From: a virus | IMG/VR virus record: IMGVR_UViG_3300005393_000308 | Length of the DNA: 64,000 nt | Reading direction: 5' to 3' (one strand) | Shown: one piece after another, positions 1 to 64,000 of the stretch | Position numbering within the stretch: the stretch's first letter is position 1 | Layout: each line of letters begins with the position of its first letter | Position numbers and translations under genes: made by a program | Notes under the pieces: generated by a model | The model's database searches: none | Told to the model about the DNA's origin: nothing | What the model saw: the letters and a program-made list of their open reading frames with translations, nothing else

Positions 1-492
1 TAATGGGTATCTGTTATCTGATTCCGTCTTGGCATAAACATCGGTCTTTAGCGGGTACCTGCTGTCTGACTCTGTCTTTAAGTAAACACCAGCTAGCGGC
101 GCGAATTGCGCATCTACCTCTTCCTTGGTATAAGTACTTGTTTGGGTGGCGAACTTCTCGTCTGACTCCGTCTTGGTGTAAACATCGCCCTTCAGTGGAT
201 ATCGGGCATCTGATTCAGTTTTCTGATAGTAGATATTGTCGTGATCATGATTGGACAGGGCAAGGTCGGCAGACCGAAGGCCGCCGACCATTTCTGCGTT
301 AAGTCCTGATTGCAGTGTGCTGTCTTTTGACACATGTGTATTGGTGTCATTCTTATGTTCCTCCAGATCCTCGTTGCGACACAGCGTATCTATAATGTCC
401 CAATTTTCGTTGTAACTCTCCAATAGCGTCTGGCGTACAAAATCCTGTGATTCTGTTTTATTGAGGCCCAGACGTGAAGTTTTGACAGCCAT
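1..492 (-). CDS. Tail fibre protein, N-terminal part (runs off the left edge; absent from ORF track)
   Basis: ATG at 492 after GGAGG; 164 open codons MAVKTSRLGLNKTESQDF...; H-x-H (HDHD) and about five YxKTESDxRY-type 16-aa repeats typical of fibre shafts. Confidence 0.75.
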   Translation of the reverse strand, partial: MAVKTSRLGLNKTESQDFVRQTLLESYNENWDIIDTLCRNEDLEEHKNDTNTHVSKDSTLQSGLNAEMVGGLRSADLALSNHDHDNIYYQKTESDARYPLKGDVYTKTESDEKFATQTSTYTKEEVDAQFAPLAGVYLKTESDSRYPLKTDVYAKTESDNRYPL

Positions 493-511
493 AAAGCTCT
501 AGATCCTCCTC

Positions 512-3500
512 TTACAGCCATTCTGGCGGCGTTACGGCAAGCGCCGTAATATCGTATGTTCCAACGCGCTTAACGGTATAGTCCGCGGGAATATCCTGCC
601 AGCGGTTTTCAACCCGGGGTATAATATCAATCGTTTTATTGACATAGATCGGCACCGAGTATTTTATCTCCGGATGATCTGCCAGCCACACCTCTATAGT
701 ATCTATAAGGTTTTCTGTCAAAGGAGCAATATAAGCAAAGACAGCTTCACCGGACACATCTGTGAGGGCCTGTTTTTTAACAAAGGAACCATGTGTACAG
801 GAGGCCGCTAGTTTTATTTCAGGCACACCTACCGTGTTGTTTTTAATTACTGTTGCTATAATTGTTAACCCTTCGCCTGCCTGGACAGTATCTCTTTCTG
901 GTAAAACCGATAGAGTTAGGCGCGCCGGTGGCGGCAGTATTGTGAGAAAAACGGTACTACGTATATTCTCGTATATGCCGGTAATCTCCAGTTTACCGGT
1001 TATATATGGTGGACTGAGGTATGCCACAGCTCGTCCGTATTCATCGGTCTTGACGGCTATTGGCCCGTTGTCTCCGATAATGACTGCTACCATTTTCTCA
1101 TCCAGCGGCCTGCCGTTTTCTGAGCTTAATAAAACCTCGATTGACACCTGTTGCAGTGAGTCTTCTTCCACTATATCCGGCTTGACAGAGATATCTATTC
1201 TGGCAGGTTTGTCGTCGCTGCGGCTGAGTACTAGAAAGCCATCGCTGAACGGAGTAAATAGAGGGTTAAGGTTTAGTCCATCCCAGTAGTGTATTCCGTC
1301 TGTCGATGTTTCATAGTAAACATTGATGGTATCGCCCGGGTTAATTCTACCGCTGTGCACTAGAATTGTTGCCCCATCTTCAGGGTTATCCAAATCAACA
1401 ATGAAGGAGTCTATGAGTCTGTAGCGCACTTCCAGTTCGTCTGCCTGCATTAATTTGAAGGGTAGTCTCAGCTTCTGCCGGCATAACTGGAACCTGTATA
1501 CGCTAAACCAACTTGTACTCCCGGCAGGTTTTATATGGATCTGCAGACTTTCCGGATCGATATCGCGGTAAGCAAGATTGATGGTATCGCTGCCGTCTCC
1601 TTGTAATATTTCTACGTTTTCTATCGAGGGTCTGCCGTTGTCGTCAAAAAACGGGGCGTAACGCAGCGGTACACTATCTGCTGTTGTGACTGTTACAGGA
1701 GCCGGCCCTGCTGGTTTGGGATATACCACCGCTGTCCAGTCATCTCTAATAGTTACTATATTGGAGGTGACTGTTTTTCTTTCAGCCGTTCGGGCTTCTA
1801 TAAATCCCGTTCCTGCTGGGTCATACCTAATCTGTATGTCCTCGGGACCAATTATTTGTTTGACGATAACACATTCCAGCCGACCGTCCCCTTTATCCTT
1901 TTCGAACCATGGCGTATGTTTAGTCAGAATAGTGTAGATATCCTCATACCCGAGGGGATGCCAGTTGCCGTCTGTCTCTACAAAACCACTAACGACCGTA
2001 TCATATATCCTCCATTTGTGTGAGCATAAATCTTCTATCGTACTGTCCTCAAAGAAGCTTGGTATCGCAATGTGCGGAATATCTATCACACGTTCATCTT
2101 CGTCTGATACCACTATACCGCGTACTGCAACTGTTATATCAGTTAAGATAGACCTTGCAGGTTTTGGGGTGCTACCTGTACGACAACTGCCGTACAGGTA
2201 GCGTTCTTCCCCACGATAATAGTAAAATCCCGAAACAGAAGCAACCCGCCAGGGCATGGTGGTTTGGCTGAGACATTTCGCCGTTACAGTGATGCAGTAT
2301 ACTCCTTTATCATCCGCCGGCTCTACTTTATCGACAACAACTTCAACGCCAGGCTGTAACGACCGGCAGATATAATTCACATCACGTAGTATCCCGTCTC
2401 TTGCTGGATCGTATTCTATGTCATATGCTGGCGAAGGTACGGTGAGAATCGCTGAAACGGTCTCGCCAAACTGCACTTCCTGTGGTGTAGTGTAATAACA
2501 TTGAGTCCCGTACCACTGTTTGCCTATTTCTTTTACGATCAGCTTTCTGCCGCTGATAATCAGTTCATCTGATTGATCTGCAGTTTGTTGTCTGCCGCTT
2601 CCGGCAAAATATGCCTCTATATTATCGTCCGTTACAATTTCAAAGGTGAAGCTTTCCGGCCTTGCCCTGGGAGTTATGGGGACATCCACTTTTACGCGTG
2701 CTCTACCGTCTACATCAACCTCATGCCACGGCCCGGTATTGCTCCATGGTTTTTCGGCTACAACTGCGTGCGCGCCTACAATAATCTCATCATGGCCATC
2801 TGTTATGATTGCGATCCGGTCACGAGGCAGTTCTGCGCCTGTGCTACCCAGTATCGTATAAATATTGTCGTCGCCGCCAGGTTTTATCACAAAGACCGGG
2901 GCCGACATGTTGTTGCTTTCTGGTATGACCACAGACGGTACTATCGTCGCTGGCGATGAGGTTGTTGCGTATCCACTTAAGTTTTTCGCCAGCGTTGCTG
3001 TCGTGTGTCCAATGACTTCGTCATTGCCAGTAGTAGTGTCGCTGTCGCTGTTTCGCCACCCTACCTCTGTCTCCTGGGATTTTGTGATATCGCTTATCCG
3101 CCATGATGATGCCTCAGTTGGCTGGTTATCTTTGCCGAGCGGCTGAAGTTCTGAGGTCCTCACCAGTGTTACGGCTTCTTCATAGGCGTACAAATGTTTA
3201 CTGAAGTTCCAGGAGGTATAGTAGCGACTTGGCCTTGTGGGATATGCCAGTACCGGCGCGTTTCCGTCCGGATCTGTTTCTACTACCCCATCGTCGCTAT
3301 GGCTGACAGCTCTGTATTCCCTGATGGAATAGGCGGTTCCCGCAAACTCTGGAGTGCTGTCTATAAATGGCGCTAGCAGCTGTGCCGCCGTCTCCGATGT
3401 CACTGTCTGGGGCGCCTCGGCGGATGCGTGCTCGTCCAGTATTCCTGTGGAGAGATTGCCTGTTTTGACGGTCAGTGTGGCATACTTGGGTTTGTATGTT

Positions 3501-6500
3501 GTTGCCGAGATACTTGCACATAGGGGCGCCGAACCGTTGGTATTCGGCAACGCCGTAATACCCGCACTGGTGAAGATGGAGTACTCCATAAGGGTACTTC
3601 CGGTTAGTCCCATCTTTCTTGCCTGCAGCTCTACTTCCGGGCAGGCAATATAACTCAGGGTGTTGCCCGTAATGTTCCATACCGTATTTGGACCGCTTAA
3701 GGCACAGGAACCTGATATAACCTGCCATACCTTGCTTAAGGCATTGCCGTTGCCGTCTATACCGTCTAACCTGCACCAGGCGCTCCAGCTGCCTGCAACC
3801 GGTGTGTCGCAGGTGTTGGCCATTCTTGTTGAGTGAGCATAGATATATCCTTCCGGCAGTGATAGTTTGAAGTTGGCAAAACACGCGCCTGCTTGAGACA
3901 TGGTGACTGGTCCAAAGCTGCCCTGTGAAATAGAACTATCCTCTACATCGCACTGAAGCATATTATTTACCCAGACACAGATGCGCTGTTGGAAAACCTC
4001 AACCTTAATCCTGTACCGCTGGTTCCATGTCCACGGATGCGGGTGAAATCCTGTCGCGAGTACTGTCTGCTGGCCGTTGACCATTTTGGCTAACTGCATG
4101 TGCGTGGGGAAGCTCAAGCCGCCGTTTACCGAACCATTATCTATCATGAAGTAGTAGAAGTTCTTTTTGTCCTGCCAGCGGAACGCTATGCCGATACCGT
4201 CGTCGTCGCCGGTGATGTTTACCCATGCTTCAGCCTCAACTGTGTAATCCCTTAAACCGAGGAAAGCATTAGGACAAAGCCCACTGAAGCCGTTCTGGTT
4301 GGCGTTATTGACCAGGGTTCCCGTAGTCTGATCATATATCCATGATCCCCTGTTGCTTGTGTCGGTGTCCCACTGGGACCACTCACCCCAGTCGCTCCAT
4401 CCGCCGGGCGAGCCAATATATGCCGCCACGCCCCTGGTTTGACCTTCCACACGGCAAGCGGTAAGGTCAAGCAGACCATAGTCTTTTTCATACCACGCTG
4501 CCATTCTGGCGTCCCGCGGCGGGGTGCTAGGTTGATCCGGCAGCCCGTAATACCACCACATACACTCATTCCGGCCATAGTTGCCATTGCCGCGCAGTAT
4601 TGGATAGGCTGTTGATCCGTTTATTGTGACCGCAAGCTCACAATCGAAACATCCTGCATCACCACCAGTGTTTTTATACCCATTGTCTACCAGCACCGCT
4701 ATCCTGTTCCTGCCTGCAGTAAGATACTGTGCAATGTCATAGGTGTAATCCCAGTAGTGCCAGCCGTGAGCATCGCTGGTTTTATCGGCTATGAGCATAC
4801 CGTTGACATATAAAGCCATGCCGTCGTCGCTGGCGATATAGATAGTAGCTGATGTGGGAGCTGTTTCCAGGTAAACGTCCTTGATAAAACAGGCTGTCGA
4901 TGGCGCAACCTCTAACACCCCGGCCGTATGTACACCCTGCTTAAAACCGTTAAACGGGGTGGAACCAAAGCGCCAACCCAGGCTTGTGAGGCACCTGAAT
5001 TCACTGAGCGGCCTGTGGCCTGCCGGTACAGCGGCGGCGGCAATAGTTGAAGCCGGCTGCGACGAAACAAGAAGTGGATTGGTGGTGGTGTGGTTTCCAT
5101 TTACTGTCCCTGATACTCTTGTCCGATGCTGCGTTAGCAGAGTATTATAGTCGCTTCTGTACCACCGTATGAAATCAAAACCATTGGGCGAGCAGGTAAA
5201 TACATTGAGAGCGCCGCCGCTGGTAACCCAGTATTTGACCGGCATTGCGCTTATTACCTTGGGGTTGCCTGTCTTAAATGTGTTGATTACCTCTGCTATC
5301 AACTCGCTGCAGGTCTTGTTGCTTTTCATCGCTGTATCCGGCCCGATACAGCCTGCCGGCGCACTTATATTGAACGATGCAGTGGAGAAAGACTGTCTGG
5401 AGGTAGAGGTCAGAGTGCTGTACGCCACAATCTTCACGTCGCCATCGTCGCTAGCAAGGTTGCCATTGCTAAGTCTGGCATAGATGCCGCTTTTAAGTGA
5501 TGGTATAAACTTATAGGATGTTATCGTGTTATAACCAGAAGTCAGGAAATTGGTCGGTAAACCAGCCTGCCCGCTGGCTATGAAGTCGGATATAATCTGT
5601 GCTATAGTCTTTGAGTCTGCTTCGGTGTAACTATTGCCGTAAGGCGCTGTAGTTTGCAGCAGGCCCGTTCCGTTCTGGCCGCTTCCGAGTGTCGTCGTAA
5701 TCGTAACTCTTGCGCGGATGTTATTTACCAGCTGAGCCAGGTTGGCGCCCCAATCATTGTTACTGATACTTATAACAGCGCCTCCCGTAGCGTTGGCCAT
5801 ATCCGGGTATGGGTAACTGTCACTCAAGTTACAGATACAGCTAAAGACGGTATTGTTGTTTTTCAGCGTATTGATGACGTTGTTAATGTCGTAGGAGCTA
5901 CTATCATCAGCATCTTCGTCTGTGAGTATAACAAAATACTTTAATGCATTAGACCGAAAGCTGTAATTGTTTAACGCAAATAAGGTAGCACTGATACCAT
6001 TCTCGATACCGCCGGTAGTGGGTATCTGTACCATTGAGGCAAACTCACTGGCGCTGGTGGTCCAGTCGCCTGTGCTGCAGGTGCGCTTGCTTGCCGACGT
6101 TTCATAGCCGACAACTGCCAACCGGTAATCAATATTATTGCTGTTCAGGCTGTTTACAAACGAGGTGGCGTTGTTAGCTACCTTGTTCATATAGGAACCC
6201 ATTGAGCCGCTGTAGTCTATAATCCAGATAATGTCGACAAGGGCGCGGTACTGAGGGTCAGTGCTTTCGTAGGTAATTTCTACCTGGTAGTTAAACGGCG
6301 TGTCCTGACCATATGTGATGTCAGCTTCGCAGTGAACCTGATAGGCATCCTGCAAAGGCGCTGCAGAGGTGTTTTCCGCATACCCCACTATATCGGCCTC
6401 AAAAGGAATTTCCATGGTGTAGCAAGCCAGGTAGTCGACATCGACCTCGACATGGTACTCCACTTCGACCGGCTGGTGTACTTCGGCAGTTACCTTAAAC

Positions 6501-8452
6501 TCCACATCCTGCCGCGGCTGGGCACTGATTTCCAGCTCGTAGCGGCCGTAATCTATCTCGTGCTCTTCCGTTCCCTCTGCTAAAAAACGCACCCTGCAGT
6601 GAGCCGGCTCTTCTATCTCCACTTCCTTAACTGCAGTTCCCACGGCCTGCGCAACCAGGCTGATCTTTTCTCCGCCGTATTCCAGGCTGGTTTTCAGGTC
6701 ATCCTCATCGCCTATGCCGCTGGCAAATCCCTCGATATACCGCGGTACAGGCGGTAGCTCCTCATACGGCACAATCTCAAAGTCGTCGCCCATTGTCACC
6801 GTGGCAGTGACCGGTATGCTCTTGCGACCTGTACTATCCTCGGCTACTAGGATACGGGTATAAGTTTTACCGGGCTCCAGTTCGTACTCGATGTAACTAC
6901 GTCCTGTGCCGTCTACTGTGGCTATAATGTCACCGGTTATGTCAAGCAGGATGAAGCGCGCCGCTTTCCCCTCGTATTCCCAGTTCCAGCGGGCTACCTT
7001 CTTGCTTAGGGCTTCGCCGGTGAAGTTATACGGCATGGACACTACATCGCGGTAGCCGCTTGGTGTTTCTATTGTGGCGAACACCGCCTCGCCGTAGAGC
7101 CCCTTCCTTACAGCCCTTAATCCTCTGGTATAGGAAGTGGCCGGCTTAAGCTTCTTCTCCTGATAACTTATGGTGCTAGCCGGTAGGCGTACTATCACAT
7201 TCCCGTCCTGGTCGATCAGTTCATACTCCTGGGCCAGCAGTACATTGCTCCATACCCAGATAATAGTGCTGGTGCCAGTAGCAAACCCGGTGAATACGGC
7301 GGGGCTACCCGGCCTGATTACTGGCACATAGACTGAAGCCTCTACCGGTGCTGACTCCCCGACACGGTTATACGCTACCAGCCGCCTGGTGACGGTGATG
7401 CCGTCGTCAACAATGAGTTCGCTGTACTGGGTGGAATTAGGAGGGAGCGAAGCCACCAGGTTGCCGTTTGTGTCGTACAGCTTGTACCCGTTTTCGATGG
7501 CCGTAACATCGCTCCAACTCCAGCGGATATAACCACTGTCCACGGTGCCACAGAAGTTGAGCGGGGCCTCCGGCGCTCTCGGGGCACTCTTCAGGTAGGC
7601 ATATGTATAATAGTTCCCGTACTGGGCGTAGACTACAGGCTCGCCCGTATCAAAGTACGTCTGGGCAAACGGGTCGACCGTCCTGGTCGTGTAGGCGTAG
7701 ACGATCAGCCCCTCCGGCCCCATGCCAAGCTCGCTGCGCTTCTGCGCGACCAGGTTGTACAGGAGATCGCGGGCGACAGTGCCGTTAACCAGTTTGCTGT
7801 TAGAAATGCTGTTGTTCTGCAGTTCCAGATAGTCGCTGAATTCTCTTGATATGTCAATTGCCTCAATAGCCTGTTCGTATACCCCGGCGAAACGGCCGCC
7901 CTTGTTTTTGCAGACCACTATGCCATAAGAGCCGCTGCTGATATAATCTACTGCGTCTGTGTAGTTAAACACCACTGCCCCGTTTATGCTGACCACAATC
8001 CTGTTGCCGGACAGCTCTATGGAGATCATCTGCATGTAGCCGCCGGGCAGCTCGCCGGCGTTTTCAGCCAGGATCTGGGGCACGCCACCGCGCACCTTGA
8101 CGAGGCGCTGTTTCCTCTCCCATCCGAGCGTGTTCTGGTCCCACATGAAGTAGTAGTAGTTGTTTTTGTCATAGACCCTGAAGCACACGCCGATGCCGCC
8201 AGAGGCAACCTGCGGGGCTATGACCGGCACGGTAAAGCTGTAGTCAGCCGCGGCCTGCATGCCGGGACGGTAAAACCCGGCCACCGCTGGCAGGTCGTTC
8301 ATGCAGGCCAGCCAGCCCTCCTGGTCGACAGAAAACTGCGGCGTAACGGCGGAGAGTTTCGCCCAGGACGACAGTATATCGGAGGGCGTTCCGTAGCACT
8401 GCCCCATGTGGTAGCACTTTGCGGTTATGTTGTAATTGAATGTATAGCTCAT
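512..8452 (-). CDS. Giant multidomain baseplate/adhesin protein (ConA-like lectin x2, FN3 x3, VWA, PA14-like jelly roll, C-terminal Ig-like)
   Basis: 2646 aa; MIDAS DYSGS plus ILTDED; FN3-like IRWSWSDV..ENGYKL repeats; SDDGMALYVNG; DDDGIGIAFRWQDKKNFYYF; located after baseplate genes. Confidence 0.75.
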   Translation of the reverse strand: MSYTFNYNITAKCYHMGQCYGTPSDILSSWAKLSAVTPQFSVDQEGWLACMNDLPAVAGFYRPGMQAAADYSFTVPVIAPQVASGGIGVCFRVYDKNNYYYFMWDQNTLGWERKQRLVKVRGGVPQILAENAGELPGGYMQMISIELSGNRIVVSINGAVVFNYTDAVDYISSGSYGIVVCKNKGGRFAGVYEQAIEAIDISREFSDYLELQNNSISNSKLVNGTVARDLLYNLVAQKRSELGMGPEGLIVYAYTTRTVDPFAQTYFDTGEPVVYAQYGNYYTYAYLKSAPRAPEAPLNFCGTVDSGYIRWSWSDVTAIENGYKLYDTNGNLVASLPPNSTQYSELIVDDGITVTRRLVAYNRVGESAPVEASVYVPVIRPGSPAVFTGFATGTSTIIWVWSNVLLAQEYELIDQDGNVIVRLPASTISYQEKKLKPATSYTRGLRAVRKGLYGEAVFATIETPSGYRDVVSMPYNFTGEALSKKVARWNWEYEGKAARFILLDITGDIIATVDGTGRSYIEYELEPGKTYTRILVAEDSTGRKSIPVTATVTMGDDFEIVPYEELPPVPRYIEGFASGIGDEDDLKTSLEYGGEKISLVAQAVGTAVKEVEIEEPAHCRVRFLAEGTEEHEIDYGRYELEISAQPRQDVEFKVTAEVHQPVEVEYHVEVDVDYLACYTMEIPFEADIVGYAENTSAAPLQDAYQVHCEADITYGQDTPFNYQVEITYESTDPQYRALVDIIWIIDYSGSMGSYMNKVANNATSFVNSLNSNNIDYRLAVVGYETSASKRTCSTGDWTTSASEFASMVQIPTTGGIENGISATLFALNNYSFRSNALKYFVILTDEDADDSSSYDINNVINTLKNNNTVFSCICNLSDSYPYPDMANATGGAVISISNNDWGANLAQLVNNIRARVTITTTLGSGQNGTGLLQTTAPYGNSYTEADSKTIAQIISDFIASGQAGLPTNFLTSGYNTITSYKFIPSLKSGIYARLSNGNLASDDGDVKIVAYSTLTSTSRQSFSTASFNISAPAGCIGPDTAMKSNKTCSELIAEVINTFKTGNPKVISAMPVKYWVTSGGALNVFTCSPNGFDFIRWYRSDYNTLLTQHRTRVSGTVNGNHTTTNPLLVSSQPASTIAAAAVPAGHRPLSEFRCLTSLGWRFGSTPFNGFKQGVHTAGVLEVAPSTACFIKDVYLETAPTSATIYIASDDGMALYVNGMLIADKTSDAHGWHYWDYTYDIAQYLTAGRNRIAVLVDNGYKNTGGDAGCFDCELAVTINGSTAYPILRGNGNYGRNECMWWYYGLPDQPSTPPRDARMAAWYEKDYGLLDLTACRVEGQTRGVAAYIGSPGGWSDWGEWSQWDTDTSNRGSWIYDQTTGTLVNNANQNGFSGLCPNAFLGLRDYTVEAEAWVNITGDDDGIGIAFRWQDKKNFYYFMIDNGSVNGGLSFPTHMQLAKMVNGQQTVLATGFHPHPWTWNQRYRIKVEVFQQRICVWVNNMLQCDVEDSSISQGSFGPVTMSQAGACFANFKLSLPEGYIYAHSTRMANTCDTPVAGSWSAWCRLDGIDGNGNALSKVWQVISGSCALSGPNTVWNITGNTLSYIACPEVELQARKMGLTGSTLMEYSIFTSAGITALPNTNGSAPLCASISATTYKPKYATLTVKTGNLSTGILDEHASAEAPQTVTSETAAQLLAPFIDSTPEFAGTAYSIREYRAVSHSDDGVVETDPDGNAPVLAYPTRPSRYYTSWNFSKHLYAYEEAVTLVRTSELQPLGKDNQPTEASSWRISDITKSQETEVGWRNSDSDTTTGNDEVIGHTTATLAKNLSGYATTSSPATIVPSVVIPESNNMSAPVFVIKPGGDDNIYTILGSTGAELPRDRIAIITDGHDEIIVGAHAVVAEKPWSNTGPWHEVDVDGRARVKVDVPITPRARPESFTFEIVTDDNIEAYFAGSGRQQTADQSDELIISGRKLIVKEIGKQWYGTQCYYTTPQEVQFGETVSAILTVPSPAYDIEYDPARDGILRDVNYICRSLQPGVEVVVDKVEPADDKGVYCITVTAKCLSQTTMPWRVASVSGFYYYRGEERYLYGSCRTGSTPKPARSILTDITVAVRGIVVSDEDERVIDIPHIAIPSFFEDSTIEDLCSHKWRIYDTVVSGFVETDGNWHPLGYEDIYTILTKHTPWFEKDKGDGRLECVIVKQIIGPEDIQIRYDPAGTGFIEARTAERKTVTSNIVTIRDDWTAVVYPKPAGPAPVTVTTADSVPLRYAPFFDDNGRPSIENVEILQGDGSDTINLAYRDIDPESLQIHIKPAGSTSWFSVYRFQLCRQKLRLPFKLMQADELEVRYRLIDSFIVDLDNPEDGATILVHSGRINPGDTINVYYETSTDGIHYWDGLNLNPLFTPFSDGFLVLSRSDDKPARIDISVKPDIVEEDSLQQVSIEVLLSSENGRPLDEKMVAVIIGDNGPIAVKTDEYGRAVAYLSPPYITGKLEITGIYENIRSTVFLTILPPPARLTLSVLPERDTVQAGEGLTIIATVIKNNTVGVPEIKLAASCTHGSFVKKQALTDVSGEAVFAYIAPLTENLIDTIEVWLADHPEIKYSVPIYVNKTIDIIPRVENRWQDIPADYTVKRVGTYDITALAVTPPEWL

Positions 8453-9549
8453 TTGACACCACCAGAAAGATTAACAAACCCGCTTACGTCAGCGTCATAC
8501 ATGTTCGGCAATAGGCTGTACCCGCCGCTGTCCCAAAACGCGTCGCCCCAGACGAAGTGATCCCACTTGACGGGGGCCAGGCGGTCGATCTGCTCCTTCA
8601 GAGCCACCGCTTCCTCTGTTGGAAAACCTTCCTGATCAAACAGATAAGAACTTACCCACGGGTCAGAAACATCCCAAAGCTGGTGGACCCTTATACCGTA
8701 GGCATAGGCAACAGTCCGCTGTCTGCCGGCGTACTCGGCATGGCCGCGAAGTCCCACCTGCCCATTGGGACCGGTTATAATATCCTCCTCCGCAGCCAGC
8801 TCCCCGTCAACCATTATTGTCTCCGTATTCACGTGCTTGTGCGGGACAATGAAGTCCTGCGCTCCATCGTGCCAGGTAAATGTCTCAAATAACCCAAGCT
8901 CTTTAGCCAGGGCTCTGACGTATCCCCGTAACGACGCGTCCCCGCCCAATCTAGACGCCGCCACGAGGCGCAACTTGTATGACTCGTTGTCCTCGCCGGG
9001 CAACCGCGGAGTATTCAGTAGAATGCCCAGTTCATCAAAGGTGTTCCATAAAGGCTGGCGGTGCAGGGGCGCCTTAAATTGTGCAATTATCTCTCCCTTG
9101 CTGTTGCCTACTGTAACCTCTACGTAACCGCAGTCATCATTTGAGGCATTGTAGGCCCGACGCAGGTAGATGCTCCTGTCGTCCGGGTCCAGGTAGCCAA
9201 TATCATGCTGGTAGAGGTGCGGCACGCCGAGTTCCGGGACTGGAGCGGTCAAGAACGCGAAGATGTCGTCGACGAGCACGATTACCCGGCCCTCGCCGGC
9301 GACCCTGACACTGTTGTCGCTCTCAAAACATATATAAGGAAGCCTGGCCGCATAACACTCATAAGGCTGCCGCAGGTCGGCCGTCTGGAGATAGCGGTTT
9401 TTGAATACGTACCTGCTTATTTCCTGCGCCTCGTCGAAGTTGCGCCCGATGACTTCGATCAGCTGCCAGCCGACGCTGGCCTTGTCGTAGCGCATCCTGA
9501 ACCATGCGGGCAGTTTGTCTCTTATCTGCTGTGCAGCCTTGCTGGGCAT
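8449..9549 (-). CDS. Baseplate wedge/tail protein
   Basis: 366 aa; DELGILLNTPRLPGEDNESYKLRL resembles the RLSGESDSEYRYRI motif of the baseplate J-like gene; ATGA-type overlap with next gene. Confidence 0.6.
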   Translation of the reverse strand: MPSKAAQQIRDKLPAWFRMRYDKASVGWQLIEVIGRNFDEAQEISRYVFKNRYLQTADLRQPYECYAARLPYICFESDNSVRVAGEGRVIVLVDDIFAFLTAPVPELGVPHLYQHDIGYLDPDDRSIYLRRAYNASNDDCGYVEVTVGNSKGEIIAQFKAPLHRQPLWNTFDELGILLNTPRLPGEDNESYKLRLVAASRLGGDASLRGYVRALAKELGLFETFTWHDGAQDFIVPHKHVNTETIMVDGELAAEEDIITGPNGQVGLRGHAEYAGRQRTVAYAYGIRVHQLWDVSDPWVSSYLFDQEGFPTEEAVALKEQIDRLAPVKWDHFVWGDAFWDSGGYSLLPNMYDADVSGFVNLSGGVK

Positions 9550-9564
9550 ATACTGCTACCTTCC

Positions 9565-10119
9565 TTATATGATGTAGTTTACTTTGATGACTGCGCCGAC
9601 CGGCGGCGGCTCGTTGAAGATTATCGTGCTGCCGTCAACTATATAGTCATTGTCCGGGCCCGGGCTCAGGACAATACCGTTCATGATCACCTGCACGGAA
9701 CCAATCAGCGGCAGGCGGTTTAAAGTGAAGTATCTGTTTGTGCCGTCCACTGCCCCGCCGGGTACTTCGTTCCAGATGTGGGTGTGGTTGACGGCAACAG
9801 ACATGCCGCTGCCCGCTCCTTCTATCCTGAATATTACCTCCGTCCCGGCCGCCAGCGGCTCGTTGAACATGATGGTCGTACTGTTGAGCTCGACGTAGCC
9901 GCCCACTTCGCCGGGTTTTTGGAGCATGCCGTCGACGTAAACCTGGAGCTGCCCTGTGCCGGTACGGAAACTCTTGTTTACCGTGAATACCTGCTGCCCC
10001 TCGGTGGCGACGGCCTCCTGGTAAAACGGCACGCTCATTGCCTGCAGTTGCTCGCTGAAGTCACTGTAAGATATATCTGTCGCGCCAATCCGGTAGACCG
10101 GTATCTTGCTGGTTGGCAT
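9565..10119 (-). CDS. Virion structural protein with two tandem beta-sandwich modules
   Basis: 184 aa; two repeats LQVYVDGMLQ..FNEPLAAG / VQVIMNGIVL..FNEPPPVG. Confidence 0.55.
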   Translation of the reverse strand: MPTSKIPVYRIGATDISYSDFSEQLQAMSVPFYQEAVATEGQQVFTVNKSFRTGTGQLQVYVDGMLQKPGEVGGYVELNSTTIMFNEPLAAGTEVIFRIEGAGSGMSVAVNHTHIWNEVPGGAVDGTNRYFTLNRLPLIGSVQVIMNGIVLSPGPDNDYIVDGSTIIFNEPPPVGAVIKVNYII

Positions 10120-10144
10120 TTAGTTGTCACCCCACTACTCACTG

Positions 10145-10321
10145 TTAGCTCTGCGGTATTATTTCTATCTGGCTATCATCGGCGCCCATGACTAACTTGA
10201 GGAACTCGATGCACTCATCCGTGGATGCGAAGTCGGTACCCGTAAACGGATTAAACAACCGTGCTCGCTTCTCCGAGCAAGGCATAAGCGGCTTCTTTCT
10301 CTTGTCCAGCACAAAAACCAT
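10145..10321 (-). pseudogene. IscB N-terminus (22 aa) fused in frame to 36 aa of a non-IscB, presumably phage, ORF
   Basis: ATG 10321: MVFVLDKRKKPLMPCSEKRARL (PLMP motif) then FNPFTGTDFASTDECIEFLKLVMGADDSQIEIIPQS*. Confidence 0.8.
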
Positions 10322-10665
10322 GTTCCTTCCCTTCCTTTCGGAACCCCTTACGGGGCCAGTGACGGGTCCAGGCGGACTCTCCTGGACCGCTCCCCTCGCC
10401 AATGTCGCCAGCCGGTCATCTGCTCCGGCCCGTTTCGCCCACACCCCAAAGGTTGTCTGCAGCCGTAGCTTCCAGGGTCCGGGACTGGGGAAGCATCCCG
10501 GAGTGGGTCTTTAGCCTGCCAGCAACATAGCGACTTCCTTGTCTTGTCCTTCGGCTCAGCCGCTTAGGCTGGTCATAGACAGGCTTGCGGGGTCATCCCA
10601 GCAAGCCCCCGGCTTTAGCCGTGGGGTCTATGACAAGCCTCGGACTTCAGTCCAGGGTGATTGAC
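10256..10665 (-). mobile_element. Truncated IscB-type IS200/IS605 element with two stacked left ends
   Basis: GTCAATCACCCTGGACTGAAGTCCGAGGCTT (10665-10635) directly followed by GTCATAGACCCCACGGCTAAAGCCGGGGGCTTG; right end missing. Confidence 0.85.
10322..10634 (-). ncRNA. Orphan HEARO/omega RNA
   Basis: Shares GTCATAG..CTATGAC pairing, CCAGCCT, CTGAGCCGAAGGACAAG, GCTA.GTT and TTGGCGAGG blocks with the omega RNA at 43041-43302; lies directly upstream of an iscB start. Confidence 0.75.
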
Positions 10666-10798
10666 CTCAATTCTATATAGTACCGTCTACGCGAGCAGGA
10701 GAGTTTCACAGAGCAAGGAGCCCCTGTTGCTGTTCGGGTGTGAGTGAGGCCCATACGGTGGTGTGAACCTCTGTAGTTGACGTATCCTAAACATGACT

Positions 10799-11626
10799 CT
10801 ACACCACCCTTACCCCGGCAATGCCGTCCTCGACAAACCGCTCGTTCCAGCGGCAGCTCTGGTTTTCTACTTTCACTCCTTTGCCGTCGCGGGTAAGGTT
10901 GAGGATGTGGACTTCGGCGATGTCGTCCGCGCTGTAGAGCCCGGACTGGCGGGCGATCTCGTCGATGCTTTTCATGAGCACCGGCTGGCCGGGGTATACA
11001 CTGTTGAGGTAGGCTGCTATTGCCATCGCCGCTGTGCCCCTTATGGTCTGTTTGTCCATATCGTTGATTCCACTTTTGAAAACCAGGGCCAGCTTTATTC
11101 CAACAGGGATGAGTTTGGGCGTCAGCACTTCCACTCTTGAGCCGCTGCCTTTGGTTTTCTCTATATTCTTCCTGACCGCCGCCAGGATATTTTCTTCCTG
11201 TTTGATATCGTCAATGACGCAGTACACCGCGCAGGAACCCACGCCCAGGGCGTATTCGTGCAGAATAACATCCTTGACCCCGTCAACAGACAGGGCCGCC
11301 AGCCGGATTGCCATATTGTTGGCGGTGGCATCGGCCAGGGCCTGCTGGGAGATCCTGTACCTGTACTCGCTGTCGGACTCTCCTGACAACCTCTTGCAGT
11401 GCACAATATCGCCAAGCAGGTCGAGCATATCCCCTTCTGCTGTTGACACATAGCTGGCGAAGTGTTGTGTGCTGAGGTTATCGTAATAATCGGCCAGGTT
11501 TGAGTTGATTGCCGCCAGAAGCAGGCGCACTACCTGGCCGGGGCCAGAATCTTTTATCGGTGTATTCTTGAGCAGGTCGAGCGACCTGCTCTGTAATTGC
11601 TCCATGGTTTTGGCAGGAATAAACAT
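10799..11626 (-). CDS. Baseplate J-like protein
   Basis: 275 aa; STAEGDMLDLLG..RLSGESDSEYRYRI, ALSVDGVKDV; follows the gp25-like gene. Confidence 0.75.
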   Translation of the reverse strand: MFIPAKTMEQLQSRSLDLLKNTPIKDSGPGQVVRLLLAAINSNLADYYDNLSTQHFASYVSTAEGDMLDLLGDIVHCKRLSGESDSEYRYRISQQALADATANNMAIRLAALSVDGVKDVILHEYALGVGSCAVYCVIDDIKQEENILAAVRKNIEKTKGSGSRVEVLTPKLIPVGIKLALVFKSGINDMDKQTIRGTAAMAIAAYLNSVYPGQPVLMKSIDEIARQSGLYSADDIAEVHILNLTRDGKGVKVENQSCRWNERFVEDGIAGVRVV

Positions 11627-11646
11627 ACGGGCTATCCCCCTTTGTT

Positions 11647-12063
11647 TCAGGAAACTCTACTGACCGCCACAGTCCCGTCCAGGTCAACATCCACTTCAAA
11701 ACCGACCAGCCCGTCTACACCCTCCAGCTTGAGAAACACGAAAATGCCAATCACCGTCCTGCTCAGGGGCGTGGCCTTGACCAGCAGTTCGCTCTCGCTG
11801 ACCAGGCCGTCTGATGTCAGGGTGGTCCTGATCCTGTCGGTAACCGCCGCCGCTGTCTCTCTGCTGTTCGGTCGGCCGAGGAAATCTTCCAGGTCGGCTC
11901 CGGTATTGTCGTAGAACCAGTTCACGGTCACCGATTTCAGTCTTGAGTAAACCGATTGAATAACAAAACCCGGCCCGCTGACTGTGGCCAGGTCTCCGTT
12001 TTCGTTCAGCATCAGATCTCCGTCGCTGGACAGCATTAAGTCGCATCCACTGTATTTTGCCAT
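11647..12063 (-). CDS. Baseplate wedge gp25/gpW-like protein
   Basis: 138 aa; DGDL..NGDLATVSG..QSVYSRL..GADLEDFLG pattern; upstream of baseplate J. Confidence 0.7.
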   Translation of the reverse strand: MAKYSGCDLMLSSDGDLMLNENGDLATVSGPGFVIQSVYSRLKSVTVNWFYDNTGADLEDFLGRPNSRETAAAVTDRIRTTLTSDGLVSESELLVKATPLSRTVIGIFVFLKLEGVDGLVGFEVDVDLDGTVAVSRVS

Positions 12064-12073
12064 AAAAACCTCC

Positions 12074-12148
12074 TTGACATACTCCCACGAATAAATTCGC
12101 GGGATTCTGGTTCATCGAAAAAAGGGTGGGCTTTTCCGGCGGGAGATT
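12074..12148 (-). mobile_element. 75-nt internally deleted TnpB-type IS200/IS605 remnant
   Basis: TTTAC then left-end GGAAAAGCCCACCCTTT; right-end hairpin ATCCCGCGAATTTATTCGTGGGAG ending TATGTCAA; intergenic. Confidence 0.65.
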
Positions 12149-12153
12149 GTAAA

Positions 12154-12645
12154 TTAGGCAAAGTCGTACCTGGGAGCGCTAAACTGTATATGCTTTTTCG
12201 AAGCCAGCTTAATCTCGCCCCCAGCATTTACGGTTACACTGCCACTTGCATTGACTGTGATATTCCCATTTGTGTTTACTGTAATGCCGCCCTTGCAGTC
12301 TACTGTAATGGCGGCATGGTTCACCAGGTGATATCCTCCCGCAATCTCCACTTTGGCGTCGCGGCTGATCCAGCTGCGCAGGCAACCTAGATGCTGGAGT
12401 AGATTGTTAGTGCAGGTGTCGATTGTCTCGGTGTTCGGGTCAATACGGAATCCCTGGTGGTCGCCTACAAAAATGTCAATAATCCCGTTATCTCTTAGTT
12501 TTACAATGCTGTGGTGATATGGATGGCTGAGCGACGGTTCAAAGCTGGTTGGGAAACGCACCTCGTCGGCCTTCTTCTCGAGACTGTTGATAGGATTCTC
12601 TATTGTCTTGTTTTCAAGGTAATCAAGCTGCTCTTTCAGGCTCAT
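12154..12645 (-). CDS. Baseplate spike-like protein
   Basis: Likely start MSLKEQ at 12645 (ATGA overlap); HHSIVKLRDNGIIDI and ITVNxxG beta-helix repeats. Confidence 0.6.
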   Translation of the reverse strand: MSLKEQLDYLENKTIENPINSLEKKADEVRFPTSFEPSLSHPYHHSIVKLRDNGIIDIFVGDHQGFRIDPNTETIDTCTNNLLQHLGCLRSWISRDAKVEIAGGYHLVNHAAITVDCKGGITVNTNGNITVNASGSVTVNAGGEIKLASKKHIQFSAPRYDFA

Positions 12646-13055
12646 ACCCTGCCCCACCCCGGGCCGCCGCTCTCCCATTTATACCTGCGCGTGGAAATGC
12701 TGTCAGGCAGGCATGCGCCGCGGCTTTCGTGCGTCTGACAGTGCTCTCTGGTTGTAGTGTGATAAGCCCGCTCTATGACACCGATAATCACAGGACTGCC
12801 ATACTGGCCGTCGATGAAGTCTATAAGCACTCTCTGGCCGGGGTACGGCCCGCAGTGGTTCAGACCGTTGACCAGAACGACGGGCACATCGGTGAGCACC
12901 TGAGTGTTCATGGTGCAGTTCATGTTTACTATATATATATCGGCGGTATTGGTTTCTTTATGGTAAGCCATGATTATCCCCACGGTGAGGCGCGGTGTAG
13001 AATTGATAACCGGCCTCACCACCTCATCTATCAGCGCCTGCCTAAATGAGTTCAA
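12642..13055 (-). CDS. Baseplate gp5/gpV OB-fold-like protein
   Basis: 137 aa; GIIMAY..TADI..DVPV..GPYPGQRVLIDFIDGQYGSPVIIG. Confidence 0.6.
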   Translation of the reverse strand: MNSFRQALIDEVVRPVINSTPRLTVGIIMAYHKETNTADIYIVNMNCTMNTQVLTDVPVVLVNGLNHCGPYPGQRVLIDFIDGQYGSPVIIGVIERAYHTTTREHCQTHESRGACLPDSISTRRYKWESGGPGWGRV

Positions 13056-13059
13056 CAGA

Positions 13060-16000
13060 TCACCCTCCCATAACCAATGGTGGTAGGTACGGTAAAATGT
13101 TCATCTGCTGGCCGTTTATGATCAGCTCAATATGCAGGTGCGGCCCACGAGCATTCCCTGTGTTGCCCTGATAACCAATCACCTGTCCGGCTTTTACAGT
13201 GCTTCCGACACTGACGTTTATACTGCTCAAGTGAGCATACAGGGTGCTGATATTCTCGCCGTGGTCGATTACCACGTAGTTGCCGTATCCCGCATCATAC
13301 GTTGCTTTTGCTGCAGTTCCCGCCTGTACTGCTGTGATTGGAGCGTTGTTTGGATAGAAAGCAATATCTACTCCTTTGTGCCGGTATGTTTTGTTGTATT
13401 TTGGTGGTTCTCTCAGTTCGTCGAACACACTGGTTACCGTACCTGCCCTGTCGGATGGTGCGCCAAGATACATTCCATTGGGCAGGGCCTGTTGTCCTGC
13501 TGTGCCGTTTATATACTCCATATTGCTACCGCCTGCGCTTCCTTTAGTATCGTTGCTTCCCTCGTCAAAGGCAACCAGGTTCTTTGAACCGGTTATGCCT
13601 GCCACAAAGTATTTATCCTTCAGCATCAGCGGGTATATCTTCACCTTGTTCATATTGGTGAAGACCTTTTCTATACTTTGGAGCAGGCCATCGATCAACC
13701 CGAATACCGCGATCTCAACGAGTGCCGGAACAATGGTTACCCTAGCCACCTTTGCAAAGCCGCCTGCGATACTCATGGCTTTTCTAAGTTTTCCACCCAT
13801 CCCGGCCGCTCTGACAACATCTGCGACCTCATCGGAAGCATCCGCTGTTATTTCAACGTCTCTGAACTTATTGAGAAACCCCTCAATACCTTCCGTCACC
13901 ATTGCCTTGCCTTTCTGTGCAAACTGCAAGGCATTCTGGCGGAGAACTGCCATCTTCTCCATGAACTTTCCGCCTGTCAACCTGGTCCTGACCATGAATC
14001 TTAAAACCCTGAATAAGACGTATGTACCGGCGGCAATTGCGTGGGTATACAGCCTGTTCCACTGTTCTGTCAGTTCAATATGTCTTGTAATCAGGTCGGG
14101 CTTAACCATAGAAATGAACCCGGTCTGCGGCGAAATGGAATGCACCACCTTTCCTACTTCCGCCAGACCGAACATACACGTGTAGGTGTCGTCCAGGTAA
14201 AACAGGTCGTATGGCTTGACAGACGGTGTGCCCCGCACTATCAGGTTGTCTTTGTACATGTTGCGCATCTTCTCTACAAGATGACTCTGTGCGAATATTA
14301 TCGCCCTATCCTCGCCAATTCTTTCTCCAAAATAGTGGTACACCATATCCGGCCCGATTATATCCTGGACGGTGCCTGAGTCTACCAAATCCGTCTTTTG
14401 CAGGTCAGCTCGAATCGTCCAGTCCGCCATCACTACCGGACTGGTCACAGCTTTGCCACCTAGTGTGTATATCGCCGCGACATTGGTGGCGATATCCCTG
14501 GCGCTGGCTTTTACGCTGTTATACAGGATATCGGTATGCGAAGAGAACGTGTAGAACTGCTGCAGGGTTGTGTAGACACACTCGTAGGACGCTTCGCTCA
14601 TCACGCTCACTGCTTTGTCTTTGGAGGTATCTCTGATACCAAGCAGTCCTTTAATACCCTCCCAGGCGGCGCCGGTATCATCCAGCATTCCTACAGCGTC
14701 TGGTGTCTGGTTGTCACCTGCGCTTGCTGTATTTGCCGGAGGGGGTACATTTCGTTTTGTCCATTTATACTTGATGCACATAGGCCACCAGGGTAGACCG
14801 AAAAAGAAGGTAGACCTGAACTGGAACGGCACCACCGATATTATGTAGCCTGTAGTGCATTTGGCGATTATACTGAAAATATCCCACGGAGTCTTCTTGC
14901 CGAGCCATACGCCTATGTTTCTTTCGCCAAATATCTTACTCCTTGTTTCCTCCCACTTACTGCTTAAAACGTCCAGTCCATGTTCGATTCCTCTGACTGC
15001 TTCCTGTATTTTTGTTTCTACTTCCTTCTCTACCATTTTCCATAGCTTTGTTCCCTTAATACCTTCCCAGGCATCGCTGGTATCATCCAGCATTCCTACA
15101 GCGTCTGGCTCTTCAGACTCATTCGTGGCAACCTCTGTAGATGTATCCTGTGTTGGCTGTTGTGTGCCTGGCGATTTCTGGGCGGCGTAGTCCCGCCAGA
15201 TTTTGTTCAACTCGCCGATTTTGATATTCGTGGAGTAGACGTTCATCAGCACATCAAAGGTGGCTACATCATTGCCCCATACAAGAGGGCCTTCTGGTTT
15301 CTTTACTGTTCCGAAATGCTCAATCCCGTAAGGACTTGAGGCTCCGAAAGAATATCCCTTGCCGAACTCGCTCGGCACGTCGCCGATCATCCTGCCGATA
15401 AGGTTTTTCAGCATATTTGACTCAAGGTGAAATCCTATGCCGCGCTTAGCCAGGATGCGGGAGATTATACTGGTCGGCTCTGTACCAGTATTGAAAAAAC
15501 TGGTCTTGTCGTCGGGGCCGAAGTTGAGCATTTCGTTTAGGAGTTCATGACCGTCACCCTGGGCAACAAATGTGGCCATTTCCTCCGCATCCACTTCAAC
15601 TATTGTCCCGTTGAATACAACTGGCAACCCGCTGGCCTGACTACTGTAGCCCATGCGGATATGCACTCTAGCCCCGGGCCGGATCATAAGATCCTTAAAC
15701 AGCTGCCGGCGCATCTCCAGGCTGTGTTGGGTTATTGCCGGGAAGAGCCTCTGTATAGTGCGGAGTTTAGTTAGATTAGGCGGCACGGTATAGTGGTTTA
15801 GGGCGCCATAGACGTTGGTGAGTTCCATATATGCTAAGTCAGCTGGATTGCCGCGCTCCTTGACTATATCCAGGCTGACCATGGAGTGGTAAAAGTAAAA
15901 GTTATTCCACAGCTTGCGGCCGCCCACCCACTCGCCTTCGTCTATAAACATCATAAGAAAGGTGGGGAAAGCCTGTACCAGCCGGCCGCGCTTGTCGTAC

Positions 16001-16623
16001 ATAGTGTCGTTATAATGCATCAGGTTAACGATGTCTTCAGGTGTATACTCTGCCGGGTTGATCTCGCTGTTGAGATCGTCCTGCCTGTCCATCCGCAGAG
16101 GTTTGGTAAAGTAACATTTGCCTGGCTGGGTTGGATTAAACCATTCCGGTTTACTGCCAAGCGATCCCCTGGTGGTAACAGATGATTCCTGGGAAGTTCC
16201 GCTTCCTTCCCACTCTCCAGACTCGATAGATTGGTAGATACTCCATACGTTCTGGGCCCACGTAGCCGGATCGTCCGGCCTGTGGACCTCGCTCACGAAG
16301 GCCAGTATGGCATTGTAATTGACACCACCATACCTTCTCAGGTACATGCTTAGCGAGGCAATCCACGGCAGGCCAGTATAACACATGCTTGTCATAAGCT
16401 GTTGTTCAATACCTGCGGCCGAGGCTAAGCGTGGCCCTTTGCTTGGCACTCCAACGCCAAGAATGTATCCGTCCCTACCGGCCCCTTTTTGTCCCCAGTT
16501 GGTTTCCTGCCAACCAATAGCCGCTATAAGCTCCGGAGGGACATTATATTGGCTGCCATATTTCTCTAGGATAATCCAGTCGCTTTGCGGCACAAAGTCT
16601 GGTTTCACCAAATTATGCGGCAC
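13060..16623 (-). CDS. Tail-associated lysin/hub: N-terminal lysozyme/transglycosylase-like domain, C-terminal M23 peptidase
   Basis: ELIAAIGWQETNWG; HKGVDI, GYGNYVVIDH, YAHL, GPHLHIE; its first codons lie inside an IS remnant. Confidence 0.8.
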   Translation of the reverse strand: MPHNLVKPDFVPQSDWIILEKYGSQYNVPPELIAAIGWQETNWGQKGAGRDGYILGVGVPSKGPRLASAAGIEQQLMTSMCYTGLPWIASLSMYLRRYGGVNYNAILAFVSEVHRPDDPATWAQNVWSIYQSIESGEWEGSGTSQESSVTTRGSLGSKPEWFNPTQPGKCYFTKPLRMDRQDDLNSEINPAEYTPEDIVNLMHYNDTMYDKRGRLVQAFPTFLMMFIDEGEWVGGRKLWNNFYFYHSMVSLDIVKERGNPADLAYMELTNVYGALNHYTVPPNLTKLRTIQRLFPAITQHSLEMRRQLFKDLMIRPGARVHIRMGYSSQASGLPVVFNGTIVEVDAEEMATFVAQGDGHELLNEMLNFGPDDKTSFFNTGTEPTSIISRILAKRGIGFHLESNMLKNLIGRMIGDVPSEFGKGYSFGASSPYGIEHFGTVKKPEGPLVWGNDVATFDVLMNVYSTNIKIGELNKIWRDYAAQKSPGTQQPTQDTSTEVATNESEEPDAVGMLDDTSDAWEGIKGTKLWKMVEKEVETKIQEAVRGIEHGLDVLSSKWEETRSKIFGERNIGVWLGKKTPWDIFSIIAKCTTGYIISVVPFQFRSTFFFGLPWWPMCIKYKWTKRNVPPPANTASAGDNQTPDAVGMLDDTGAAWEGIKGLLGIRDTSKDKAVSVMSEASYECVYTTLQQFYTFSSHTDILYNSVKASARDIATNVAAIYTLGGKAVTSPVVMADWTIRADLQKTDLVDSGTVQDIIGPDMVYHYFGERIGEDRAIIFAQSHLVEKMRNMYKDNLIVRGTPSVKPYDLFYLDDTYTCMFGLAEVGKVVHSISPQTGFISMVKPDLITRHIELTEQWNRLYTHAIAAGTYVLFRVLRFMVRTRLTGGKFMEKMAVLRQNALQFAQKGKAMVTEGIEGFLNKFRDVEITADASDEVADVVRAAGMGGKLRKAMSIAGGFAKVARVTIVPALVEIAVFGLIDGLLQSIEKVFTNMNKVKIYPLMLKDKYFVAGITGSKNLVAFDEGSNDTKGSAGGSNMEYINGTAGQQALPNGMYLGAPSDRAGTVTSVFDELREPPKYNKTYRHKGVDIAFYPNNAPITAVQAGTAAKATYDAGYGNYVVIDHGENISTLYAHLSSINVSVGSTVKAGQVIGYQGNTGNARGPHLHIELIINGQQMNILPYLPPLVMGG

Positions 16624-16773
16624 CGGAAACCCCAGCGTTTACGCCTGGGGAGGAGGCGCCGCGCCCTCCCTTCGTATATCCGTATCCATCTGCCCGCTGA
16701 AGCAAGCGACAATACCTCCACCAATCATCTTCCGGCGTCGGGCGCCCCCGGCTTTAACCATGGGGTCTATGAC
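16610..16773 (-). mobile_element. 164-nt composite IscB-type remnant (left-end/right-end fusion plus deleted iscB 3' end)
   Basis: GTCATAGACCCCATGGTTAAAGCCGGGGGCGCCCGACGCCG, then GGAGG-TTG and LLQRADGYGYTKGGRGASSPGVNAGVSGAA*, matching the IscB C-terminus LLQRADGYEYAKGESGVSSPRLKTGAPDAA*. Confidence 0.88.
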
Positions 16774-18500
16774 TGGGAGGATATGTCGCCCCAGTGAGAG
16801 TAATCAATGTAGAAGTCTGGGTCTACCAGTATGTTGGGGTTTCTCTCGACAGCCGGATTGGTATACATCTGGAAACTGAGCGCCGGCAGGCCATAGGCGT
16901 TTCTCTGCTGGTTAATCTGGTCTATAGCGGCTGCCAGTTGGTAATACGTGGGCAAGGGCAAGTCCGGGTACAGGTCAAAACCGTCCAGCATTTCCTCTAC
17001 GAGACATGCGTGCTCTATTTCGGTCATATCGTTTACATTCACGCCTGCAATTGTTTCCAGGGTGTTGTTTATGTATTTTAAAGCCTCTGTCTGCTCATAG
17101 TTTCTCTGCATACGGTCGAAGCCAATCATTGACAGTGCGACCCTGAAAAGCCCCGGCATTCCTTCTATAGTATCCACCTGTATTGATTGAACCATGGCGT
17201 ATTTCATACCGAACAGGGCGGCAAGCTCGTTGTTGAAGCCAACAAAGCCGCTCACAAAGCGGTTGCGGTATTTGATGCTGTAGTCATTGGTGATTTCAAC
17301 CATTTGCTGTAGCAGCAGAATTGCGTCCCTGTTTGGTGTCTCGAAAGTGGCGATGATCTGTTTTTCCATACTTCCGAGGTACTGGTGACAGGGCATGGTA
17401 TATGACTGGACGTTGAGGTTGGCAAAGCTGTTCCCCATTCCTACGACCATATGCGTCAGCACAAGGTCATCGGGCAAATCGATCTGAACCATGTTGTTGC
17501 CAATATCAAACACCCCACTACCGTCGCTTCCGGTGCCGCTTTTACTGAGCGTGATAACCCCGCTGTCGTCCCAGTCAACCCTATAGCCAAGCACTTCGCC
17601 CACCTGGCGTACCAATACCCAGGCAGTGCCGTCCACTATTTTGTACGGCCTGAAACTCTTCCCGCCGATTATTACGTTTGGGCTTTTCCACTCTATCGTT
17701 TTGCCCAACAGGCTGGCCAATTTCCGGGCCGGCATAATGCTGCGATCCAGTCCGTCGATCTGGACGATTTCGTACCCGCTACTGATTTTCACAGGTGCCG
17801 ACGGATTGAGGTTTGCTGTGTTTTCAAGATTTCCACCAGCGCTTCCCTCTATGAGCACCGATTCGTCCAGGACGGAGAAGATATACCTCTCAGTCATGCA
17901 TGGTTCGGTTACCTGTTCGAGGCACTCTACATCCTCGCCGGTCATGAGCCGCTGGTAATACCACCTGAAGATGGGCCAGCAGATGTAGTCGGCCAGCTTA
18001 TAGTCAGGAATGTACATGTAGGGTTCTATGGTTGTTTTATATAGAATTAAGTCAGCTTCCAGCGCTCCGGGAAAGTCGGGAACGGTCTGCACGACTATAT
18101 TGGATAGAATAACTGTGTATATATCGTGCACGTCATTGAGTAACTCGTTGAAAACAGGAAGTATTGGGGTGCACCTGAACTGCGCTATCAGCGGGCGCAG
18201 GCCGTCCATCCAGTACCGCCTTCCTCCTGGACCGGCCACTTCCACACCATTAATATCGTTCAGGTCGTTAAACCAGAGTTTTACGCGTACTTCAGTTTGA
18301 GTGAAGCCGCTGTTGGTCAGGATGCTGTTTTTCTGCCGCAGGCCCTGGTAAGAATGAATACTATTCACCTGTTTGACGCTTATACTCTCTGGCGGCACGC
18401 TGAATACGCAGTCGCCGATCTGAAGGTGATATATGGTCATATTTCTTCTTGTGGCTGGCAGAAGATCGTCAAATAGCTTTATCAACGGTACGGAACTCAA
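16767..18500 (-). CDS. Tail/baseplate hub protein (possibly N-terminal part of a split gene) with copper-amine-oxidase-N-like module
   Basis: 577 aa; WVLVRQVGEVLGYRVDWDD; its stop codon is supplied by the inserted IS left end. Confidence 0.65.
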   Translation of the reverse strand: MSSVPLIKLFDDLLPATRRNMTIYHLQIGDCVFSVPPESISVKQVNSIHSYQGLRQKNSILTNSGFTQTEVRVKLWFNDLNDINGVEVAGPGGRRYWMDGLRPLIAQFRCTPILPVFNELLNDVHDIYTVILSNIVVQTVPDFPGALEADLILYKTTIEPYMYIPDYKLADYICWPIFRWYYQRLMTGEDVECLEQVTEPCMTERYIFSVLDESVLIEGSAGGNLENTANLNPSAPVKISSGYEIVQIDGLDRSIMPARKLASLLGKTIEWKSPNVIIGGKSFRPYKIVDGTAWVLVRQVGEVLGYRVDWDDSGVITLSKSGTGSDGSGVFDIGNNMVQIDLPDDLVLTHMVVGMGNSFANLNVQSYTMPCHQYLGSMEKQIIATFETPNRDAILLLQQMVEITNDYSIKYRNRFVSGFVGFNNELAALFGMKYAMVQSIQVDTIEGMPGLFRVALSMIGFDRMQRNYEQTEALKYINNTLETIAGVNVNDMTEIEHACLVEEMLDGFDLYPDLPLPTYYQLAAAIDQINQQRNAYGLPALSFQMYTNPAVERNPNILVDPDFYIDYSHWGDISSQS

Positions 18501-18554
18501 GATCGCACCCCCTCGTCGTCCTTCGTACTCTTTATAGTACCTGGCAGAAAACCA

Positions 18555-18577
18555 GGGGCGCCAGATTGTGGCGCCCC
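18555..18577 (-). terminator. GC-rich hairpin, possible intrinsic terminator
   Basis: GGGGCGCCA-CAATC-TGGCGCCCC followed by TGGTTTTCT after the 2182-aa gene. Confidence 0.5.
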
Positions 18578-18583
18578 ATTTTG

Positions 18584-21500
18584 TTAACTGATATAGCCGT
18601 ACTTCAACAGTTTGGAGAACATATCTTTTACCGACTGCTCGTTGATTGCCCGGCGGTTGTCCTGGGTGCTTATGTTAATGTTGGTGTTGATGCCGAGCGT
18701 GTCGTTGACGGTTGCTCCTATGGCATTTGACACAGTGTCGTAGTCTATTCCGCCGCGCCTGCGGCCGCGAACTCTAATACGAAGTCCACCCGAACCCTTC
18801 TCTTCTACTGGTATTGCCCGGGCCTTGGGATAAGCCTCTTCTGCAGCGGGTTTTAAGGCTGCTCCTTTCTTGCTGCTGGTGTATGCCCTGCTGTCCTCTG
18901 AGGTAATTTCGTCGCGGTCGCGCGGCTTTAACACTATAGACAGCCCAAGCCCGGTAGCTCCCAAGCCGGCTATGAGTTTCCAGTTGCGAGCAAGGCCCCG
19001 GCCTATTGCTTCCAGGTCGGTTTTCAGCGTCCTGCGACCGATCCCCTCGCCAGCTTCGGCCTGTCGCAGGATTTGTCTTCTGGCTGCCTCTTCCTTGATT
19101 GCTTCATTAAGATTCTTAACAGGACCTTCCCCTTCGCCTCCCGCCGCCCTTCTTCTGGCCGCCTCTTCTTTGATTGCTTCGTTCATATCTCTGACAGCAT
19201 TACTACTAGTACTTGTATCTGTGGTAGAAGGGGCTGTACTTTCGGCAGCTGCAGCTCCCCGGGTCTCAACCGCATCAGTAGAAACTATGTCGGTAACAGG
19301 TGCTGCACTAGTAGGTGTTGTACTAGTAGGTGCTTGTTGTAATTTTGGCTGCTGATTCTGTTGCCAGAGATATTGTTCGATCATTCTACCTGTTCTTCTT
19401 GCTACTGCTGAGTTTTCATCCTGCAGGACATTGGCTATTTCCTTAAGTTCGTCTGGGGAGAACTCCCCCAGTCGCCGCATAAAGATGTCCTGTTTCAGTT
19501 CTGGCGGGCCAGGCACTGGTATAATGGCGTCTTTCGTGATGACATTGCCACCGGAAGAACCCGGCGACGGCCAACCGAGCGCCTCCCATGCGCCCCAAGG
19601 CTGTGGAGAGGCGGCGTAGATCTCTGAACGCAGGCGACCGCTGAGAGTGTTAATAAGATCATCTAAACCGTGCCTATAGCGTAGAGAGCTTATCCTAACC
19701 CTATCACGAGTTCCTGCTCTTACCTGTCTGACCTTATCATACAATTGTTTAACGAGATCGGGCGATTTTAATCCAGTGCTGTCAAAAATAAGCTCTTCAC
19801 CTGGCAGACCGGCTGTAAGTGTAAATGTTTTGACAGCAGGATGTCTGTGTAGTCCAGCTAATCCTCTGTCTTCAAGTTCAGCCATTGCCTGCTGGTATTT
19901 TTCAGCGCGCGCTCTCAAGACAGGATGTTCGGCAATGCGTTTTTCCACTTCTTCTGTGGTTATCCTGCCTGTCTCTTCGTCGCGTACAACGCTCAGGTTT
20001 GGAAGGAGCGCCTCTCTTCTTGCCGCCTCAACAAACTCCTCGGCCAGTTCGGGAGTGTTTATCACAGGTATATGCCGCGCCTCTGCCATTGCAGCTGGCA
20101 GTTTTTCTTCCCTTGCCGCTTGATATAGTATTGTGCTGAGTGCGGTCGGGCTGATGGCCGCACCCGTCTGTGCTATACCGCTTTGCTCTAAATGCCGCGT
20201 CAGGCCGGCAAAAATATCTTCAATTCTCTTTCCGCTCTCCCTGGCTGCTCTATCCATAAACCTCCTGATACGCCTCTCTATGCGCTCAGGAGAGGAAGCG
20301 GTGATGACTATTTCTTGGGGTTCTATGTCCGGAATTTTGGGGATACCCAGGGAATACATACCATGCCGGGGTATCATTACTGGTTCAAGCCCATGTGAGG
20401 TGATAAATTTGCTCCTTGTTTCCTCTACCTGTTTTAGAACCTCTCCGATGGGCGCCTCTAGTACGCCAATCGCCTGATAGCGCCTGGCATCGTCGATGAT
20501 TCTAACGTAAGCCTGCCCTTCTGGACTTTCAAGCCAGTTCTTTACCTGGGGCCAGGCGCGTCTGCGCATCCGCCCGGCTTTTGTCCCGCTCAGCTCCTGT
20601 TTTATGAACTCCTCGCTGCCTAGTGTAGGTTGACTATACGCCGATGTGTCCCTTGGAGGTTTATATCCGGCGCCAAAAAGCAGTTCCTCAGCTGGAGTCA
20701 GCGCCACGCCGCTTTCGAGTTTATCTCCAACCCTTGCATATTCCCTGCTTAAAATGACAGCCGGGCTGGATTCAAAATCTCCGCTTCCCAGTTTTGACAC
20801 AGGGAGCCCCTGTTCTAGCCATGTAACAACTTCACCCAACTTTTTGGGTTGTCTAACTGCTTTCAACACTTCGCGGCGGGCATAGTCCTCGACAAACTCG
20901 TTGTACATCTGCCTTGCCGCCTCTTCACTGGGTAAGTATTCATATTGTTCGTGGAAGCGGCGTGCCAGTTCCAACATACTCGGTGCATGGATGAATTCTA
21001 CCGCTCCGATCTCAACTGGTTTGCCGCCGCTATCGAATTCAACCCTACTAAGAGCAATTTTGTATCTATCTTTATCCTTGATTATTCCCCCGTACTTGAA
21101 TACATCCCTTACCGGTCGTCCTTCTTCGGCGCTGGCAAACGCGCCACCTGCACGAGATACTTTGTGTCTGGCTGCATACCCTCCAACAGGTATTGGCCTT
21201 AAATCTGTCGTTGCTGGCAGTTCGCGCCCCACATGGCTGTACAGCACAGCCAGCTCCGTCTTTATATCTTCCAATCCCCGGTGGGCAGCTTCCCCGGTAA
21301 CGCCAAGCTCCCTTATTATGTTAGCTGTTTTGACTGGCGCGGCGTCGTCTGCCTGCAGTATCGGCTTTACATATCTCTCCACCTGGGCTTCTATTGTGCT
21401 TGGGCCGCGCTGCCCGGCCAACACTAACTTGTCCAGGATTATGAGCTCCGCGCGCGGCATGTCGAAAAGCTTCTCTACTTCCTTTTCAAACTTTGCTCTC

Positions 21501-24500
21501 ACCTTGAGGTCTTGAGCCATGCCGGCAAACATTTTGCTCCACTCATATTCTGCCCTGAGCATATTCTGGCCGAACAGGATAGGCCGCGAGCGCGTGGTCT
21601 TTCTGGCTTCTTTCATCAGTTCCGTCAGCCTTGCCAGCCCCTCGCCGAGTTCTACCCCGTGTTCGCCGAGGTATTTTACTCCACCCCGGGCTGCCTCAAT
21701 AAGCTGCCGCGCTGCCTGGCCATCAAGCTTTACATAGCCGCCTACCGCCTTGCCCGCTGTGCGCCTTAAGATTTCATTATCCGCAAACTTGGCAATGTTG
21801 CGCATGAAATGGAACTTCTCTTCCTCAATGGCAACACTCCCTTTGGCAATGGCCTCTTCAATTTCGCCTGTTACTCTCTCAAGCGCCTCTACCACTTCTG
21901 TTGACGGCTTGAACAGAATACTCTCTTCAGCCAGGTTTTCACGGCTGAATACTCCACCAGGCTCTTTCCTTAGTTTTTCCGCGACAAAACCCACTTCTGT
22001 TGGATAAAACGGCAGGCTCCCGCCAGGTAGAGCGGTGGTTTCCCAGTCAAAACCGATAAGAGTTTTAGAACTCCCGGATCTTATCTTTCTCAGCTTATGT
22101 AACGCTGACAGTGAGATATCCGGTATGTCCTCCAGGTAGATACCTCCTCCCCCTTCCGACAAGGTGATCAGGCTCCTGAAGTTGACACCCGGTTGCCGCA
22201 CGATGGGCAGTTCATCCGCTGGTACGCCCCTTATTTCCTTGAATATCCTGTTTTCGTATTTCTCGAAATAGCCAGCGAGGCTGACCGGTTCTGTCGCGGT
22301 GGTCTCTGTTACTGCCACCACCGGCCCAACTATGTAACGCCTGTTTGTCAGCTGGTTGGTAGCAATAATATCGTGCGTGCCCTGCGCTATAGTTATGGGC
22401 TGTTTATCCTCTCCGGCAAAGAAATCAATCTCCAGTACTCCACCCAGTTCCCGCCGTAAAGCAAGCAGATCCTTAATCCGCCTGAGCGCGTTGTTTTCGC
22501 CTAACCCGGCAAGCTCGACGTTGTACTCCATATCAGGAGCAAACTTCCCCTGTGGTTTTATCTTTAGGGTTTTCAACAGCGTCATCTTGTCCAGGCCGGT
22601 TTGATTCGTAAATGACTCGGTCAGTTTCTCTATTATCCGTTTGCTTTCATTGATATCTCTGCTTTTTTTGAGATCCGCTATCAGGTCTTTGTTCTCCATG
22701 AGAAACTGCGCCACAGCCTCTTTATTTCCTATCAGGTCCTCTGTAAGCATATCTTTGGAGCGCAGTTTGTTGGCTACCTTATCCAGTCTTACTGTAATAG
22801 TCTCCTTGGGATTCTGTCTAGCGGATTCAACCATCTCACCAAGGATCTCCGCAGTGCTCATATCCGATATATGCTTTAAGTGATGCATGGCGCTGGTTGC
22901 ATTCCCGGCCTCATCGCTTAATACCTTCTTCGCGGCGGCTTTCAACAGCCTGACAGTCTCCAGGTCTGTGAGTTTGTGCTGCATTTCCGGCGACTCGATA
23001 ATGCGCAGGTTTTCCTTAATATAGTCGGTCAGGCTGGCGATACTGTTGAAGGCGCCCGACGACTTGATTTCACCAAATATCTCGTCAAGCAGGGACCGCT
23101 CATAGACCCTCTTGGCTCTTTCGTGTTTGAGTATCTCTTGCAGGGTATTTGCGCTGAAGCCTTCTTCGGTGACCGCTATGTCTCCCGGGTAAGCTCCGGC
23201 TGCTTTGTACATGGCAAGCATGCTCATGTTGGCCAGTTCTTCTTTCTCTATCTGCTTGCTCGCCCACGGAGCGTGAGCGATAGCTATGTCGTAGAGCACT
23301 TCGCTCAGCTCGCGCCCAGTCCCCGCCGCGCCCGAAATTATCCTGTTTATATCTGCGACCTGCACGCTGCCGGCGATCACGCTGGCGGTCCTTTCAAAGA
23401 GCTTCTCAAGCTTGTCCGTTCCGATTGTGTGTTTAATCTCTTTTGCCAGTCTGGATGCTTCCTGACTGCCGCGCAGGATACGCTCGAACTCGCCGGCGCT
23501 TACCCCGGGCGCCAGTCTGATGGTGGCGGAAATGTCCTCCGCTCTTATAGACATGGGTTTGATGGTCGCGACCTTTCTTTCGGGGGTTACCGTCACTACC
23601 TCGTACGGGACCGCGCTCCCCGGCACATGTATCGGGTACCGTTCTTTCTCCGCCATTGCAGTCTGCCATTCGGGGGTGTGGTCTGCAACTCTGTGCTCTT
23701 TAGGAACCGGCTCCTGTCCGAATTTGTACACCCTGTATGACTGGTCTATCCCCTCGCTGTAGTGCTTGCCTATGGCGCCCCGCATAGCCTCCATGCCGCC
23801 GGCTTTATCGCGCCATGCAGCAATCGCTTCTACAGTCTCCACAGTTTCTTCGGCTTCGCGCACCCCCTTTCTGGTAACGTGCTGACGCAGGCTGTCCACC
23901 CCGCGGGCGAGCTCTATACTTGCCTTTACCTGGCGTGGGTCGCCGGTGACATCGCCATGAAGCACTCTTGGGATCTCCGGCATTTTGTACTTCTCTGTCG
24001 CCTTCAGCACCGAACGGTATCTTTTTATCTGGCGCTGGTAGGCCCGCATGAGCTGCTCCGCCTCTGCACCTTTTATGCCCGTAGGCCGGCCGCCGGCAAA
24101 GAGTTCAACTTTTCTATCCCCTTTGCTCTTTCTTACAAGCGTAAGCGCGCGTCCACCCAGAACATCCTCAAATGCTTCTTCAGTCCCATAAAACATAGAC
24201 ATATCCACTTTCAGCTTCTTCGTGGTTTTAGCGATATTCCGCAATGCTTTCGCCCTGAGTTCTTTTGCCCTATCCACTGTGCGCCTGACTTCTGATAACG
24301 ACTTGCCTTTGTAAACAGTCTCAAGACCGCGTGTCCCGTAAGAGCTGACAGTGAGTCCACTTTCCTCAAGAGCCGCGCTTATGGCGCTGTTGAAAATCGT
24401 AAGTTCTTTGGTCAGGCCGGCCTTGATGTCGCTCAGTTTATGCTCTACATCATATATCTGCCTGATCGGATCATCCGCCAGGGTGTAAATGTTAAACATA

Positions 24501-25132
24501 TTATTCAGGTCGCTGTACTTTGCGGTAATGGTGATAAAGTCATCTTCCATGGTTTTTATCTTCTCTAAAACACCGCCCCTGACGAGGTTCTGTCGAAGTC
24601 TTTTCTCCACCTCTACTTCTTTGGGTGTCGCCCTTCCCGTCTCGATCATATTCTCCAGCTGTCTGTGTTTGTAATACGTATTGAGCTGTCTTTTTTCCAG
24701 AGCATTCCTGTTTTGCAGTTCCCTCAGTTCATTGAGATACATACCAAGTCTGTCAAGCAGGTTCCTGTTTACATATCCTTCGGACGGAAGCTTTACCGTT
24801 TTGTCAAACAGGTCGCTTAATCCCTGATGAATACCGTAGATGCGCTCGGCAGGTATGTGTTCTGCAGTTTGCAGGCTGACATTGGCAGCATGCTTCATCA
24901 GTTCGTCTACGATATCCCGCAGGGCAATAGTTTCTTTGCCATGCAGCGTGGAGAAGAAATCGTATATGCGATTGGAATGGGCAGGCGACGAAGCCAACAC
25001 GCTTAGATCATGGTAAATAGACCTGCCGATCTCTTCTGCAGCATACTCACGGGTAATTCCCTGTTCCGCAGCTTGCTGAGCATCTGCATAAGCCTCTAAC
25101 AGCCGTTCGTATTCATCTCTACCTGTAGGCAT
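18584..25132 (-). CDS. Giant alpha-helical virion/ejection protein with internal DEDDh exonuclease-like domain
   Basis: 2182 aa; GFDWETT, FGQNMLRAE, AHRGLED; duplicated NEAIKEEAARR; C-terminal hydrophobic helix; directly after TMP. Confidence 0.6.
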   Translation of the reverse strand: MPTGRDEYERLLEAYADAQQAAEQGITREYAAEEIGRSIYHDLSVLASSPAHSNRIYDFFSTLHGKETIALRDIVDELMKHAANVSLQTAEHIPAERIYGIHQGLSDLFDKTVKLPSEGYVNRNLLDRLGMYLNELRELQNRNALEKRQLNTYYKHRQLENMIETGRATPKEVEVEKRLRQNLVRGGVLEKIKTMEDDFITITAKYSDLNNMFNIYTLADDPIRQIYDVEHKLSDIKAGLTKELTIFNSAISAALEESGLTVSSYGTRGLETVYKGKSLSEVRRTVDRAKELRAKALRNIAKTTKKLKVDMSMFYGTEEAFEDVLGGRALTLVRKSKGDRKVELFAGGRPTGIKGAEAEQLMRAYQRQIKRYRSVLKATEKYKMPEIPRVLHGDVTGDPRQVKASIELARGVDSLRQHVTRKGVREAEETVETVEAIAAWRDKAGGMEAMRGAIGKHYSEGIDQSYRVYKFGQEPVPKEHRVADHTPEWQTAMAEKERYPIHVPGSAVPYEVVTVTPERKVATIKPMSIRAEDISATIRLAPGVSAGEFERILRGSQEASRLAKEIKHTIGTDKLEKLFERTASVIAGSVQVADINRIISGAAGTGRELSEVLYDIAIAHAPWASKQIEKEELANMSMLAMYKAAGAYPGDIAVTEEGFSANTLQEILKHERAKRVYERSLLDEIFGEIKSSGAFNSIASLTDYIKENLRIIESPEMQHKLTDLETVRLLKAAAKKVLSDEAGNATSAMHHLKHISDMSTAEILGEMVESARQNPKETITVRLDKVANKLRSKDMLTEDLIGNKEAVAQFLMENKDLIADLKKSRDINESKRIIEKLTESFTNQTGLDKMTLLKTLKIKPQGKFAPDMEYNVELAGLGENNALRRIKDLLALRRELGGVLEIDFFAGEDKQPITIAQGTHDIIATNQLTNRRYIVGPVVAVTETTATEPVSLAGYFEKYENRIFKEIRGVPADELPIVRQPGVNFRSLITLSEGGGGIYLEDIPDISLSALHKLRKIRSGSSKTLIGFDWETTALPGGSLPFYPTEVGFVAEKLRKEPGGVFSRENLAEESILFKPSTEVVEALERVTGEIEEAIAKGSVAIEEEKFHFMRNIAKFADNEILRRTAGKAVGGYVKLDGQAARQLIEAARGGVKYLGEHGVELGEGLARLTELMKEARKTTRSRPILFGQNMLRAEYEWSKMFAGMAQDLKVRAKFEKEVEKLFDMPRAELIILDKLVLAGQRGPSTIEAQVERYVKPILQADDAAPVKTANIIRELGVTGEAAHRGLEDIKTELAVLYSHVGRELPATTDLRPIPVGGYAARHKVSRAGGAFASAEEGRPVRDVFKYGGIIKDKDRYKIALSRVEFDSGGKPVEIGAVEFIHAPSMLELARRFHEQYEYLPSEEAARQMYNEFVEDYARREVLKAVRQPKKLGEVVTWLEQGLPVSKLGSGDFESSPAVILSREYARVGDKLESGVALTPAEELLFGAGYKPPRDTSAYSQPTLGSEEFIKQELSGTKAGRMRRRAWPQVKNWLESPEGQAYVRIIDDARRYQAIGVLEAPIGEVLKQVEETRSKFITSHGLEPVMIPRHGMYSLGIPKIPDIEPQEIVITASSPERIERRIRRFMDRAARESGKRIEDIFAGLTRHLEQSGIAQTGAAISPTALSTILYQAAREEKLPAAMAEARHIPVINTPELAEEFVEAARREALLPNLSVVRDEETGRITTEEVEKRIAEHPVLRARAEKYQQAMAELEDRGLAGLHRHPAVKTFTLTAGLPGEELIFDSTGLKSPDLVKQLYDKVRQVRAGTRDRVRISSLRYRHGLDDLINTLSGRLRSEIYAASPQPWGAWEALGWPSPGSSGGNVITKDAIIPVPGPPELKQDIFMRRLGEFSPDELKEIANVLQDENSAVARRTGRMIEQYLWQQNQQPKLQQAPTSTTPTSAAPVTDIVSTDAVETRGAAAAESTAPSTTDTSTSSNAVRDMNEAIKEEAARRRAAGGEGEGPVKNLNEAIKEEAARRQILRQAEAGEGIGRRTLKTDLEAIGRGLARNWKLIAGLGATGLGLSIVLKPRDRDEITSEDSRAYTSSKKGAALKPAAEEAYPKARAIPVEEKGSGGLRIRVRGRRRGGIDYDTVSNAIGATVNDTLGINTNINISTQDNRRAINEQSVKDMFSKLLKYGYIS

Positions 25133-25145
25133 GTGATGACCTCCG

Positions 25146-28100
25146 TTAGTCTTTCAAAAGCATAGTCGGATCGTTGTTTATTAATCCGGCGATTTCATCA
25201 GTAGGGTCAACCTCTATGTCCAGGTCAATACTTATATCCCTGTCCGCTGGAGTAACCAGTATGTCCATGTCACTTATTCCCATACCGCTCAACAGGGAAT
25301 GCAGCCTGTCCCGCAGCCGGGCGCCATGCTCAGCTGGTTTGAACGGTTTTGGGGCGGGAGTTTTCAGCTGCGCTGCCCTGGCCTCATCGTCAGGCCAGAC
25401 ATCAAACTCCGTCTCATCCATTGCCTCATGTTTCACAATCTTCACTTTTATGTCCTGTAGGTTGATATTGGGCAGCCAGCCTTCCCACTTTTCGTCAGGC
25501 AGGAAGTGCTTCTCAAAGTATTCCTCCAGCTCGGGTTTCTTGGGAGGCTTTTCGCCGCGCATCGGAGCCAAACCATACAGTATCCAATCCGGGACCACCT
25601 CTTTTAACTTCTCATACTCCTCTTTCGGCATCTGCATGAAGTATTGGAAGTAGCGGCGTTCCTTCTGGGGCAAGGCCCGCAGGAAGTTTACCAGCGGTTC
25701 GCCTGGTTCATAGCCGTACATGGTCTGTTTCATCAAGTTGTAATATTCCAGGGCTTTTGAAGCATGGGGTGGTAGCTGGAACAGGGGTTCCGCCAGGGCC
25801 TTGGACAGTTCGCTTAGCTCAAGGTTGATGCCGCGCTTGATCCGCTCGATATACCTCTGCCGGCGCTCGTGTCTGTTTTTCGGTTTCTCTTCATCTTCTT
25901 CTTCCGGCGGCAGTGTGATGTGGTACTTCCCGACCAGCCTGTCCAGGTTTACGCGCTCTCCTTTTGTGTACAGCAGGCGCTTGGCGCTGAGCAGATCCTT
26001 TGTTCTTTTCTTGCGCTTATCTTTGATCTTTCGCAGAGTATCCAGGTAAGCATTTACATCGAAGTCTTCTTTCTGTTTGGCCTCCCTGGTTTCCCTTTCA
26101 AACAGACGCCGGTATTTGACGTACTTGAGAATATCGACATATTGCTCTATCTCCCACTCTTTCCTGCGCCTTTCGGGTATCCATTTGCGGCCGCTGACAA
26201 GTTCGTAACCCATACGGTATAGACTGCCGGCACCAACCACAGCGCCGCCGACGAGTGCTCCGATGATGCGGCCGTAGCGGCTTCGACCGAAGAAACTGCC
26301 CAGGATCATGCCGCTGGCTACTGCCAGGAACGGGCTTCTGGCCATGAAAGACTGGTAGGTAGGGACGATGTAGTCGCTGACTGGACGTTCCCATGTCTGG
26401 AAATCCTTGCCATAAACTTGGCGTCTTACCCAGTCCTCATAGGCACTGCGCACCTGGAGAAGCTTGGTATGGAAGAAACTGTCAGTGTGGGCAAAGCGTT
26501 CCCATAGACTGCCGGTGAGTCTCTGAAGCCAGCTGTACCGTACCTGTATTGCCGGGGCAGAGTAGTCGCTTTCCTTCTCGTGTGCCCAGCCGCGCAGCAG
26601 AAGGGCGCGGTTGAGGTTGAAGCCGTTTACCCACACCGCGGCCCGGATGGTACTATAGGTGTCTTCCTTGAACTTCTCTTCCGGGTCGTACCCAATCCTG
26701 ATTTTTGTGCCAGGCTTTAAGACGCTGTTTAGCCACTCGCCTGCCTGCCGGGCAACCTTGTCGGTTTTGCCGGCCGGGACGTGTATGCCGGCCAGGCGGA
26801 CGGGATGTTCAGGATATTCTTTAGTCAGGATAGTGTTCTGGTCGATTACCTTATCTACAGTTACCGTCTCGTATTTGAGATCTTTATATCTAAACCTGTA
26901 CGGATACAGGCGGAGCGGCTTCTTCCTCTGCCTTACCCGTTCTCTTATCTGCTTGACCTCTTCCCGTTCCTCCGGCGTGAGCTTCATCTGGCTCATCAGT
27001 TTACTGTACTGTTTGTACTCTTCCGACCACGGAGCTACTGCCGCGAGGATTCGGAAGCGGTTCAGCGGGTCGTAGAACTCAAACCTGTTAATCCAGCCCG
27101 CCCTGTCCAGTTTGGCCAGGAGTGGGTCTTTCTTGATCATCTCGACAATAGGCATATGGTGTAAGGCTTCATAGGCGCCGCCGGGAAGCAGAAGTTCGCC
27201 ATAACTACCAGCTCTGGAGTATGGATCGCCTGTATGAAAATCAACAAGAGCATATTCTGGACCGGGCAGCCACGACGGCATGGTATTTATGATCGGATCG
27301 TAGTAGTCCTGCCACTTCTCTCTGCGGCCTACGGCGCGGCGGAGGATTTCGTTCAGTTCGCCGCCCAGGCCGCCGATCTCCGTCTCCCAGAAGCGCCTTC
27401 TGTGCGACTCCATAGCCCGCGAATCTGCGATGTATTTCTGGGCTGCGTTTGTCTTGTATCTCGGCTCACCCCAGACGGCCTCTATAGCAAAGCCGTAGAA
27501 GCCGCCCATCTCCTTGACATTCTCCCAGAACTGCCCCAAGCGTCCGGCAAGACTGCCCTTATTGGTAACTTCCCTGTTGTACTCGTCAACTATCTTCCGG
27601 TTTACCAATCCATTGACCTGGTTTCCGAGTTTGTTGGCTATATAGTTCAGCAAAAGCAGGCGCTGTGCTTCTATATTTGAAGCAAGGATGTCAGCCTGGG
27701 TGGTAAGCTTTTCCTTCTGCTTCTCGTCAAGATCTCTGGCCACAGCTACAGCCATACCCATGTCTATGCCGCCGGCCCCATAGATTTTGTCCTCGCCTGG
27801 CGGCCCGAGGTCTTTCGCCGAGCGCAGCATGATGTATCGTATCTCATCCGGACTAAGATCCGGCCGCACGGCTTTGAGCATGGCTGCGGTCGCCGCCACG
27901 AACGGAGCCGCCATAGATGTGCCCGATAGGGCCGTGTACCCCTTCCGCTTCTTCTCCTTTTGTTCAGATGACAGTTCTTCGGGATACGTGCTCACTATGT
28001 CGGAACCTGGAGCAGCGATATCAATACCCAGGCCGTAGTTGGAGTAGTATGCCTTCTTAAGCTTACCCTTCTCATCTCTTTCCAGGGCACCAGTAGAGAT

Positions 28101-30995
28101 CGCCTCGGGCCAGATAGCAGGCGTACCGGAAAACCACAGGTCTTCATTACCCGCAGAGGCCACGACGGTAATTCCGGCATCGTGCGCCTTCTTGATGGCT
28201 TCGGCATGGGCCGGCGTGATCGCCGCTATACCAAGGCTCATATTGATTACGCTTACCCGTTCACCGTGCGGGCCGCGCCACTTCATAGCATAATCTATAG
28301 CCCTGTCGATATCCTCGGGCCTGCCGGTACCGCTGTTACCAAGAGCCTTAATGGGCAGGATTTTTACAGCCGGATAGGCGGCACCTGCAATACCGCGGCC
28401 ATTATTGCCCATAGCCGCGATGATGCCAGCGACGTGAGTACCGTGCCCCGCTTTGTCCTCCACATTGGAGGTTTGGTCTATCACGTTATACCCTTTATAA
28501 ACCTTGTATTTGAGGTCTGGATGATCGGTGTCCACGCCGGTGTCTATGACAGCCACCACTACGTCCTTCTTTGACTCAGGCAACTCTTTCCACGCCTGCC
28601 TCGCGCCGATAGCCTCCAGACCCCACTGCTCTCCAGCCAGCGGGTCTGCACGCCTAGTTTGGACAGCCTGCGTCTTTTCGCCGGCCGCGTCAGCAACAGG
28701 ATAAAATGGGAGATTTACTTCAGGAGGCATGAGGTAATCCTGCTCTGTCGACACGCGGCCTTCTTTCAGTTCCGCAGGCGGTATATAAGTCTCCTTTGTC
28801 GCCCCTTCCTGTGGGATAATGCCGCTCTCGATGAGCTTCCACACTTCGGGGTGCATCTTTCTCTGAGGCTTGAACAGTCTGCCGATAAAACCGAGCAAGG
28901 GGCCAATCAGGGGCGCCTCTTCCAGTTCGGGGAACCCACCGGTCAGCAGGTATGGACGGTCATAATAGTGTTCTTTCTCAAGTTTATATGGATCAAGCAG
29001 GTATCTTTTCAATGGCGCAAAAGGGTGTTGTGGCGTAGGAAGCGGGGCATAGGCGAAGTACTCGTCCTCACTTGCGTATGTATTGCCGGCATATTTCCAC
29101 TTTGACTTGAGCCGCCTATACCAGTTTGGCACCCAAGTCTGGATACGACTACCACTATAGGGAGTATTTCCCAAGGGCCAGTAGCGCCCTTTCCTTATCG
29201 GCTCCTCACCTTTTTTCCAGTAGTCTTCCATCTCCTCTTTGCTCTTACCCATCCAAATGGTGGCGGAGCCGACAAGCGGCAGTTGCGACAGCTGTTCGCC
29301 GCCCGGGAAGAGCTCCTTGGCCTTCTTCAGCGCCGGGGTGAAGCCCAGAGCATCACTTATACCGGCCATTTCCTTAGTCCAGCCGACGTAAGCGTCAGCG
29401 GCAACGAACTCCGGCCTGACACCAGTTATGTTCTCCATCTCGTAGTTGAGGTAGTGCCAGCCGAAGGCGAGGCCGCCAAGGATCAGTGCCCTGCGCAGAA
29501 ACATATTGTAGAAAAGGTCTGCGCTTGAGCCTGCCGATTCAATTGACACACCCGCCCCCATGCTGGCTGCGGCCACGTTCATGCGGCCGAAAAAGATGTA
29601 CGGCACCAGCGTAAGCGGTGTAACGCTCGTCATGTCGTGGCGGCCGGCTGTAATCTGCTGTGCGATTTTCCCCAGCGAGTTAAATTCCGCTGCATTGATA
29701 TAAATGTAGTTCTGTTTCAGAAACTGCCTCATCATCGGCGTTATCGCAGCCGACTCCCAGGGTTTTGCCTTATTCCAAAAAGCATTGGACAGTTTGCTGA
29801 ATACAGCATCTATGCTGGACACTGTGATTTCGTCAGACACCAAGCCCACTTCGGGATCGGTCCAGTTATATATATCCTGGTAACCCAAATCCATTGCGCG
29901 CATGACACGGGAGTAAAAACCGCGCGCGCCCTTCATGTACTGCTTGTGCTCTCTCACCGGGATCCCGGCCATCTGACGCAGGTACTGCAGTGTGATGAAC
30001 TGCTTATTGTTAAGGAGAAAACCGGTTCTGCCTTCGTTCAGGATATTCAGCCCGCCGGCTATATTAAGCGGGTTGCTTATGTCATAAACCTTTCCGCCGG
30101 CAAACAGGGCGGTGTCTATCGGCTTGTTACTACCAGTCAGGAATGGCTGCAGCTCGCCCTTTTTTAAGAGGCCGATAACAGGCCTGTCGCCGAGCCTCAG
30201 CAGTTCATCGAGGTACATAAGGCTTAAGGGGTTGAAGTTGGCAAAGGGAATTACGAAGTGCCTTTCCAGCGCCTTTATGGTATCAAGCATAGATCCACTG
30301 GCATAGCGTATATCGATCAACTGCCCGCTCTTATCGACAAACAGCGCCTTGTCGAGGCGGATCTGTGCATTAGTCAGCTTGTTGTGGACTAAAAGGTTCT
30401 TCAGCCTCCTGAACTTTGGATCGGTGGAGACCATGATGTCCTGTGGCGTGGCGAAGCGCACGCCAAGCTCTCTTAGCATCCTCTCCTGTGCTCTGGTGCT
30501 GACGCCTAACTCCTGCTGCACAGTATCAAGCATAACTTTTCTGATCATCCCGATGCTGCGATCAATTGTATGCGTGTTGGCAATGCCATGTCGGGCCAAC
30601 CACTCTGTCCTCAGTTGGCGTAGGATGCTGTTCATATTGGCCAGCGAGCTTTCTGCTGTAAACCGCCGCAGTTCGCGCACAGACATGTGAGCCCGAGCGC
30701 TGTGTTCTACGGTATCTTTAAGGTCTTTGATTTTATAGGTTACCGGCACCTTGCCGAAGTCCTTGCGCGACCATTTGTATATGCCGCGCGTGATATCGTG
30801 CGCTACAGTCGGCTCATAGCGGCTGGCCAGCACTATTGACCGCTGGATGATGGGGCGCAGGAGGCCTGTGCGCAAGGCTATAAACCCGCCCCCCCCGACA
30901 GCCAGGATATTGCCGGCCAGGCCGAGGAGTCTGCTCTTTGGTTTCTGCTCGTCGTTGTAGTAGTAGTTTTTATATCTCTCGTCAAACAGGGGCAT
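25146..30995 (-). CDS. Tape measure protein with embedded S8 subtilase and SNase-like fold
   Basis: 1949 aa; follows chaperones; TM-like segments; VIDTGVD / GHGTHVAG / SGTSMAAP; VDKVIDQNT..VRLAGIHVP..NLNRALLLRGWA. Confidence 0.75.
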   Translation of the reverse strand: MPLFDERYKNYYYNDEQKPKSRLLGLAGNILAVGGGGFIALRTGLLRPIIQRSIVLASRYEPTVAHDITRGIYKWSRKDFGKVPVTYKIKDLKDTVEHSARAHMSVRELRRFTAESSLANMNSILRQLRTEWLARHGIANTHTIDRSIGMIRKVMLDTVQQELGVSTRAQERMLRELGVRFATPQDIMVSTDPKFRRLKNLLVHNKLTNAQIRLDKALFVDKSGQLIDIRYASGSMLDTIKALERHFVIPFANFNPLSLMYLDELLRLGDRPVIGLLKKGELQPFLTGSNKPIDTALFAGGKVYDISNPLNIAGGLNILNEGRTGFLLNNKQFITLQYLRQMAGIPVREHKQYMKGARGFYSRVMRAMDLGYQDIYNWTDPEVGLVSDEITVSSIDAVFSKLSNAFWNKAKPWESAAITPMMRQFLKQNYIYINAAEFNSLGKIAQQITAGRHDMTSVTPLTLVPYIFFGRMNVAAASMGAGVSIESAGSSADLFYNMFLRRALILGGLAFGWHYLNYEMENITGVRPEFVAADAYVGWTKEMAGISDALGFTPALKKAKELFPGGEQLSQLPLVGSATIWMGKSKEEMEDYWKKGEEPIRKGRYWPLGNTPYSGSRIQTWVPNWYRRLKSKWKYAGNTYASEDEYFAYAPLPTPQHPFAPLKRYLLDPYKLEKEHYYDRPYLLTGGFPELEEAPLIGPLLGFIGRLFKPQRKMHPEVWKLIESGIIPQEGATKETYIPPAELKEGRVSTEQDYLMPPEVNLPFYPVADAAGEKTQAVQTRRADPLAGEQWGLEAIGARQAWKELPESKKDVVVAVIDTGVDTDHPDLKYKVYKGYNVIDQTSNVEDKAGHGTHVAGIIAAMGNNGRGIAGAAYPAVKILPIKALGNSGTGRPEDIDRAIDYAMKWRGPHGERVSVINMSLGIAAITPAHAEAIKKAHDAGITVVASAGNEDLWFSGTPAIWPEAISTGALERDEKGKLKKAYYSNYGLGIDIAAPGSDIVSTYPEELSSEQKEKKRKGYTALSGTSMAAPFVAATAAMLKAVRPDLSPDEIRYIMLRSAKDLGPPGEDKIYGAGGIDMGMAVAVARDLDEKQKEKLTTQADILASNIEAQRLLLLNYIANKLGNQVNGLVNRKIVDEYNREVTNKGSLAGRLGQFWENVKEMGGFYGFAIEAVWGEPRYKTNAAQKYIADSRAMESHRRRFWETEIGGLGGELNEILRRAVGRREKWQDYYDPIINTMPSWLPGPEYALVDFHTGDPYSRAGSYGELLLPGGAYEALHHMPIVEMIKKDPLLAKLDRAGWINRFEFYDPLNRFRILAAVAPWSEEYKQYSKLMSQMKLTPEEREEVKQIRERVRQRKKPLRLYPYRFRYKDLKYETVTVDKVIDQNTILTKEYPEHPVRLAGIHVPAGKTDKVARQAGEWLNSVLKPGTKIRIGYDPEEKFKEDTYSTIRAAVWVNGFNLNRALLLRGWAHEKESDYSAPAIQVRYSWLQRLTGSLWERFAHTDSFFHTKLLQVRSAYEDWVRRQVYGKDFQTWERPVSDYIVPTYQSFMARSPFLAVASGMILGSFFGRSRYGRIIGALVGGAVVGAGSLYRMGYELVSGRKWIPERRRKEWEIEQYVDILKYVKYRRLFERETREAKQKEDFDVNAYLDTLRKIKDKRKKRTKDLLSAKRLLYTKGERVNLDRLVGKYHITLPPEEEDEEKPKNRHERRQRYIERIKRGINLELSELSKALAEPLFQLPPHASKALEYYNLMKQTMYGYEPGEPLVNFLRALPQKERRYFQYFMQMPKEEYEKLKEVVPDWILYGLAPMRGEKPPKKPELEEYFEKHFLPDEKWEGWLPNINLQDIKVKIVKHEAMDETEFDVWPDDEARAAQLKTPAPKPFKPAEHGARLRDRLHSLLSGMGISDMDILVTPADRDISIDLDIEVDPTDEIAGLINNDPTMLLKD

Positions 30996-31011
30996 ACAAA
31001 AAGCGCCGTAC

Positions 31012-31740
31012 TTAGCGTACGGCTCCTCCTTTACTCATACTGGCTGGTGGTATATTTGTGTTTGCTTCTACTTTCGTCTGATACACTCTCCATCCGCCCA
31101 CACCAACAATGAGCAAGTCGTGTATCATCTTTGGCTTTAGTGTGGAGGGGTCTAACAAGCGCATTGGGTCTATTCCCCGCTTGCGCAGGTCTGCCGGGTT
31201 TGGTTTCTGTTTGCCCTTTTTGTCCTCGGACCTATCAGTGCAGGCAAACTGCACAGGGAGGTGGTGGATATTGTTCAAAACCCACTCTGCCCGTACGGCG
31301 TAGTCAATCAGCTTCGGCAACGGCCAGTCTGTCATTTCCTCAAATCGTACCTGTGGGAAGGCGGTAGCGATGAGACATTCGGCCTGTCGCTCAAAACTAC
31401 TCATACTTTCCCTGAAGCGGCCTATAAGACTCAGGATGCGCTCTGTATCGCCAAAGCCTGACTCGGAGAGCACCTTCCCGGCAAGCTGTGTGACTATTCC
31501 GCCCGGGAGCGTGTAGAAGTCAAGACCTTCCGGGTAAAGGACCGCTAAGCTGCAGATCTCGCAGTATATATCGCCGACCTTGTCTTTCTTGATGGCCAGC
31601 TGGTAATACTCACTCCTGGCTAGGGGACGCCAGATAAAGGTATGCCTATTAAAGGTCGATATATATAAGTACTCGTGTTTCCGGCATAGCTCGTTAATCA
31701 GGCTGTCAAGTGAGTTCAGTCTTTTTGCTAAAGTAGCACG
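31012..31740 (-). CDS. Tail assembly chaperone 2 (start uncertain)
   Basis: IWRPLARSEY and CSLAVLYPEG parallel VWRPLTRYEY and CETCVLWPEG of the upstream chaperone; first ~100 aa of the track ORF overlap that gene. Confidence 0.65.
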   Translation of the reverse strand, partial: RATLAKRLNSLDSLINELCRKHEYLYISTFNRHTFIWRPLARSEYYQLAIKKDKVGDIYCEICSLAVLYPEGLDFYTLPGGIVTQLAGKVLSESGFGDTERILSLIGRFRESMSSFERQAECLIATAFPQVRFEEMTDWPLPKLIDYAVRAEWVLNNIHHLPVQFACTDRSEDKKGKQKPNPADLRKRGIDPMRLLDPSTLKPKMIHDLLIVGVGGWRVYQTKVEANTNIPPASMSKGGAVR

Positions 31741-32120
31741 GGAGGCTCGTATGATTCGACGAACCCACTGGCCTCCATGATCTGCTGAGCCAGCAACGCC
31801 GGTATTCCGGCTTTGTCTTTGGCCATCATTTCGTAGTTGTAACCCTCGGGCCACAGCACGCATGTCTCGCAAATGATCTCCTCCCGCTGCAACGGGTCGG
31901 TGTTGGGCAGGTTGACAATCTGCTTGTACTCGTAACGGGTCAGCGGCCGCCAGACGAACTGCTGATTGCCGAACTGGGAGACGTAAACCTCCCCTTCTTT
32001 GAATAGGTTCCCCTCCATATCGGTTACGCCGAACTGTTTCTTCCAACTGGTTATCTGACTGACCAGCGGTCCTCCTGGGAAAATCGGGCTATCTTCGGGC
32101 GGCAGGTCTTTAAGTGACAT
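31728..32120 (-). CDS. Tail assembly chaperone 1
   Basis: 130 aa, GGAGG RBS, located between tube-like genes and TMP. Confidence 0.7.
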   Translation of the reverse strand: MSLKDLPPEDSPIFPGGPLVSQITSWKKQFGVTDMEGNLFKEGEVYVSQFGNQQFVWRPLTRYEYKQIVNLPNTDPLQREEIICETCVLWPEGYNYEMMAKDKAGIPALLAQQIMEASGFVESYEPPVLL

Positions 32121-32230
32121 TAAAATCCTCCTCGGCTTGAGTTATAGTATTTATATTGGCCCGCCGTGGTCCGCTTCGTGCAGATGCTTCCGCATATCGA
32201 GAGGCGTGGCGGGCTCTGTCCGGTTAACAA

Positions 32231-33589
32231 CTAGTCCATATCTCTTGCCACAAATGTGTACACTTCCTCAACCGGTTTGCCTGATGGGTCGAGAATCTGG
32301 CCACAGCCGGTGAGCTGCACGTTTCTTATGGCTTTTACCGTAGTGTTGTACGAGATCACATCAGGCAGGACGTTCAACCTCTGTTTGACATGGTAAGGCA
32401 AAGGGCCGTATGTTATGTAGATATCAAAACCGTCTTTTTGCAATAGCTGTGTGTATTCGCCACTGTAAAAGTACGGCAGGTAGTGTCTGTATTTCGACCT
32501 GTCCTCTGTAAAAGCGTCTCCCCATATTTTACTTTCGTAGTCGGCCATACTTGTCTCAAACCGACTTCGTGTATTCCCGCTGCTGTTGGTTTCAGCGGTT
32601 TTAGCCGGGACAGTGACTACGATGCACTCGGCTTCCTTAACCCATGCGACACCATAGTTGAAGTTTTCCAGGACTTCCCTGATGTATACGCCGTTGTAGG
32701 TTATCTTATCGAGGATTATGCGGTCGAATTTCCGCCCGTTAATATATATACTATCACTGGCCACCTCTATCTTTTCGTTATTTTGGCCTGTGTATATGCC
32801 GGCAATCTTGCACAGGGAATAAACGTCCATCACGGCTCTGTCTTCGTGAGGAAGAACAATAAACTCTTCTGGCTTGAGAAGAATACAGTCGCCTGGACAA
32901 ATGATGATAAATTCAGTTTTGGGACTCCACCAGACTTTATAGCCAAACGCCTCTGCCACAAAACGGACATACACATATGACTTACCGTCCACGACTTTGT
33001 ACGGTTTGAATGCCCTGCCGTTAAATAACACCATTTCCCTGTCGTTATCCCACTCCACTGTCCAGCCAAACCGCCGTGCCAGGTCGCGTGACCACATGAT
33101 AGCCCTGTCCTCAACAGGTATTACTTCGTATTCAGACGGGCTGATGAGCACGAACTTCGGAGCCGCCTGCATGATGCCGCTCTTGCCGCCAAGGATATCC
33201 TCAATAGTCTGCAGGGCATCCGCGTGCCATTCGGGCACATCCGATTCCCCTCCGAGAAGGTGAGCCAGCGTGGGCGCTACCCTGCCGCTCAGCTGCCCCA
33301 GATGGTCCAGCACGCGGTAGAGATAGCCGGCCTCGGTAAAGGCAATCCTGAACTGGCCATTTACAAGCCTCACGCCGCGTTTAACCACGTCCCAAGTATA
33401 TGAAGCATACCCATATACTGGACGCACGTGTTCAGCCAGTTCAAATTGTAGGCCCGTGATATCAGCAAGCCACGTGTCACCAAAGTAAATGACTACGTCA
33501 GCGCCCGAGAAAAACTCCTCAGGAAACTGCTGGTACTCGATCTGCTGTCTGGTAAAGGCAACCCCGCGGGGCGTTTGTTCCCACGCCAT
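32231..33589 (-). CDS. Tail tube-like paralogue 3 with inserted copper-amine-oxidase-N-like repeats
   Basis: FFSGADVVIYFG, PVYGYASYTWD..GVRLVNG, C-terminal FDIYITYG..FVARDMD; internal YVRFVAEAFGYKV and YIREVLENFNYGV. Confidence 0.65.
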   Translation of the reverse strand: MAWEQTPRGVAFTRQQIEYQQFPEEFFSGADVVIYFGDTWLADITGLQFELAEHVRPVYGYASYTWDVVKRGVRLVNGQFRIAFTEAGYLYRVLDHLGQLSGRVAPTLAHLLGGESDVPEWHADALQTIEDILGGKSGIMQAAPKFVLISPSEYEVIPVEDRAIMWSRDLARRFGWTVEWDNDREMVLFNGRAFKPYKVVDGKSYVYVRFVAEAFGYKVWWSPKTEFIIICPGDCILLKPEEFIVLPHEDRAVMDVYSLCKIAGIYTGQNNEKIEVASDSIYINGRKFDRIILDKITYNGVYIREVLENFNYGVAWVKEAECIVVTVPAKTAETNSSGNTRSRFETSMADYESKIWGDAFTEDRSKYRHYLPYFYSGEYTQLLQKDGFDIYITYGPLPYHVKQRLNVLPDVISYNTTVKAIRNVQLTGCGQILDPSGKPVEEVYTFVARDMD

Positions 33590-33597
33590 CTAACGAT

Positions 33598-34230
33598 CTA
33601 CCTCTTAACATACAAGTCTGAGACATTGAACTTGCCCATTAGCTCGCCGTTCTGGTTGAACTCACTGCCACCCTTGAGCGGTGGGAAGGGCTCTACCATA
33701 TAATCGTTGAATTCCAGCGGTTCTATGTCACGCGCCATATAGCTCCACACATTCTCCGTAAACATATCCTCAATAGATATAACCTTACCCTCTTCGAAGG
33801 CTACAGCCCCGTAGATGACGAGCCTGGCGACCCGGCCGTACTCGCTTCCGCCGGTAATAACGATGTCAAACGGAGGGAGTTCGTCACCCTTCAACCTCAT
33901 AATCTTACGCAGGTAGTCCACCTGCATGCGCAGGTTGTTTACGGTGTGCTGCTCGAAGACGGTGAAAATAATTGTCCCAGCTACCCGGCGCTGCCCGCGG
34001 GCGTGACCGCGCACCGAGATCCTGCCCAGGGTGCGCACCTCCTGTACATCACGCAGGATGGAGTATGTAACAGTAGAACACTCTCCCACCACATACGGCG
34101 GCGAACTGGGAAGCAGAATGCTTACCACCATGTCGACGCCCGAGAAAGTGCCGTACCCATAGGGCTTGGTAACTATTCTGTTATCCTTAATTAAAGACTC
34201 GAATATTGGCTCGTTATTAGTAGTAGCCAT
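33598..34230 (-). CDS. Tail tube-like paralogue 2
   Basis: TFSGVDMVV, VRTLGR..RGHARGQRRVAGTIIFTVF, LPPFDI..EYG, YMARDIEP. Confidence 0.7.
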   Translation of the reverse strand: MATTNNEPIFESLIKDNRIVTKPYGYGTFSGVDMVVSILLPSSPPYVVGECSTVTYSILRDVQEVRTLGRISVRGHARGQRRVAGTIIFTVFEQHTVNNLRMQVDYLRKIMRLKGDELPPFDIVITGGSEYGRVARLVIYGAVAFEEGKVISIEDMFTENVWSYMARDIEPLEFNDYMVEPFPPLKGGSEFNQNGELMGKFNVSDLYVKR

Positions 34231-34281
34231 AGAGATAAGCGTCCCGGGGGAATACCCCGGGACGCACCTGCCTCCCCGGAG

Positions 34282-36074
34282 TTAGGTTACAACTGGCAGC
34301 GGTTCGAGACTGCCGGTCCCGGAGTAAACCCCGCTGATGATAGGAGAAACGCGGCGTGCGACAAAGGTCATCTGGCGTTCCATAACGATGGTGTCCACGT
34401 TAACACCGCTGCCTTCATTTAAGATCTCGGCGTCGTAGATCTTCTGGAACGCCGCCTGCCCATACTCATTGGAAAATGTCATCATAATATCAAACGGAGG
34501 GACAGTATCGACGTACAGAATGTTTTCTGGCCTAATTAAACCAAATCCAGGCGGGACATTGATCTTCTCGTATGTCCTAAGATCTGAGCCGACAGTTTGT
34601 GTTTGCTTCTCGCCAGTAGCACTATTGGCTGCGTTATTCCAGCCGGACATTTCCAGCGCATTGGTCCTGTCTTCGACGCGTTTGATAATGTTGCCGGCGG
34701 CTGTGAACATGGTTGGCGGAGCAAAGGATTGCCAGTTTTCTTTGTCCTCCACCAGGGCCTGCAATAAGGCATCACGGTTAAACACAGCAAAGATCAGAGC
34801 ACTAAACCCAGTAATTTCTTACCGGCGTGGACTATACCTTCACCCACCACTTAGCCCCGCATGGCTTAGGTGGGGTGCGGCGTTTATGGCGCCCATAGAT
34901 TAGGTTATTCGCCCAAGGTCACCATCCAACTGGAGGTAGTTTTGGCAGATCTTATACTTTCGTGCAAGATAGAGTGTAGTACCATCATATAACCAGCCAA
35001 GCAACTACTGGTGTAAAGGGTCTAGTAAACTGGTTATTAACCCTTCATAACTACCTCCGGTTAAGTCTCTACATGCCTTAAGATGGAGAAGTGCGGTAGT
35101 CCATCTTTTAGCACTCGGTATTACCATACCACTACTACTAGCGGGTTAGGTTTCACCGATAGAGCCGCATTTTACCTTAAGGATTGCTCCTTAAGGGAGC
35201 CTCTATCTTGACCCAGCAATTCCGCGTTTACCCAAGTACCTCCACCCTTTCGAGTGGCTCAGAGTACATCACTATCCTGGACGGGAGCAGCCCGGGATAC
35301 GGTGCGTATTATAGCGATACATAGATTTGGGCTGTGTGTAGAACATATAACCCAGGTATCACTATACGAACAGGCAACATCTGTGAGAAGACACTGGAAA
35401 CTCCCAATCACAGACTTCCTCCTGTTCAACTCGTTGCAGAGCCGTTGCAGTCGGCAGTTAGTTAATTAACTGCCCGTCGCACTCCTCAGGGTTGCCGTGG
35501 GTATGAACCTTTAGGTTTCCCTGATGTAAGCACCGTTTTCCATACGCATTACTGTATATGGCCGCAGTTATCTACGGCTGAATGAACGCGGATCGGGCGA
35601 TCCGAGGGTATAGCAAGTGCCCTCTTGTTTCCAAGAGGCTTGGACTATATCACCACCTGCCATAATGACAGGGCGCTGCATATTATGCATGGCTACCAGC
35701 AAGCCGCTGCATCCTGCTTTGCACAGTTACTTTGAATCATTACGGGATCAAGTGGATTTGCAACTGCTCTTGACTGGTAATTTCCCGTAATAGCAATCGT
35801 GCAAATACACAGAGTCTCTACGGGGCCAATTACGGCTTCCCTCGGGGTTACCTACCAAACTGATGCATGGTTTGGGTTTCCCCGATATTAGCAGCGTTAT
35901 TCAAGCAGCGTCGCCACTGCAGGCCGCCTACTTGACGGGTACTTTTTCCCTCTGGATGTTCCATGTAATCTGCTGTAGTTCGCCTATGACACGCTTCCCG
36001 AAGCTGACGATAAGGTCGGCTCCGGAGAAGCTGGTCAGCGTCCTTGTGTATTCCTGGTTAGTAGCACCAGCCAT
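34282..36074 (-). CDS. Major tail tube protein, spliced: exons 36074-35935, 35613-35574, 35232-35211, 34799-34282 (239 aa)
   Basis: Joined exons read ..REKVPV/YTLGSPDPRSFSR/GKRGIAGS/LIFAVFNRDAL.., collinear with tube paralogue 2; 140+40+22+518 = 720 nt in frame; strong RBS; follows sheath. Confidence 0.92.
34800..35210 (-). ncRNA. Group I intron 3 (411 nt, no ORF)
   Basis: 5' exon ends in U; ATCGGTGAAACC, GGTAATACCGAG, GTAGAGACT, AAGGTATAGTCC; terminal G restores TCT CTG (Ser-Leu). Confidence 0.88.
35233..35573 (-). ncRNA. Group I intron 2 (341 nt, no ORF)
   Basis: P1 GCCGUAG-AUAA-CUGCGGC with U.G at the splice site; ATCAGGGAAACC, GGCAACCCTGAG, GCAACGAGT, GATGTACTC; terminal G. Confidence 0.88.
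35614..35934 (-). ncRNA. Group I intron 1 (321 nt, no ORF)
   Basis: 5' exon ends in U, intron ends in G; P1 CCGUC/GGCGG with U.G; ATCGGGGAAACCC, GGTAACCCCGAG, GTAGAGACT, GATATAGTCC core elements. Confidence 0.9.
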
Positions 36075-36102
36075 ATCTTGTTTTCCTCCTTTACGGCGCC
36101 GT

Positions 36103-38226
36103 TTAGAGAGCTGGCGTCAGGTTAACCACCACAGTGATCTGACGCAGCTCGAACGGCGGCACGATGGTTAGTTCGATTCTGGCCTTACCTAAAATCTGGT
36201 CGGCCAGAGAAGCAATGATATTGAATCTATAGTCGCTTATATCGCCTGCTTCCTTCATCTTAAGTAGCCGCTTGTCGATGGCGGCCGACATCGCGTTGCG
36301 GTTGGGGACGTTGTTCGGCTCGCCAAGGAATGGGTCGCAGGCGTCTTTGACGTTGTCCACCGCAACCTTAACTGCCCGGCAGGTCGTCGTCCTGGTATAG
36401 TCGGAACCGGGCTGTGCGCAGGTCATGGAGTCTTCCACGGCCGCGGTCGCACCGTTGTTCTTGGTCTTATAGGTTACAAAACGGGCCGCGGTGAGTCTGT
36501 CGCGCTGGCTGTTGCTGAAGGTGTAGCGCAGACCAATAATGCCCGGCACCTGCTTGTTCAGCGGCGATGAGCCCGGTCGCATGGTGCTCATCATGGCCGC
36601 GAACACAGCCGCGCTGTTGGCGGTGTACGCGCCGAACTTGCTGTTATTCAGGATTACGTCCGGCCCCGCCAGAACGTGTACGTATTCCCCAATGTCGAAC
36701 TTCTTGCCTTCGCTGTCGGTAATCGGGTCGCCGAACTTGTCCACAACGAAGTAATCGTTGGGTTTGGTGAGCAGTTTGTTGACATGATCATCAATGTCTT
36801 TCAGGCTGATGTCGGCAACTGGTTTGGTAGCGATAACGCCGTAGGTGGTATGCTGTCTTACGGAAATATAAGCACAGGCCATGGCAAGCTGCTGGGCAAA
36901 GTTCTTTTTGGGATCGGGCAGCTCATCGTCAGCGAACACGCCAAGCGGCACAATCCAGTCCACGGTATAGTTCTCCAGGAGTTGGTACGCGCCAAGCTCA
37001 ACTAGATTGCCGCCGGCATCCCGTTTGCCGCCAAGCAGCTCGTAAAGTTTGTTCTTGGACAGCTTAATCTCATCATCCCCGCCGGTGAAGTTGACACCGT
37101 CGGCGGCCGTAACGGACAAACTATTGGACAGCACATCATTGTATTCAGTATCTACTGAAGCGCGGAACATGTTGTTGTTCGCGTCGCTGTTGATAGCCCG
37201 CACCATGCTCTCCAGCGTGGGATAATCCAGCGAACTGTAAGTAAGCGGAGGCTCGGTGGAGCTGGCTTTTTTACTCTCCGGCTTAAACAGTTTGAGTCGT
37301 TTGCCGATTACTGTACCATTGCTGATAATCGCCTCGACAGCAAACTTGCTTTCGTTATACAGGTCGCCGCCGTAGGTCGTGGTAATATTGATTCCCCTGT
37401 CGCTGACGCTGGTAATAACATTGGCCAGATACCTTACGAGTATTGCAGTTCCGAGAGATGCGGCACCGGCAGTAACCGTCAGGATTTTGCCATTGACGCT
37501 GAACTTATCGGCCGCAAGAGCTTCACCGTCCGCATAGACCATCATGCTGTCGGCGATTGGTGTCTCGGACAGGGTAAAGGTAAGACTACTTCCCTGCGCC
37601 ACCTTAGTGATGGGATACGGCAGCGGTTCTTCCTCGTTATCCTCGTTAACCAGCATGCAGTTAAGTACCAGGGTCGCCCCGGCAGAGCAGACGTCGGCAT
37701 TAACTGTAACTGACGTTGTGCCTACAGTGTAGGCATTAGACGGCAATGCAAAGCCGTCAGCCGTAATGCTGACACTGCCCTCGACAATTGAGTAACCGGA
37801 GTATCCGCTGCCGAGTTCTGTAATCACATTGATGGTCATGCTGGTGTTGCCAGGCATTGTCCCTGCGGCTTCCTCGATCAGCTTTTCCTCCACCAGACTG
37901 AAGCTGTCACACTTGGCCACTGCAGTAGCCGGCTTGCCGGAGATCCGCATTAGACGGATATCACGGCACCCCGCCTTCCAGGCTTCTTCAAAACCGACCA
38001 TCAGCGTGGCTCCGTTTGGCAGGCCGTTTTTGCCTATGGCCTTGCCGAAGACAGTCTCGGCAGTACTGGCGTCAACAGCCACGGGAGTGCCCATAGGCCC
38101 GTCAACAGCAGTGCCCAACAACAGGATACTCTCGGTCGCCGGCGGGTTGGGATCTGAACGCAGTTGCAGCCCGCCGTCCTTAAACTCAGTGAGTATACCA
38201 GGTAAGTTTGGGTACAAGTTAAGCAT
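36103..38226 (-). CDS. Tail sheath protein
   Basis: 707 aa; LPGILTEFKDGGL, LLGTAVDGP, C-terminal FELRQITVVVNL. Confidence 0.88.
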   Translation of the reverse strand: MLNLYPNLPGILTEFKDGGLQLRSDPNPPATESILLLGTAVDGPMGTPVAVDASTAETVFGKAIGKNGLPNGATLMVGFEEAWKAGCRDIRLMRISGKPATAVAKCDSFSLVEEKLIEEAAGTMPGNTSMTINVITELGSGYSGYSIVEGSVSITADGFALPSNAYTVGTTSVTVNADVCSAGATLVLNCMLVNEDNEEEPLPYPITKVAQGSSLTFTLSETPIADSMMVYADGEALAADKFSVNGKILTVTAGAASLGTAILVRYLANVITSVSDRGINITTTYGGDLYNESKFAVEAIISNGTVIGKRLKLFKPESKKASSTEPPLTYSSLDYPTLESMVRAINSDANNNMFRASVDTEYNDVLSNSLSVTAADGVNFTGGDDEIKLSKNKLYELLGGKRDAGGNLVELGAYQLLENYTVDWIVPLGVFADDELPDPKKNFAQQLAMACAYISVRQHTTYGVIATKPVADISLKDIDDHVNKLLTKPNDYFVVDKFGDPITDSEGKKFDIGEYVHVLAGPDVILNNSKFGAYTANSAAVFAAMMSTMRPGSSPLNKQVPGIIGLRYTFSNSQRDRLTAARFVTYKTKNNGATAAVEDSMTCAQPGSDYTRTTTCRAVKVAVDNVKDACDPFLGEPNNVPNRNAMSAAIDKRLLKMKEAGDISDYRFNIIASLADQILGKARIELTIVPPFELRQITVVVNLTPAL

Positions 38227-38254
38227 TTTCCTTCCTGCCTTTCCAGATAATTAA

Positions 38255-38869
38255 CTAACTGTCCTGTGTGTCCTTAACCTTGATAAGAACCTCTTCAAGT
38301 ACCTTGCCTCTAACAATATGGACCTCTTCAATTCTTAAGAGGTAAAACAGGGTACATACAGAAGCAAAACCAGTATCCAGGCCGGTATTACCCGGTCCTT
38401 CCTCGCCCAGGAAGATGAGCTCAGAGAGACCGTGCTCTTTGAAATAGCCTGTATAATAATCAATAAAAGCCTCCAGCCTGTTGGCTAGATGCCTTGCCTC
38501 ACGGTTTGTCTGCGCATAACAACGGAAAGCCGCCTTGCAGTCATACCACTTGCGCCAGACCTCTACGTTGTAATTCTTGTAGCAGGGGTCTTCAAATGAC
38601 TCGTAGAACTTCTTCTTGAGTGGAGTCAGTTTTTCGTTGGGCCGTCTGGAGAGCAGATGAAACACTATCCTGGGCATCTTAACCCGCTCGGGATCATTGT
38701 AAGTAGTTATTTCCTCGGTCAGTTCTCCCCAGCCCGCTCCCCAGGCCGTATCTAAAAGCCTCCGCAAATTGTCAATTAAGTGGTCAATTGTAACACACGA
38801 ATACCTGGTTTCGTCCGGGAAACCAGGTAGGGAAAGCTCCTGCATCTGCATCCCCCGTTTAAATAGCAA
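38255..38869 (-). CDS. Tail terminator/completion-like protein
   Basis: 204 aa between two sheath genes; CYAQTNREARHLANRLEAFIDYY pattern. Confidence 0.5.
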   Translation of the reverse strand: MLFKRGMQMQELSLPGFPDETRYSCVTIDHLIDNLRRLLDTAWGAGWGELTEEITTYNDPERVKMPRIVFHLLSRRPNEKLTPLKKKFYESFEDPCYKNYNVEVWRKWYDCKAAFRCYAQTNREARHLANRLEAFIDYYTGYFKEHGLSELIFLGEEGPGNTGLDTGFASVCTLFYLLRIEEVHIVRGKVLEEVLIKVKDTQDS

Positions 38870-40418
38870 TGCGCGTGGTTACGCTGATATCTTCAACTGC
38901 ATACTTTGCTCTAAGCGTAAGCTCAATGGTACAATTGGCCGAAAATGGCTGGGTTTCAACAGGTTCGATCTGCACGCCCACATCATATGACTGAATCCTG
39001 CCTTCCTGCTGTATGCGCGAAAGCACATCCCTGGCTACCCGCTCAATTGCGCTGCCAATAACTATAGTACCTCTTATTTCGCCAACATAAGGATCAAGCG
39101 CATTGCGCAACAGATGTACAGCATACTGCGCAGTACGTACATTAGCAACATACCTTAGTGGCCCGTCAGAAGCTGATGCTGTGACGCCGTTGTAGACAGA
39201 CAGCCCGTTTTTCAGCGACTCGTAGAAAACTACCAGTCCCCGTCTAGCGGCCCCGCGCAGCCAGTCGCCGTCCAACTGCGTCCTTTGTTGGGTTATATTG
39301 CTCACAGGAAGACTGGTTGTGGTCCCTGTTCCTGCAGCCGCAATCAGCGCGGCATAGGCGGCGGCGCCGGATATATAATCGCCATCCATGAACAGATCGC
39401 CAAGGACCACAGATAGATAATGCCCTCTATCTGCAGTCTCTCCGGCAATTCGCGTCTCCAGGCCGTACCTGTCGGCAAAACAGGTAGCATTCAGCAGGTC
39501 GGCCAGGTAATACTGCTGGGATTCTTTTATCAGATTCGCCTCAGGCATAGGGCGCATACCGATCACACCATGAGCCATCAAGCCGCGGCTGAACTGCCTG
39601 AAACAGAAGTCAGCCAGCTGGCCGTGGAAGGTGACCCTCTCTCCGTTAGCTTCCAGGGTAAGGTAGTCATCCTGTGCATAGTAATCTGACGCTCCATACA
39701 AACTCCCACTGGAACCATAGATATATGGGATTGCCACATCATTAAAAAAGGCGCCCAGTGGAACGACAATATCAGTACGCATTCCCTCAAGGCTCCTATA
39801 TACAACATCCAGTTCTTGATACATGTCGTTTTTGCTGATATCCAAACCATCCGAGCCGCCGCTTAATACAGCCTCTCCCTGGAACTGTTCATAGAGCAGT
39901 TCAGATGGGATGGTAATGTCTTCAGTCGAAGCGTATACCGGGGAGTACCCTTTTAGTGCGTCATCGTTGATTTTGTTCACCAGTGCGCCTGTAAATGGAA
40001 ACTCAGTAAAACTGTATATGTTTTCATAATCCTCGTGGTTTATAATCAGGGTAAGGCCCGCGCCCAATGAGGCGATGCGCACCCGGACGCTGTTATATAT
40101 ACCACTGCCGCCGATCGACCATAGCCTTAAGCCGTTGACAGTGGTGTCATTGTATACCACGGGTATGTTGAGTTCAGCGTGTCTCCCGCCAATCCTAACC
40201 AAGCGATAGACGGCGCCTGGATTAACAGTATAGGCCAACCTATAACCATTAAACAGGGTGCCGTCGGTACCAAAGAGGCGTTTTGCATGCTCGATACCTG
40301 CTACGTCTACAGGTTCATTACAGGGGCCGTTGCCGGCTGTTCCAATCAACACGACAACATTACCCGGGTTATCTTCGCCCACCCTGCTTCTCGTTGGCAA
40401 TTTACCCGCGGTCCACAT
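38859..40418 (-). CDS. Second tail sheath-like protein
   Basis: 519 aa; LIGTAGNGP, LSGGSDG, DIVVPLGAF and C-terminal sheath domain parallel the 707-aa sheath. Confidence 0.75.
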   Translation of the reverse strand: MWTAGKLPTRSRVGEDNPGNVVVLIGTAGNGPCNEPVDVAGIEHAKRLFGTDGTLFNGYRLAYTVNPGAVYRLVRIGGRHAELNIPVVYNDTTVNGLRLWSIGGSGIYNSVRVRIASLGAGLTLIINHEDYENIYSFTEFPFTGALVNKINDDALKGYSPVYASTEDITIPSELLYEQFQGEAVLSGGSDGLDISKNDMYQELDVVYRSLEGMRTDIVVPLGAFFNDVAIPYIYGSSGSLYGASDYYAQDDYLTLEANGERVTFHGQLADFCFRQFSRGLMAHGVIGMRPMPEANLIKESQQYYLADLLNATCFADRYGLETRIAGETADRGHYLSVVLGDLFMDGDYISGAAAYAALIAAAGTGTTTSLPVSNITQQRTQLDGDWLRGAARRGLVVFYESLKNGLSVYNGVTASASDGPLRYVANVRTAQYAVHLLRNALDPYVGEIRGTIVIGSAIERVARDVLSRIQQEGRIQSYDVGVQIEPVETQPFSANCTIELTLRAKYAVEDISVTTRIAI

Positions 40419-40420
40419 AA

Positions 40421-40924
40421 CTACCCCCGCACCTCAAGTGAACTTAACAACCGGTTAAATCTGTCCAGTTCGTCGGGCCTCAGAATCCCGACAACACTGG
40501 TATATTCCACGCGCCCAGAAAGACCGCGTATGTTTTCATAACGCATTACCTTGTATACCTCTATTACTTTACTGGCGCGGCCATTCAGCCATCCTACTTT
40601 AAGTACATAGTCATTCGTATTAATCTTGGCGTCATGTTTGAAGTAGAATGCTTCAGCGTCAAACAAAGAGAGTGAGTAGTCATCAGCCTGCTGGTATGCT
40701 GGTCTTGTAATGGAAGTTGCCGAGATGGGCACGCTCCTTACGCGGTGCTTGCTAACCGTGTAGGCATAACCGGTACCGAAACAGGCAGTACAGGACTTGT
40801 CCGGCTCGGCCGTCGTGCTGGACCAGCAGACCGGACACTTAAGCCGCTTATCGTTATGTAAGAGAACAACGTCGTAGCCCCAGGTATCAAGGATGTCGGC
40901 AAGCTCCCTGCGGAAATCGAGCAA
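40421..40924 (-). CDS. Head closure/neck protein with CxxC..CxxC
   Basis: 167 aa; KCPVCW..SCTACFGTGY; position after the adaptor-like gene. Confidence 0.55.
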   Translation of the reverse strand: MLDFRRELADILDTWGYDVVLLHNDKRLKCPVCWSSTTAEPDKSCTACFGTGYAYTVSKHRVRSVPISATSITRPAYQQADDYSLSLFDAEAFYFKHDAKINTNDYVLKVGWLNGRASKVIEVYKVMRYENIRGLSGRVEYTSVVGILRPDELDRFNRLLSSLEVRG

Positions 40925-40937
40925 CTTGATCGCCGCC

Positions 40938-41480
40938 TTATTGGATTACTCTCGAATTAAATGGATATGGATATTTCTTCCCGCCGCGTATAGCAGGCAG
41001 AATTCCAAACTCTTCCCGCAATCTCGACTCCCAATAGGCAACCTCCTGCTTCAAGTTGGCATAGGCTATGTTAAGCTCATCCCTTAAAAGCGCGGGGCGC
41101 CTCTCTACAGACAGGTCTGCCAGTTTCTGAACCACAGTATCGCGCCCCTTGTACGTCACCTGGCGCATCCTGGTCAGCAGGACATCGTAAGCCGCCTTGT
41201 AGCGGGTATATTGACGCATGGGAAGCGTTGGTATCTCAGGTATCTCTTTATTTACACGCTCTAGGATGTCGTTGCAAATGAGACTCGCCTGGACAAGGAA
41301 GCGCAGGCTGGTTACCCGATCCAGTTCCTCTTCTGTGAGACCAGTGTCTATCAATAACTGCTCGTAGGAGGAGTACAGCGGCGAGCACTTCGTGACAAAC
41401 TGCCAGGTAAACGTCCCGGAAGGGGTGGTAATGCTTAACTCATAGACCTGGTTTTGTTTCAGTAGAGACATGGTCGTCAA
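40938..41480 (-). CDS. Head-tail adaptor-like protein
   Basis: 180 aa helical; PLYSSYEQL..; position in the neck cluster. Confidence 0.5.
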   Translation of the reverse strand: MTTMSLLKQNQVYELSITTPSGTFTWQFVTKCSPLYSSYEQLLIDTGLTEEELDRVTSLRFLVQASLICNDILERVNKEIPEIPTLPMRQYTRYKAAYDVLLTRMRQVTYKGRDTVVQKLADLSVERRPALLRDELNIAYANLKQEVAYWESRLREEFGILPAIRGGKKYPYPFNSRVIQ

Positions 41481-41719
41481 CCTACCTTGAACATCAACTC
41501 GGCACCGGCCGGGAGCGGTTCATTAAATCTCACCGTCCGGCTGTCGACCTCTATGTAATCGAGAACCGGATAAGCCCTGAGTCCGTTAACATATACTTCA
41601 AGAGCACCACTGTCGGGGGTATATGTCAATTCGTTTAGTGTAAAGCCGGTCTGCCCTTCGGCGCTTACGGCATATTCTCTGGCGTTTTTAACACCTGCAC
41701 GTCTTAACACAATAGCCAC
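41477..41719 (-). CDS. Small virion protein (single beta-sandwich module)
   Basis: 80 aa; LEVYVNGLR..YIEVDSRTVRFNEPLPAG, similar to the 9565-10119 repeats. Confidence 0.55.
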   Translation of the reverse strand: MAIVLRRAGVKNAREYAVSAEGQTGFTLNELTYTPDSGALEVYVNGLRAYPVLDYIEVDSRTVRFNEPLPAGAELMFKVG

Positions 41720-41722
41720 AGG

Positions 41723-43027
41723 TTACGCGGCGTCGGGAGCCCCCGTCTTTAGACGTGGGGAGGAGACGCCACTCTCTCCTTTCGCATACTCGTATCCGTC
41801 TGCCCGCTGTAACAGATGCAGGTACTTTGGGTGGACGTCGAAACCGTTGAGCTCGAAGCTTGGGCGAAACCGGATCGCGACACGACCGATATGCATACCG
41901 GCATGTTTACCGTTTGGGATCAGCGCTTTCACCAGATCACCGGTGCGGTAGCCCATGAACCGCTTTGCCCGAGGCGCATGCCGGATTGGGAAGCCGTATT
42001 TGTCCGTCCCGCATCGCTGGCGCTTTCCGTATCCCTTGGCGGTTATTTGCAGCACTTGCCGCGGAAGGATCAGTCTATCCGGGGTGCTAGCTCCGACACA
42101 GGCGGCATCTATCCAGTGGGCTTTCGGCAGTCCCAGTCGAGTTCGGTTGTATTTGGTGCGGCCACCAGTTCCAACTTCAATGGGGATGTTGAAGCCGGTC
42201 AGTCTGCGATACAACTCCCAGCGCGTGGCGTTAACGGCCGCCGCGTCTTTCAGGGGAATCCGCGCCCTGGCCTGCACTTCGGGATAGCCAAACTCCTCCG
42301 CCGTCCGGTTCCCCTTGGCCTGGTTGCAAGCACGGCAGGCCAGCGTTAGATTAGACACCCGGTTGCTGCCGCCGCGGCTCTTGGGAACGATGTGCTCGAT
42401 CTCCAGCGGCACGTTCTCCGCGCCGCAGTACGCGCAGCGGCGTCCCCATTTCTCCAGCAGATACTCTCGGACTTCATAGCCGAAGAGCTCGCCCCGCTGG
42501 TACTCCACGCCAGCGATCTCCGGGGTCTGGAGCGCTTGCGTATCGAACCGGACCAGCTCCACCGACACCGCCGCTGCGGGCGCATATCGCTGTAGACGAT
42601 CCACCCAGGTCAGTACGTTCGCAACCCGGCTCACCAGCGACGGCGGCAACCAGCCCTCCGGCCGGCGGCGGTTGTCGAAGCGCGGCTTCCGGTGGCGCGT
42701 TTTGCGATTCCGCCGTGCGCGTCGCAATGCTCTGCGCTCCAGGAGCCTGCGCTTAACCTGTTCACCCCGGTGCTCGACCTCTGCCGCCCATATGATGCGG
42801 TTAGTGTCTTCACACACGAGGGCCAGCCCCGTCACCTTGGAGCCGGGGTCGATCTTGACCCGGTGCGGGTGGACGATCGATCCATCCAGCGTCCGATCTC
42901 TGAGAATGATGGTGAACGGGTAACGGCGAAAAACCGCAGCCCTGCCGGAGCGCAGGAGTTGCCGCGCTCTGGCCGGGTGACAAGGATCAAGCGGCTTTTT
43001 GTCCCTATCCAACACGAATACTCTCAA
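41723..43027 (-). CDS. iscB: RNA-guided endonuclease IscB (PLMP/RRXRR, split RuvC, HNH)
   Basis: 434 aa; KPLDPCHPARARQLL, KIDPGSKVTG, RRALRRARR, VELVRFD, CAYC..EHIVPKSRGGSNRVSNLTLACRACN, HWIDAAC. Confidence 0.95.
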   Translation of the reverse strand: MRVFVLDRDKKPLDPCHPARARQLLRSGRAAVFRRYPFTIILRDRTLDGSIVHPHRVKIDPGSKVTGLALVCEDTNRIIWAAEVEHRGEQVKRRLLERRALRRARRNRKTRHRKPRFDNRRRPEGWLPPSLVSRVANVLTWVDRLQRYAPAAAVSVELVRFDTQALQTPEIAGVEYQRGELFGYEVREYLLEKWGRRCAYCGAENVPLEIEHIVPKSRGGSNRVSNLTLACRACNQAKGNRTAEEFGYPEVQARARIPLKDAAAVNATRWELYRRLTGFNIPIEVGTGGRTKYNRTRLGLPKAHWIDAACVGASTPDRLILPRQVLQITAKGYGKRQRCGTDKYGFPIRHAPRAKRFMGYRTGDLVKALIPNGKHAGMHIGRVAIRFRPSFELNGFDVHPKYLHLLQRADGYEYAKGESGVSSPRLKTGAPDAA

Positions 43028-43040
43028 GCAAATACCTCCT

Positions 43041-43302
43041 TACGTCGGCTTTCTCGGGTTTCCCCGGTCAAGTGAGCCTCGCCAAGGTTATCCCGGCTTT
43101 TGCATCCAGCACACTGGCTTCAACCCCGTATGCCTGTTTAATGCCGGACGACAGAGCCTGGAGCTGGCTCGCGCACCCCAGGGTGTCGTGACCGGGATAA
43201 CGTAGCATCCTCGTCGCCTTGTCCTTCGGCTCAGATGCTGAGGCTGGTCATAGCCGAGCTTGCTTGTAGCAAGCCCCCGACTTTAGTCGTGGGGTCTATG
43301 AC
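43041..43302 (-). ncRNA. HEARO/omega RNA of the intact iscB element
   Basis: About 260 nt between the left end and the iscB RBS; GTCATAG/CTATGAC pairing, GCTACGTT, CCAGCTCCAGGCTCTG, CCTTGGCGAGG blocks. Confidence 0.85.
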
Positions 43303-43305
43303 AGA

Positions 43306-44376
43306 TCATACCTCCGAGATCAGGAGGCCGAATTTGTGCTCCGTGATCGGCACATACGGCAAATCGGCCGGCCGCTCAATCTTTAACCAGAATGTTTTGA
43401 CCCCGTAAGGTTCCAGCACATCAATAGTTACACTCTCTGCATATTCTCCGGGCGTCCCGTCTACATCCGGCGCAAACCGCACCCACTCGTAGCCGTGATA
43501 ACCGTGGTACATAATTCCCCTGACGACAAGTCCGCTGATAGCAGTGTCGGATGGGTTTTCTATCTCAAGTTTCTTCTTGATAAAGCCTCCCTCCAGCGGA
43601 CCGAGGCTGGTTTCAAGGCTGTAATCCAACAGGTTTCCGTCGAGATAGACGTTAAGGTTCAGCATGTTGTACCAGTAGATATTGCCACCGGCAATGGTCG
43701 TAAGCCCGGTAGATGCCAAAAGAATTCCACCAGCATCGCGCAGTTCAATCGTACCATCGAAGATCAGAGCAGTCTGAGCCGGCAACACCGCTGTCCCGTT
43801 GATGACGCCGGCCAAACAGATTGGCTGGCCCGCACTGTCGTACACGATCGCAGTCGCACCTGCCGGCGCGTTGCCTATATAAATACGGTCGTCCTTTGTT
43901 AGGGAAAACCTGCTAACTATGGCCGTAGATGTTCCTTCTGCGTACAATCCAAGTGTCATGTCGGGTGATACAAAAGCAGTGCCTATTATCTCCCAGTAGC
44001 CTTTTGCGCTTGAGCAGCCGTATGCCTCGCAGCGGTCATTAACCGCTTTTATACGGAGTCGCTCGTACGGGTCTCCACCTGTTATCACAGAAAGGTAAAG
44101 GGCATCGTCAGGCGACGCCCACAGGGTAAGGCCGGCGCCGTCATCCGCGCCGGCCGGACTGTACTGTACCTGCACTTCGCAGACATACGGCTGCTTAATA
44201 GAAGAGCAAAGAGCCAGGATCGCTCGTCCACCATTCGCGGCAGGGTTCATAAACAGGCCGCCTGAACTAAAAACAAAACAGTCTTTCTTGTTAGGCGAAA
44301 GCACAAAACTGCCATCGTCGATTGAAAGGTCAGTGGTATAAATAAGCCCGCTTTCAATCAGGTCAATCCTGGCCAT
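43306..44376 (-). CDS. Virion protein with ConA/beta-sandwich-like domain
   Basis: 356 aa, beta-rich; YSPAGADDGAGL. Confidence 0.45.
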   Translation of the reverse strand: MARIDLIESGLIYTTDLSIDDGSFVLSPNKKDCFVFSSGGLFMNPAANGGRAILALCSSIKQPYVCEVQVQYSPAGADDGAGLTLWASPDDALYLSVITGGDPYERLRIKAVNDRCEAYGCSSAKGYWEIIGTAFVSPDMTLGLYAEGTSTAIVSRFSLTKDDRIYIGNAPAGATAIVYDSAGQPICLAGVINGTAVLPAQTALIFDGTIELRDAGGILLASTGLTTIAGGNIYWYNMLNLNVYLDGNLLDYSLETSLGPLEGGFIKKKLEIENPSDTAISGLVVRGIMYHGYHGYEWVRFAPDVDGTPGEYAESVTIDVLEPYGVKTFWLKIERPADLPYVPITEHKFGLLISEV

Positions 44377-44391
44377 CTACAGCCCTCCAAG

Positions 44392-44607
44392 TTAGCCGAT
44401 CTCAAGTACCGTGTGAGTGTCTATCTTTTTGCACAACATGATGGAATCTGTGTCGATCTTCTTAGTTAGAGTTTCGATAACCCTTTTCGCCTCGCGTAGC
44501 GACCTGTAAATACCATACAGAACCCAGTAGCTATGTATTGCGCTAATAGTCTGATAGCCCAGATCGCTTTGTGGCCTGACGAAAATACAATACTGCACGT
44601 CCTGCAA
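44392..44607 (-). CDS. Small hypothetical phage protein
   Basis: 71 aa, TTG start with GGAGG RBS, fills the gap. Confidence 0.6.
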   Translation of the reverse strand: MQDVQYCIFVRPQSDLGYQTISAIHSYWVLYGIYRSLREAKRVIETLTKKIDTDSIMLCKKIDTHTVLEIG

Positions 44608-44651
44608 ACCTTACACCTCCAAGAAATACTAAACCCTGTCGCTCAGCCTAT

Positions 44652-44796
44652 GTGACGTACCCTATACCTAAAGGCATAGGGCTTCTCGCTTCATCTTGCC
44701 TGACGGCAATCCACGAAGACCCTGTCCGGGCCCGATTTTAGTACTATCGCTTTCACCCCACCCCTAAAGGAGATGGGTTTTCCCGTGGCAGCCTAT
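44652..44796 (-). mobile_element. 145-nt internally deleted TnpB-type IS200/IS605 element
   Basis: TTAT then ..CGGGAAAACCCATCTCCTTTAGGGGTGGG; right end GAAGCCCTATGCCTTTAGGTATAGGGTACGTCAC. Confidence 0.8.
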
Positions 44797-47700
44797 ATAA
44801 TCTGGTGCCCTTGTTTTTGCCTGTATGGTGTAGCTCATAGTAACGCATGAGCATGTCAATAAGCATATCGAGCGCCTCAGCCCCGTTTGCGTTGCCGGGT
44901 CTCTCGACAACCTCGGCTGACCTGAAGATTACGTTATCCACACTGATGGCGTTGATTTCCACGCGGTCGTCGTCTGAACCGCCCTCGAATTCAAACAAGA
45001 TGGAATGCTCACCCGGGGTAAATGTCGCCTCCACCCTGCCAAAGGGGACGAGCAGATAGCTCTTGTCTTTTCCATCCACGTAGAAACGCAGCTGCAGGGA
45101 TCCAGACTGGTCGAATACCTCCATCGTAAAGCCCAGCGTGGAGCGGCAGTAATTTGTAACCTTAAACTCTATTAACGCTTGCCTGCCGCTGGTGGTATAG
45201 GTACGTCTGTCAAACGGCAAGCTGGTGTTGATGCCCCAGTTTTCAGCCCGCGCTATATATTTCCTGTCGTCTGCCGGCAGACCATCAACGATGTTATACG
45301 ATCCCTCGCCGGAGATCCAGCTATCGTAACTCCTTATCAACCAGTACTCGCTGGTGTTTACTATTACGTATTCGCCGTACCACCTGGCATGTCTGAAGGC
45401 GCGCATATACTCTTCATACTTGTAGTCCATGAATCTCAGGTTGTTGTAGAGTCTGTCCAGCGCCAGCCTTACCGCATCGCCACCAGACATCTGTTCGTAC
45501 TGGAGACCGTGTTCTTTCCTATCCCTATACAACAACAAGATGATGTCTCTTAAGACCCACAGGTGCACGCCGACTATCTTGAGGCCGACGTCAGCATATT
45601 TGCCGACGGGGTGAGTTCCGGGGAATTCTACTCTGACCTCGTTCCTGTCGATGGGGCTCAACGGGTTATATGGCAGACCGGTATTAGGATTGTATAGTTT
45701 AGACAGATCGTATACGAAATCAACAGTAGGCAGTTGCAGCCTGTCTACCTTGGGGCCATAGTCGCGGTACCAGTCAAATATCTCGTCCCACGTCACGCCG
45801 GTAACACACGCACTGGCTATCTCGCGACTGACCCTTTTACTACTTATAGTACGCCTCGCCAAATCGACCTTGCCGCCGCTTTTGCGTGCGGCTACGGAGT
45901 ATTGCTTGATACCTTTCTGTTTTGACCTGACAAATGGCGTGCTATTTACAGGATCGGCCGACCTCTGGTGTCCGGAGACGGCAGAGGTATCTATCTTAGT
46001 CAGCCTACGAGAGGTTTTCGTAAAGCCATACGAGTTGATACATAACCGCAGTGCCGGCCGGGCCAAATGTGTTAATTTGATGCAACTGGACAGTATATCA
46101 ACAGTCCCAGGAGCCTTGTTTAATTTTCTACCTGCTAGCAGACCTGTATCGTGGGCTGCACTGTCAAATACCTCCATCTCCACAGGTCTATATGCCTGTA
46201 TAGCAGATGTGTCAAACCTGAACTGATCAATTAGCTGTGCCGGAGTAGGGGCTATATCAAGGTCGGTCCATTTAACGAACAGCTCTATCGGTTTTTCCAC
46301 TCTGTTCAGTTGGAACTGGTAGATAGACTGTATTGGCTTAGCAACCTTTTCAAGTTCAACCTTACACTGTTGTCGTATTGATCTTGTTGTCTTGTTCGCT
46401 ACCCAAGTAGGTATAGCAGAGATTATCTGTTTAACTTTATTCAGTGAAAACCTGCAGGACATATATACAGGTTTATCAGTCTTGGCAAGCCGAGTAGCTC
46501 TGGTGAGCTTAGTTTGTCTAGTAGTCTTTTCAAGTTCGACCTTGTATTGTTGTTCTATTACCCTGGCTGTCTTGCCCGTTGCGCCATATCTAACCAGTTG
46601 CGCCAGATGAGTAACTATGTTCAGCCTGTGCTGCCTGACCGGCTGTATGGAATTATTTAACCTGTCCAGTGCGGTATATACGGTTTTGCTGGTATGTTTA
46701 GCTTGGTTGCCCAGTTGGAACTGACAGAATGTGCTAGCGACCGACCTGTCAAACTTGCTGAATATAGCCTGATCAATTAGCTGCACCAGTTTATCCGTGG
46801 TCTTATACCTGGATAACTCAAACTGCCGGATGAGTTTAATGTACTTAGCGTCGCCGTCTAGTTGTGATGTACATGTATAGCAGGCAAAGTTTGCTGTCTT
46901 TTCAAGTTTATACTGGGTGTTACACCTTACCCGCTTGCCAACCACATCAACTTGCTGCTGTCCGGTCGTGTGCAATAACTTGGAATTGACATTGAAATTC
47001 TTATATCTTAATAACCATATATTGTCACGTGCATTGCCAAGAGACAGTTGGTCTATAGGCTTTCCTAACACCGACTCTGCAGGGTCGAATTGCAGTGCAG
47101 GCAATAACCATACAGATAACTGTCTTCTATGCACACTCGTCAAGTTGCACGATCTTGCGCAGGATGTATTACTTCTCCGCACAGATCCTGCCTGCAATAC
47201 TACACTATATCTGTTTAGCCTGGTAACCTCAGCGCGTGGGCTTGTAGATACATGGTTAGATAATCTGTTTAACTGGACGACATGCCGGCGCCCAACAGGA
47301 ATAGGTGTGTTCCTGCGCAACCGGGCAGCCTGTTGCGGTATTATTACCCGGGACTTAACCTTGACCTGTTTATAGTCGATACCACTGACTTCCCTTATGG
47401 ACCGACAGGAACCTTGGGTTTCTCCATGGATCTGCGCAGACCTGTCAACCCTGTGGATCTGATCGACAATATGTTTAAACAGACGCCGTGAGAAGATGTG
47501 GTCGAGGACAAAAGGTAGAGTATTGTAATACCGCCTTTTAGAGCGGGCAAACCGTAACGGCAAGTAGCTCTTTGAGGTTATCCGCGGCCGGCGGGCAAGC
47601 AGTTTTAGCTGGTTGTCTGCTATGCTGTATGGACTCCCGGCACGCCCAGCTGACACATAGAAGTCAGGATGGACAACCACATTACTTCTCCTGTGAGAAT

Positions 47701-48220
47701 GAACAATGCGAACATTCGTCAGACAGTAGCTTCTTGCTCGCTCGCCGGCAGTCTGGCACACGCTTGTACAAAACCTATCCACTCTTCTTATTGTTTGCGT
47801 ATAAGACAGGCTAAGCCGGAAACGATCTCCCCACTCCACTTCAGCCATACTATCCTCTATGCCAGACCGGTAAGTTACCCTACCCGTATATACCGGCGTG
47901 TTATCACACAACTTAGGGGACGGATTGCCGGTAAGCAGTGATACGGGATCGCTGAAGACACGACCGGCAACGTAGCTATCCCAGGTCGGCATGTCATGTA
48001 CGGCACACGGTGTTTTCATATACCCGCTGGTATACACCGGAGCCGAGACAGTACGGCTACCTATGACAACGGCCGCAATAGGGGGCGGCAGGTAGTCAGC
48101 AGCAAACACCCGGTAGGGTAAAAACCCTATCGGGTAAGTCAAAACGCTGTCACCAGTATAATGTTTCAAGAACCACAGCTTCGCATAGCCACTAGTTTGG
48201 TATGTGCAGACGTACAACAT
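44753..48220 (-). CDS. Large virion protein with degenerate ~15-aa repeat midsection
   Basis: 1155 aa; QQYKVELEK / QQCKVELEK; last 10 aa encoded by the IS remnant. Confidence 0.55.
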   Translation of the reverse strand: MLYVCTYQTSGYAKLWFLKHYTGDSVLTYPIGFLPYRVFAADYLPPPIAAVVIGSRTVSAPVYTSGYMKTPCAVHDMPTWDSYVAGRVFSDPVSLLTGNPSPKLCDNTPVYTGRVTYRSGIEDSMAEVEWGDRFRLSLSYTQTIRRVDRFCTSVCQTAGERARSYCLTNVRIVHSHRRSNVVVHPDFYVSAGRAGSPYSIADNQLKLLARRPRITSKSYLPLRFARSKRRYYNTLPFVLDHIFSRRLFKHIVDQIHRVDRSAQIHGETQGSCRSIREVSGIDYKQVKVKSRVIIPQQAARLRRNTPIPVGRRHVVQLNRLSNHVSTSPRAEVTRLNRYSVVLQAGSVRRSNTSCARSCNLTSVHRRQLSVWLLPALQFDPAESVLGKPIDQLSLGNARDNIWLLRYKNFNVNSKLLHTTGQQQVDVVGKRVRCNTQYKLEKTANFACYTCTSQLDGDAKYIKLIRQFELSRYKTTDKLVQLIDQAIFSKFDRSVASTFCQFQLGNQAKHTSKTVYTALDRLNNSIQPVRQHRLNIVTHLAQLVRYGATGKTARVIEQQYKVELEKTTRQTKLTRATRLAKTDKPVYMSCRFSLNKVKQIISAIPTWVANKTTRSIRQQCKVELEKVAKPIQSIYQFQLNRVEKPIELFVKWTDLDIAPTPAQLIDQFRFDTSAIQAYRPVEMEVFDSAAHDTGLLAGRKLNKAPGTVDILSSCIKLTHLARPALRLCINSYGFTKTSRRLTKIDTSAVSGHQRSADPVNSTPFVRSKQKGIKQYSVAARKSGGKVDLARRTISSKRVSREIASACVTGVTWDEIFDWYRDYGPKVDRLQLPTVDFVYDLSKLYNPNTGLPYNPLSPIDRNEVRVEFPGTHPVGKYADVGLKIVGVHLWVLRDIILLLYRDRKEHGLQYEQMSGGDAVRLALDRLYNNLRFMDYKYEEYMRAFRHARWYGEYVIVNTSEYWLIRSYDSWISGEGSYNIVDGLPADDRKYIARAENWGINTSLPFDRRTYTTSGRQALIEFKVTNYCRSTLGFTMEVFDQSGSLQLRFYVDGKDKSYLLVPFGRVEATFTPGEHSILFEFEGGSDDDRVEINAISVDNVIFRSAEVVERPGNANGAEALDMLIDMLMRYYELHHTGKNKGTRLYRLPRENPSPLGVG

Positions 48221-48227
48221 ACAAACA

Positions 48228-51200
48228 CTACGCTTTCTTTACAGCCACTCCGTAGAAGCTGTTCGGCCCAGCAGTAAGAAAGCTATAGGGCGCGTTGATA
48301 GCGAAGAACTTATACATCTCTTCGTTCGGCTTGCCCTTGTTCATGACCAACTCGTCAATCGGCGCAAGTCCGGTAGCGTTCACCGCCACCATGTCATCCA
48401 AGGTCCCCCGCTGGCCGTCGAACAGCGGGTGCACCACGCTGATACAGCTGACGTGGATTTTCCCGGTGTAGTTACTCGGGTTAAACCCTACCTTGGTCAT
48501 CGTTTCTTCGTGGGCGTGGTACTCTACTCTGTGTTGCTGGTAATAAGCCCCACCGCGGGTTCGGTACATACAGATATCTGTTACACCGTTAGCGGTACCT
48601 TGGCCAAAGTTGTCAGGATAGTTGACCTGCAACACAACGCCGGTCTTGGGATCTCGCCGCACGCCCTGCACCGGTGCGCCGTTTGGCGGTGGGGACTCGT
48701 TAATGACCACATAACTACCGTCGTCAATAAATTCTGTAGCGGACGGATCGCTAATAATAGCAATAAGACGGTAGTTACTTATGGTATTTACGAACGCAAG
48801 GGAGTTGTAGTCATACGGATAGATAGAACAACGGTATATCTTATATGCCAGAGCGCCGTCGGGAATATTTACAGTAAGCTTGATCGAACTGGTGTTATTA
48901 TTATTTTGTGTTGTAACATACTTAATATCACTTGGCTTCGACTCACCTTCAGCTGTGACGAAAGTGACCGCGTAACCGTACATATTAAAACCAAGAGACC
49001 CACCAGATGGACTGGCAACACAACTTGTAATCTCGGGCTTCCCAGCGGGAGCCTTGCCAATCCGGCACGGTATAGTCGAAGAACTGACGGTAATGGCAAA
49101 GTTACCGAAGGTATCGTTGACACTGTCTTCATGCGGTTTTATCCTGCCGATATAGGCCATTGAGAGCAGGTAATTGTTCGGATCAATACTGGGTTCTCCC
49201 ATCAGTGTTATAATAGCCCTGTCATTGTTGACGCTCACAAAATGCCTGATAGGAATCTCGTCCAGTCCAAATGGAACTTTAGTCTGGACGAGCAGAGACC
49301 CACTGGCTATTTTGCTGTCATCATTGAGATTTCTGTTGACAAACGACACAGGCGCCTCTTCCCAGTCCCTGAACCAGGCAAACTTGCTCCACGGCGAGAC
49401 GGCAGCGCCGCGCACGAGAAGCCTGCCAGAGGTATCGTAGACGGACGGCGTAGGCATCTCGGTCACTGGATCCCAACTGTCGAACATACGCACGTTGACG
49501 TAGTGGTGGTTTAAATCCGTGCGTATATACATACCGTCGGCGTCTTTATAATATTCCATACCAAGTTCAGGGTTTACCAGCCGCTCCGGCTTGTAGAACT
49601 CGACGTACATCGTTATTGAAGTGACATTGAGGCGCTCGTCCTGGTAAAGGTTCTGGAGTATCTGCTCCTCTGTGAGCTGCACCGGGGTAGTGGTGGTCTT
49701 CACGACCAGGCGTTCTTTGGTCGCCGCAATGGCCTCCTCAAGACCGTCGGTATAGTAGTTGTAGTCCACAGTTAGCTGATCGGTCGACTCAACCGGCTGG
49801 TTCATGACAATCATACCGAAGGCGTAATCTACAGTATACTGGTCGCTATTCACGACAGCGCCGTTTTTATAGACAACTACGCCGTACTCGGCAATAAGGT
49901 TGTCATGTGTTGTATTATAGACCTGGTTGTTTACAGGGGTAAGTGTCTCATTCGTCACATTGATTATGGTACCATAATAGCTGTAGTCGGCGGTAATATA
50001 GTTTATCCTCGGGCAGAACGAGAAAGAAGCCTTGATGACGTCGCTTGCACTCTGCGCGGTATTGAATATGATAAGGCCATTCTGTGCATCAACGGTATAC
50101 TCGGAAGGATCCACTGCCGTGTCGTTGCGCTTCACGGTCATGCTTTGCGCCAGGACGTTCTGCTGGCCAGTGCTGTAGATGATGTAGTTGGTTGTCTGGA
50201 GTGTGACATTCTGGAGCGTAACAATGTTCTTGTAATAGGCGTAGTCTGCGGTAATCCTGTATGGCGTACCGTAATACCTGTAGTCGACGGTAATCTGATC
50301 GCTCGCATTCTGCGCGGCATTGAACGTCACTGTACCCTGCTGGTAGTTAACCAGGTACTCTGAAGAACTGACGACGCTGCTATTGCGGTAGACAACTACA
50401 GAGCCGGGCACCAGCGGTGTATAGCTTGTTTTGTAAGTCAAATAGTCCTGGGTGGTCATTACCTCCTGGACTATGCTTACCGTGCGCCGCTGGATAGTGT
50501 TGAAAGTGATGGTTCCGTTTGTCCGGTTTAGCGTGTAGTCAGCAGGGTTAACCAGGTTGCCATCGCGGTATACGTTCACCTGGGCCTCGAAAGTGATTGG
50601 TTTATGGGTTGTGCTAAAGGTAATATAGTCAGTAGACGCCAGATCCTCACTACTTGCATAAGCGACGTTGCTCTGACTCACACTAAACGTGATTATACCG
50701 TTGCGTCTGTCAACTGTATATTCAGTGGGCGTAACGAAAGTCCCGTTACTGTACACAGTTGGTTCCTGGTCATAGACGAAGTTGCCGTTCCTGGCGGCAA
50801 AAGCCAGACCGTCGCTGGTCACTAAAGCTTCACCGGTCACAGACTTAATGTCACTGAAATAGGTGTAGTCTGCAGTGATGGCATATGGATCGCCCAAGTA
50901 ATCATAGCTGGCTTTAAATACGTCGCTTGCATTCTGCAGCGCTCTGAATCTGATCAGGCCGGTCTCCCCGTCGACGATGTACTCAATTGGTTCAACAAGC
51001 TGGTCATTGCGGTAAACATTAAGGGTGTTGACCAGTATATCACCATGAGCCAGTTGCAGATCAATGTTGTTGGCACCAAGTGTAAGTGCCTCGTCTATTA
51101 CGCTTTCGACTTTGCGCTGATAGGTCTTAAACAAAACCTGGCCCGCGGCGGCATCGAAGGAGTATTCACCGGAAGCGACGAGAGCGCCGTCGCGAAAGAC

Positions 51201-51443
51201 AGTGATACCGCTCTCCCGTACCACGGGGCCGTTTGCCAGTTTATACATCTGGTAGTCAATTGACTCAAGCACTTCCTGCGTAACCCTGCGGACACTGCGG
51301 TGTTTTACCGGGTTGGGATAGACAAGTTGCCAGTTTTTATCCGGCATGATATTCCCGCTGTTGTCTCTATACAGTGTACATAAATTACGCGCTATGGTCT
51401 TGAGTATTTCGTTTGAAGAGGTAAACCCTTCTACCCATGCCAT
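48228..51443 (-). CDS. Virion protein with about seven tandem beta modules
   Basis: 1071 aa; repeated VYRxG..V..EY.VD...G.I.F..Q...D.I.ADY.Y. Confidence 0.6.
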   Translation of the reverse strand: MAWVEGFTSSNEILKTIARNLCTLYRDNSGNIMPDKNWQLVYPNPVKHRSVRRVTQEVLESIDYQMYKLANGPVVRESGITVFRDGALVASGEYSFDAAAGQVLFKTYQRKVESVIDEALTLGANNIDLQLAHGDILVNTLNVYRNDQLVEPIEYIVDGETGLIRFRALQNASDVFKASYDYLGDPYAITADYTYFSDIKSVTGEALVTSDGLAFAARNGNFVYDQEPTVYSNGTFVTPTEYTVDRRNGIITFSVSQSNVAYASSEDLASTDYITFSTTHKPITFEAQVNVYRDGNLVNPADYTLNRTNGTITFNTIQRRTVSIVQEVMTTQDYLTYKTSYTPLVPGSVVVYRNSSVVSSSEYLVNYQQGTVTFNAAQNASDQITVDYRYYGTPYRITADYAYYKNIVTLQNVTLQTTNYIIYSTGQQNVLAQSMTVKRNDTAVDPSEYTVDAQNGLIIFNTAQSASDVIKASFSFCPRINYITADYSYYGTIINVTNETLTPVNNQVYNTTHDNLIAEYGVVVYKNGAVVNSDQYTVDYAFGMIVMNQPVESTDQLTVDYNYYTDGLEEAIAATKERLVVKTTTTPVQLTEEQILQNLYQDERLNVTSITMYVEFYKPERLVNPELGMEYYKDADGMYIRTDLNHHYVNVRMFDSWDPVTEMPTPSVYDTSGRLLVRGAAVSPWSKFAWFRDWEEAPVSFVNRNLNDDSKIASGSLLVQTKVPFGLDEIPIRHFVSVNNDRAIITLMGEPSIDPNNYLLSMAYIGRIKPHEDSVNDTFGNFAITVSSSTIPCRIGKAPAGKPEITSCVASPSGGSLGFNMYGYAVTFVTAEGESKPSDIKYVTTQNNNNTSSIKLTVNIPDGALAYKIYRCSIYPYDYNSLAFVNTISNYRLIAIISDPSATEFIDDGSYVVINESPPPNGAPVQGVRRDPKTGVVLQVNYPDNFGQGTANGVTDICMYRTRGGAYYQQHRVEYHAHEETMTKVGFNPSNYTGKIHVSCISVVHPLFDGQRGTLDDMVAVNATGLAPIDELVMNKGKPNEEMYKFFAINAPYSFLTAGPNSFYGVAVKKA

Positions 51444-51470
51444 TGATTAAACACCCCTAATCCTGACTTG

Positions 51471-51911
51471 CTAGGCAATCGGAACAGCAAAGTTAAAATC
51501 CGCCCACACCACTTTAGAAGTATGGCTGTTATTGAAAAACTCCAACCTCAGAGGTATTCCCTGAACCAGCTTTACAGCGCCAAAGTTCTTGACCTGTGAG
51601 ATTTCTTTAGTATAGACCGTCTCACAGGCTATACGGCTGTCTATATAAAAGTTCCAGTAATCCAGGTCTGAATATCCGGTACACCCTACTTCAATTGAGA
51701 GGAGCTCCATTTCGCCTGGAACTGCATATTCAATGGGATATATGATCTGTCCGTCGTCCGGGGTGGCTGGTATATCAAGCCTAAACCCCTTAACAAAGGG
51801 ACGCGGGTAGGTAGCAAACAGATGAGGGGGCGGGACTACCTGTACTGGATTACCAATCCGGCGCACCAGATCGATGATGCCGCCCGCCGGATATGTAATA
51901 TTGAAACTCAT
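51471..51911 (-). CDS. Hypothetical virion protein
   Basis: 146 aa, ATGA overlap, in head cluster. Confidence 0.5.
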   Translation of the reverse strand: MSFNITYPAGGIIDLVRRIGNPVQVVPPPHLFATYPRPFVKGFRLDIPATPDDGQIIYPIEYAVPGEMELLSIEVGCTGYSDLDYWNFYIDSRIACETVYTKEISQVKNFGAVKLVQGIPLRLEFFNNSHTSKVVWADFNFAVPIA

Positions 51912-52861
51912 CAGCTGCCACCCCCAGGCTCGATATGTTCAGTGAGCGTAATTACAGTAATGCCGCCATTACTCTGGACGGCGGTATCTACACTGACTAT
52001 TCCGCGATCCGACGTGACATCGCCGGAAATATCTCTCCCAACCAGTCTTACGCGCACATCCTGGGTATCTATTAGAAAAGGTAGTTTTATGGTAATGGAC
52101 TCCAGTGCGGGATTGACATCAAACAGACCGTCGGGTAGTACCAATTCCGGTTGAGACATGGCAGTACATGTACCAGCAGCTCCGTCATCAACCTGTCCTA
52201 TCTCTCCTCCCACAGCAGTGTCGACCGCAAAAGAGCACACAGGGGACCACTCACCGGCTGTGCCATCACTTCCCGCAGCCCGCACGCGCCAGAAATAGTT
52301 GCCGCTGGCAAAGGAGTATGATGCGGTAACTTCGCTATCCGTTGTGACGGTATTCCATAGCAACGGTTCCATTTCGGGGACGGCCGCCGCCTGTATTTCA
52401 TAACTAACAGCATTCTCAACAGCCAGCCACTTGAACGTAACAGATGTATTATTCAGGACAGACAGATTGGCTGGCTGAACCGGCACCGGTGACGGAAGCG
52501 CCTGCGAGCCAGCAGTGGTAAAAGTAAATACATGAGCGCCGGCCATCGGGTATCCAAGTATAGAGAGCACACCCGACGGCTTGCCGTCCTCGATATTGCT
52601 GTCGCCAGCCACAATTACCGTGTAGGAGGTTGCCGGGTCAAGCGACCTGGAAGGAGTGAAAGTAACAACCCTGTCTTTATAAGAGATGGTACCATCTACC
52701 TTCCGCCCACCGCTCGTCGTCTGGACGACTATATTGCCCGGCAGCGTCGCTGCATCCATATCCGTGCTGAAGGTAATAGATATGTCCGTAGATGTCGGTA
52801 CATCTACGGACATATTCAACGGACTGGTTGTCACCACATACGGCATGAATTTATAACTCAT
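51911..52861 (-). CDS. Ig-like (Big_5/SbsA-type) plus FN3 virion protein
   Basis: ISITFSTDMD..VTFTPSRSLDPATSYTVIV; FKWLAVENAVSYEIQ..YFWRVRA. Confidence 0.7.
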   Translation of the reverse strand: MSYKFMPYVVTTSPLNMSVDVPTSTDISITFSTDMDAATLPGNIVVQTTSGGRKVDGTISYKDRVVTFTPSRSLDPATSYTVIVAGDSNIEDGKPSGVLSILGYPMAGAHVFTFTTAGSQALPSPVPVQPANLSVLNNTSVTFKWLAVENAVSYEIQAAAVPEMEPLLWNTVTTDSEVTASYSFASGNYFWRVRAAGSDGTAGEWSPVCSFAVDTAVGGEIGQVDDGAAGTCTAMSQPELVLPDGLFDVNPALESITIKLPFLIDTQDVRVRLVGRDISGDVTSDRGIVSVDTAVQSNGGITVITLTEHIEPGGGS

Positions 52862-52867
52862 GACAGG

Positions 52868-53203
52868 TTACTTCCTTTTGTTCGCCTGCTTGGCCTCTCC
52901 CTGTTTCCCGTCATCCTGCTTGGGCTGCTCTTCCTCAGGCAGGGGATCAGTTGCAGGCGGCTCAACCTCTTTTGGTTCGACTACTTCCTGGCTCTGGGTA
53001 GACTTGCTGCTTACCTTACCGAGGACGGTACCATTTACGTCAATGAGGCGACCACTCTTTATAGCCTTGACTACATATTCAAGGTTTGCATCCAAAGGAA
53101 GGCTGCCTTCGACCTTTTTCGGGTACATGAGGTGCATGCGGTTTATCGGATCATAAAAAGCCAACATCCCAGGGGCCAGGCGTACTACATGTTTATCGGC
53201 CAT
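52868..53203 (-). CDS. Small capsid-adjacent protein
   Basis: 111 aa; AFYDP..MHL; acidic/Lys-rich tail; directly after capsid. Confidence 0.55.
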   Translation of the reverse strand: MADKHVVRLAPGMLAFYDPINRMHLMYPKKVEGSLPLDANLEYVVKAIKSGRLIDVNGTVLGKVSSKSTQSQEVVEPKEVEPPATDPLPEEEQPKQDDGKQGEAKQANKRK

Positions 53204-53227
53204 AAGACAACACTCCTTGCCCGGGGA

Positions 53228-54325
53228 TTAAGCAGATATCGTTCTGATAGTCGGAGGCACCGGGTAGCTGGCATCAAGAGCGACATTCTTAGCAACGGCT
53301 ATGGCTCTTCCTTTGTACAAAATACCAACGCCGTAGCGCTCTGTAAGCTTGACGTCCCTGATGTCGCGGGCAGGGTTGTCGAACTGTTCGGTTTGAATAT
53401 CCTGGCGCACCAGCAGAATACCGACATTGTTGCGGTCCACGCAGTACATGTCGAAGCGCTTGGACTCTTTGTCAAGCGGCACGAACGGCGAGACCATCAC
53501 TTCCAGGCCAAACGGAATCCGCCCCTGTATGCTGTCCGGCCCGATGCTGAACACCTTGCCGGGCTGGTCGGGACCGCCGGGATACATCTGGGCGCCGAAA
53601 GTGAGCGCGCCGTACAGCTCGCTCCTGGCAAACGCCGACCAGGTCAGCGGGTGAACGATGATCGTAGTCGGAGTAAACTCGTTGGCCATGACGGCCAGAA
53701 CCAGGTCGAGGAAATCCTCTACCGACATGGTGTCGTTAAACTGAAGGTCCTTGCCCAGGCCGGTAGTGCCGGCTTCTGGGTGATCCGCGCGGATGCTGTT
53801 GTCAAAAACAGTCCACCCGTGCTGGGAAAAGGCGCGGAAGATTTTCTGCTCCTTGTGTCTGGCCAGGGCGCGGCCGGCTTCCTCCAGCATCAGAGAGACG
53901 ATATCCCACATGCTGTCTTCGATAAGCTCCTTGGAGACCTGAACCCGCACGCCGCTCTTACCAATGCGGATCTCCAGGGCTCCTTCGTAGGTCTGCCAGT
54001 CGACGGATTCAGCGGGAATCTCGGCGCCCTCCGGCACGTCATACGCCCTGATCGGGCCGATAGCCGGAAACACATACATCTGGCCGGCATTCTTGGCCCG
54101 GACGGTCTTCAGCAGCTTGCTGCCGAGATAAACCGGCTCCGCTGCCCGCCGCACAGCACCGATAATCACTTTAGGGAGCAAAACCTGCGCGGACGGCAGG
54201 GCTGTAAACTCCTGAATGGTAGGCGCGCCAGCCACGTCTTCACCCCGCATGGCCGCGTCCACACGCTTAATCAGGTCCACTTCTTCCTGAGAAAGTTTAT
54301 AGTTGTTCAAATCTATCTTCACCAC
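53228..54325 (-). CDS. Major capsid protein (HK97-like fold)
   Basis: 365 aa; VPEGAEIP, KSGVRVQVSKELIEDSMWDIV..AGRALARHKEQKIF, DVKLTERYGVGI. Confidence 0.88.
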   Translation of the reverse strand: MVKIDLNNYKLSQEEVDLIKRVDAAMRGEDVAGAPTIQEFTALPSAQVLLPKVIIGAVRRAAEPVYLGSKLLKTVRAKNAGQMYVFPAIGPIRAYDVPEGAEIPAESVDWQTYEGALEIRIGKSGVRVQVSKELIEDSMWDIVSLMLEEAGRALARHKEQKIFRAFSQHGWTVFDNSIRADHPEAGTTGLGKDLQFNDTMSVEDFLDLVLAVMANEFTPTTIIVHPLTWSAFARSELYGALTFGAQMYPGGPDQPGKVFSIGPDSIQGRIPFGLEVMVSPFVPLDKESKRFDMYCVDRNNVGILLVRQDIQTEQFDNPARDIRDVKLTERYGVGILYKGRAIAVAKNVALDASYPVPPTIRTISA

Positions 54326-54392
54326 TTGTCAGCACACGCCACATACCGCATGTGCTGGTTCCTCCTTTCAAGCTAAGCTGTAATGGTTGTCG

Positions 54393-55460
54393 CTACTTAA
54401 GCAGAATCCTGACTACACCCACGGCTCCAACATAGTCCCATCCCGGAGGGGTGCCGTACATATAGGATTTATAGGTTATACTTCCGGCGGTTGCGTCTGT
54501 GTAACCTTCAGGCAGTGTGATCGTCACCGAGCCATTCTTGTGGTCAATTGCCAGATTATCAGCAGCCACAGCCCTTCCACCGATGGCAACCCCAACAGAA
54601 CCGGGGATAACATTCTTGTAGCTCAGGTTGACAATGAGTTTGTCGCCTTCTGCTGAGCCAGCTGGAACGGTGAATGTTTCAGACCAGTTCGTACTCGCCC
54701 GTGCGCTGCCGTCGGTAAGTCCCTTAATACCCTTGGGGTTGAGCATATAGGGGTTGTGGTAGTGGTCGGTATCAATAGTGCCGTCCCGGTAGGCGGGTTC
54801 ATACGGGTAGCCGTTGTCGGTAGGAGTGGCGTTCTGAGCCCACGCCGGCTCAACCTTATCCTCGTTCCTGGCAGTCTCATCCCACATGACCCACTTGAAC
54901 CATCCCCACGGCTCCTGTTCGGCTTCAATGGCAATAACCTGTCCAACTATCTGGGCAATACCATTGCTTTCGGTCCATTTGGTCAGGTGACCTTTATTAC
55001 TGGAATCGCTGGATACGGTAACGATATCGCCTTCCTTCAGCTCCCCGTAGACAGCCCCGTACTTCACTGCGGCACAGTCGGCAGCGTTGGGGATATACGG
55101 CAGCTCAATGTAGGCATTGCGGATAAATGTGGGTTCATTCCCCACTAGCTGGTCGTTGTATTTCTTGCAGATGTTGTAAGGCGCAATACCAACATAGGGA
55201 TTGGCTCCCGTGGCAATGGTCAATACCGGCTTCTTCTTGCCGGTCTCGAAGTCCACCTGTGCCGGACCTACAGCCACGGCTAACCCTTTCGGTATGACTA
55301 CCTCCGTCATGCCGGGCCAGCCGAATGGATACTTGATGAGTATAGGCAAATCGGGATCCAGGAGAAAGGATTCAGGGAGCTGGTCGGTACCGGAGACAAT
55401 CAGTCTGGAATTGGCAGACCGGCTCTTGAGTTGATAATTCATTCCAGGTATCAAAGCCAT
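54393..55460 (-). CDS. Capsid decoration/minor head protein
   Basis: 355 aa between protease and capsid; VIPKGLAV, GIAPYN, LKEGDIV..KGHL. Confidence 0.55.
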   Translation of the reverse strand: MALIPGMNYQLKSRSANSRLIVSGTDQLPESFLLDPDLPILIKYPFGWPGMTEVVIPKGLAVAVGPAQVDFETGKKKPVLTIATGANPYVGIAPYNICKKYNDQLVGNEPTFIRNAYIELPYIPNAADCAAVKYGAVYGELKEGDIVTVSSDSSNKGHLTKWTESNGIAQIVGQVIAIEAEQEPWGWFKWVMWDETARNEDKVEPAWAQNATPTDNGYPYEPAYRDGTIDTDHYHNPYMLNPKGIKGLTDGSARASTNWSETFTVPAGSAEGDKLIVNLSYKNVIPGSVGVAIGGRAVAADNLAIDHKNGSVTITLPEGYTDATAGSITYKSYMYGTPPGWDYVGAVGVVRILLK

Positions 55461-55494
55461 ATCTTATTAATTCCTCCTTAAAAGCTGTAAACGT

Positions 55495-55675
55495 GTGACG
55501 ACTCCCGGGACTGAAGTCCGAGGCTTCTCGGTTCTTCTAACCTGCTACCGCAAGACTGTCCCTGAAGGCCCCGTCCAGGCCTGTTTTGATTCTTTACAGC
55601 AGCCAGTATTTTCAGCTTTGCTACTGTACGTTTTCATCCCCGGAATAAATTCCGAGGTTTTCCCGCGCCATATAT
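55495..55675 (-). mobile_element. 181-nt internally deleted TnpB-type IS200/IS605 element
   Basis: TTAT then GCGCGGGAAAACCTCGGAATTTATTCCGGGG; right end GAAGCCTCGGACTTCAGTCCCGGGAGTCGTCAC; intergenic. Confidence 0.8.
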
Positions 55676-55685
55676 ATAACAACGG

Positions 55686-56792
55686 TTAGCCGTTTTTGCT
55701 TCCAAACAGTCTCGACAGTGCATCTTCAAGATCTTTGATGGTATATTCCTTATTGCCGTCTTGGGTTGACTCGACGGGCTTTTCAACACTCCTGCCCTCG
55801 CCGCCGGGAATAGGAACACTTTCAGTCCTACGCTGCCCGACCTGCGCAGAAAGTTTAACAATCTCCTTGCGCAGTAAAGCCACATCGAATTCTTTGGCCT
55901 TTTGCTCGGCTTCCTCTCTGTTTTCAAATAAACCAAGGCTGGCAACCAAGTCGCAATAGTGCTCGACCATCTCCTGGTGGATAACCCTGGCCAGTTCGGC
56001 ATTCTGTTGAGCGAGCAGGTTATGTTTTTCCACGGCTGAATTTAGCTGGCTGGTCAGTTGAGCAAGGTTCTGCTTTAACGACTCAACTTCGGTTTTCAAT
56101 ATATCAAGCTCGGGCGATTCCTGTTTGGTATCTGGAGCTTCAGCCTGCGACTCCTGGCCGGTGTTGGTGTTCTCAGCGATATTGTCGCTGTTAAACGCGT
56201 CGACTATATCTTTAGCAAGTTTGTCCATCGCTTGATCATCTTTCCTTTCATCTTGCCTGTTTGGGTTCTCACGACTTATAGTACCCACACTTTCGCCAGT
56301 ACTGGATTCATCAGCACTAACCACCCTGGCATAGGGATCAGCGGGATGGTTGACAAAAGATACCTCGTAATGCTCGTCGATACCCAGATCCCAGTAACAT
56401 AATTTGCCGTCATATACCTTGCCCTTGCGGTGCTCGCAGTAATCGGTCGCCCAGTCGGTCTTGCATATGGAGCAGACAGCCCTATTTATTATCGTGCCGA
56501 CACTTACGGTGCTATAACGCCCGTCGGCTATCTTTTTCTGCGCTTCCTCATCTATAATCGAACATGTAAGTTCCACGCAGTAGGAGCCGCGCTTCAAATG
56601 GCTACGCCCAATGCTGGACTCAGTGACTCTGCCGAGCGGGTCACTGTAAATATTGTGGTTTACTATCACAGGTTTGCCGTACGGGCCTATCCATGTCTGA
56701 ATAGCCTTCTCCAGTTCTTCCCTGGAATAGCGGTTGAAGTTCTTGGTAATGCCGCTATGAATGGCCTCCATTTTAACGGTAAGAGACATCAA
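55686..56792 (-). CDS. Prohead protease with C-terminal scaffold-like coil
   Basis: 368 aa; KPVIVNHN..DPLGRV, YSTVSVG, EVSFVNHPAD; coiled-coil C-terminus. Confidence 0.85.
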   Translation of the reverse strand: MMSLTVKMEAIHSGITKNFNRYSREELEKAIQTWIGPYGKPVIVNHNIYSDPLGRVTESSIGRSHLKRGSYCVELTCSIIDEEAQKKIADGRYSTVSVGTIINRAVCSICKTDWATDYCEHRKGKVYDGKLCYWDLGIDEHYEVSFVNHPADPYARVVSADESSTGESVGTISRENPNRQDERKDDQAMDKLAKDIVDAFNSDNIAENTNTGQESQAEAPDTKQESPELDILKTEVESLKQNLAQLTSQLNSAVEKHNLLAQQNAELARVIHQEMVEHYCDLVASLGLFENREEAEQKAKEFDVALLRKEIVKLSAQVGQRRTESVPIPGGEGRSVEKPVESTQDGNKEYTIKDLEDALSRLFGSKNG

Positions 56793-58417
56793 GCTACCCT
56801 CCTTTTCGGAGCAAAAGTAGACAGTACTTTCTCCACAGCCACACGAGGACTCATATACTCGCCAATAACCAGCTTTTCTATTAGTTCTATATTAGCTGCC
56901 GCGGCCAACTCAACAGAATCAATACCAGGAGCATTAGTTAAACAGATCTCATAAGCGAGGCGGTAGGTCTCTACAAGCATGTCGCTCAATATGCCGGTAT
57001 CGGCATCCTCGGACTTACGTCCAGGTTTGCCTTTCGGTTTCGGTGTGTTCTGCGGCTGGTTGCGATTGACCACGTCGGCCGGCGACATTGAGACATTCTT
57101 GCCGGTCCCCTGGGCAATTGGTATTGTCACCAGGTTGTAGAACATCCTGGAGCGGTCGGAAATCGGGTCACGACCGAGCTCGGCACGCATCTCGTCCTCT
57201 GTAATGCAGTTGGTGATGTACTGGTAGATGATGTGGTTTTCGTGCTTAATCTTCATATCCAGATCTATCTCGCGGAAACGGAAATAGACCGCAGATTGCG
57301 GCTTGACAAATGGATCATAGCCACCCTCCATCAGGAGTTCCTTAATGATAAACTCATTGATAAAGGTCTCCATAACTCTCTGCATAGCCTTTACTGTCTC
57401 GCGCAGGTCGAAGTATTGAGACTCCGCAGTGGCACGGCTGGCCGAACCGCTACGGCCCATAACAGTTTCGGAGACGCCCAGGCCGGTGAATACCCGCTGT
57501 TCAAAGTAGCGAAGGTAATTGTTGGCATCGATCACCTGATCAAGCGCGATGGGCACTATCTTATGCCGCTCGGTAGTTACAAGACCAGCCTCGAGGTCCA
57601 TGTTTTCTATTTCACTCTTGGCCTGTTTTACCTCGTCATCGGTACCCCCATAGCCTTCCTTGTCAAGACCGACAATATGATGCAGGAGCGGGTAGAGGTT
57701 GCGGTAAATCAGCTTGAGGACGTTTTCCTCCACCTGGCGGAGAGCGTTTATATCCTCCATGACCGCGACAAGGTATGGGGTAGCAAAGACTTTATTCTTC
57801 TCCCGCTTGTAGTAGAAGTGAACCACATCATCTGGTTTTAACTCAAGCGGCTTACTGCTGTCAGGGAAGTTGACGCGCCAGCCGTAGACGTTGCCAGCAC
57901 TGTCGCGCTCTACCTCTATGTAGTTGACATTTACCGGGAAGTAACCCACCACAGGGTTCTTGCCGTTGACGCCGACAGCCTTAATGCCCTTGGGCCACTC
58001 GACATTCTTGCGCACCTTTATGACTATGCTGTTCTGGTACTTGACCAGGTCTTCGGCGATCTCTATCAACAGCTGGTTAGTGGGTATCTTCGTCATCTCG
58101 GCGATCAGGAAGAGGCGTTTCTTAATATAGTCCACAGAATTAGCATCATCGCCGATAAAATCCCACCCGGCCTTGAACATCAGTTCAATGTGCTTATCTA
58201 TAGCACGGCGTACAAAGGCTTCGTTGTTATAGAGAGAGTCGATGCTGGAGAGATCCACATCCGGCGGCTGGAACTGCCTGCTTGTGTTTGAACTGCCGCT
58301 GGGCACAACCTTAACAACGGCCTTTGTGTCTCTTTTTATACCTGGAGATTGCAATGCAGGCGCTTCCTGTGAGCGGACTACCCCCAGGATACGCTTGAAT
58401 ATATCTAAAAGACCCAC
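56789..58417 (-). CDS. Portal protein
   Basis: 542 aa; LYNNEAFVRRAIDK, KPDDVVHF, PYLVAVMEDI, DEMRAELG. Confidence 0.85.
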   Translation of the reverse strand: MGLLDIFKRILGVVRSQEAPALQSPGIKRDTKAVVKVVPSGSSNTSRQFQPPDVDLSSIDSLYNNEAFVRRAIDKHIELMFKAGWDFIGDDANSVDYIKKRLFLIAEMTKIPTNQLLIEIAEDLVKYQNSIVIKVRKNVEWPKGIKAVGVNGKNPVVGYFPVNVNYIEVERDSAGNVYGWRVNFPDSSKPLELKPDDVVHFYYKREKNKVFATPYLVAVMEDINALRQVEENVLKLIYRNLYPLLHHIVGLDKEGYGGTDDEVKQAKSEIENMDLEAGLVTTERHKIVPIALDQVIDANNYLRYFEQRVFTGLGVSETVMGRSGSASRATAESQYFDLRETVKAMQRVMETFINEFIIKELLMEGGYDPFVKPQSAVYFRFREIDLDMKIKHENHIIYQYITNCITEDEMRAELGRDPISDRSRMFYNLVTIPIAQGTGKNVSMSPADVVNRNQPQNTPKPKGKPGRKSEDADTGILSDMLVETYRLAYEICLTNAPGIDSVELAAAANIELIEKLVIGEYMSPRVAVEKVLSTFAPKRRVA

Positions 58418-58443
58418 TAAAAGTTACCCCCAGTTTAGGGTGT

Positions 58444-58770
58444 TTACTGCTTGCCAATATTAGCGGCCGCCTCTTGAATCAGTTTAGCCAGGTCATGCAC
58501 ATAGTTAGATCCACGGCTTATGGCAAACAACGCGATCAAATTAGCCAGCACATTGGCGGTTGTACTGTCGAAAATACGCAACGGAGCAGCCGCAACAAGT
58601 GCAGCCGATATCACCACGGCTATCACCTGTTTAGCATTCTCATTCATCTTTGCCTCCACGTCATCTGGCAAAGCCCTCTTTACACCTTCTGTAAGCGCTT
58701 CAACTACAACCGCAATCATCGCCAGCTGGCCAGCGTACGGCAGTAAAGCGGTAAAATCAAACATACACAT
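58444..58770 (-). CDS. Holin-like membrane protein
   Basis: 108 aa, three hydrophobic segments, ISRGSNYVHDL. Confidence 0.65.
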   Translation of the reverse strand: MCMFDFTALLPYAGQLAMIAVVVEALTEGVKRALPDDVEAKMNENAKQVIAVVISAALVAAAPLRIFDSTTANVLANLIALFAISRGSNYVHDLAKLIQEAAANIGKQ

Positions 58771-58795
58771 GCCTCCAAAATAAGTACATTAATGT

Positions 58796-58871
58796 TGGAG
58801 CCGCCAGCAGGACTCGAACCCGCAACCTTACCCTTACAAGAGGTCTGCTCTACCAGTTGAGCTATGGCGGC
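58796..58871 (-). tRNA. tRNA-Thr (anticodon TGT) with encoded CCA
   Basis: GCCGCCA/TGGCGGC acceptor, GCTC/GAGC D arm, CT-TGT-AA loop, GCGGG-TTCGAGT-CCTGC T arm; 76 nt. Confidence 0.93.
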
Positions 58872-58881
58872 GCTGGTATTA

Positions 58882-59523
58882 CTAACGGCCTAGCAATCTC
58901 AACAACCTATCCAAAACAACTGCCAGCTGTGCCCGCGTCACTGGATCCTCCGGCCGGAAGTTGCCGGCCTCATCCCCTTTTAAGAGGCTCAACTGGGCCA
59001 ACCTGTCAATAGATTCCTTGGCCCAGTGACTGTTTGGAACATCAGGGAACATTCCTGTAATTACCTCCTTGACTACATCGACCGGACCTTTACCGGCCTT
59101 GATTTCTTCCAGCGGATAATACCGCCCAGGACAGGCTGTGGCATTTAACTCTCTATGCCCTACGACACGCGCGCCCGGGTAAATCTGTTTAAGTTCCTCT
59201 ACCAATTCTAGAATTGCCTGCCACTGCTCTGGAGGCATTGATTCGTTTTCATAATCGCCCTCGGCGCAGATACCAACAGAGATGCTGTTATATCCCTGGC
59301 AGTGTGCGCCTATAGCCTCGCGCGGCCGGCCGCGGTAGATACTGCCGTTTTTACGGACGTAGTAATTGTAACCACAACCAGACCAACCGTTAGCAAGATG
59401 CCAGCGGTGGATATCCTCAACCGACGCCTGGGCCGCCTCAGCGTGGTGCAGGACAATATAGCTGGTTTTGGAACGATAACTCAGGGGCCCGTTAAATTTG
59501 AGGCCCACCTCGATTATCTGCAC
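58882..59523 (-). CDS. Endolysin: N-acetylmuramoyl-L-alanine amidase (Amidase_2) plus SLH domain
   Basis: Likely GTG start at 59523 after GAGGAGG; IVLHHAEA, GYNYY, GAHCQGYNSISVGIC, GHREL..CPG; FPDVPNSHWAK..FRPEDPVTRAQ. Confidence 0.9.
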   Translation of the reverse strand: MQIIEVGLKFNGPLSYRSKTSYIVLHHAEAAQASVEDIHRWHLANGWSGCGYNYYVRKNGSIYRGRPREAIGAHCQGYNSISVGICAEGDYENESMPPEQWQAILELVEELKQIYPGARVVGHRELNATACPGRYYPLEEIKAGKGPVDVVKEVITGMFPDVPNSHWAKESIDRLAQLSLLKGDEAGNFRPEDPVTRAQLAVVLDRLLRLLGR

Positions 59524-59869
59524 TTGCAGGCACCTCCTCGACAGATTCTCCTGCGACAGGTTGCTGACAATAGTAGTTATTGTACGGTATTTGCTCGGCT
59601 GGGCTGATATTGCTCCGCCTCGACCACGGTAGCGGCAGATAGCCGAGAGACTTGCCGCCAACAGCAATCAACAGCGGGTAGCTGACGACAAGAAAGAAGT
59701 CCACCTGGTTGCCGCTTAGTTCATTAGCCAAAGCAAGTTTGATAGCCACGTACATCCATATAGGGAGAACAACCACGACAACTACGTCTGCCAGGCTCCA
59801 GCCGTCCGCATCGTTCCACCACCCGCGCGCAGCAACAGACTTTATAGAAGCTGAAAACCTCTTCAGCAC
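59492..59869 (-). CDS. Two-TM membrane protein in the lysis cassette
   Basis: 125 aa, two hydrophobic helices. Confidence 0.55.
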   Translation of the reverse strand: MLKRFSASIKSVAARGWWNDADGWSLADVVVVVVLPIWMYVAIKLALANELSGNQVDFFLVVSYPLLIAVGGKSLGYLPLPWSRRSNISPAEQIPYNNYYCQQPVAGESVEEVPASADNRGGPQI

Positions 59870-59872
59870 TTA

Positions 59873-60127
59873 CTACTCACCACGCCTGGCTCGCTCCAAC
59901 AGTTCCTCCAGCATAGCCTGCTGGCGGGTAAGCGAAAGCTCCATTGCCCTGAGACAGTCTGTCAGCTTCTCAAGGGCAGCAGTATTGTTCTGAATTAACT
60001 CGTTCAGGTTGCGCTGCCCGGCAAACTGGCTGATAACGTAACCCACCAGACCTATCGCCAGAGCGGCAACGCCGTACTGGGCTAATTCGGTCAGCTGCAA
60101 ACACCACACCCCATTTCTGTTTGGCAA
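59873..60127 (-). CDS. BhlA/UviB-like holin
   Basis: One N-terminal TM helix then coiled coil LIQNNTAALEKL. Confidence 0.55.
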   Translation of the reverse strand: MPNRNGVWCLQLTELAQYGVAALAIGLVGYVISQFAGQRNLNELIQNNTAALEKLTDCLRAMELSLTRQQAMLEELLERARRGE

Positions 60128-60537
60128 TCAGCCGTCCTTTCTATTACTTGCAACTGGCTGCTGTGCGGCCGCAGGATATCTTTTATTACCTGGTAGGCAA
60201 CCCAGGCCTTGCCTTCGTAACCACAGGTAAATATGTCTACTGCAGCATAACCATACTCCGGCCATGTATGAACGGACAGGTGGCTCTCGGCCAAACCGAC
60301 CACTACGGTAGCGCCCGGATGGAGAGTACGGGCGACAACACCTATAACCTGCATGTTGGCCCTCTTGGCGGCCGCAAGAGCCACCTTCTGGAGCCATTCA
60401 TGTCCTTCGGGCAAATACTGACAGCGATTGAGATCTGCAACAATATGGGTACCCACCCGCTGCCGCACAACAAACCACCTCTTTTCTGTTTGATTATCCG
60501 GCCTTAAACAATGCGGCACTTGGCAATGCCGTAACAA
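60091..60537 (-). CDS. speD: S-adenosylmethionine decarboxylase proenzyme (pyruvoyl type)
   Basis: GTHIVADL, GATVVVGLAESHLSVHTWPEYGYAAVDIFTCG; true start probably near 60500. Confidence 0.9.
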   Translation of the reverse strand: MLRHCQVPHCLRPDNQTEKRWFVVRQRVGTHIVADLNRCQYLPEGHEWLQKVALAAAKRANMQVIGVVARTLHPGATVVVGLAESHLSVHTWPEYGYAAVDIFTCGYEGKAWVAYQVIKDILRPHSSQLQVIERTADCQTEMGCGVCS

Positions 60538-61426
60538 AACCAGCTCCGGTCGCTACATCTATACCAACGTCCGCCGCATCAACAGTCATGCACCTTATCA
60601 AAGCAGTCAGCTGGTCTGCTGTCGGCTTAACCTGGTTACGCCGGACGAACTTCTCAATCATACAGGCAGCAAATCCTGACACCCCAGGAGCGGCCATGCT
60701 TGTGCCGCTCATCATTACGTAACGCCCACCGGGATACGTGGAAATAATGTCAGCTCCCGGCGCCGCAACGTCGACAAGGTTATTTGTATCGGTGAAGTAA
60801 CAGGCGTTTAGTTTTAAGTCAACAGCGCCGACGGCCAGGGCTTTCTTGCAGCCTGCTGGATAGTCGATCTCTACGGTTTCCTTTTTGCCGTCGCCGGAGT
60901 TACCGGCCGCGCAGACTACCAGAATATCCCTGTCCGCAGCCAGGTTTACTACCTCTTCGAGTGCCACACTATACTCAGGACCGCCAAGGCTCATACTGAT
61001 GACACTTACGCGTTCGCCATTAGGGCCGATCCAGGCTATAGCATATTTGATAGCGTCGATGATACGGCCCATATCGCAACTGCCGTCAGCCCCAAACACC
61101 TTGAGGATAAGCAGTTTAGCGCCGTAGGCGCCACCCTTTATCCTGCCATTGGCCGCAATCGTGCCGGCTACATGTGTACCGTGGCCGTTATCGTCCGTCA
61201 CATCCTCGGCCGGGCGGCCGGGAACAAAGTTGTGCACGCCGATAATGTTACCTTTCAAGTCAGGATGGTTTATGTCGCAACCGGAATCAATTACGGCCAC
61301 CACTACGCCGCTGCCTGTGATTTCCGGCCAGAGGTAATTGAAGCCCATGCTCCTGATGTTGGGCAAAAGTTCTGGCGCCGGCGGTGCGCCGTTAAGCTCC
61401 TGCAGTTTGTAGTCGTAAAGATGCAT
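60494..61426 (-). CDS. S8 subtilisin-like serine protease, no signal peptide
   Basis: 310 aa; VIDSGCD, GHGTHVAG, AAGNSG, SGTSMAAP. Confidence 0.93.
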   Translation of the reverse strand: MHLYDYKLQELNGAPPAPELLPNIRSMGFNYLWPEITGSGVVVAVIDSGCDINHPDLKGNIIGVHNFVPGRPAEDVTDDNGHGTHVAGTIAANGRIKGGAYGAKLLILKVFGADGSCDMGRIIDAIKYAIAWIGPNGERVSVISMSLGGPEYSVALEEVVNLAADRDILVVCAAGNSGDGKKETVEIDYPAGCKKALAVGAVDLKLNACYFTDTNNLVDVAAPGADIISTYPGGRYVMMSGTSMAAPGVSGFAACMIEKFVRRNQVKPTADQLTALIRCMTVDAADVGIDVATGAGFVTALPSAALFKAG

Positions 61427-61449
61427 GCAATGACCTCCCGATGGAGATA

Positions 61450-61472
61450 GGCCGCACCGTGATGGTGCGGCC
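61450..61472 (-). terminator. Hairpin after the fibre-like gene
   Basis: GGCCGCACC-N5-GGTGCGGCC; no clear U-tract. Confidence 0.35.
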
Positions 61473-61508
61473 TGATGCGTTAACGTATATAGTTGAACTA
61501 TCTACAGG

Positions 61509-62936
61509 TTACTCGTTCTTGTAGTACCTGAAGATAACCTTGACACCGGCGGCCAGTTCTTCAGGCGCGAAGTCAACGCCAGTACCATTGGACAGCTCGG
61601 CATAGTTCACGCCGGCCTCCTGCAGGATACCGTCGACATACACGTCCAGGCTGTTGTTACCGGGCACGAACACCGGAGCGCCTTCGGGCAGGTTAACTAC
61701 AGAGGTAGGTGCGCTAACAGTCGTGACATACTTGTAGTGTACGTGCTTGCGAGCCGCAAGAGTACCTTCAACAGCAGTCAGGCGGCCGTCGAGCGCACTG
61801 TCCGCAGCCTGGCGGGCGCTGGCCTCGTTATCTATAGCGGTCTGCAGGCTAGCGGCCTGCGAGGTGATATTGGCATCAATGGCGTCCAGCCGGGCATCAA
61901 GATTTTCATAAGTGCCGCGGGCCGCGGTAATCTCGGCTTCTACCGCATCGAGCCTGGAGTCAAGTTCGCTGATGCTGGTAGTAGAACTCCCGCTCAAAGT
62001 GGCTATGTCATTTTTGAGTTCCAGCAGGGCGGCTTCCACTGTAGTAGCAGCAAATTTGCCGGCTGCATCCTCTATACCGATCATTGAAGCACCCTTGCCG
62101 GCAGTAACAGAAGCCAGGTCAGTGATCAGGTTGGTAATCGCCTGCTGGCGGGCAATGGCTTCAGAGTTAATATTGGACTGCAGAGTGCTCTCGGCGTTCT
62201 GAGCACGCGCCACCTCATTGGCGATCTGATCGACGAGAGAAGTGGCCAGGTTGGCATTGCCGTCACGGTCCAGGCTGTAGCCGGCGCCATAGATATCTTT
62301 GGCCAGCTGGACAATATTCAGGTGAGCGGTAACATCGGCAGAACCTTCTACGAACTTCTCATTTGCCGCAAATAGCTCGTCGATATCCGCCAGATTGAAC
62401 CTGCGGGCGTATTGAAAGTCAATGACCAGGTCGGCACCCGGCGCAAATGCGGTTTCAGTACCGTCATTGAGATAGAACAGTTTGAGTTTGAAGGCGTTGT
62501 TCTCAAATATTACCCGGCCGTATACTTCAGCATTATTGCCTGCCAGTACAGGCTCGCCGGTAGCAGCATTACGGATGGCAGCCTTATTCTTTGGGGCGTC
62601 GATGATCACGCCTTCGGTTTGAAGATCATTTGAGGCGGCCTGCGGGTCAGAACCCGGGATCTTGCCGATAGTAGTAAGATCAACCTCCGAACTGTTTGCA
62701 CTTACAGTTACGCCGTTGACCTGCACAAAATCCACCAGCTTGCGGGTCTGCAGCGCTTCATTGTAATGCGCTTCCCAGTTAATACCGAGTTTTGACTCCT
62801 GAATAGCCTCACCAATGTGCTCATTCTTAATAGCACCGAGTTTGATTTGGCTACCGCCAATTCTCATTAATGGCATACTGACATAACCTCCGTATATTGA
62901 TTGACTTTTAGAAGTACTTAAGGCGCTGTTAGACAA
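61509..62936 (-). CDS. Fibre/whisker-like virion protein (coiled coil plus C-terminal beta module)
   Basis: Likely start MPLMRIGGSQIK after GGAGG; EIxxARG..LDARLD heptads; GASMIGIED; LDVYVDGILQ. Confidence 0.6.
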   Translation of the reverse strand: MSNSALSTSKSQSIYGGYVSMPLMRIGGSQIKLGAIKNEHIGEAIQESKLGINWEAHYNEALQTRKLVDFVQVNGVTVSANSSEVDLTTIGKIPGSDPQAASNDLQTEGVIIDAPKNKAAIRNAATGEPVLAGNNAEVYGRVIFENNAFKLKLFYLNDGTETAFAPGADLVIDFQYARRFNLADIDELFAANEKFVEGSADVTAHLNIVQLAKDIYGAGYSLDRDGNANLATSLVDQIANEVARAQNAESTLQSNINSEAIARQQAITNLITDLASVTAGKGASMIGIEDAAGKFAATTVEAALLELKNDIATLSGSSTTSISELDSRLDAVEAEITAARGTYENLDARLDAIDANITSQAASLQTAIDNEASARQAADSALDGRLTAVEGTLAARKHVHYKYVTTVSAPTSVVNLPEGAPVFVPGNNSLDVYVDGILQEAGVNYAELSNGTGVDFAPEELAAGVKVIFRYYKNE

Positions 62937-62941
62937 CGAAA

Positions 62942-62972
62942 GGGGGCTTGCGGGTTATGAACCGCAAGCCCC
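62942..62972 (-). terminator. Intrinsic terminator-like hairpin
   Basis: GGGGCTTGCGG-N8-CCGCAAGCCCC then CTTTCG on the minus strand. Confidence 0.55.
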
Positions 62973-63035
62973 AATCTTGCTCTAGGCAGGATTTGCAATT
63001 GTCTTTCGTTATATATAGTATCTCTGGTTGCGCCA

Positions 63036-63830
63036 TTAAAAAGTTGTATCAACCAGTTTGCGGTCGACGTACAGATCGATTTTAACGAGCCCCGGCTGCA
63101 CGGGCGGCAGAGCCATCATATCCGCGTATGAACCCGGCCAGTCGAGCAAGCCGCCAGCAATTATATACCACCTGCAGATTGCCTCGACACTGTCGGTGTC
63201 GGTGTTTATATGATAAAGCGTGTCCCTGTGCACAGCCTTGTCGTGCATGTGCCCCATAATATAGATGTCCGCCGCAGCTACATCTCTCAGCGCGCGCAGC
63301 GCATTCAACCGGCCGGCGGGCGTTTTTGACATTGATCGCCCGTGTAGAGTCAGTACCCGGTAAACGGTGTTGCCCGCTATCCATTTGTGAAATGCCGTGT
63401 AGCCGAGATACGGCACCTCCAGCGCCTTCGCGAGCATATAAATCGGGTCCATGCCGACGGCCAGGGTGGCACGCATCTCATGGTTGCCAGTGTGCAGGCC
63501 AAGCAGCTTACCCGCTCTTGCCAGCGGGCGCAGGATTTCTTCTATGCGCTCGTATTGCTGAGGAAAGTGGAAATCCTCTTCATACATACCAAGCCCGACA
63601 GACGTCCTAGTAGCACACTCGATGTAATCACCCAGGCCGATAGCGTAGCAGTCAGGAGTCTCGATTATATATGTAATGTAATCACACAGGAGACGGTAAT
63701 TGTGTTTGCGCGCGCCCATGTGCAGGTCAGTCAGGGGTACAATTGAAACATGGTTGTCGCTAGGTCTAAAAACGCGTACGTGCAGTTTGGGTTCTTCAAG
63801 CATGCAGGAAGAAAACAGAGCATTATTCAT
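63036..63830 (-). CDS. Calcineurin-like metallophosphoesterase
   Basis: LTDLHMG, GLGDY, GNHE, LHG, GHMHD motifs in order. Confidence 0.85.
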   Translation of the reverse strand: MNNALFSSCMLEEPKLHVRVFRPSDNHVSIVPLTDLHMGARKHNYRLLCDYITYIIETPDCYAIGLGDYIECATRTSVGLGMYEEDFHFPQQYERIEEILRPLARAGKLLGLHTGNHEMRATLAVGMDPIYMLAKALEVPYLGYTAFHKWIAGNTVYRVLTLHGRSMSKTPAGRLNALRALRDVAAADIYIMGHMHDKAVHRDTLYHINTDTDSVEAICRWYIIAGGLLDWPGSYADMMALPPVQPGLVKIDLYVDRKLVDTTF

Positions 63831-64000
63831 CTGAAGCAGAAAATACCCCTTTCTAACTGATTAATTGCAAAGACCCTTGTCCTGGCTGGCAATAAACCGG
63901 CCGATCATCTCGCCCTGCCTTCTTCTCTCCTGTGGCGGCGCTGTAAAGTCAATCGCAGCTGCAATACTGTCGACCAACCCAACAAGCTGTCTTATCTGTT

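Follow-up and report, generated by a model that had tools for sequence, protein, structure and literature searches.

Is an IscB omega RNA that has lost its nuclease gene, and that carries the end of another transposon at its guide position, a working device directed against that transposon, or is it simply what remains when one mobile element lands in another and decays? The question is raised by a stretch of viral DNA of 64,000 nucleotides (IMG/VR record IMGVR_UViG_3300005393_000308), the whole of which is here called the window. In it an omega-RNA scaffold is preceded by 19 nt that recur 45 kb away, in the end hairpin of a mini element. The original prediction saw in this match an element-versus-element targeting system, in which an intact IscB encoded at 41.7 kb might load the orphan RNA. 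Our answer is more prosaic. The segment is likely the relic of a non-autonomous IscB-type IS200/IS605 element, left by a one-off nested insertion and a subsequent deletion. Its apparent guide against the TnpB family is most likely a by-product of a transposon landing in a transposon, and not a targeting system.

All pieces of the locus are of known kinds: an IscB/HEARO element, TnpB-family ends, palindrome-associated transposable elements (PATEs), and nested and decayed insertion sequences. Work by Altae-Tran of 2021 reportedly also deals with IscB elements with omega RNA. Non-autonomous IscB (ISC) elements with a HEARO/omega RNA belong to the IS200/IS605 superfamily (Kapitonov 2016, PMC4810608; Meers et al., bioRxiv 10.1101/2023.03.14.532601). 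Their omega scaffold derives from the right end of the transposon, the guide is the sequence outside the element and adjacent to it, and the biogenesis of the omega RNA relies on upstream transcription that runs into the element (Meers et al., bioRxiv 10.1101/2023.03.14.532601). PATEs and ORF-less IS200/IS605 derivatives carry omega RNAs too and are presumed to be served in trans (Meers et al.).

The phage and its relatives

The window is the virion module of an uncultured giant phage, and its long open reading frames are all on the minus strand. Apart from the genes listed in Table 1, it encodes baseplate and tail-fibre-like genes, an M23 peptidase tail protein and an amidase. The latter, an N-acetylmuramoyl-L-alanine amidase (58882-59667, minus strand), contains an S-layer-homology domain, which suggests a host with an S-layer, probably one of the Bacillota. 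A tRNA gene (58799-58871, minus strand) adjoins the amidase gene. The GenBank phage collection searched contained no close relative of the phage. One relative with 58% identity, L001, was recovered from IMG/VR; it has no HEARO.

Table 1. Features of the orphan omega-RNA locus and of related loci in the window
Feature	Position	Strand	Basis or remark
C-terminal half of a small phage gene	10145-10253	-	tblastn against L001
iscB remnant, ATG (10321) plus 22 codons plus 2 nt	10254-10321	-	Pfam RRXRR N-terminus
Omega RNA 3' extension and iscB ribosome-binding region	10322-10383	-	contiguous with the scaffold, in the same ~97%-identical contigs
Scaffold core of the IscB omega RNA (HEARO); origin: transposon right end	10384-10634	-	Rfam RF02033
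Terminal 32 nt (end hairpin) of an IS200/IS605 right end, TnpB family	10635-10666	+	holds the 19-mer, at the guide position of the orphan RNA
Promoter-like TACTATATA box	10674-10682	-	~8 nt upstream of the outer boundary of the relic; putative function
Baseplate J gene	10799-11626
Two abutting mini relics of IscB-type elements, end hairpins and last iscB codons	16609-16774	-	between 577-aa and 1187-aa ORFs
Intact IscB insertion sequence	41723-43302	-	omega RNA 43067-43302, iscB 41723-43027
Capsid protein gene	53228-54325
ORF-less mini element of 171 nt (PATE), TnpB IS family	55495-55665	-	between the protease-like gene and a 355-aa ORF
Protease-like gene	55686-56792

The orphan scaffold and its boundary

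The HEARO-like scaffold had been called complete, and so it is. It scores 103 bits against the Rfam HEARO model (gathering threshold 83) and covers this model from its first to its last position (1-211 of 211). The scaffold is continued by a 3' extension, at the end of which GGAAGGAAC stands before the iscB start codon. The term orphan omega RNA is equally justified, since a full HEARO here goes along with a nuclease gene reduced to 22 codons.

The limits of the element became visible by comparison with four public sequencing runs, which include wastewater and an anaerobic digester. Their contigs hold the same IscB element at about 97% identity, with 9-11 differences per 382 nt to window positions 10254-10635, and they diverge from the window exactly at both ends of this segment. 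Beyond 10635 the flanks of the run contigs are unrelated to that of the window and are not all alike. They are therefore other insertion sites of the same element, and the transposon must begin with the very first base of the scaffold. The start of the scaffold, GTCATAGACC, is also preceded by unrelated flanks in the two other copies of the window and in eight viral loci. The 5' end of the orphan scaffold thus coincides with the transposon boundary (10634/10635), and the guide position lies outside the element. An exact 33-mer of the parent IscB element found no match in viral or metagenome contigs, and a search of three Bacillota MAGs and 95 genomes of their class yielded only hairpin-level matches of about 80% identity.

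The RNA itself shows some peculiarities. At position 10466 the letter of the window creates an A.G mismatch within a 9-bp helix, where the copies of the four runs have a C-G pair. The guide region folds on itself (GGAC-UGAA-GUCC) and also pairs with a scaffold strand in the minimum-energy fold. A substitution in the pseudoknot, at 10401, was considered as well; the attempt to polarise it was dropped, because the pairing register is ambiguous.

The flank at the guide position

The 19-mer in question, GGACTGAAGTCCGAGGCTT, is present at exactly two places of the window, 10635-10653 on the minus strand and 55508-55526 on the plus strand. The repeat noticed originally is thus exact; the match between the two sites can be extended to 22 of 23 nt, and none of 100 shuffles of the window reproduced the 19-mer match. 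It was also correct to regard the 5' flank as the end hairpin of another IS200/IS605 element, as is evident from its similarity to the termini of L020, L132 and L027. The flank had, however, been taken for a second left end. The 32 nt lie on the opposite strand and therefore are a right end: read on the plus strand, they form the terminal 32 nt of such an end of the TnpB family. With L020 and L132, two copies in one Firmicutes MAG, they share 29 of 31 nt and the outer boundary.

The nature of the hairpin can be deduced from its occurrence elsewhere. In two Bacillota MAGs its copies are alike on one side of a sharp boundary and have nothing in common on the other, which implies that the motif is a transposon terminus. 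L027 displays, in this order, a left-end hairpin, a tnpB gene (376-aa ORF with OrfB_IS605 and Cas12f1-like TNB domains) and a right end that finishes in the hairpin; in L120 the TnpB ORF is antisense to the motif as searched. From these two layouts the motif is identified as the terminal right-end hairpin of a TnpB-type IS200/IS605 family, and in TnpB sense it is the reverse complement of the string quoted originally. The hairpin lies at the 3' end of the region that encodes the omega RNA of this TnpB family. Rfam searches of the TnpB-type end gave only sub-threshold matches, the best being HgcC with 17 bits on L027, and no match on the 55.5-kb mini element. Neither a tnpB gene nor the body of an omega RNA adjoins the 32 nt at 10635-10666. 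Two other interpretations of the motif were rejected. It is not a 3' end in the orientation searched, because the Bacillota copies, L120 and L027 show the right end on the opposite strand, and it is not a native regulatory hairpin of the phage, because the 32-nt flank corresponds to TnpB-family right-end termini with the same boundary.

The hairpin is widespread. A 16-mer taken from the 19-mer matched 13 viral contigs, several of them with a longer conserved block around it. The 20-mer CCCSGGACTGAAGTCCGAGG was found in at least 120 letter-identical stretches in genomes of Bacillota, Planctomycetota, Actinomycetota, Bacteroidota, Proteobacteria and others, often in multiple copies and at contig ends. 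The surroundings of the 20-nt core (CCCCGGACTGAAGTCCGAGG, window positions 55504-55523; loci L015-L134) differ by subfamily; CTT follows the core 20-mer in 41 of the 122 occurrences among the matches listed. Because the core is identical in at least 120 places across phyla, the match over 45 kb is to be understood as family conservation. That it may simply reflect a shared hairpin family had originally been added as a caveat; it turns out to be the main explanation.

The partner of the match at 55.5 kb had been described as a mini element of TnpB type. The family assignment stands: the left-end hairpin (approximately 55632-55665) is 91% identical to the left end of L027, and the other copy of the 19-mer sits in the right-end hairpin. 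A TnpB ORF, however, is not part of it; the element is a PATE of 171 nt without any ORF. The adjoining 355-aa ORF is not a TnpB, and neither tnpA nor tnpB was detected among the ORFs of the window that were scanned. On its right-end side, which has a sharp boundary at 55494/55495, the PATE shares 89% identity across 90 nt with an element that is multi-copy in the two Bacillota MAGs. These MAGs contain 15 and 7 copies of the 19-mer, respectively, and the likeness is a clue to the host of the phage. True PATEs are found at a second place in the window, around 16.6-16.8 kb, where two mini relics of IscB-type elements abut; they are flanked by ATGA and GTGA.

The remnant of iscB and the deletion junction

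The claim that iscB has been lost holds for most of the gene: an intact IscB with RuvC and HNH domains is absent from the relic, and the ORF is cut at codon 23. The start codon and 22 codons have stayed, though, and are fused in frame to a phage gene. The remnant matches Pfam RRXRR with an E value of 3.9e-5 and 24.0 bits, slightly below the 25-bit cutoff; the match spans positions 3-23 of the scanned stretch, which starts one codon before the ATG. In the run contigs the coding sequence of iscB goes on past 10254, in the window it does not. Here the sequence resembles a small phage protein instead: residues 29-60 of a 67-aa ORF of L001 (9756-9959) match window positions 10255-10160 with 78% identity (tblastn). 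Since iscB continues in the run contigs where the window turns to the small phage protein, 10254/10253 is a deletion junction. It is in frame and creates a chimeric ORF of 58 aa (10321-10145, minus strand), which consists of IscB residues 1-22 and the C-terminal half of the phage protein and uses the ribosome-binding site and the start codon of iscB. The relic has retained only the omega-side hairpin; neither a second hairpin nor an RTGR flank was detected downstream of 10254.

On the other side, the DNA beyond 10666 is ordinary phage intergenic DNA. The baseplate J protein comprises 276 aa, as compared to 275 in L001, and thus has its full length, which implies that the insertions were intergenic. 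Three genes of L001 (6931-9740; 139, 613 and 176 aa) are located between baseplate J and the small ORF, and a homolog of these three was not found anywhere in the window. For the corresponding window positions, 10120-10800, this means that either the deletion also took phage genes or the gene content of the two phages differs.

Close to the outer boundary of the relic there is a box of the type TACTATAWA, which has four matches in the window, as compared to 0.82 expected; three of them are in minus-strand intergenic regions. L001 has a similar box in the same relative place. TACTATAWA is a candidate promoter element of the phage. Boxes are seen at 10674-10682, 18531-18539 and 63012-63020 (minus strand), and near-variants around 32.1 kb and 61.5 kb.

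The intact IscB and the adjacent motif

The intact IscB unit at 41.7 kb comprises a second HEARO (43067-43302, minus strand; 137 bits in Rfam) and a protein of 434 aa with RRXRR and HNH domains, which has clear relatives among the solved IscB structures. The orphan RNA and the omega RNA of this unit are 66% identical overall; the agreement is good over the first ~105 nt and is followed by strong divergence. The N-terminus of the IscB remnant also differs from that of the intact protein. With 66% identity, the orphan scaffold is of another lineage than the intact IscB's own RNA.

Cleavage by IscB would further depend on an adjacent motif, and the RTGR-like motif that had been seen at right flanks could be re-derived. 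Sequences of RTGR type stand about 16-19 nt past the 3' hairpin of IscB-type elements, namely GTGG at 41.7 kb, GTGA and ATGA at 16.6-16.7 kb, and TGATGA, CGATGA and CGGTGA in phage relatives. The hairpin distances at both ends of the intact element fit an adjacent motif at its other, left end. For the relic, whose corresponding side has been deleted from the window, the ancestral motif has to be deduced from relatives. L020 and L132 read GAGGCTT-GGG-GTGA. Since GGG-GTGA thus occurs in the right-end subfamily most similar to the relic, the ancestral empty site may plausibly have lain inside a TnpB-type right end, where IscB would have been placed beside a proper motif. The 55.5-kb copy and the abundant Bacillota copies, in contrast, read GAGGCTT-CTCGG and lack RTGR. 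The local match was therefore rightly said to be devoid of a suitable motif. In fact, the window contains no site that combines the 19-mer with the RTGR motif as derived from element flanks, and a cleavable target is not predicted in it.

Origin of the arrangement

A nested insertion had been proposed as the origin of the arrangement, and the boundary of the IscB element at 10635, inside a TnpB-family right end, bears this out. The events may have been as follows. A TnpB-type insertion sequence or mini element would have settled in the intergenic region after the baseplate J gene, antisense to the phage genes. An IscB element would then have transposed into it, with TnpA acting in trans, 32 nt from its right-end terminus and probably beside the GTGA-type transposon-adjacent motif (TAM) of that right-end subfamily; the omega-RNA scaffold of the outer element would thereby have been split. 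Alternatively, a composite of the IscB and the TnpB-type element may have arrived as one unit. Finally, a deletion from codon 23 of iscB to about codon 28 of the small phage gene would have taken away the nuclease gene, the left end of the IscB element together with the adjacent motif, and whatever else there was of the TnpB-type element. Transcription of the orphan RNA probably continues, with the RNA forming the leader of the tail-fibre operon.

Such a history accounts for the guide without any selection of a target. As an IscB omega RNA takes its guide from the sequence 5' of its scaffold, the tip of the TnpB-family hairpin now occupies the guide position; the mini element at 55.5 kb, though unrelated, is matched as well because this hairpin hardly varies among bacteria. 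The guide position is simply the former empty site, as in every IscB insertion. The reading as a relic is somewhat weakened by the state of the scaffold, which is structurally complete and only about 3% diverged from the full-length copies in other samples; a recent deletion, or retention by selection, would give the same picture.

The main competitor of this decayed nested insertion is a working guide in trans: the 41.7-kb IscB, or another IscB of phage or host, would load the orphan RNA and cut RTGR-bearing right ends of the TnpB family in the host chromosome or in rival mobile elements. We regard this as unlikely. The presence of an intact IscB in the window makes such use physically possible, and the literature knows the idea that ORF-less elements supply omega RNAs which are acted on in trans (Meers et al.); yet the two RNAs and the N-termini of the two proteins differ as described. 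The HEARO match is complete, but the A.G mismatch disturbs a helix that is intact elsewhere, and the guide is engaged in pairing with itself and with a scaffold strand. Potential targets are numerous in the Bacillota MAGs that share the mini element of the phage; their copies, however, like the one at 55.5 kb, are followed by CTCGG, and it is the two copies of the Firmicutes MAG (G001) that join the 19-mer to GGG-GTGA. A promoter-like box stands about 40 nt upstream and the genes are all co-oriented, but the deletion that removed the nuclease also truncated a phage gene and looks accidental. Moreover, no second instance of the arrangement exists in the collections searched: among 2.9 million viral contigs none shows the junction pattern, and the one match in the metagenome collection is a chance match without a HEARO. 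Without a motif-bearing site in the window, with RNAs of 66% identity and with a unique junction, the working targeting system of the original prediction is unsupported. Less probable still is its more specific form, in which the phage keeps the orphan RNA so that its IscB cuts the right ends of one TnpB subfamily that bear a GTGA-type motif and are multi-copy in Bacillota hosts or rivals. If it were true, a transposon guide RNA would have been recruited for attack on the host genome or for warfare between mobile elements.

The segment might also serve the phage in cis, as a structured 5' leader that provides the chimeric ORF and the tail-fibre genes with a ribosome-binding site and a start codon, the RNA guide being irrelevant. 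The in-frame fusion indeed keeps the ribosome-binding site and the ATG of iscB before the C-terminal half of the conserved small protein, and the locus is situated between the promoter-like box and a tail-fibre-like gene. One junction in three would be in frame by chance, however, a structured leader of 310 nt is unnecessary for the purpose, and the arrangement is shared by no relative, so that there is no sign of selection; such a role is quite improbable. Hardly credible is an artefact of assembly, by which repeated mobile-element sequences of different genomes in one community would have been joined. Wastewater and digester communities contain both partners as repeated elements, and of the words that make up the 801-nt stretch at most 17% occur in any one indexed sequencing run. 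The joined partners share at most 1-2 nt at either junction, though, which leaves no repeat for an assembler to cross, and both flanks are collinear with L001, from baseplate J to the small ORF.

Relation to known systems

The relic of a nested IscB element, as we prefer to see the locus, resembles the ISC elements in that the HEARO model fits end to end and the scaffold starts at the transposon boundary, just upstream of what is left of iscB and in the same orientation as this remnant and the host genes, the guide being the outside flank. It differs from them in that its iscB ends after 22 codons and that the left end and the adjacent motif are deleted, and in consequence it can no longer move or home. 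With PATEs it shares an omega RNA without a nuclease gene of its own and a related nuclease elsewhere in the genome. PATEs, however, have both ends and can be mobilised, whereas the relic has one end only, owing to a deletion that reached into host DNA.

As in nested insertion sequences in general, one element, of IscB type, lies inside another, of TnpB type, here 32 nt from the terminus. Unlike in other nested insertion sequences, the guide of the inner element automatically matches the conserved end of the outer one. This way of pointing a guide by nesting is a curiosity specific to the RNA-guided IS200/IS605 elements. To our knowledge, which does not rest on a dedicated literature search, a nesting that directs an inner guide at an outer end has not been explicitly described.

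The locus is of interest as a cleanly reconstructable case of one RNA-guided IS200/IS605 element landing in another. As long as such an inner element carried its nuclease, all copies of the outer family that bear the motif would be predicted homing sites for it, a testable hyper-parasitism among OMEGA elements. In the present phage we deal with a single decayed copy, whose value is mainly one of annotation; a new system it is not. The locus also adds to the evidence of heavy IS200/IS605 traffic in the virion operon of a giant phage and to the clues to a Bacillota host.

IscB elements with HEARO RNAs are common in phage contigs of IMG/VR: 39 loci (L143-L172) were found, with up to 60% identity to the IscB of the window, and one contig carries two IscB copies (L157 and L159).

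Follow-up and report, generated by a model that had tools for sequence, protein, structure and literature searches.

A gutted IscB-type transposon, most likely on a former stop/start overlap of two tail-hub genes of a giant phage

Analysis of a 64,000-nt phage sequence (IMG/VR record IMGVR_UViG_3300005393_000308; hereafter the window) revealed a gutted and decayed IscB-type IS200/IS605 transposon at a gene junction, an ordinary case of such an element. The remnant (16609–16773) most likely occupies a former stop/start overlap of two tail-hub genes of a giant phage. We consider it likely that an IscB-type element inserted at the GTGA overlap of two hub genes, separate before its arrival, and then decayed to 165 nt. 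The observations made in a previous sequence-only reading of this DNA were confirmed, and its interpretation was partly supported.

Anatomy and identity of the remnant

Sequence matches identified the 165-nt segment as a composite, non-autonomous element whose iscB runs along the minus strand. It begins with a 45-nt solo-hairpin micro-element (16729–16773, minus strand), which matches both ends of an intact copy in the window and consists of a right-end terminus (starting GTCATAG in minus-strand sense), a hairpin (16744–16765) and a left-end-type tail (16729–16743), directly followed by ATGA (16725–16728). An iscB stub with a GGAGG ribosome-binding site (16613–16724, minus strand) was recognized from its reading frame and its homology to iscB; its TTG start (16703–16705) is in frame with the last 29 iscB codons and the TAA at 16613–16615, giving a frame of 30 codons. 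The left end in the TnpA sense (16609–16650, plus strand) comprises a 21-nt tail (16609–16629) and a hairpin (16630–16650). The sequence-only reading had described a fused left/right-end mini element followed by an RBS and TTG joined to the last ~30 iscB codons, a description now supported by BLAST matches to the other copies in the window. Its labels of the ends were reversed, since the TnpA convention places the right end at the HEARO and the left end at the 3′ side of iscB.

The intact reference copy (41720–43302, minus strand) carries a HEARO/omega RNA and a 434-aa IscB with RRXRR and HNH. It separates the GTG of an 80-aa gene from a GGAGG site, and its deletion in silico left GGAGG, 8 nt and then that GTG. 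A second HEARO, followed by a truncated iscB, was found at 10384–10634 (minus strand), with the same right-end terminus as the other copies. When the 165 nt were compared with the rest of the window by BLAST, 16613–16699 matched the 3′ end of the intact iscB (41723–41809; 77% of 87 nt, E 3e-14), 16744–16773 matched the 5′ ends of both HEARO/omega RNAs in the window (93% and 87% of 30 nt), and 16733–16765 corresponded to the opposite end of the intact transposon (85% of 33 nt, E 5e-5). These matches scored 68, 46, 38, and 37 bits, against a maximum of 32.8 bits for shuffled sequences (n = 100), and the divergence from the other window copies was ~13–23%.

In agreement with an IS200/IS605 origin, hairpins homologous to those of the full-length relative lie near both ends, and the flanks have a single G in common, with no target-site duplication. 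The omega RNA scaffold is absent: no HEARO or other Rfam family matched the remnant even at E ≤ 1, the HEARO being reduced to 29–30 nt of its 5′ end. RuvC and HNH of IscB are likewise missing, as nothing of iscB is left beyond its start codon and final 29 codons. Because it lacks nuclease and guide RNA, the remnant cannot home, and it could at most be excised by a putative TnpA supplied in trans. None of 50,697 phage records matched the 165 nt in a blastn search, and the folds of the region were no more stable than those of shuffled sequences (DNA z 0.35, RNA z −1.67). Intron-like removal at the RNA level was rejected for want of any Rfam match, and a promoter or terminator role because no promoter-like or terminator site was found inside the insert.

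The two hub genes and their homologues

The remnant separates two minus-strand genes that are colinear with the profile of family phrog_20474, as expected of a gp147-type hub. The first (16767–18500) encodes 577 aa matching profile positions 133–606, and the second, a hub/lysin gene (13060–16608), matches positions 912–1681, with a weak lysozyme-like N-terminus and an M23 peptidase at the C-terminus. Neighboring structural ORFs are all intact; the genes downstream of the pair look baseplate-like, and a 2182-aa ORF upstream had no PHROG match. The 577-aa ORF ends CAG TCA TAG, and its last sense codon and stop lie inside 16609–16773, so that the element supplies this stop, as the sequence-only reading had proposed. 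The same reading also derived the start of the second ORF from the element, which holds for the longest form (1187 aa, from GTG 16623 inside the element) but not for the native GTG 16608. The latter is in frame just outside the element and is the start used in a public protein collection (1182 aa, 100% identical), and the annotation of the second hub gene should be corrected to begin there. The stop codon of the first gene is now 158 nt upstream of this GTG.

The proposed frame arithmetic was borne out: removal of 164 nt fuses the two ORFs, while removal of 165 nt yields a GTGA overlap. That a 164-nt element broke a single hub/lysin gene of ~1,760 aa, which would now function as two chains with a transposon-supplied stop and start, thus agrees with the frames, and also with the fact that most homologues are single polypeptides spanning both halves in the same order, the distant ones being ~1,600–2,500 aa long. 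Among these is the baseplate hub gp147 of Bacillus phage 0305phi8-36 (ABS83705.1), whose gene follows the tape measure gene and which both window ORFs match in the same order with 29.5% and 28% identity; by tblastn, both ORFs matched the same CDS in five phages. In contrast to gp147, which is one 1903-aa chain, the hub of the window phage and its nearest relatives is split into two or three genes. We regard the breakage of a single gene as highly improbable, since it would require chance landing within one or two codons of the gene boundary found in three or four diverged relatives.

That the relatives are split was evident from a phmmer search of 1.8 billion representatives, in which the closest homologues of the first half were stand-alone proteins aligning end to end (52% identity, 572 aa; 48%, 591 aa); among the top 150 matches listed, the others were at most 44% identical and nearly all 1,400–2,800 aa long. 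Three second halves that stand alone (1083, 1181, and 1113 aa) begin 1–5 residues before a (K/R)P motif, and the first halves of the relatives end 6–7 residues past a DPDFYIDYS motif. First and second halves were found on contigs of equal size (48,319, 58,795, and 26,661 nt), from which two or three uncultured phages seem to carry both on one contig, as pairs of 572 + 1113 aa and 591 + 1181 aa. The junctions of the closest two-gene relatives are known from called proteins and, at the DNA level, from one IMG/VR locus, L002, in which a 569-aa first half ends 7 residues past DPDFYIDYS and is followed by a 76-nt spacer free of IS-like sequence. L002 was also the one close phage recovered when IMG/VR was searched with an alignment of the second half; L002 and L057 appear to be one and the same phage. 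The N-terminus of the second gene, the 572-aa homologue and the first-half alignment, used as peptide patterns, retrieved nothing from IMG/VR, and a genome collection gave M23-domain matches only.

Whether homologues are one polypeptide or two, the question that the sequence-only reading had put to homology searches, thus depends on distance: the closest are two genes broken at the same residues, and single chains are found among more distant ones. A fused 1732-aa homologue is 45% identical to the second half, as close as the split ones, indicating that fused and split states are interleaved at such a distance. Because the nearest relatives are already two genes at the same spot, the insert did not split the hub gene, contrary to what had been suggested. 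The two-gene hub would be an inherited trait of this phage clade rather than transposon damage.

Flanking motif and element boundary

The left end is abutted by TTCAC (16604–16608, plus strand), the transposon-adjacent motif (TAM), which on the minus strand reads GTGAA and contains the native GTG start and the presumed former TGA stop. The TAMs of this transposon family are pentanucleotides abutting the left end, such as TTCAT for GstIscB. The right end begins with GTCA in all eight IscB copies, with unrelated flanks beyond it, and the exact right-end 12-mer occurs three times in the window and also in 11 IMG/VR loci. At the other side, the left-end hairpin and an 18–22-nt tail are followed by RTGR in seven IscB copies (YCAY on the other strand). 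Six further independent copies with the same ends are flanked by GTGA in five cases (GTGAA in four) and by TTGAA in the sixth. A TAM 5′ of the left end is therefore shared, as YCAY in the seven IscB copies and as TTCAC in winC and four of the six further copies. The original HEARO paper reportedly describes integration adjoining ATGA or GTGA.

Since the family end is followed by RTGR, usually GTGAA, it is the removal of 165 rather than 164 nt that restores the GTGA stop/start overlap, and 165 nt is the best-supported length of the element from these flanks. The 164 nt of the sequence-only reading, on which the breakage of a single gene depends, conflicts with the 5-nt TAM of the family. Applied to L072, where the same ends lie between GT2 and GT4 genes, the same 164-nt logic would fuse two unrelated glycosyltransferases; there, GT2 takes its stop from the TAG of the element, and, numbered from the flanking GTG, the GT4 domain starts at residue 15. 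A 51-nt element in L070 has the architecture of the 45-nt solo-hairpin unit. All copies of the subfamily have a G in front of GTGAA, which leaves the boundary ambiguous by 1 nt and makes sequence comparison alone compatible with a 6-nt motif and a 164-nt element, a point in favor of the fusion. The insert-free junction is expected to read CAGTGAAA under the 165-nt model and CAGGTGAAA under the 164-nt fusion model. Neither this insertion nor any related one yielded an empty-site allele, and empty-site pattern searches for the L067 group and L072 returned nothing. IS608-like pairing or covariation of the TAM with bases 5′ of the left-end hairpin, assessed by eye, was dropped because the register was inconsistent.

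Both the relatives and the TAM rule favor landing on a pre-existing GTGA overlap, which the sequence-only reading had listed among its options. An IS605-group IscB element related to the 41720–43302 copy would have inserted 3′ of TTCAC on the plus strand, that is, on the coding (minus) strand immediately 5′ of the second hub gene's GTG at the GTGA overlap, when the hub genes were already separate. Later deletions would have removed the omega RNA and ~405 of the 434 iscB codons, leaving the solo-hairpin right end with its left-end-type tail, the iscB ribosome-binding site and start fused to the last 29 codons, and the left end. The end of the first gene would have changed from CA/G TGA to CA/G TCA TAG, adding one serine to its protein, and the second gene would have kept its native GTG. 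The case illustrates how transposons with a TTCAY motif come to lie at start codons or stop/start overlaps of phage operons, and how a host gene can take its stop codon from a transposon end with hardly any loss.

The stub at the junction and comparison with known systems

Selection could have kept the remnant if the 30-codon stub served as a leader handing terminating ribosomes to the second hub gene, making up for the coupled translation that separation of the GTGA overlap had abolished. The stub carries a strong GGAGG site and stops 4 nt short of GTG 16608, the internal deletion spared exactly the ribosome-binding site and start with the frame to the original TAA, and no good Shine-Dalgarno sequence precedes GTG 16623, TTG 16611 or GTG 16608. 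In the intact copy, likewise, 3 nt separate the iscB stop from the start of the 80-aa gene, itself severed from its own GGAGG. We nevertheless consider such a relay unlikely: it is a single copy with a one-in-three chance of retaining the frame, the RNA fold pairs the stub's ribosome-binding site with the host flank, which would hide it (a fold that is not significant, z −1.67), and other IscB relatives have their stop in the hairpin loop, ~28 nt upstream. Were the stub truly to relay ribosomes, a piece of a transposon would, on a small scale, have been put to use in gene expression.

An extension, equally unlikely, is that the IS605-group family (with IscB or TnpB as cargo and TTCAC as TAM) is built to fit harmlessly on GTGA overlaps and start codons in the densely packed operons of phages, the window stub being, rather than junk, a selected relay for an essential hub gene. 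The right end, G-TCA-TAG, would complete the last codon of the upstream gene and stop it one codon later, and the nuclease ORF or stub would end 3–4 nt before the host start, restoring translational coupling. The opposite possibility, a recent harmful insertion that uncoupled the genes, starved the second of ribosomes and left the phage defective or of low fitness, is consistent with the 158 nt of structured DNA between stop and start, with no evident Shine-Dalgarno sequence or promoter-like site in the insert. It is very unlikely, since the ~13–23% divergence from the window copies and the several deletions point to long residence, and both hub ORFs and the neighboring structural ORFs are intact.

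Among known systems, the remnant resembles the PATE-like, protein-less IS200/IS605 derivatives related to ISGst1 and ISGst5 of Geobacillus stearothermophilus (Meers et al., 2023, doi 10.1101/2023.03.14.532601). Both retain subterminal hairpin ends and the adjacent TAM and have lost the cargo gene, and both could presumably move only with TnpA in trans. The remnant differs in having a 45-nt solo-hairpin unit and an in-frame iscB stub without omega RNA, and in its position on a stop/start overlap in a phage structural operon. With ISGst5-type IscB/HEARO elements it shares the HEARO at the right end, iscB toward the left end and a TTCAY pentanucleotide as TAM 5′ of the left end, but only the first 29 nt of the HEARO and the last 29 iscB codons survive. 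TnpB-bearing IS605-group elements in IMG/VR (L066, L069, L072, L074, and L076) have a right-end terminus and hairpin identical to those of the remnant, a left-end hairpin and tail of its type and a GTGAA flank, and differ from it in carrying tnpB on the opposite strand and in their length of ~1.2 kb.

Anatomy of the insert and related copies

Every gene in this region is encoded by the minus strand. The first hub ORF (16767–18500, minus strand, 577 aa) terminates CAG TCA TAG. The second (minus strand, 1187 aa) runs from GTG 16623 to 13060, with a further in-frame GTG at 16608 that starts the 1182-aa form in the public protein collection; none of this gene's candidate starts has a good Shine-Dalgarno sequence ahead of it. 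When the intervening stretch (16609–16773) was compared with the rest of the window by BLAST, 16613–16699 matched the iscB 3′ end (77% of 87 nt, E 3e-14), 16744–16773 the 5′ termini of both HEARO (omega RNA) copies (93% and 87% of 30 nt), and 16733–16765 the intact copy's other end (85% of 33 nt). The best score among 100 shuffles was 32.8 bits. The insert is a genuine remnant of a transposon. These matches bore out the anatomy described in the sequence-only reading, a fused-end mini element followed by a ribosome-binding site and TTG joined to an iscB tail. Its left and right labels were reversed, the HEARO side being the right end by TnpA convention.

In minus-strand order, the insert comprises a 45-nt solo-hairpin unit (GTCATAG terminus, hairpin and other-end-type tail) followed by ATGA; GGAGG and a TTG joined in frame with the final 29 codons of iscB (TAA 16613–16615); and a second end of a hairpin and 21-nt tail. 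A 51-nt element in IMG/VR (L070:9485–9535) has the same solo-hairpin architecture (right-end terminus, hairpin, left-end-type tail), lying 8 nt past a GGAGG and followed by GTGAA, so this unit is a recurrent minimal form. At L073:1342–1378 (minus strand as fetched), terminus sequence flanks a right-end hairpin on either side, one copy inverted, which makes the unit fully palindromic. Searches of the insert for RNA families (HEARO, intron and others) gave no match even at E ≤ 1, and no promoter-like or terminator-like sites were found in it.

The intact element (41720–43302, minus strand) consists of a HEARO (43067–43302) and a 434-aa IscB (41723–43027) with RRXRR and HNH domains. The second HEARO (10384–10634, minus strand) is followed by a truncated iscB; directly upstream, at 10635–10665, are a terminus and hairpin of right-end type belonging to a different subfamily. 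On the opposite strand, at a distance of 45 kb, this unit has a 92% complementary copy (55504–55529), lying upstream of the gene at 54393–55460.

Element boundaries and insertion sites

Eight IscB copies were compared; on the iscB strand each begins with GTCA, after upstream flanks that are unrelated, which sets the right end at 16773. The opposite end of seven IscB copies consists of a hairpin and an 18–22-nt tail, beyond which comes RTGR. A pattern search with the window's exact right-end sequence returned 11 further loci, mostly ~1.2-kb elements with TnpB on the other strand; among the independent insertions, GTGA came next in five (four of them with GTGAA) and TTGAA in one. The flank GTGAA is TTCAC on the top strand, in agreement with the transposon-adjacent motifs (TAMs) of the family, which are pentanucleotides abutting the left end (TTCAT for GstIscB). 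The right-end start and the TTCAC TAM together place the element at 16609–16773 (165 nt). Every copy of the subfamily has a G directly ahead of GTGAA; what rules out the 164 nt proposed earlier is therefore the relatives' gene boundary and the 5-nt length of the TAM rather than the alignment. The empty site would thus read ..TCC CA|G TGA.., a GTGA stop/start overlap, and insertion would have changed the first protein from ..SSQ to ..SSQS and nothing else. No empty-site allele was found by blastn of the 165 nt against 50,697 phage records or by pattern searches for related insertions (L067 group and L072).

Comparable sites were occupied elsewhere. With the intact copy taken out, GGAGG and 8 nt lead to the GTG that starts an 80-aa gene, which overlaps the following gene at its end, and at L032 an IscB element separates AGGAGG plus 8 nt from the ATG of a 329-codon ORF. 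At L072, the same ends part a GT2 glycosyltransferase gene (4874–5557), which like the first hub ORF ends on a TAG donated by the transposon right end, from a GT4 gene starting at the GTG flanking the left end, with its domain from residue 15 counted there. Of eight loci with a long ORF (120 codons or more) reading into this right end, four have it in the frame stopped by G-TCA-TAG, as predicted by insertion into RTGA overlaps. The ~1.2-kb element at L072:5551–6796 carries a 373-aa TnpB on the opposite strand; it and those at L066, L069, L074 and L076 have the end sequences of the window's IscB elements, indicating that one end type serves both nuclease cargoes.

Age of the hub gene boundary

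The sequence-only reading had put forward a split of one hub/lysin gene by the insert, or alternatively landing on a pre-existing GTGA overlap. Family phrog_20474 covers both ORFs in the same order (profile positions 133–606 and 912–1681), and both fall in one annotated CDS in six phage records (five distinct phages), which, taken alone, would favour a split. The nearest relatives argue for the overlap. When all 1.8 billion representatives were scanned with phmmer, the best two first-ORF matches were stand-alone proteins of 572 and 591 aa, aligned end to end at 52% and 48% identity; the others among the 150 listed were at most 44% identical and nearly all 1,400–2,800 aa long. As to whether homologues are one polypeptide, then, the closest first-half homologues are not. 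The second ORF likewise had stand-alone homologues (1083, 1181 and 1113 aa, 41–45% identity) and one fused homologue (1732 aa, 45%). Cluster look-up placed the 572- and 1113-aa proteins both on contigs of 48,319 nt, with a second such pair at 58,795 nt, and the 591- and 1181-aa proteins both on contigs of 26,661 nt; from these matching sizes we infer that the two members of each pair belong to a single phage.

In L002, the closest relative with DNA available, a 76-nt spacer, free of IS-like sequence and HEARO, separates a 569-aa ORF from the second gene. The first half ends 6–9 residues after DPDFYIDYS in 5/5 cases (6–7 in relatives) and would end 8 residues past it in the window without the insert; second halves start 1–5 residues ahead of a (K/R)P motif. 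The matching break positions indicate that the gene boundary is older than the insert, contrary to the split and in support, with the TAM rule, of landing on an existing overlap.

The first hub protein ends with V-D-P-D-F-Y-x-x-x-S-H-W (DNA 16779–16818) and the second begins with V-K-P-D-F-V-x-x-S-D-W (DNA 16570–16608), an echo also seen in relatives, and one that may record the way in which the ancestral gene came to be divided. The second gene also holds a 57-nt direct repeat (14647–14703 and 15052–15108; 91% identical, 405 nt apart) encoding a duplicated ..PDAVGMLDDT..AWEGIKG.. segment.

History of the remnant and comparison with known hubs

An ordinary IS200/IS605 element, now decayed, occupies this gene junction. 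Most likely, a full IscB element would have inserted at the TTCAC/GTGA site, through TnpA in trans or nuclease-driven copying; a solo-hairpin unit would then have been acquired or formed, and deletions would have eliminated the omega RNA along with the bulk of iscB, an order of steps that we infer. Having neither guide scaffold nor nuclease, the remnant is unable to home. Its 30-codon stub ORF, with its own GGAGG, stops 4 nt ahead of GTG 16608 and could relay ribosomes to the second hub gene, an unlikely reading. At the right end, most of the host flank (16774–16790) is complementary to the ribosome-binding region of the stub (16706–16724), and the two pair in the predicted mRNA fold, the whole fold being no better than shuffles (z −1.67).

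In L002 the second hub part comprises two ORFs of 663 and 649 aa (L002:7812–11793), the former with peptidoglycan-binding repeats at both termini; the second gene there carries a peptidoglycan-binding module where that of the window has a lysozyme-like one. Among the five phages with both window ORFs matching one CDS is Bacillus phage 0305phi8-36; the CDS there encodes gp147, a baseplate hub of 1903 aa adjoining the tape measure gene.

Follow-up and report, generated by a model that had tools for sequence, protein, structure and literature searches.

The closest described counterpart of the gene analysed here is orf142 of phage Twort, which carries three subgroup IA2 introns with an exon of only 23 nt between introns 2 and 3, and for which exon skipping has been reported (PMC10136302). 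Self-splicing of orf142 was described by Landthaler & Shub 1999, as summarised in PMC10136302 and PMC11878797, and the gene is now recognised as a tail tube gene (PMC11878797). Our scan of the Twort genome returned three RF00028 matches (63.6, 97.4 and 100.9 bits) right after the sheath gene. Another precedent was provided by Tourasse & Kolsto 2008 (PMC2504315), who reported one group I intron in the tube gene of BwK1, a prophage found in Bacillus weihenstephanensis/mycoides KBAB4 (plasmid pBWB401) and in B. cereus B4264. That intron targets the most conserved 23 nt that the gene has in common with phage 0305phi8-36 (PMC2504315). Multiple introns in one phage gene are also on record for the Bastillevirinae, whose DNA polymerase and terminase genes carry up to three introns each (PMC11878797).

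Here we describe a gene on the minus strand of a 64,000-nt viral DNA stretch (IMG/VR record IMGVR_UViG_3300005393_000308; hereafter 'the window'). Very probably, it is the orthologue of the gp140 tail tube gene in a giant phage resembling 0305phi8-36, and its coding sequence contains three group I introns of IA architecture that lack ORFs and are unrelated to one another. A preliminary description of this DNA had proposed three such introns in a tube gene and had named Twort as a precedent for the arrangement. The precedent stands and is closer than was claimed, since orf142 is itself a tail tube gene; what had been missed is the 2008 report of a group I intron in the same gene family as the one in the window (PMC2504315).

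Exons and identity of the tail tube gene

The listing of open reading frames places the start of the tube gene at the ATG at 36074, from which an ORF of 48 codons (36074-35928) runs into a stop codon, and a 167-aa ORF (34785-34282) lies 1.1 kb downstream. As anticipated in the preliminary description, automated annotation misses the gene: the public call on an identical contig gives only the 48-aa and 167-aa fragments. When the four exons listed in Table 1 are joined, however, they form 720 nt that encode 239 amino acids in frame and without an internal stop. The exon coordinates, the lengths of the intervening segments, the U that precedes each segment and the G that closes it are all present on the minus strand as originally proposed. 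The three introns sit within 62 nt of coding sequence and interrupt it in phase 2 (Val47), phase 0 (Arg60/Gly61) and phase 1 (Ser68). Each carries an in-frame stop 2-3 codons past its 5' splice site, an arrangement that is common among such introns according to Tourasse & Kolsto 2008 (PMC2504315).

Table 1. Features of the tube locus, with positions in the window, and intron insertion sites in the tube gene family.
Feature	Position	Strand	Details
Tail sheath gene, 707 aa	36103..38226	(-)	directly upstream of the tube gene; phrog_16991, E = 3e-188; synteny with 0305phi8-36 gp139
Ribosome-binding site, AGGAGG core	36081..36088	(-)	read from sequence; about 9 nt before ATG
Exon 1, 140 nt	35935..36074	(-)	codons 1-46 and 2 nt of Val47; ends in U
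Intron 1, 321 nt, ORF-less, group I (IA-like)	35614..35934	(-)	RF00028 33.6 bits; guide sequence 35928-35924; P7 strands 35818-35813 and 35646-35642; UAG at intron nt 5-7
Exon 2, 40-nt micro-exon	35574..35613	(-)	completes Val47, then YTLGSPDPRSFSR
Intron 2, 341 nt, ORF-less, group I (IA-like)	35233..35573	(-)	RF00028 17.9 bits, weak; guide sequence 35567-35561; P7 strands 35433-35429 and 35265-35260; UAA at intron nt 4-6
Exon 3, 22-nt micro-exon	35211..35232	(-)	GKRGIAG and first base of Ser68
Intron 3, 411 nt, ORF-less, group I (IA-like)	34800..35210	(-)	RF00028 32.5 bits; guide sequence 35201-35197; P7 strands 35069-35064 and 34833-34829; UAG at intron nt 6-8
Exon 4, 518 nt	34282..34799	(-)	completes Ser68, then 171 codons and stop
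Tube paralogue, 210 aa, uninterrupted	33598..34230	(-)	syntenic with 0305phi8-36 'tail tube paralog'
Insertion site Ile40			L006-A (62.4 bits); probably L009/L010 (LAGLIDADG)
Insertion site Val47			window intron 1, L003, L004
Insertion site Gly51/Ser52			L002 = L011 (LAGLIDADG)
Insertion site Arg60/Gly61			window intron 2, L101
Insertion site Gly61/Lys62			L008, L070, published KBAB4 intron
Insertion site Ser68			window intron 3, L100, L006-B (LAGLIDADG)
Insertion site ~residue 173			L042 (85.1 bits)
Insertion site ~residue 180			L069, putative

Comparison with protein families shows what the micro-exons contribute. In a search with the phrog_9206 profile, the product of exon 1 matches positions 14-56 (E = 5e-11) and that of exon 4 matches positions 78-173 (E = 2.5e-26), and the gap of 21 positions between them equals the 13 + 8 residues that the two micro-exons restore. 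The profile itself carries the wrong label 'major head protein'. The best phage match by tblastn is ORF140 (gp140) of Bacillus phage 0305phi8-36, with 47% identity in exon 4, and the record of that phage annotates gp140 as 'identified as virion protein by mass spectrometry; tail tube'. An alignment with intron-less homologues had been suggested as a check on the gene model. In such an alignment with gp140 and the intron-less metagenomic homologues P0003, P0004 and P0008-P0010, the joined 239-aa product proved gapless across all three junctions; it is also collinear with the 210-aa paralogue, as had been claimed. A protein search with exon 4 yielded 186 homologues, most of them full length and some N-terminally short.

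Gene order points in the same direction. In 0305phi8-36 the order is sheath paralogue, gp138, sheath, tube and tube paralogue, and the window matches it, including a sheath-like 519-aa protein and a phrog_20284 protein; two tube-like paralogues are found just downstream of the tube gene. The AlphaFold2 model built for P0003, an intron-less homologue, is of moderate confidence (pLDDT 61.5) and leaves residues 42-62 unstructured. Its best Foldseek matches are the tube of phage Mystique, XkdM and an R-type bacteriocin tube, all of them weak (E > 0.02), and a profile search of PDB sequences with the tube protein family gave no match. At the DNA level, 50,697 phage records searched with blastn likewise contained no match to the region. 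By protein similarity and synteny, we assign the gene as an orthologue of the gp140-type myovirus tail tube protein of 0305phi8-36, and its source is probably an uncultured giant phage of that kind with a Bacillota host.

The divergence of the exons from those of relatives is informative as well. Exon 1 has 96% amino-acid identity to exon 1 of a related locus, L003, and exon 2 differs from its L003 counterpart by synonymous changes only. Over 36 codons that span the junctions, the counts of synonymous and nonsynonymous differences are 12 and 0 (L003), 18 and 3 (L101) and 13 and 5 (L004). Such a predominance of synonymous differences is what translation of the 40-nt and 22-nt pieces in the spliced frame should leave, and the micro-exons are under purifying selection.

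Group I structure of the three introns

The gathering threshold of the Rfam group I intron model RF00028 is 50 bits, and a scan of the window at this threshold reported no intron. A permissive covariance-model scan was also run on a 2.3-kb region and on the whole window. In the 2.3-kb search, the full model (positions 1-253) was aligned to each of the three segments with the scores given in Table 1 and E-values of 3e-6, 0.15 and 6e-6 for introns 1, 2 and 3, and nothing else nearby matched; the whole-window E-values are 8e-5 for intron 1 and 2e-4 for intron 3. The covariance-model search that had been proposed as a check therefore produced end-to-end matches to all three segments, but every one of them lies below the gathering threshold. 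The match of intron 2 (17.9 bits, E = 0.15) would be insufficient alone. For comparison, the published KBAB4 tube intron scores only 42.2 bits, which indicates that sub-threshold scores are normal for insertion-rich introns of this type, and introns in relatives of the gene reach 51.5, 62.4 and 85.1 bits. The 50-bit threshold is conservative for such introns.

A complete P2-P9 core together with P7.1 and P7.2 is present in each intron, which substantiates the P/Q/R/S-like core blocks noted previously. A P1 that includes the U.G pair is likewise found in all three, with 5, 7 and 5 canonical pairs in introns 1, 2 and 3, respectively, and the exon side of P1 comprises only 4 base pairs in introns 1 and 3. 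The corresponding P10 helices have 4, 3 and 5 pairs. Throughout the pair lists of P1-P9, P7.1 and P7.2, all pairs are canonical save three single mismatches (in P5 of intron 1 and in P2 and P8 of intron 2), and these three positions are paired in relatives. P3, P4, P7 and J8/7 are intact and conserved in the three introns, J4/5 reads AAA, and the J8/7-P7 segment is GAUAUAGUCC-like.

In the Rfam alignment, all three introns have 124-182 nt inserted after the 5' strand of P7 and before the 3' strand of P3, and the inserted sequence forms helices that show covariation. A P7.1/P7.2 insertion at this position is a hallmark of subgroup IA. We therefore class the introns as IA-like (probably IA2-like), an assignment based on the layout of the P7.1 and P7.2 helices. 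The longest ORF within any intron in the window has 71 codons' worth of amino acids (71 aa), and none of the intronic ORFs has a Pfam match. Intron boundaries are set independently by the intron-less alleles. A recent duplication of one intron into the other sites can be ruled out, as the three are mutually dissimilar and have only core motifs of 15-28 nt in common. Inteins and translational bypass are ruled out by stops in all frames and by the ribozyme cores.

Homologues of each intron were found at the same site in relatives. Intron 1 occurs as the only intron of the tube gene in L003 and in L004. The L003 copy is approximately 87% identical to that of the window and contains an internally deleted remnant of an HNH ORF, and the L004 copy carries an ORF for a 321-aa HNH-repeat endonuclease at the tip of P7.1; no trace of the HNH ORF was found in intron 1 of the window. 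Placed in the order L004, L003 and window, these alleles resemble stages of the classic cycle in which an endonuclease is gained, decays and is lost. In P9 of intron 1, a U-A pair is replaced by C-G in both relatives.

For intron 2, the homologue in L101 is again the only intron of its gene; it resides at the same site, is 81% identical, and was not detected by RF00028 in a 36-kb scan. The two copies differ by 6 compensatory changes, 9 one-sided changes and 1 disruptive change, and substitutions affect 12.8% of paired versus 23.7% of unpaired positions. When the pair was submitted to RNAalifold, P1 (with U.G), P2, P3, P4, P5, P6a, P7.1, P7.2, P8 and P9 were recovered, and 8 pairs were counted as altered on both sides.

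The homologue of intron 3 in L100 is 87% identical over the last 149 nt, the L100 contig beginning within the intron, and the comparison gives 2 compensatory, 2 one-sided and 0 disruptive changes. A LAGLIDADG-bearing intron occupies the same site in L006. Placing the 3' splice site of intron 3 at 34808 instead, where the Rfam alignment ends, was rejected, since this gives an in-frame stop, whereas 34800 fits both the intron-less alleles and L100. Compensatory changes were observed in P7.1, P7.1a, P7.2, P8 and P9; with two or three sequences in each comparison, this covariation is supportive but not statistically strong. The original proposal of three ORF-less group I introns is thus upheld by several types of evidence, namely the covariance model, the core structure (drawn manually and with RNAalifold), covariation and the nucleotide-exact presence or absence of the introns in relatives.

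Insertion sites in the tube gene family

Exons were mapped in approximately 100 related loci. Most tube genes in this family are uninterrupted, and where inserts are present they cluster (Table 1). Codons 40-68 form the most conserved part of the protein and correspond to the disordered region of the structure model. One relative, L006, has two introns in a single tube gene. The HNH-repeat and LAGLIDADG identities of proteins encoded within introns of relatives were confirmed by Pfam. Two loci, L069 and L070, have intron-sized gaps with no Rfam match at E <= 1, and the junctions of L070 fit the rule of a preceding U and a terminal G. A further candidate, L007, had appeared as a split gene in a protein call and was rejected because the gene is merely cut by the contig end. 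L054 shows an apparent split in tblastn, with no intron match and with overlapping query ranges.

What is new relative to published cases is the combination of three introns, the particular three positions that they occupy and a hot spot with eight or more insertion sites in one gene family. The family constitutes a natural experiment: some of its alleles have a single intron, introns exist with an endonuclease gene, with a decayed one or with no ORF, and eight or more sites are represented. It should be useful for examining the homing cycle, the competition between sites, and the ways in which ribozymes arranged in tandem avoid exon skipping. There is also a practical consequence for annotation. 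Gene callers split an essential virion gene into pieces of 48 and 167 aa and overlooked two micro-exons, and pipelines that lack sensitive intron models will under-call structural genes of giant phages.

Predicted splicing and comparison with known systems

From the anatomy of the gene, the structure of its introns, their homology to endonuclease-bearing and single-intron alleles and the coding constraint on the micro-exons, a course of catalysis, of splicing in vivo and of the events that led to this arrangement can be predicted. Each intron would fold by itself after late transcription. In P1, the guide sequence would pair with the last 4-5 bases of the exon, placing a U.G wobble at the cleavage site, and free guanosine bound in P7 would attack the 5' splice site. 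The terminal G of the intron would then take the place of this guanosine, P10 would align the next exon, and the exons would be ligated. Only the triple-spliced mRNA would encode the 239-aa tube protein, and the early in-frame stops may serve to keep ribosomes off the ribozyme cores. As to origin, homing may have brought the introns into the part of the coding sequence that is conserved best, with a later loss of their endonuclease genes.

Splicing might be other than constitutive alone: if exons were skipped, or if a cofactor, GTP or Mg limited the rate, the three introns could act as a throttle or timer on the supply of tube protein. We regard this as improbable. The 5' exons of introns 1 and 2 both end in CCGU and the two guides, GCGG and GCGGC, are near-identical, so that intron 2 could attack the 5' splice site of intron 1 and some skipping of exon 2 is conceivable; skipping across the 23-nt exon has been observed in Twort orf142 (PMC10136302). 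However, any skipped product would be out of frame and end after 53-61 aa, and skipping would therefore be mere waste. In addition, the sequence holds no sign of a sensor, and the three introns do not resemble one another, in contrast to the two near-identical Twort introns that are thought to cooperate in skipping. A bolder version of this idea, to which we likewise give little credence, would treat the segment of about 90 nt that comprises codons 40-68 as an exceptional landing zone for which at least six group I introns with different endonucleases compete. The stacking of three introns, two of them with near-identical guides, would then have led to obligatory co-operative or ordered splicing that is used to time or dose the tube protein, an independent re-invention of the Twort arrangement.

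It is very improbable that the introns are real by descent but that at least one of them no longer splices, the gene being a decaying pseudogene while one or both downstream paralogues supply the tube. Decay of this kind could account for the sub-threshold Rfam scores (that of intron 2 above all), for the helix mismatches specific to the window copies and for the loss of all endonuclease ORFs, and paralogues are at hand. Nevertheless, the four exons have kept an intact reading frame with neither a stop nor a frameshift, the junction codons differ from those of relatives almost only by synonymous changes, and the core elements P3, P4, P7 and J8/7 have been retained. Nor are the paralogues replacements, because they form a separate conserved lineage that every relative, 0305phi8-36 among them, has next to an intact tube gene.

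Least probable of all is an assembly chimera, in which co-occurring single-intron strains were joined across shared exons of 40 and 22 nt. In its favour, the contig derives from a metagenome, single-intron relatives exist, and both micro-exons fall short of typical read lengths and of many k-mers used in assembly. The one further copy found, on the JGI contig L005, is 100% identical and could stem from the same assembly, so that it lends no independent support to the physical linkage of the three introns. Against a chimera, the introns and exons of the window are similarly diverged (about 13-20%) from single-intron relatives of other samples, ordinary reads of 100-150 nt span a 22-nt exon, contigs built with large k should rarely join unsupported paths, and two introns in one tube gene occur independently in L006, as do three in Twort.

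A gp140-type tube gene interrupted by three group I introns reveals no new mechanism, and cases of this kind are already known from Twort and from relatives of the gene. It resembles the T4 genes td, nrdB and nrdD (sunY) and the multi-intron genes of the Bastillevirinae in that these also harbour subgroup IA phage introns with P7.1 and P7.2 that home into conserved codons, and the tube gene family appears to share with the introns of T4 and the Bastillevirinae a cycle of endonuclease gain, decay and loss. The T4 and Bastillevirinae introns, however, reside almost only in genes for nucleotide metabolism, DNA polymerase and terminase, whereas those in the window interrupt a gene for an abundant virion structural protein and, unlike the others, are packed three within 62 coding nucleotides.

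The BwK1 tube gene is nearer in kind. It also belongs to the gp140 family, and its intron is inserted in the same highly conserved RSFSRGKRGIAGS-coding segment, is built in a similar way, with a stop codon in frame where the intron begins, and has a sub-threshold Rfam score (42.2 bits). It differs in being a single intron at Gly61/Lys62, 3 nt downstream of the position of intron 2 in the window, where this site is empty, and its sequence is unrelated to the window introns outside the core.

In overall arrangement the closest match is Twort. There, as in the window, the tail tube gene of a myovirus follows the sheath gene directly and has three subgroup IA introns without ORFs close together, and the micro-exon between introns 2 and 3 measures 23 nt in Twort and 22 nt in the window. 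Splicing has been demonstrated experimentally in Twort, whereas it is predicted for the introns described here, and the RF00028 scores are 64-101 bits in Twort but 18-34 bits in the window. Introns 2 and 3 of Twort are near-copies of each other, whereas the three in the window share only core motifs. The Twort introns are found near the C-terminus, at about codon 112 of 142, whereas those in the window fall in codons 47-68 of 239, and the Twort tube has no detectable sequence similarity to the window family (profile search, E > 1). These last two differences argue that the resemblance is convergent, and the gene in the window is a second, independent myovirus tail tube gene that combines three group I introns with an exon of about 22 nt.

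Shared splice-site features of introns 1 and 2

The 5ʹ exon ends of the first two introns in the tube gene are identical (CCGU; window 35939-35935 and 35578-35574), and their internal guide sequences are nearly so (35928-35924 for intron 1 and 35567-35561 for intron 2). Cross-recognition between these two introns, which would result in the skipping of exon 2, is mechanistically possible.

An endonuclease reading frame within intron 1 of relatives

In the related locus L004, the tip of the intron 1 P7.1 helix holds the start of an HNH endonuclease ORF, comprising AGGAGG and an AUG codon (L004:1195-1225). A CCUCCU sequence located directly 3ʹ of this ORF can pair with its AGGAGG ribosome-binding site (L004:1195-1225 and 2160-2200), which suggests that endonuclease expression is controlled by RNA structure. 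Intron 1 of a second relative, L003, likewise presents AGGAGG and AUG in the P7.1 tip together with a pairing-capable CCUCCU.

Tube-like proteins and other elements of the window

The tube paralogue in the window stands alone (210 aa), whereas its counterpart in the IMG/VR relative L002 (L002:4595-5722, 375 aa) carries an N-terminally fused region resembling N-acetylmuramoyl-L-alanine amidase. A third tube-like protein, whose repeats match Pfam PF07833 (E = 2e-10), is kept in relatives. Judging from two HEARO matches, the contents of the phage genome also include IS200/IS605-type IscB elements.

Additional features of the window
Feature	Position	Strand	Evidence
HEARO (IscB omega RNA)	43067-43302	-	Rfam 137.4 bits, above gathering score
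HEARO (IscB omega RNA)	10384-10634	-	Rfam 103 bits, above gathering score
tRNA gene (single)	58799-58871	-	Rfam 63.2 bits
Third tube-like protein, 452 aa	32231-33589	-	Tube N-terminal motif, then copper-amine-oxidase N-terminal-like repeats

Annotation of tube genes and their introns

Window segments 36074-35931 and 34797-34285 match phrog_9206, a PHROG family labelled ‘major head protein’, and this label is repeated in RefSeq. The family includes gp140 of phage 0305phi8-36, which is described in its GenBank record as tail tube. The label looks like a propagated mis-annotation.

Group I introns also interrupt tube genes elsewhere. The relative L006 has two within its copy of this tube gene (L006:34-409 and 493-1746), separated by an 83-nt exon; one is ORF-less (62.4 bits) and the other carries a LAGLIDADG ORF. 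The published BwK1 tube intron (Tourasse & Kolsto 2008, PMC2504315), on Bacillus mycoides KBAB4 plasmid pBWB401 (389502-390730), scores 42.2 bits, below the RF00028 gathering threshold, and its locus is still annotated in the plasmid record as separate ‘hypothetical protein’ fragments.

Follow-up and report, generated by a model that had tools for sequence, protein, structure and literature searches.

How an RNA-guided nuclease transposon came to lie between the Shine-Dalgarno sequence and the start codon of a phage structural gene, and how element and gene might both persist there, is the question raised by this locus. The window, the whole stretch of 64,000 nucleotides that was analysed, comes from an uncultured 0305phi8-36-like giant myophage of a Bacillota host, and the element is located in its late structural operon. 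The element spans 1,583 bp (43302-41720, minus strand) and is a complete IscB-omega RNA unit of the ISC type, a non-autonomous member of the IS200/IS605 superfamily. Its omega RNA scaffold (HEARO, RF02033; 43067..43302, minus), which starts GTCATAGA and corresponds to the right end in TnpA terms, matched the full Rfam model (positions 1-211) with 137.4 bits (E=1.8e-28; gathering score 83), and the match begins at 43302, the same first base as in the preliminary description. A right-end sub-terminal hairpin (43294-43274, minus) lies inside this region. The iscB coding sequence (41723..43027, minus; 434 amino acids) has a TTG start, preceded at a distance of 7 nt by the Shine-Dalgarno motif AGGAGG (43035..43040, minus), and a TAA stop (41725-41723). 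The encoded protein has the layout of IscB, in which an N-terminal PLMP/RRXRR region is combined with a split RuvC interrupted by HNH and with a C-terminal TAM-interacting domain; it contains the Pfam domains RRXRR (residues 3-179; 1.4e-71) and HNH (residues 198-241; 7e-14), and is matched by the IscB chains in the PDB with E=3e-47 to 3e-29. Its catalytic residues, D60 (RuvC I), E157 (RuvC II), H212 and N235 (HNH), and H304 and D307 (RuvC III), occupy columns that are at least 96% conserved across 28 homologues, and they align to the RuvC and HNH motifs of OgeuIscB. GTGG-type residues (G340, I348, R388, P389, D397, and L403) are present in the TAM-interacting region at the C-terminus.

The ends of the element were located by alignment of its right-end hairpin against the 3' region. 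The left end in TnpA terms (41720..41760, minus) consists of the hairpin CCCCACGTCTAAAGACGGGGG (41760-41740), which matches the right-end hairpin at 19 of 21 bases, and a 20-nt linker ending in CCT; it doubles as coding sequence for the C-terminal tail of IscB. Sub-terminal imperfect palindromes are thus present at both ends, with no terminal inverted repeats and no target duplication. L057, L053, L011, L016, and other relatives are built in the same way, and the ends of the elements from Ammonifex (L057) and Alicyclobacillus (L053) are near-identical to those of the window element. GC content is 60-67% within the element and about 50% in its flanks, a contrast that points to a foreign origin. 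With a full omega RNA, a 434-residue IscB, all catalytic residues, and both end hairpins in place, the earlier reading of an intact IscB-omega RNA unit without tnpA holds.

The element lacks tnpA because the omega RNA and iscB take up all of its space, and none of the 26 tested open reading frames of the window matched Y1_Tnp (PF01797). This tnpA-less state is the rule for iscB, since tnpA lies near only about 1.5% of iscB genes. An autonomous IS605/ISC2Y element was ruled out by the lack of a Y1 tnpA inside the 1,583 bp. An IStron (a group I intron plus IS605) was also ruled out, as a whole-window Rfam search at gathering thresholds returned HEARO twice and one tRNA, with no group I ribozyme or anything else, and the IS ends and HEARO omega RNA exclude a CRISPR-associated Cas9 relative. 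Genomes carrying related elements do have Y1 TnpA elsewhere. Ammonifex carries four Y1 TnpA genes, and the end hairpin of one IS605 element in its genome (L128, tnpA plus tnpB) is roughly similar; L128 as a TnpA donor is a lead rather than evidence. Within the window, which is part of a phage genome, no source of a TnpA matching the element was identified.

The insertion site can be read from both of its flanks. Downstream, the element abuts GTGG (41716..41719, minus; CCAC on the plus strand), the putative TAM and TnpA target motif, whose GTG is the start codon of an 80-residue virion-module gene (41477..41719, minus). The domain encoded by this gene is common to the N-terminus of 0305phi8-36 ORF135 and the 184-residue gene of the window. 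Upstream lies its Shine-Dalgarno sequence, GGAGG (43311..43315, minus), which overlaps the final codons of a 356-residue gene (stop TGA, 43308-43306) and is now 1,583 bp from the start codon. Removal of 43302-41720 in silico yields ...CTCGGAGG TATGATCT|GTGGCT, in which GGAGG, TATGATCT, and GTG form a canonical Shine-Dalgarno, 8-nt spacer, and start. This GTG is the first start of the 80-residue reading frame in the reconstructed empty site and agrees with the N-terminus of ORF135. In the occupied state the iscB stop TAA is followed by CCT and then by the GTG at 41719, a gap of 3 nt, and translation of the 80-residue gene is probably coupled to iscB termination. The preliminary description had recognised both the restored start region and the 3-nt gap. 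Because a 4-nt microhomology (CT|GT) is common to the two junctions, the ends of the element are fixed solely by the GTCA start conserved in the family, on which the Rfam model and all relatives agree; the empty-site product is identical whichever way the microhomology is resolved. We infer the boundaries from this conservation together with the Shine-Dalgarno-start reconstruction.

Comparison with related elements places the flanking tetranucleotide in a clade-wide pattern. Among the relatives with a recognisable end hairpin, 18 of 21 unique elements have RTGR following the left-end hairpin, as compared to 30% of background windows (p=2e-7). The RTGR flank noted earlier is thus a real property of the clade, and it agrees with the published TAMs of DtIsrB (NTGA) and GstIscB (TTCAT, or ATGAA when read on the strand of iscB). 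The GTGG of the window element departs at two positions from ATGA, the commonest flank. Residues in the C-terminal region of IscB vary with the flank, although this co-variation is confounded by common ancestry: I348 and G340 are found in all eight GTG-flanked elements and are mostly R and R in the ATGA type, while D397 is found in 13/13 xTGG elements and is mostly Q in the ATGA type. These patterns are consistent with RTGR being a transposon-adjacent motif that doubles as the 3' TAM of the window IscB. The base after the left-end hairpin is T with xTGA and C with xTGG in five of six clean cases, which is suggestive only.

Guides produced by transcription from outside the element have been described, and their production requires co-oriented read-through transcription into it (Meers et al., 2023; PMC10055086). 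The window element is co-oriented with its upstream gene, and no terminator is present between the 356-residue gene and the element. The predicted 16-nt guide-encoding flank, CTCGGAGGTATGATCT (43303..43318, minus), immediately precedes the first position of the omega RNA on the 5' side and has no second match in the window when up to 3 mismatches are allowed.

It is likely that these features reflect a single history: an IscB element that entered through TnpA acting in trans, that homes by means of a guide taken from its flank, and that is tolerated through translational coupling. A Y1 TnpA supplied by the host or another element would have pasted the element as single-stranded DNA beside CCAC. 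The CCAC/GTGG target would by chance have comprised the GTG start codon of the 80-residue virion gene and one further base, and the element would have come to separate Shine-Dalgarno sequence and start codon because its target contained that start. Read-through from the 356-residue gene would then yield an omega RNA with a 5' guide equal to the last 16 nt of the upstream flank, directing IscB to cut uninterrupted copies of the junction, in which the guide match is followed by GTGG. Such copies would include excision products and element-free genomes that co-replicate or co-infect, and recombinational repair off the occupied copy would restore or copy the element. As the iscB reading frame crosses the left end to within 3 nt of the GTG, terminating ribosomes probably re-initiate there, which would keep the virion gene expressed despite the loss of its Shine-Dalgarno sequence.

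The element might instead be a recent passive passenger, a fresh and intact IS that does not home in the phage and is heading for decay; production or processing of the guide may fail, or expression of IscB may come at no useful time. Two of the three copies in the window are indeed decayed. One (10322..10634, minus), upstream of the 184-residue paralogue, retains its omega RNA at full length (103 bits) with only some 22 codons of IscB behind it, and has lost its left end. The other (16609..16773, minus), at the junction of genes for 577 and 1187 residues, is a composite remnant in which a 45-nt mini-element with fused ends is followed by the iscB ribosome-binding site and TTG, fused to the last 30 or so codons and the left end. 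The right flanks GTGG (41719), GTGA (16608), and ATGA (16728) are all as first read, but ATGA carries less weight than the others because it flanks the fused mini-element of the composite remnant. Elements of this family thus die in this genome, and the strong GC contrast suggests that the intact copy arrived recently. An element-free target was also sought. No sibling phage was found by megablast of 4.3 kb against INPHARED or through the 356- and 180-residue neighbour proteins against IMG/VR, and the 356-residue protein had itself as the sole match among 5.8 billion proteins. A JGI metagenome scan returned neither a sibling nor an empty site, the exact 23-nt empty-site pattern was absent from the metagenome and viral contigs searched, and the occupied-junction pattern had no match among the viral contigs searched. 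Because these collections yielded neither a sibling nor an empty site, we infer homing by the window element from published IscB and TnpB work. Against a passenger stand the intact reading frame, omega RNA, and both ends, the co-orientation with an upstream late gene across a terminator-free gap, and the published activity of related nucleases as homing or gene-drive agents; this explanation therefore appears unlikely, though it deserves more weight than those that follow.

A co-opted weapon, in which IscB is kept mainly because cutting element-free competitors benefits the phage in co-infection, is considerably less probable. An intron-encoded endonuclease of PhiPA3 has been shown to give its phage such an advantage, the concept is discussed in a 2026 review of OMEGA systems, and identical IscB elements occur in two genera of Ralstonia phages with common hosts. 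However, nothing distinguishes a weapon from ordinary selfish homing, the guide is restricted to the junction of near-identical siblings, and the other copies in the window have been left to decay. That the reconstruction is a coincidence, with the true ends or the 80-residue start elsewhere and the element in an intergenic spacer, is highly improbable: although the shared CT|GT makes the ends unreadable from the locus alone and another GTG follows in frame 9 nt downstream, GTCA opens both the Rfam model and every relative, the 8-nt GGAGG spacing is optimal, the empty site has an in-frame TGA stop two codons upstream of the GTG, and the same split between Shine-Dalgarno sequence and ATG occurs in two viral contigs (L016 and L019).

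Flank-guided homing with tolerance by coupling, the preferred reading, leaves the matter of whether such sites are favoured. The RTG is the first start of a long reading frame in 6 of 26 reconstructed empty sites, as compared to 3.4% of control RTGR sites (p=2e-4); from 6/26 (strict) to 12/27 (loose) of the relatives lie at gene starts, and others are found at stop codons, in intergenic DNA, or in DNA with short ORFs. The proposal that a start-codon-like TAM steers these elements to gene boundaries was therefore borne out as to enrichment at gene starts but not as to steering, with only a minority of elements at starts. Targeting is inseparable here from purifying selection, because selection acting on RTGR-restricted insertions alone predicts the same enrichment. 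The comparison of about 27 relatives suggests a clade rule in which RTGR lies by the left end, co-varies with the C-terminal domain, and coincides with gene starts or stops at a much higher rate than RTGR sites taken at random; no report of such a gene-junction tendency of RTGR was found in the literature searched. As a tentative and rather doubtful extension, RTGR, which amounts to a start codon followed by a purine or to overlapping stop and start codons (ATGA or GTGA, for example), could represent a "safe-harbour" strategy rather than a neutral specificity, with landing at the gene junctions of transcribed operons providing a read-through guide while the downstream gene is still translated. 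Translation would proceed through coupling to the iscB stop (the window element, L024, L057, L059, and L061) or, alternatively, from a Shine-Dalgarno-like motif at the left end (L019 and L024). If true, this would be a DNA-level counterpart of IStrons, which stay harmless by splicing.

IscB elements, their omega RNAs, the logic of the TAM, and a role in homing have all been published, and the window element is a further example. The ISGst5 IscB element of Geobacillus stearothermophilus is likewise non-autonomous and of the IS200/IS605 type, with an omega RNA upstream of iscB that is bounded by the right end and acquires a flank guide by read-through (Meers et al., 2023; PMC10055086). Its TAM is the TnpA target motif beside the left end, TTCAT, which on the iscB strand is ATGAA, the commonest flank in the clade of the window element. 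The latter differs in its GTGG flank with matching changes in the IscB C-terminus, and in its location in a phage structural operon between Shine-Dalgarno sequence and start codon. OgeuIscB, the HEARO ORF (PDB 7XHT, 7UTN; RF02033), has the same domain order, catalytic motifs, and omega RNA family, but its similarity to the window IscB is distant (E about 3e-29 over two stretches) and its TAM is NWRRNA, not RTGR. The free-standing Seg and Mob homing endonucleases of T4 are similarly encoded by genes wedged between conserved phage genes, and in this intronless homing element-free siblings are cut in co-infection and the element is copied by repair, as predicted for the window element. In contrast to Seg and Mob, predicted targeting by the window element involves an RNA guide and a 4-nt motif, self and non-self would be set by the presence or absence of the insertion, and transposon ends are also present.

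The Ralstonia phages Adzire, Simangalove, and Elie (NC_054462), together with Heva, Claudette, and Alix, carry an IscB and HEARO element with GTCA...hairpin ends, whose nuclease, annotated just as "HNH endonuclease", is 49% identical to the window IscB. They belong to a different phage family with a Pseudomonadota host; the TAM of their element is ATGAG, and the insertion is located where an unannotated reading frame ends, just before a terminator-like hairpin, rather than at a Shine-Dalgarno-start junction. Among siblings that are 99% identical, some have this element and others lack it, with the site occupied in Adzire and empty in Bakoly, a natural scarless insertion 5' of ATGA that provides a natural empty site for the Ralstonia relative only. 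The window locus, for its part, gives a clean natural example in which an RNA-guided nuclease transposon lies within an essential, densely packed phage operon, with the 80-residue gene severed from its ribosome-binding site without obvious gene loss. The 2026 review regarded "non-restorative homing between co-infecting phages" as theoretical; the cultured pair of Adzire and Bakoly, with and without IscB, makes it directly testable.

The element at 43302-41720 (minus strand, 1,583 bp) starts three bases past the end of a 356-aa gene (44376-43306, minus strand; 3' end ...CTCGGAGGTATGA) with a full-length HEARO/omega RNA running from 43302 (minus strand; Rfam RF02033, 137.4 bits, E=1.8e-28, model positions 1-211). 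A 434-aa iscB ORF follows on the minus strand from a TTG at 43027 to 41723, with AGGAGG 7 nt 5' of the TTG. Its product matches the Pfam families RRXRR (1.4e-71) and HNH, and among solved IscB structures its matches range from TbaIscB (3e-47) to OgeuIscB (3e-29). The RuvC I-III residues (D60, E157, H304, D307) and HNH residues (H212, N235) fall in columns at least 96% conserved across 28 homologues, and all six align with the matching OgeuIscB motifs, so that the preliminary description was right to call these motifs intact. It was also right that tnpA is absent: the element carries none, and Y1_Tnp matched 0 of the 26 window ORFs tested. The 21-nt hairpin CCCCACGNCTAAAGNCGGGGG is present at both ends, set in by 8 nt from the 5' boundary and by 20 nt from the 3' boundary, a paired layout that is IS200/IS605 end architecture. 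GC content is 60-67% in the element versus about 50% in the flanks.

Deletion of 43302-41720 rebuilds ...GGAGG TATGATCT GTG GCT..., with an optimal 8-nt spacing between the SD and the GTG. This GTG is the earliest possible start of the downstream 80-aa gene, since an in-frame TGA lies two codons upstream, and it fits the N-terminus of the homologue in Bacillus phage 0305phi8-36. The occupied site reads GCG TAA CCT and then GTG, without an SD; the iscB stop is thus 3 nt upstream of the GTG, which makes translational coupling to iscB the likely route by which the 80-aa gene is expressed. Both the restored SD-start unit and the 3-nt distance in the occupied state agree with what had been read from the window initially. 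Because both junctions share CT|GT, the ends cannot be set from the window locus by itself; they are fixed by the GTCA start common to the Rfam model and all relatives, and the empty-site product is identical whichever CT|GT register is chosen.

Every gene of the window is encoded on the minus strand. The 356-aa protein resembles ORF132 (26% identity) and a 519-aa sheath protein resembles ORF137 (29%) of 0305phi8-36, while ORF135 is the joint counterpart of the 80-aa and 180-aa genes and ORF136 that of the 167-aa gene. This likeness marks the phage as an uncultured giant myophage, with the element inside its operon of virion structural genes. Domain matches at 60091-60537 and 58882-59667 (minus strand) reveal, in that order, an S-adenosylmethionine decarboxylase-like protein (AdoMet_dc, 2.4e-26) and an Amidase_2-SLH endolysin encoded by the phage. 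The endolysin points to a host among the Bacillota, and its SLH domain to one with an S-layer.

IMG/VR supplied 39 related IscB loci and GTDB genomes another 80 (at most 67% identical); omega RNA starts were placed with Rfam, and each right-end hairpin was aligned to the sequence past iscB; the right end of these transposons is the omega RNA side in published work. Of 21 unique loci whose left-end hairpin is clear, 18 have an RTGR 12-26 nt past it, as against 30% of background windows (p=2e-7). The commonest flank was ATGA(A); GTGG flanks the window element and loci L041, L043, L044, L050, L053, L069 and L075, and ATGG flanks L021, L047, L051, L054 and L057. The ends of L057, from Ammonifex, are near-identical to those of the window element, with GTCATAGA and then the hairpin at the start and ...CCCGACGCCGCGTGATTTG|ATGG at the end. 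The RTGR flank fits the GstIscB motif TTCAT (ATGAA when read along the iscB strand), which TnpA uses too (Meers et al. 2023, PMC10055086), and the preference of DtIsrB for NTGA/TTGA, in which the fourth A is read by a Gln.

A natural empty site is found in cultured sibling phages of Ralstonia. By tblastn, IscB occurs in 30 INPHARED records, mostly labelled "HNH endonuclease" or hypothetical. In phage Adzire (NC_054462), an IscB and omega RNA element at 2188-3915 runs from GTCAACCA... to ...GCAGACTG, while phage Bakoly (NC_054463, about 2201), with flanks 99% identical, reads ...CGGACGGTGT|ATGAGAAAAAAG. The empty site is thus ...CGGACGGTGT|ATGAG, and the comparison shows scarless insertion 5' of ATGA. 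The guide of the Adzire element matches the Bakoly site exactly, and the same element (99% identity) occupies another genomic position in Heva, Claudette and Alix, phages of a second genus; in their records, too, it bears no label beyond "HNH endonuclease" or hypothetical. Phage-borne IscB elements polymorphic for presence and absence are therefore already in public data, and the pair supports, by comparison, the boundary rule applied to the window element.

Residues in the C-terminal domain of IscB covary with the flank in an alignment of 28 elements (positions 340, 348, 388, 389, 397 and 403 in window numbering). Position 397 is Asp in 13/13 xTGG elements versus mostly Gln in xTGA ones; position 388 is mostly Arg/Lys versus Ser/Thr; and position 389 is P with G at flank position 4 versus G with A there. 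All eight GTG-flanked elements have Ile348 and Gly340, whereas ATG-flanked ones mostly have Arg at both. The window IscB has the GTGG-type set, which argues for GTGG as its cognate motif rather than a degenerate accident, in a pattern confounded by shared ancestry.

Empty sites were reconstructed for 26 elements, and a strict test asked whether an ORF of 80 aa or more has its first start at the RTG. This held in 6 (the window, L019, L047, L051, L053 from Alicyclobacillus, and L054) versus 3.4% of 3,802 control RTGR sites (p=2e-4); when any ORF of 80 aa or more that begins at the RTG was accepted, the figures were 12/27 elements versus 25% of controls. An SD is also parted from its ATG in L016 and L019, both viral contigs, and in L058 and L077 a long upstream ORF ends on the TGA within ATGA. 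The gene-boundary tendency, as reconstructed, is thus real but partial. The start-codon-like motif proposed initially is supported as a flank and as the putative TAM, with RTGR at 18/21 loci and the published motifs in agreement; that it steers elements to gene boundaries is one possible reading, since selection against gene-disrupting insertions alone would give the tendency. In L019 and L024 the left-end linker carries GGAG or GAGG at 6-9 nt upstream of the flanking ATG, and the iscB stop overlaps or lies within 3 nt of the flanking start in L024, L057, L059, L061 and the window. Such arrangements suggest that left ends may supply an SD or coupling for translating the downstream gene. In L071, a Poribacteria MAG locus, an IscB element (1606-3187) is placed between a cobalamin riboswitch (1263-1456, 114.5 bits) and the ATG of a 552-aa ORF, so the riboswitch would control transcription of both iscB and the guide of its omega RNA.

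On its minus strand the window has three right ends, at 43302, 16773 and 10634, along with two left-end hairpins. The decayed copy at 10322-10634 (minus strand) retains a full-length omega RNA (103 bits) and about 22 IscB codons; its omega RNA shares 76% identity with that of the intact element, the hairpin changes being compensatory, and the intact IscB (43027-41723) could in principle load this orphan in trans. Downstream of this copy lies a 184-aa gene paralogous to the 80-aa one (45% identity, E=2e-16). A composite remnant at 16609-16773 (minus strand) gives a 577-aa ORF its TAG stop (CAG TCA TAG). A boundary before GTGA would rebuild ...TCC CAG TGA overlapping a GTG start, that is, a GTGA stop/start between the 577-aa and 1187-aa genes, while a register different by one base would fuse the two ORFs in frame. 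The hairpin TCCCACGAATAAATTCGCGGG at 12083-12103, between ORFs, has two mismatches to the IscB end-hairpin pattern but is on the plus strand, opposite to the IscB ends; it may be left over from a different IS end or match by chance. In Ammonifex thiophilus, an IS605 locus (L128, 1347-3224) has tnpA (Y1_Tnp, 1e-38), a convergent 437-aa tnpB and the end hairpin CCCCAGGCTTAAAAGCCGGGG; its TnpA is a candidate trans-acting enzyme because this hairpin is similar to that of the IscB element L057 in the same genome.

In the published model, TnpA cuts the element out and pastes it in, the vacant donor joint is cleaved by IscB-omega RNA, and recombination restores the element. A 2026 review carries the model over to phages in co-infection, where it treats "non-restorative homing" as theoretical, and gene drive by TnpB has been demonstrated in plasmids. 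No sibling phage or empty site was found in INPHARED, IMG/VR, 5.8 billion proteins, the JGI metagenome or viral contigs, and no cognate TnpA in the Y1_Tnp comparison with 26 window ORFs, so homing by the window element is something we infer from the published model. Judged by its sequence, the element holds all the parts that this model needs. The initial observation is thus confirmed as a whole, and its interpretation partly supported. The element belongs to a known kind of system, the IscB-omega RNA elements of IS200/IS605 type, beside which the occurrence of RTGR at gene junctions, and perhaps coupled translation through the left end, are side results of modest novelty.
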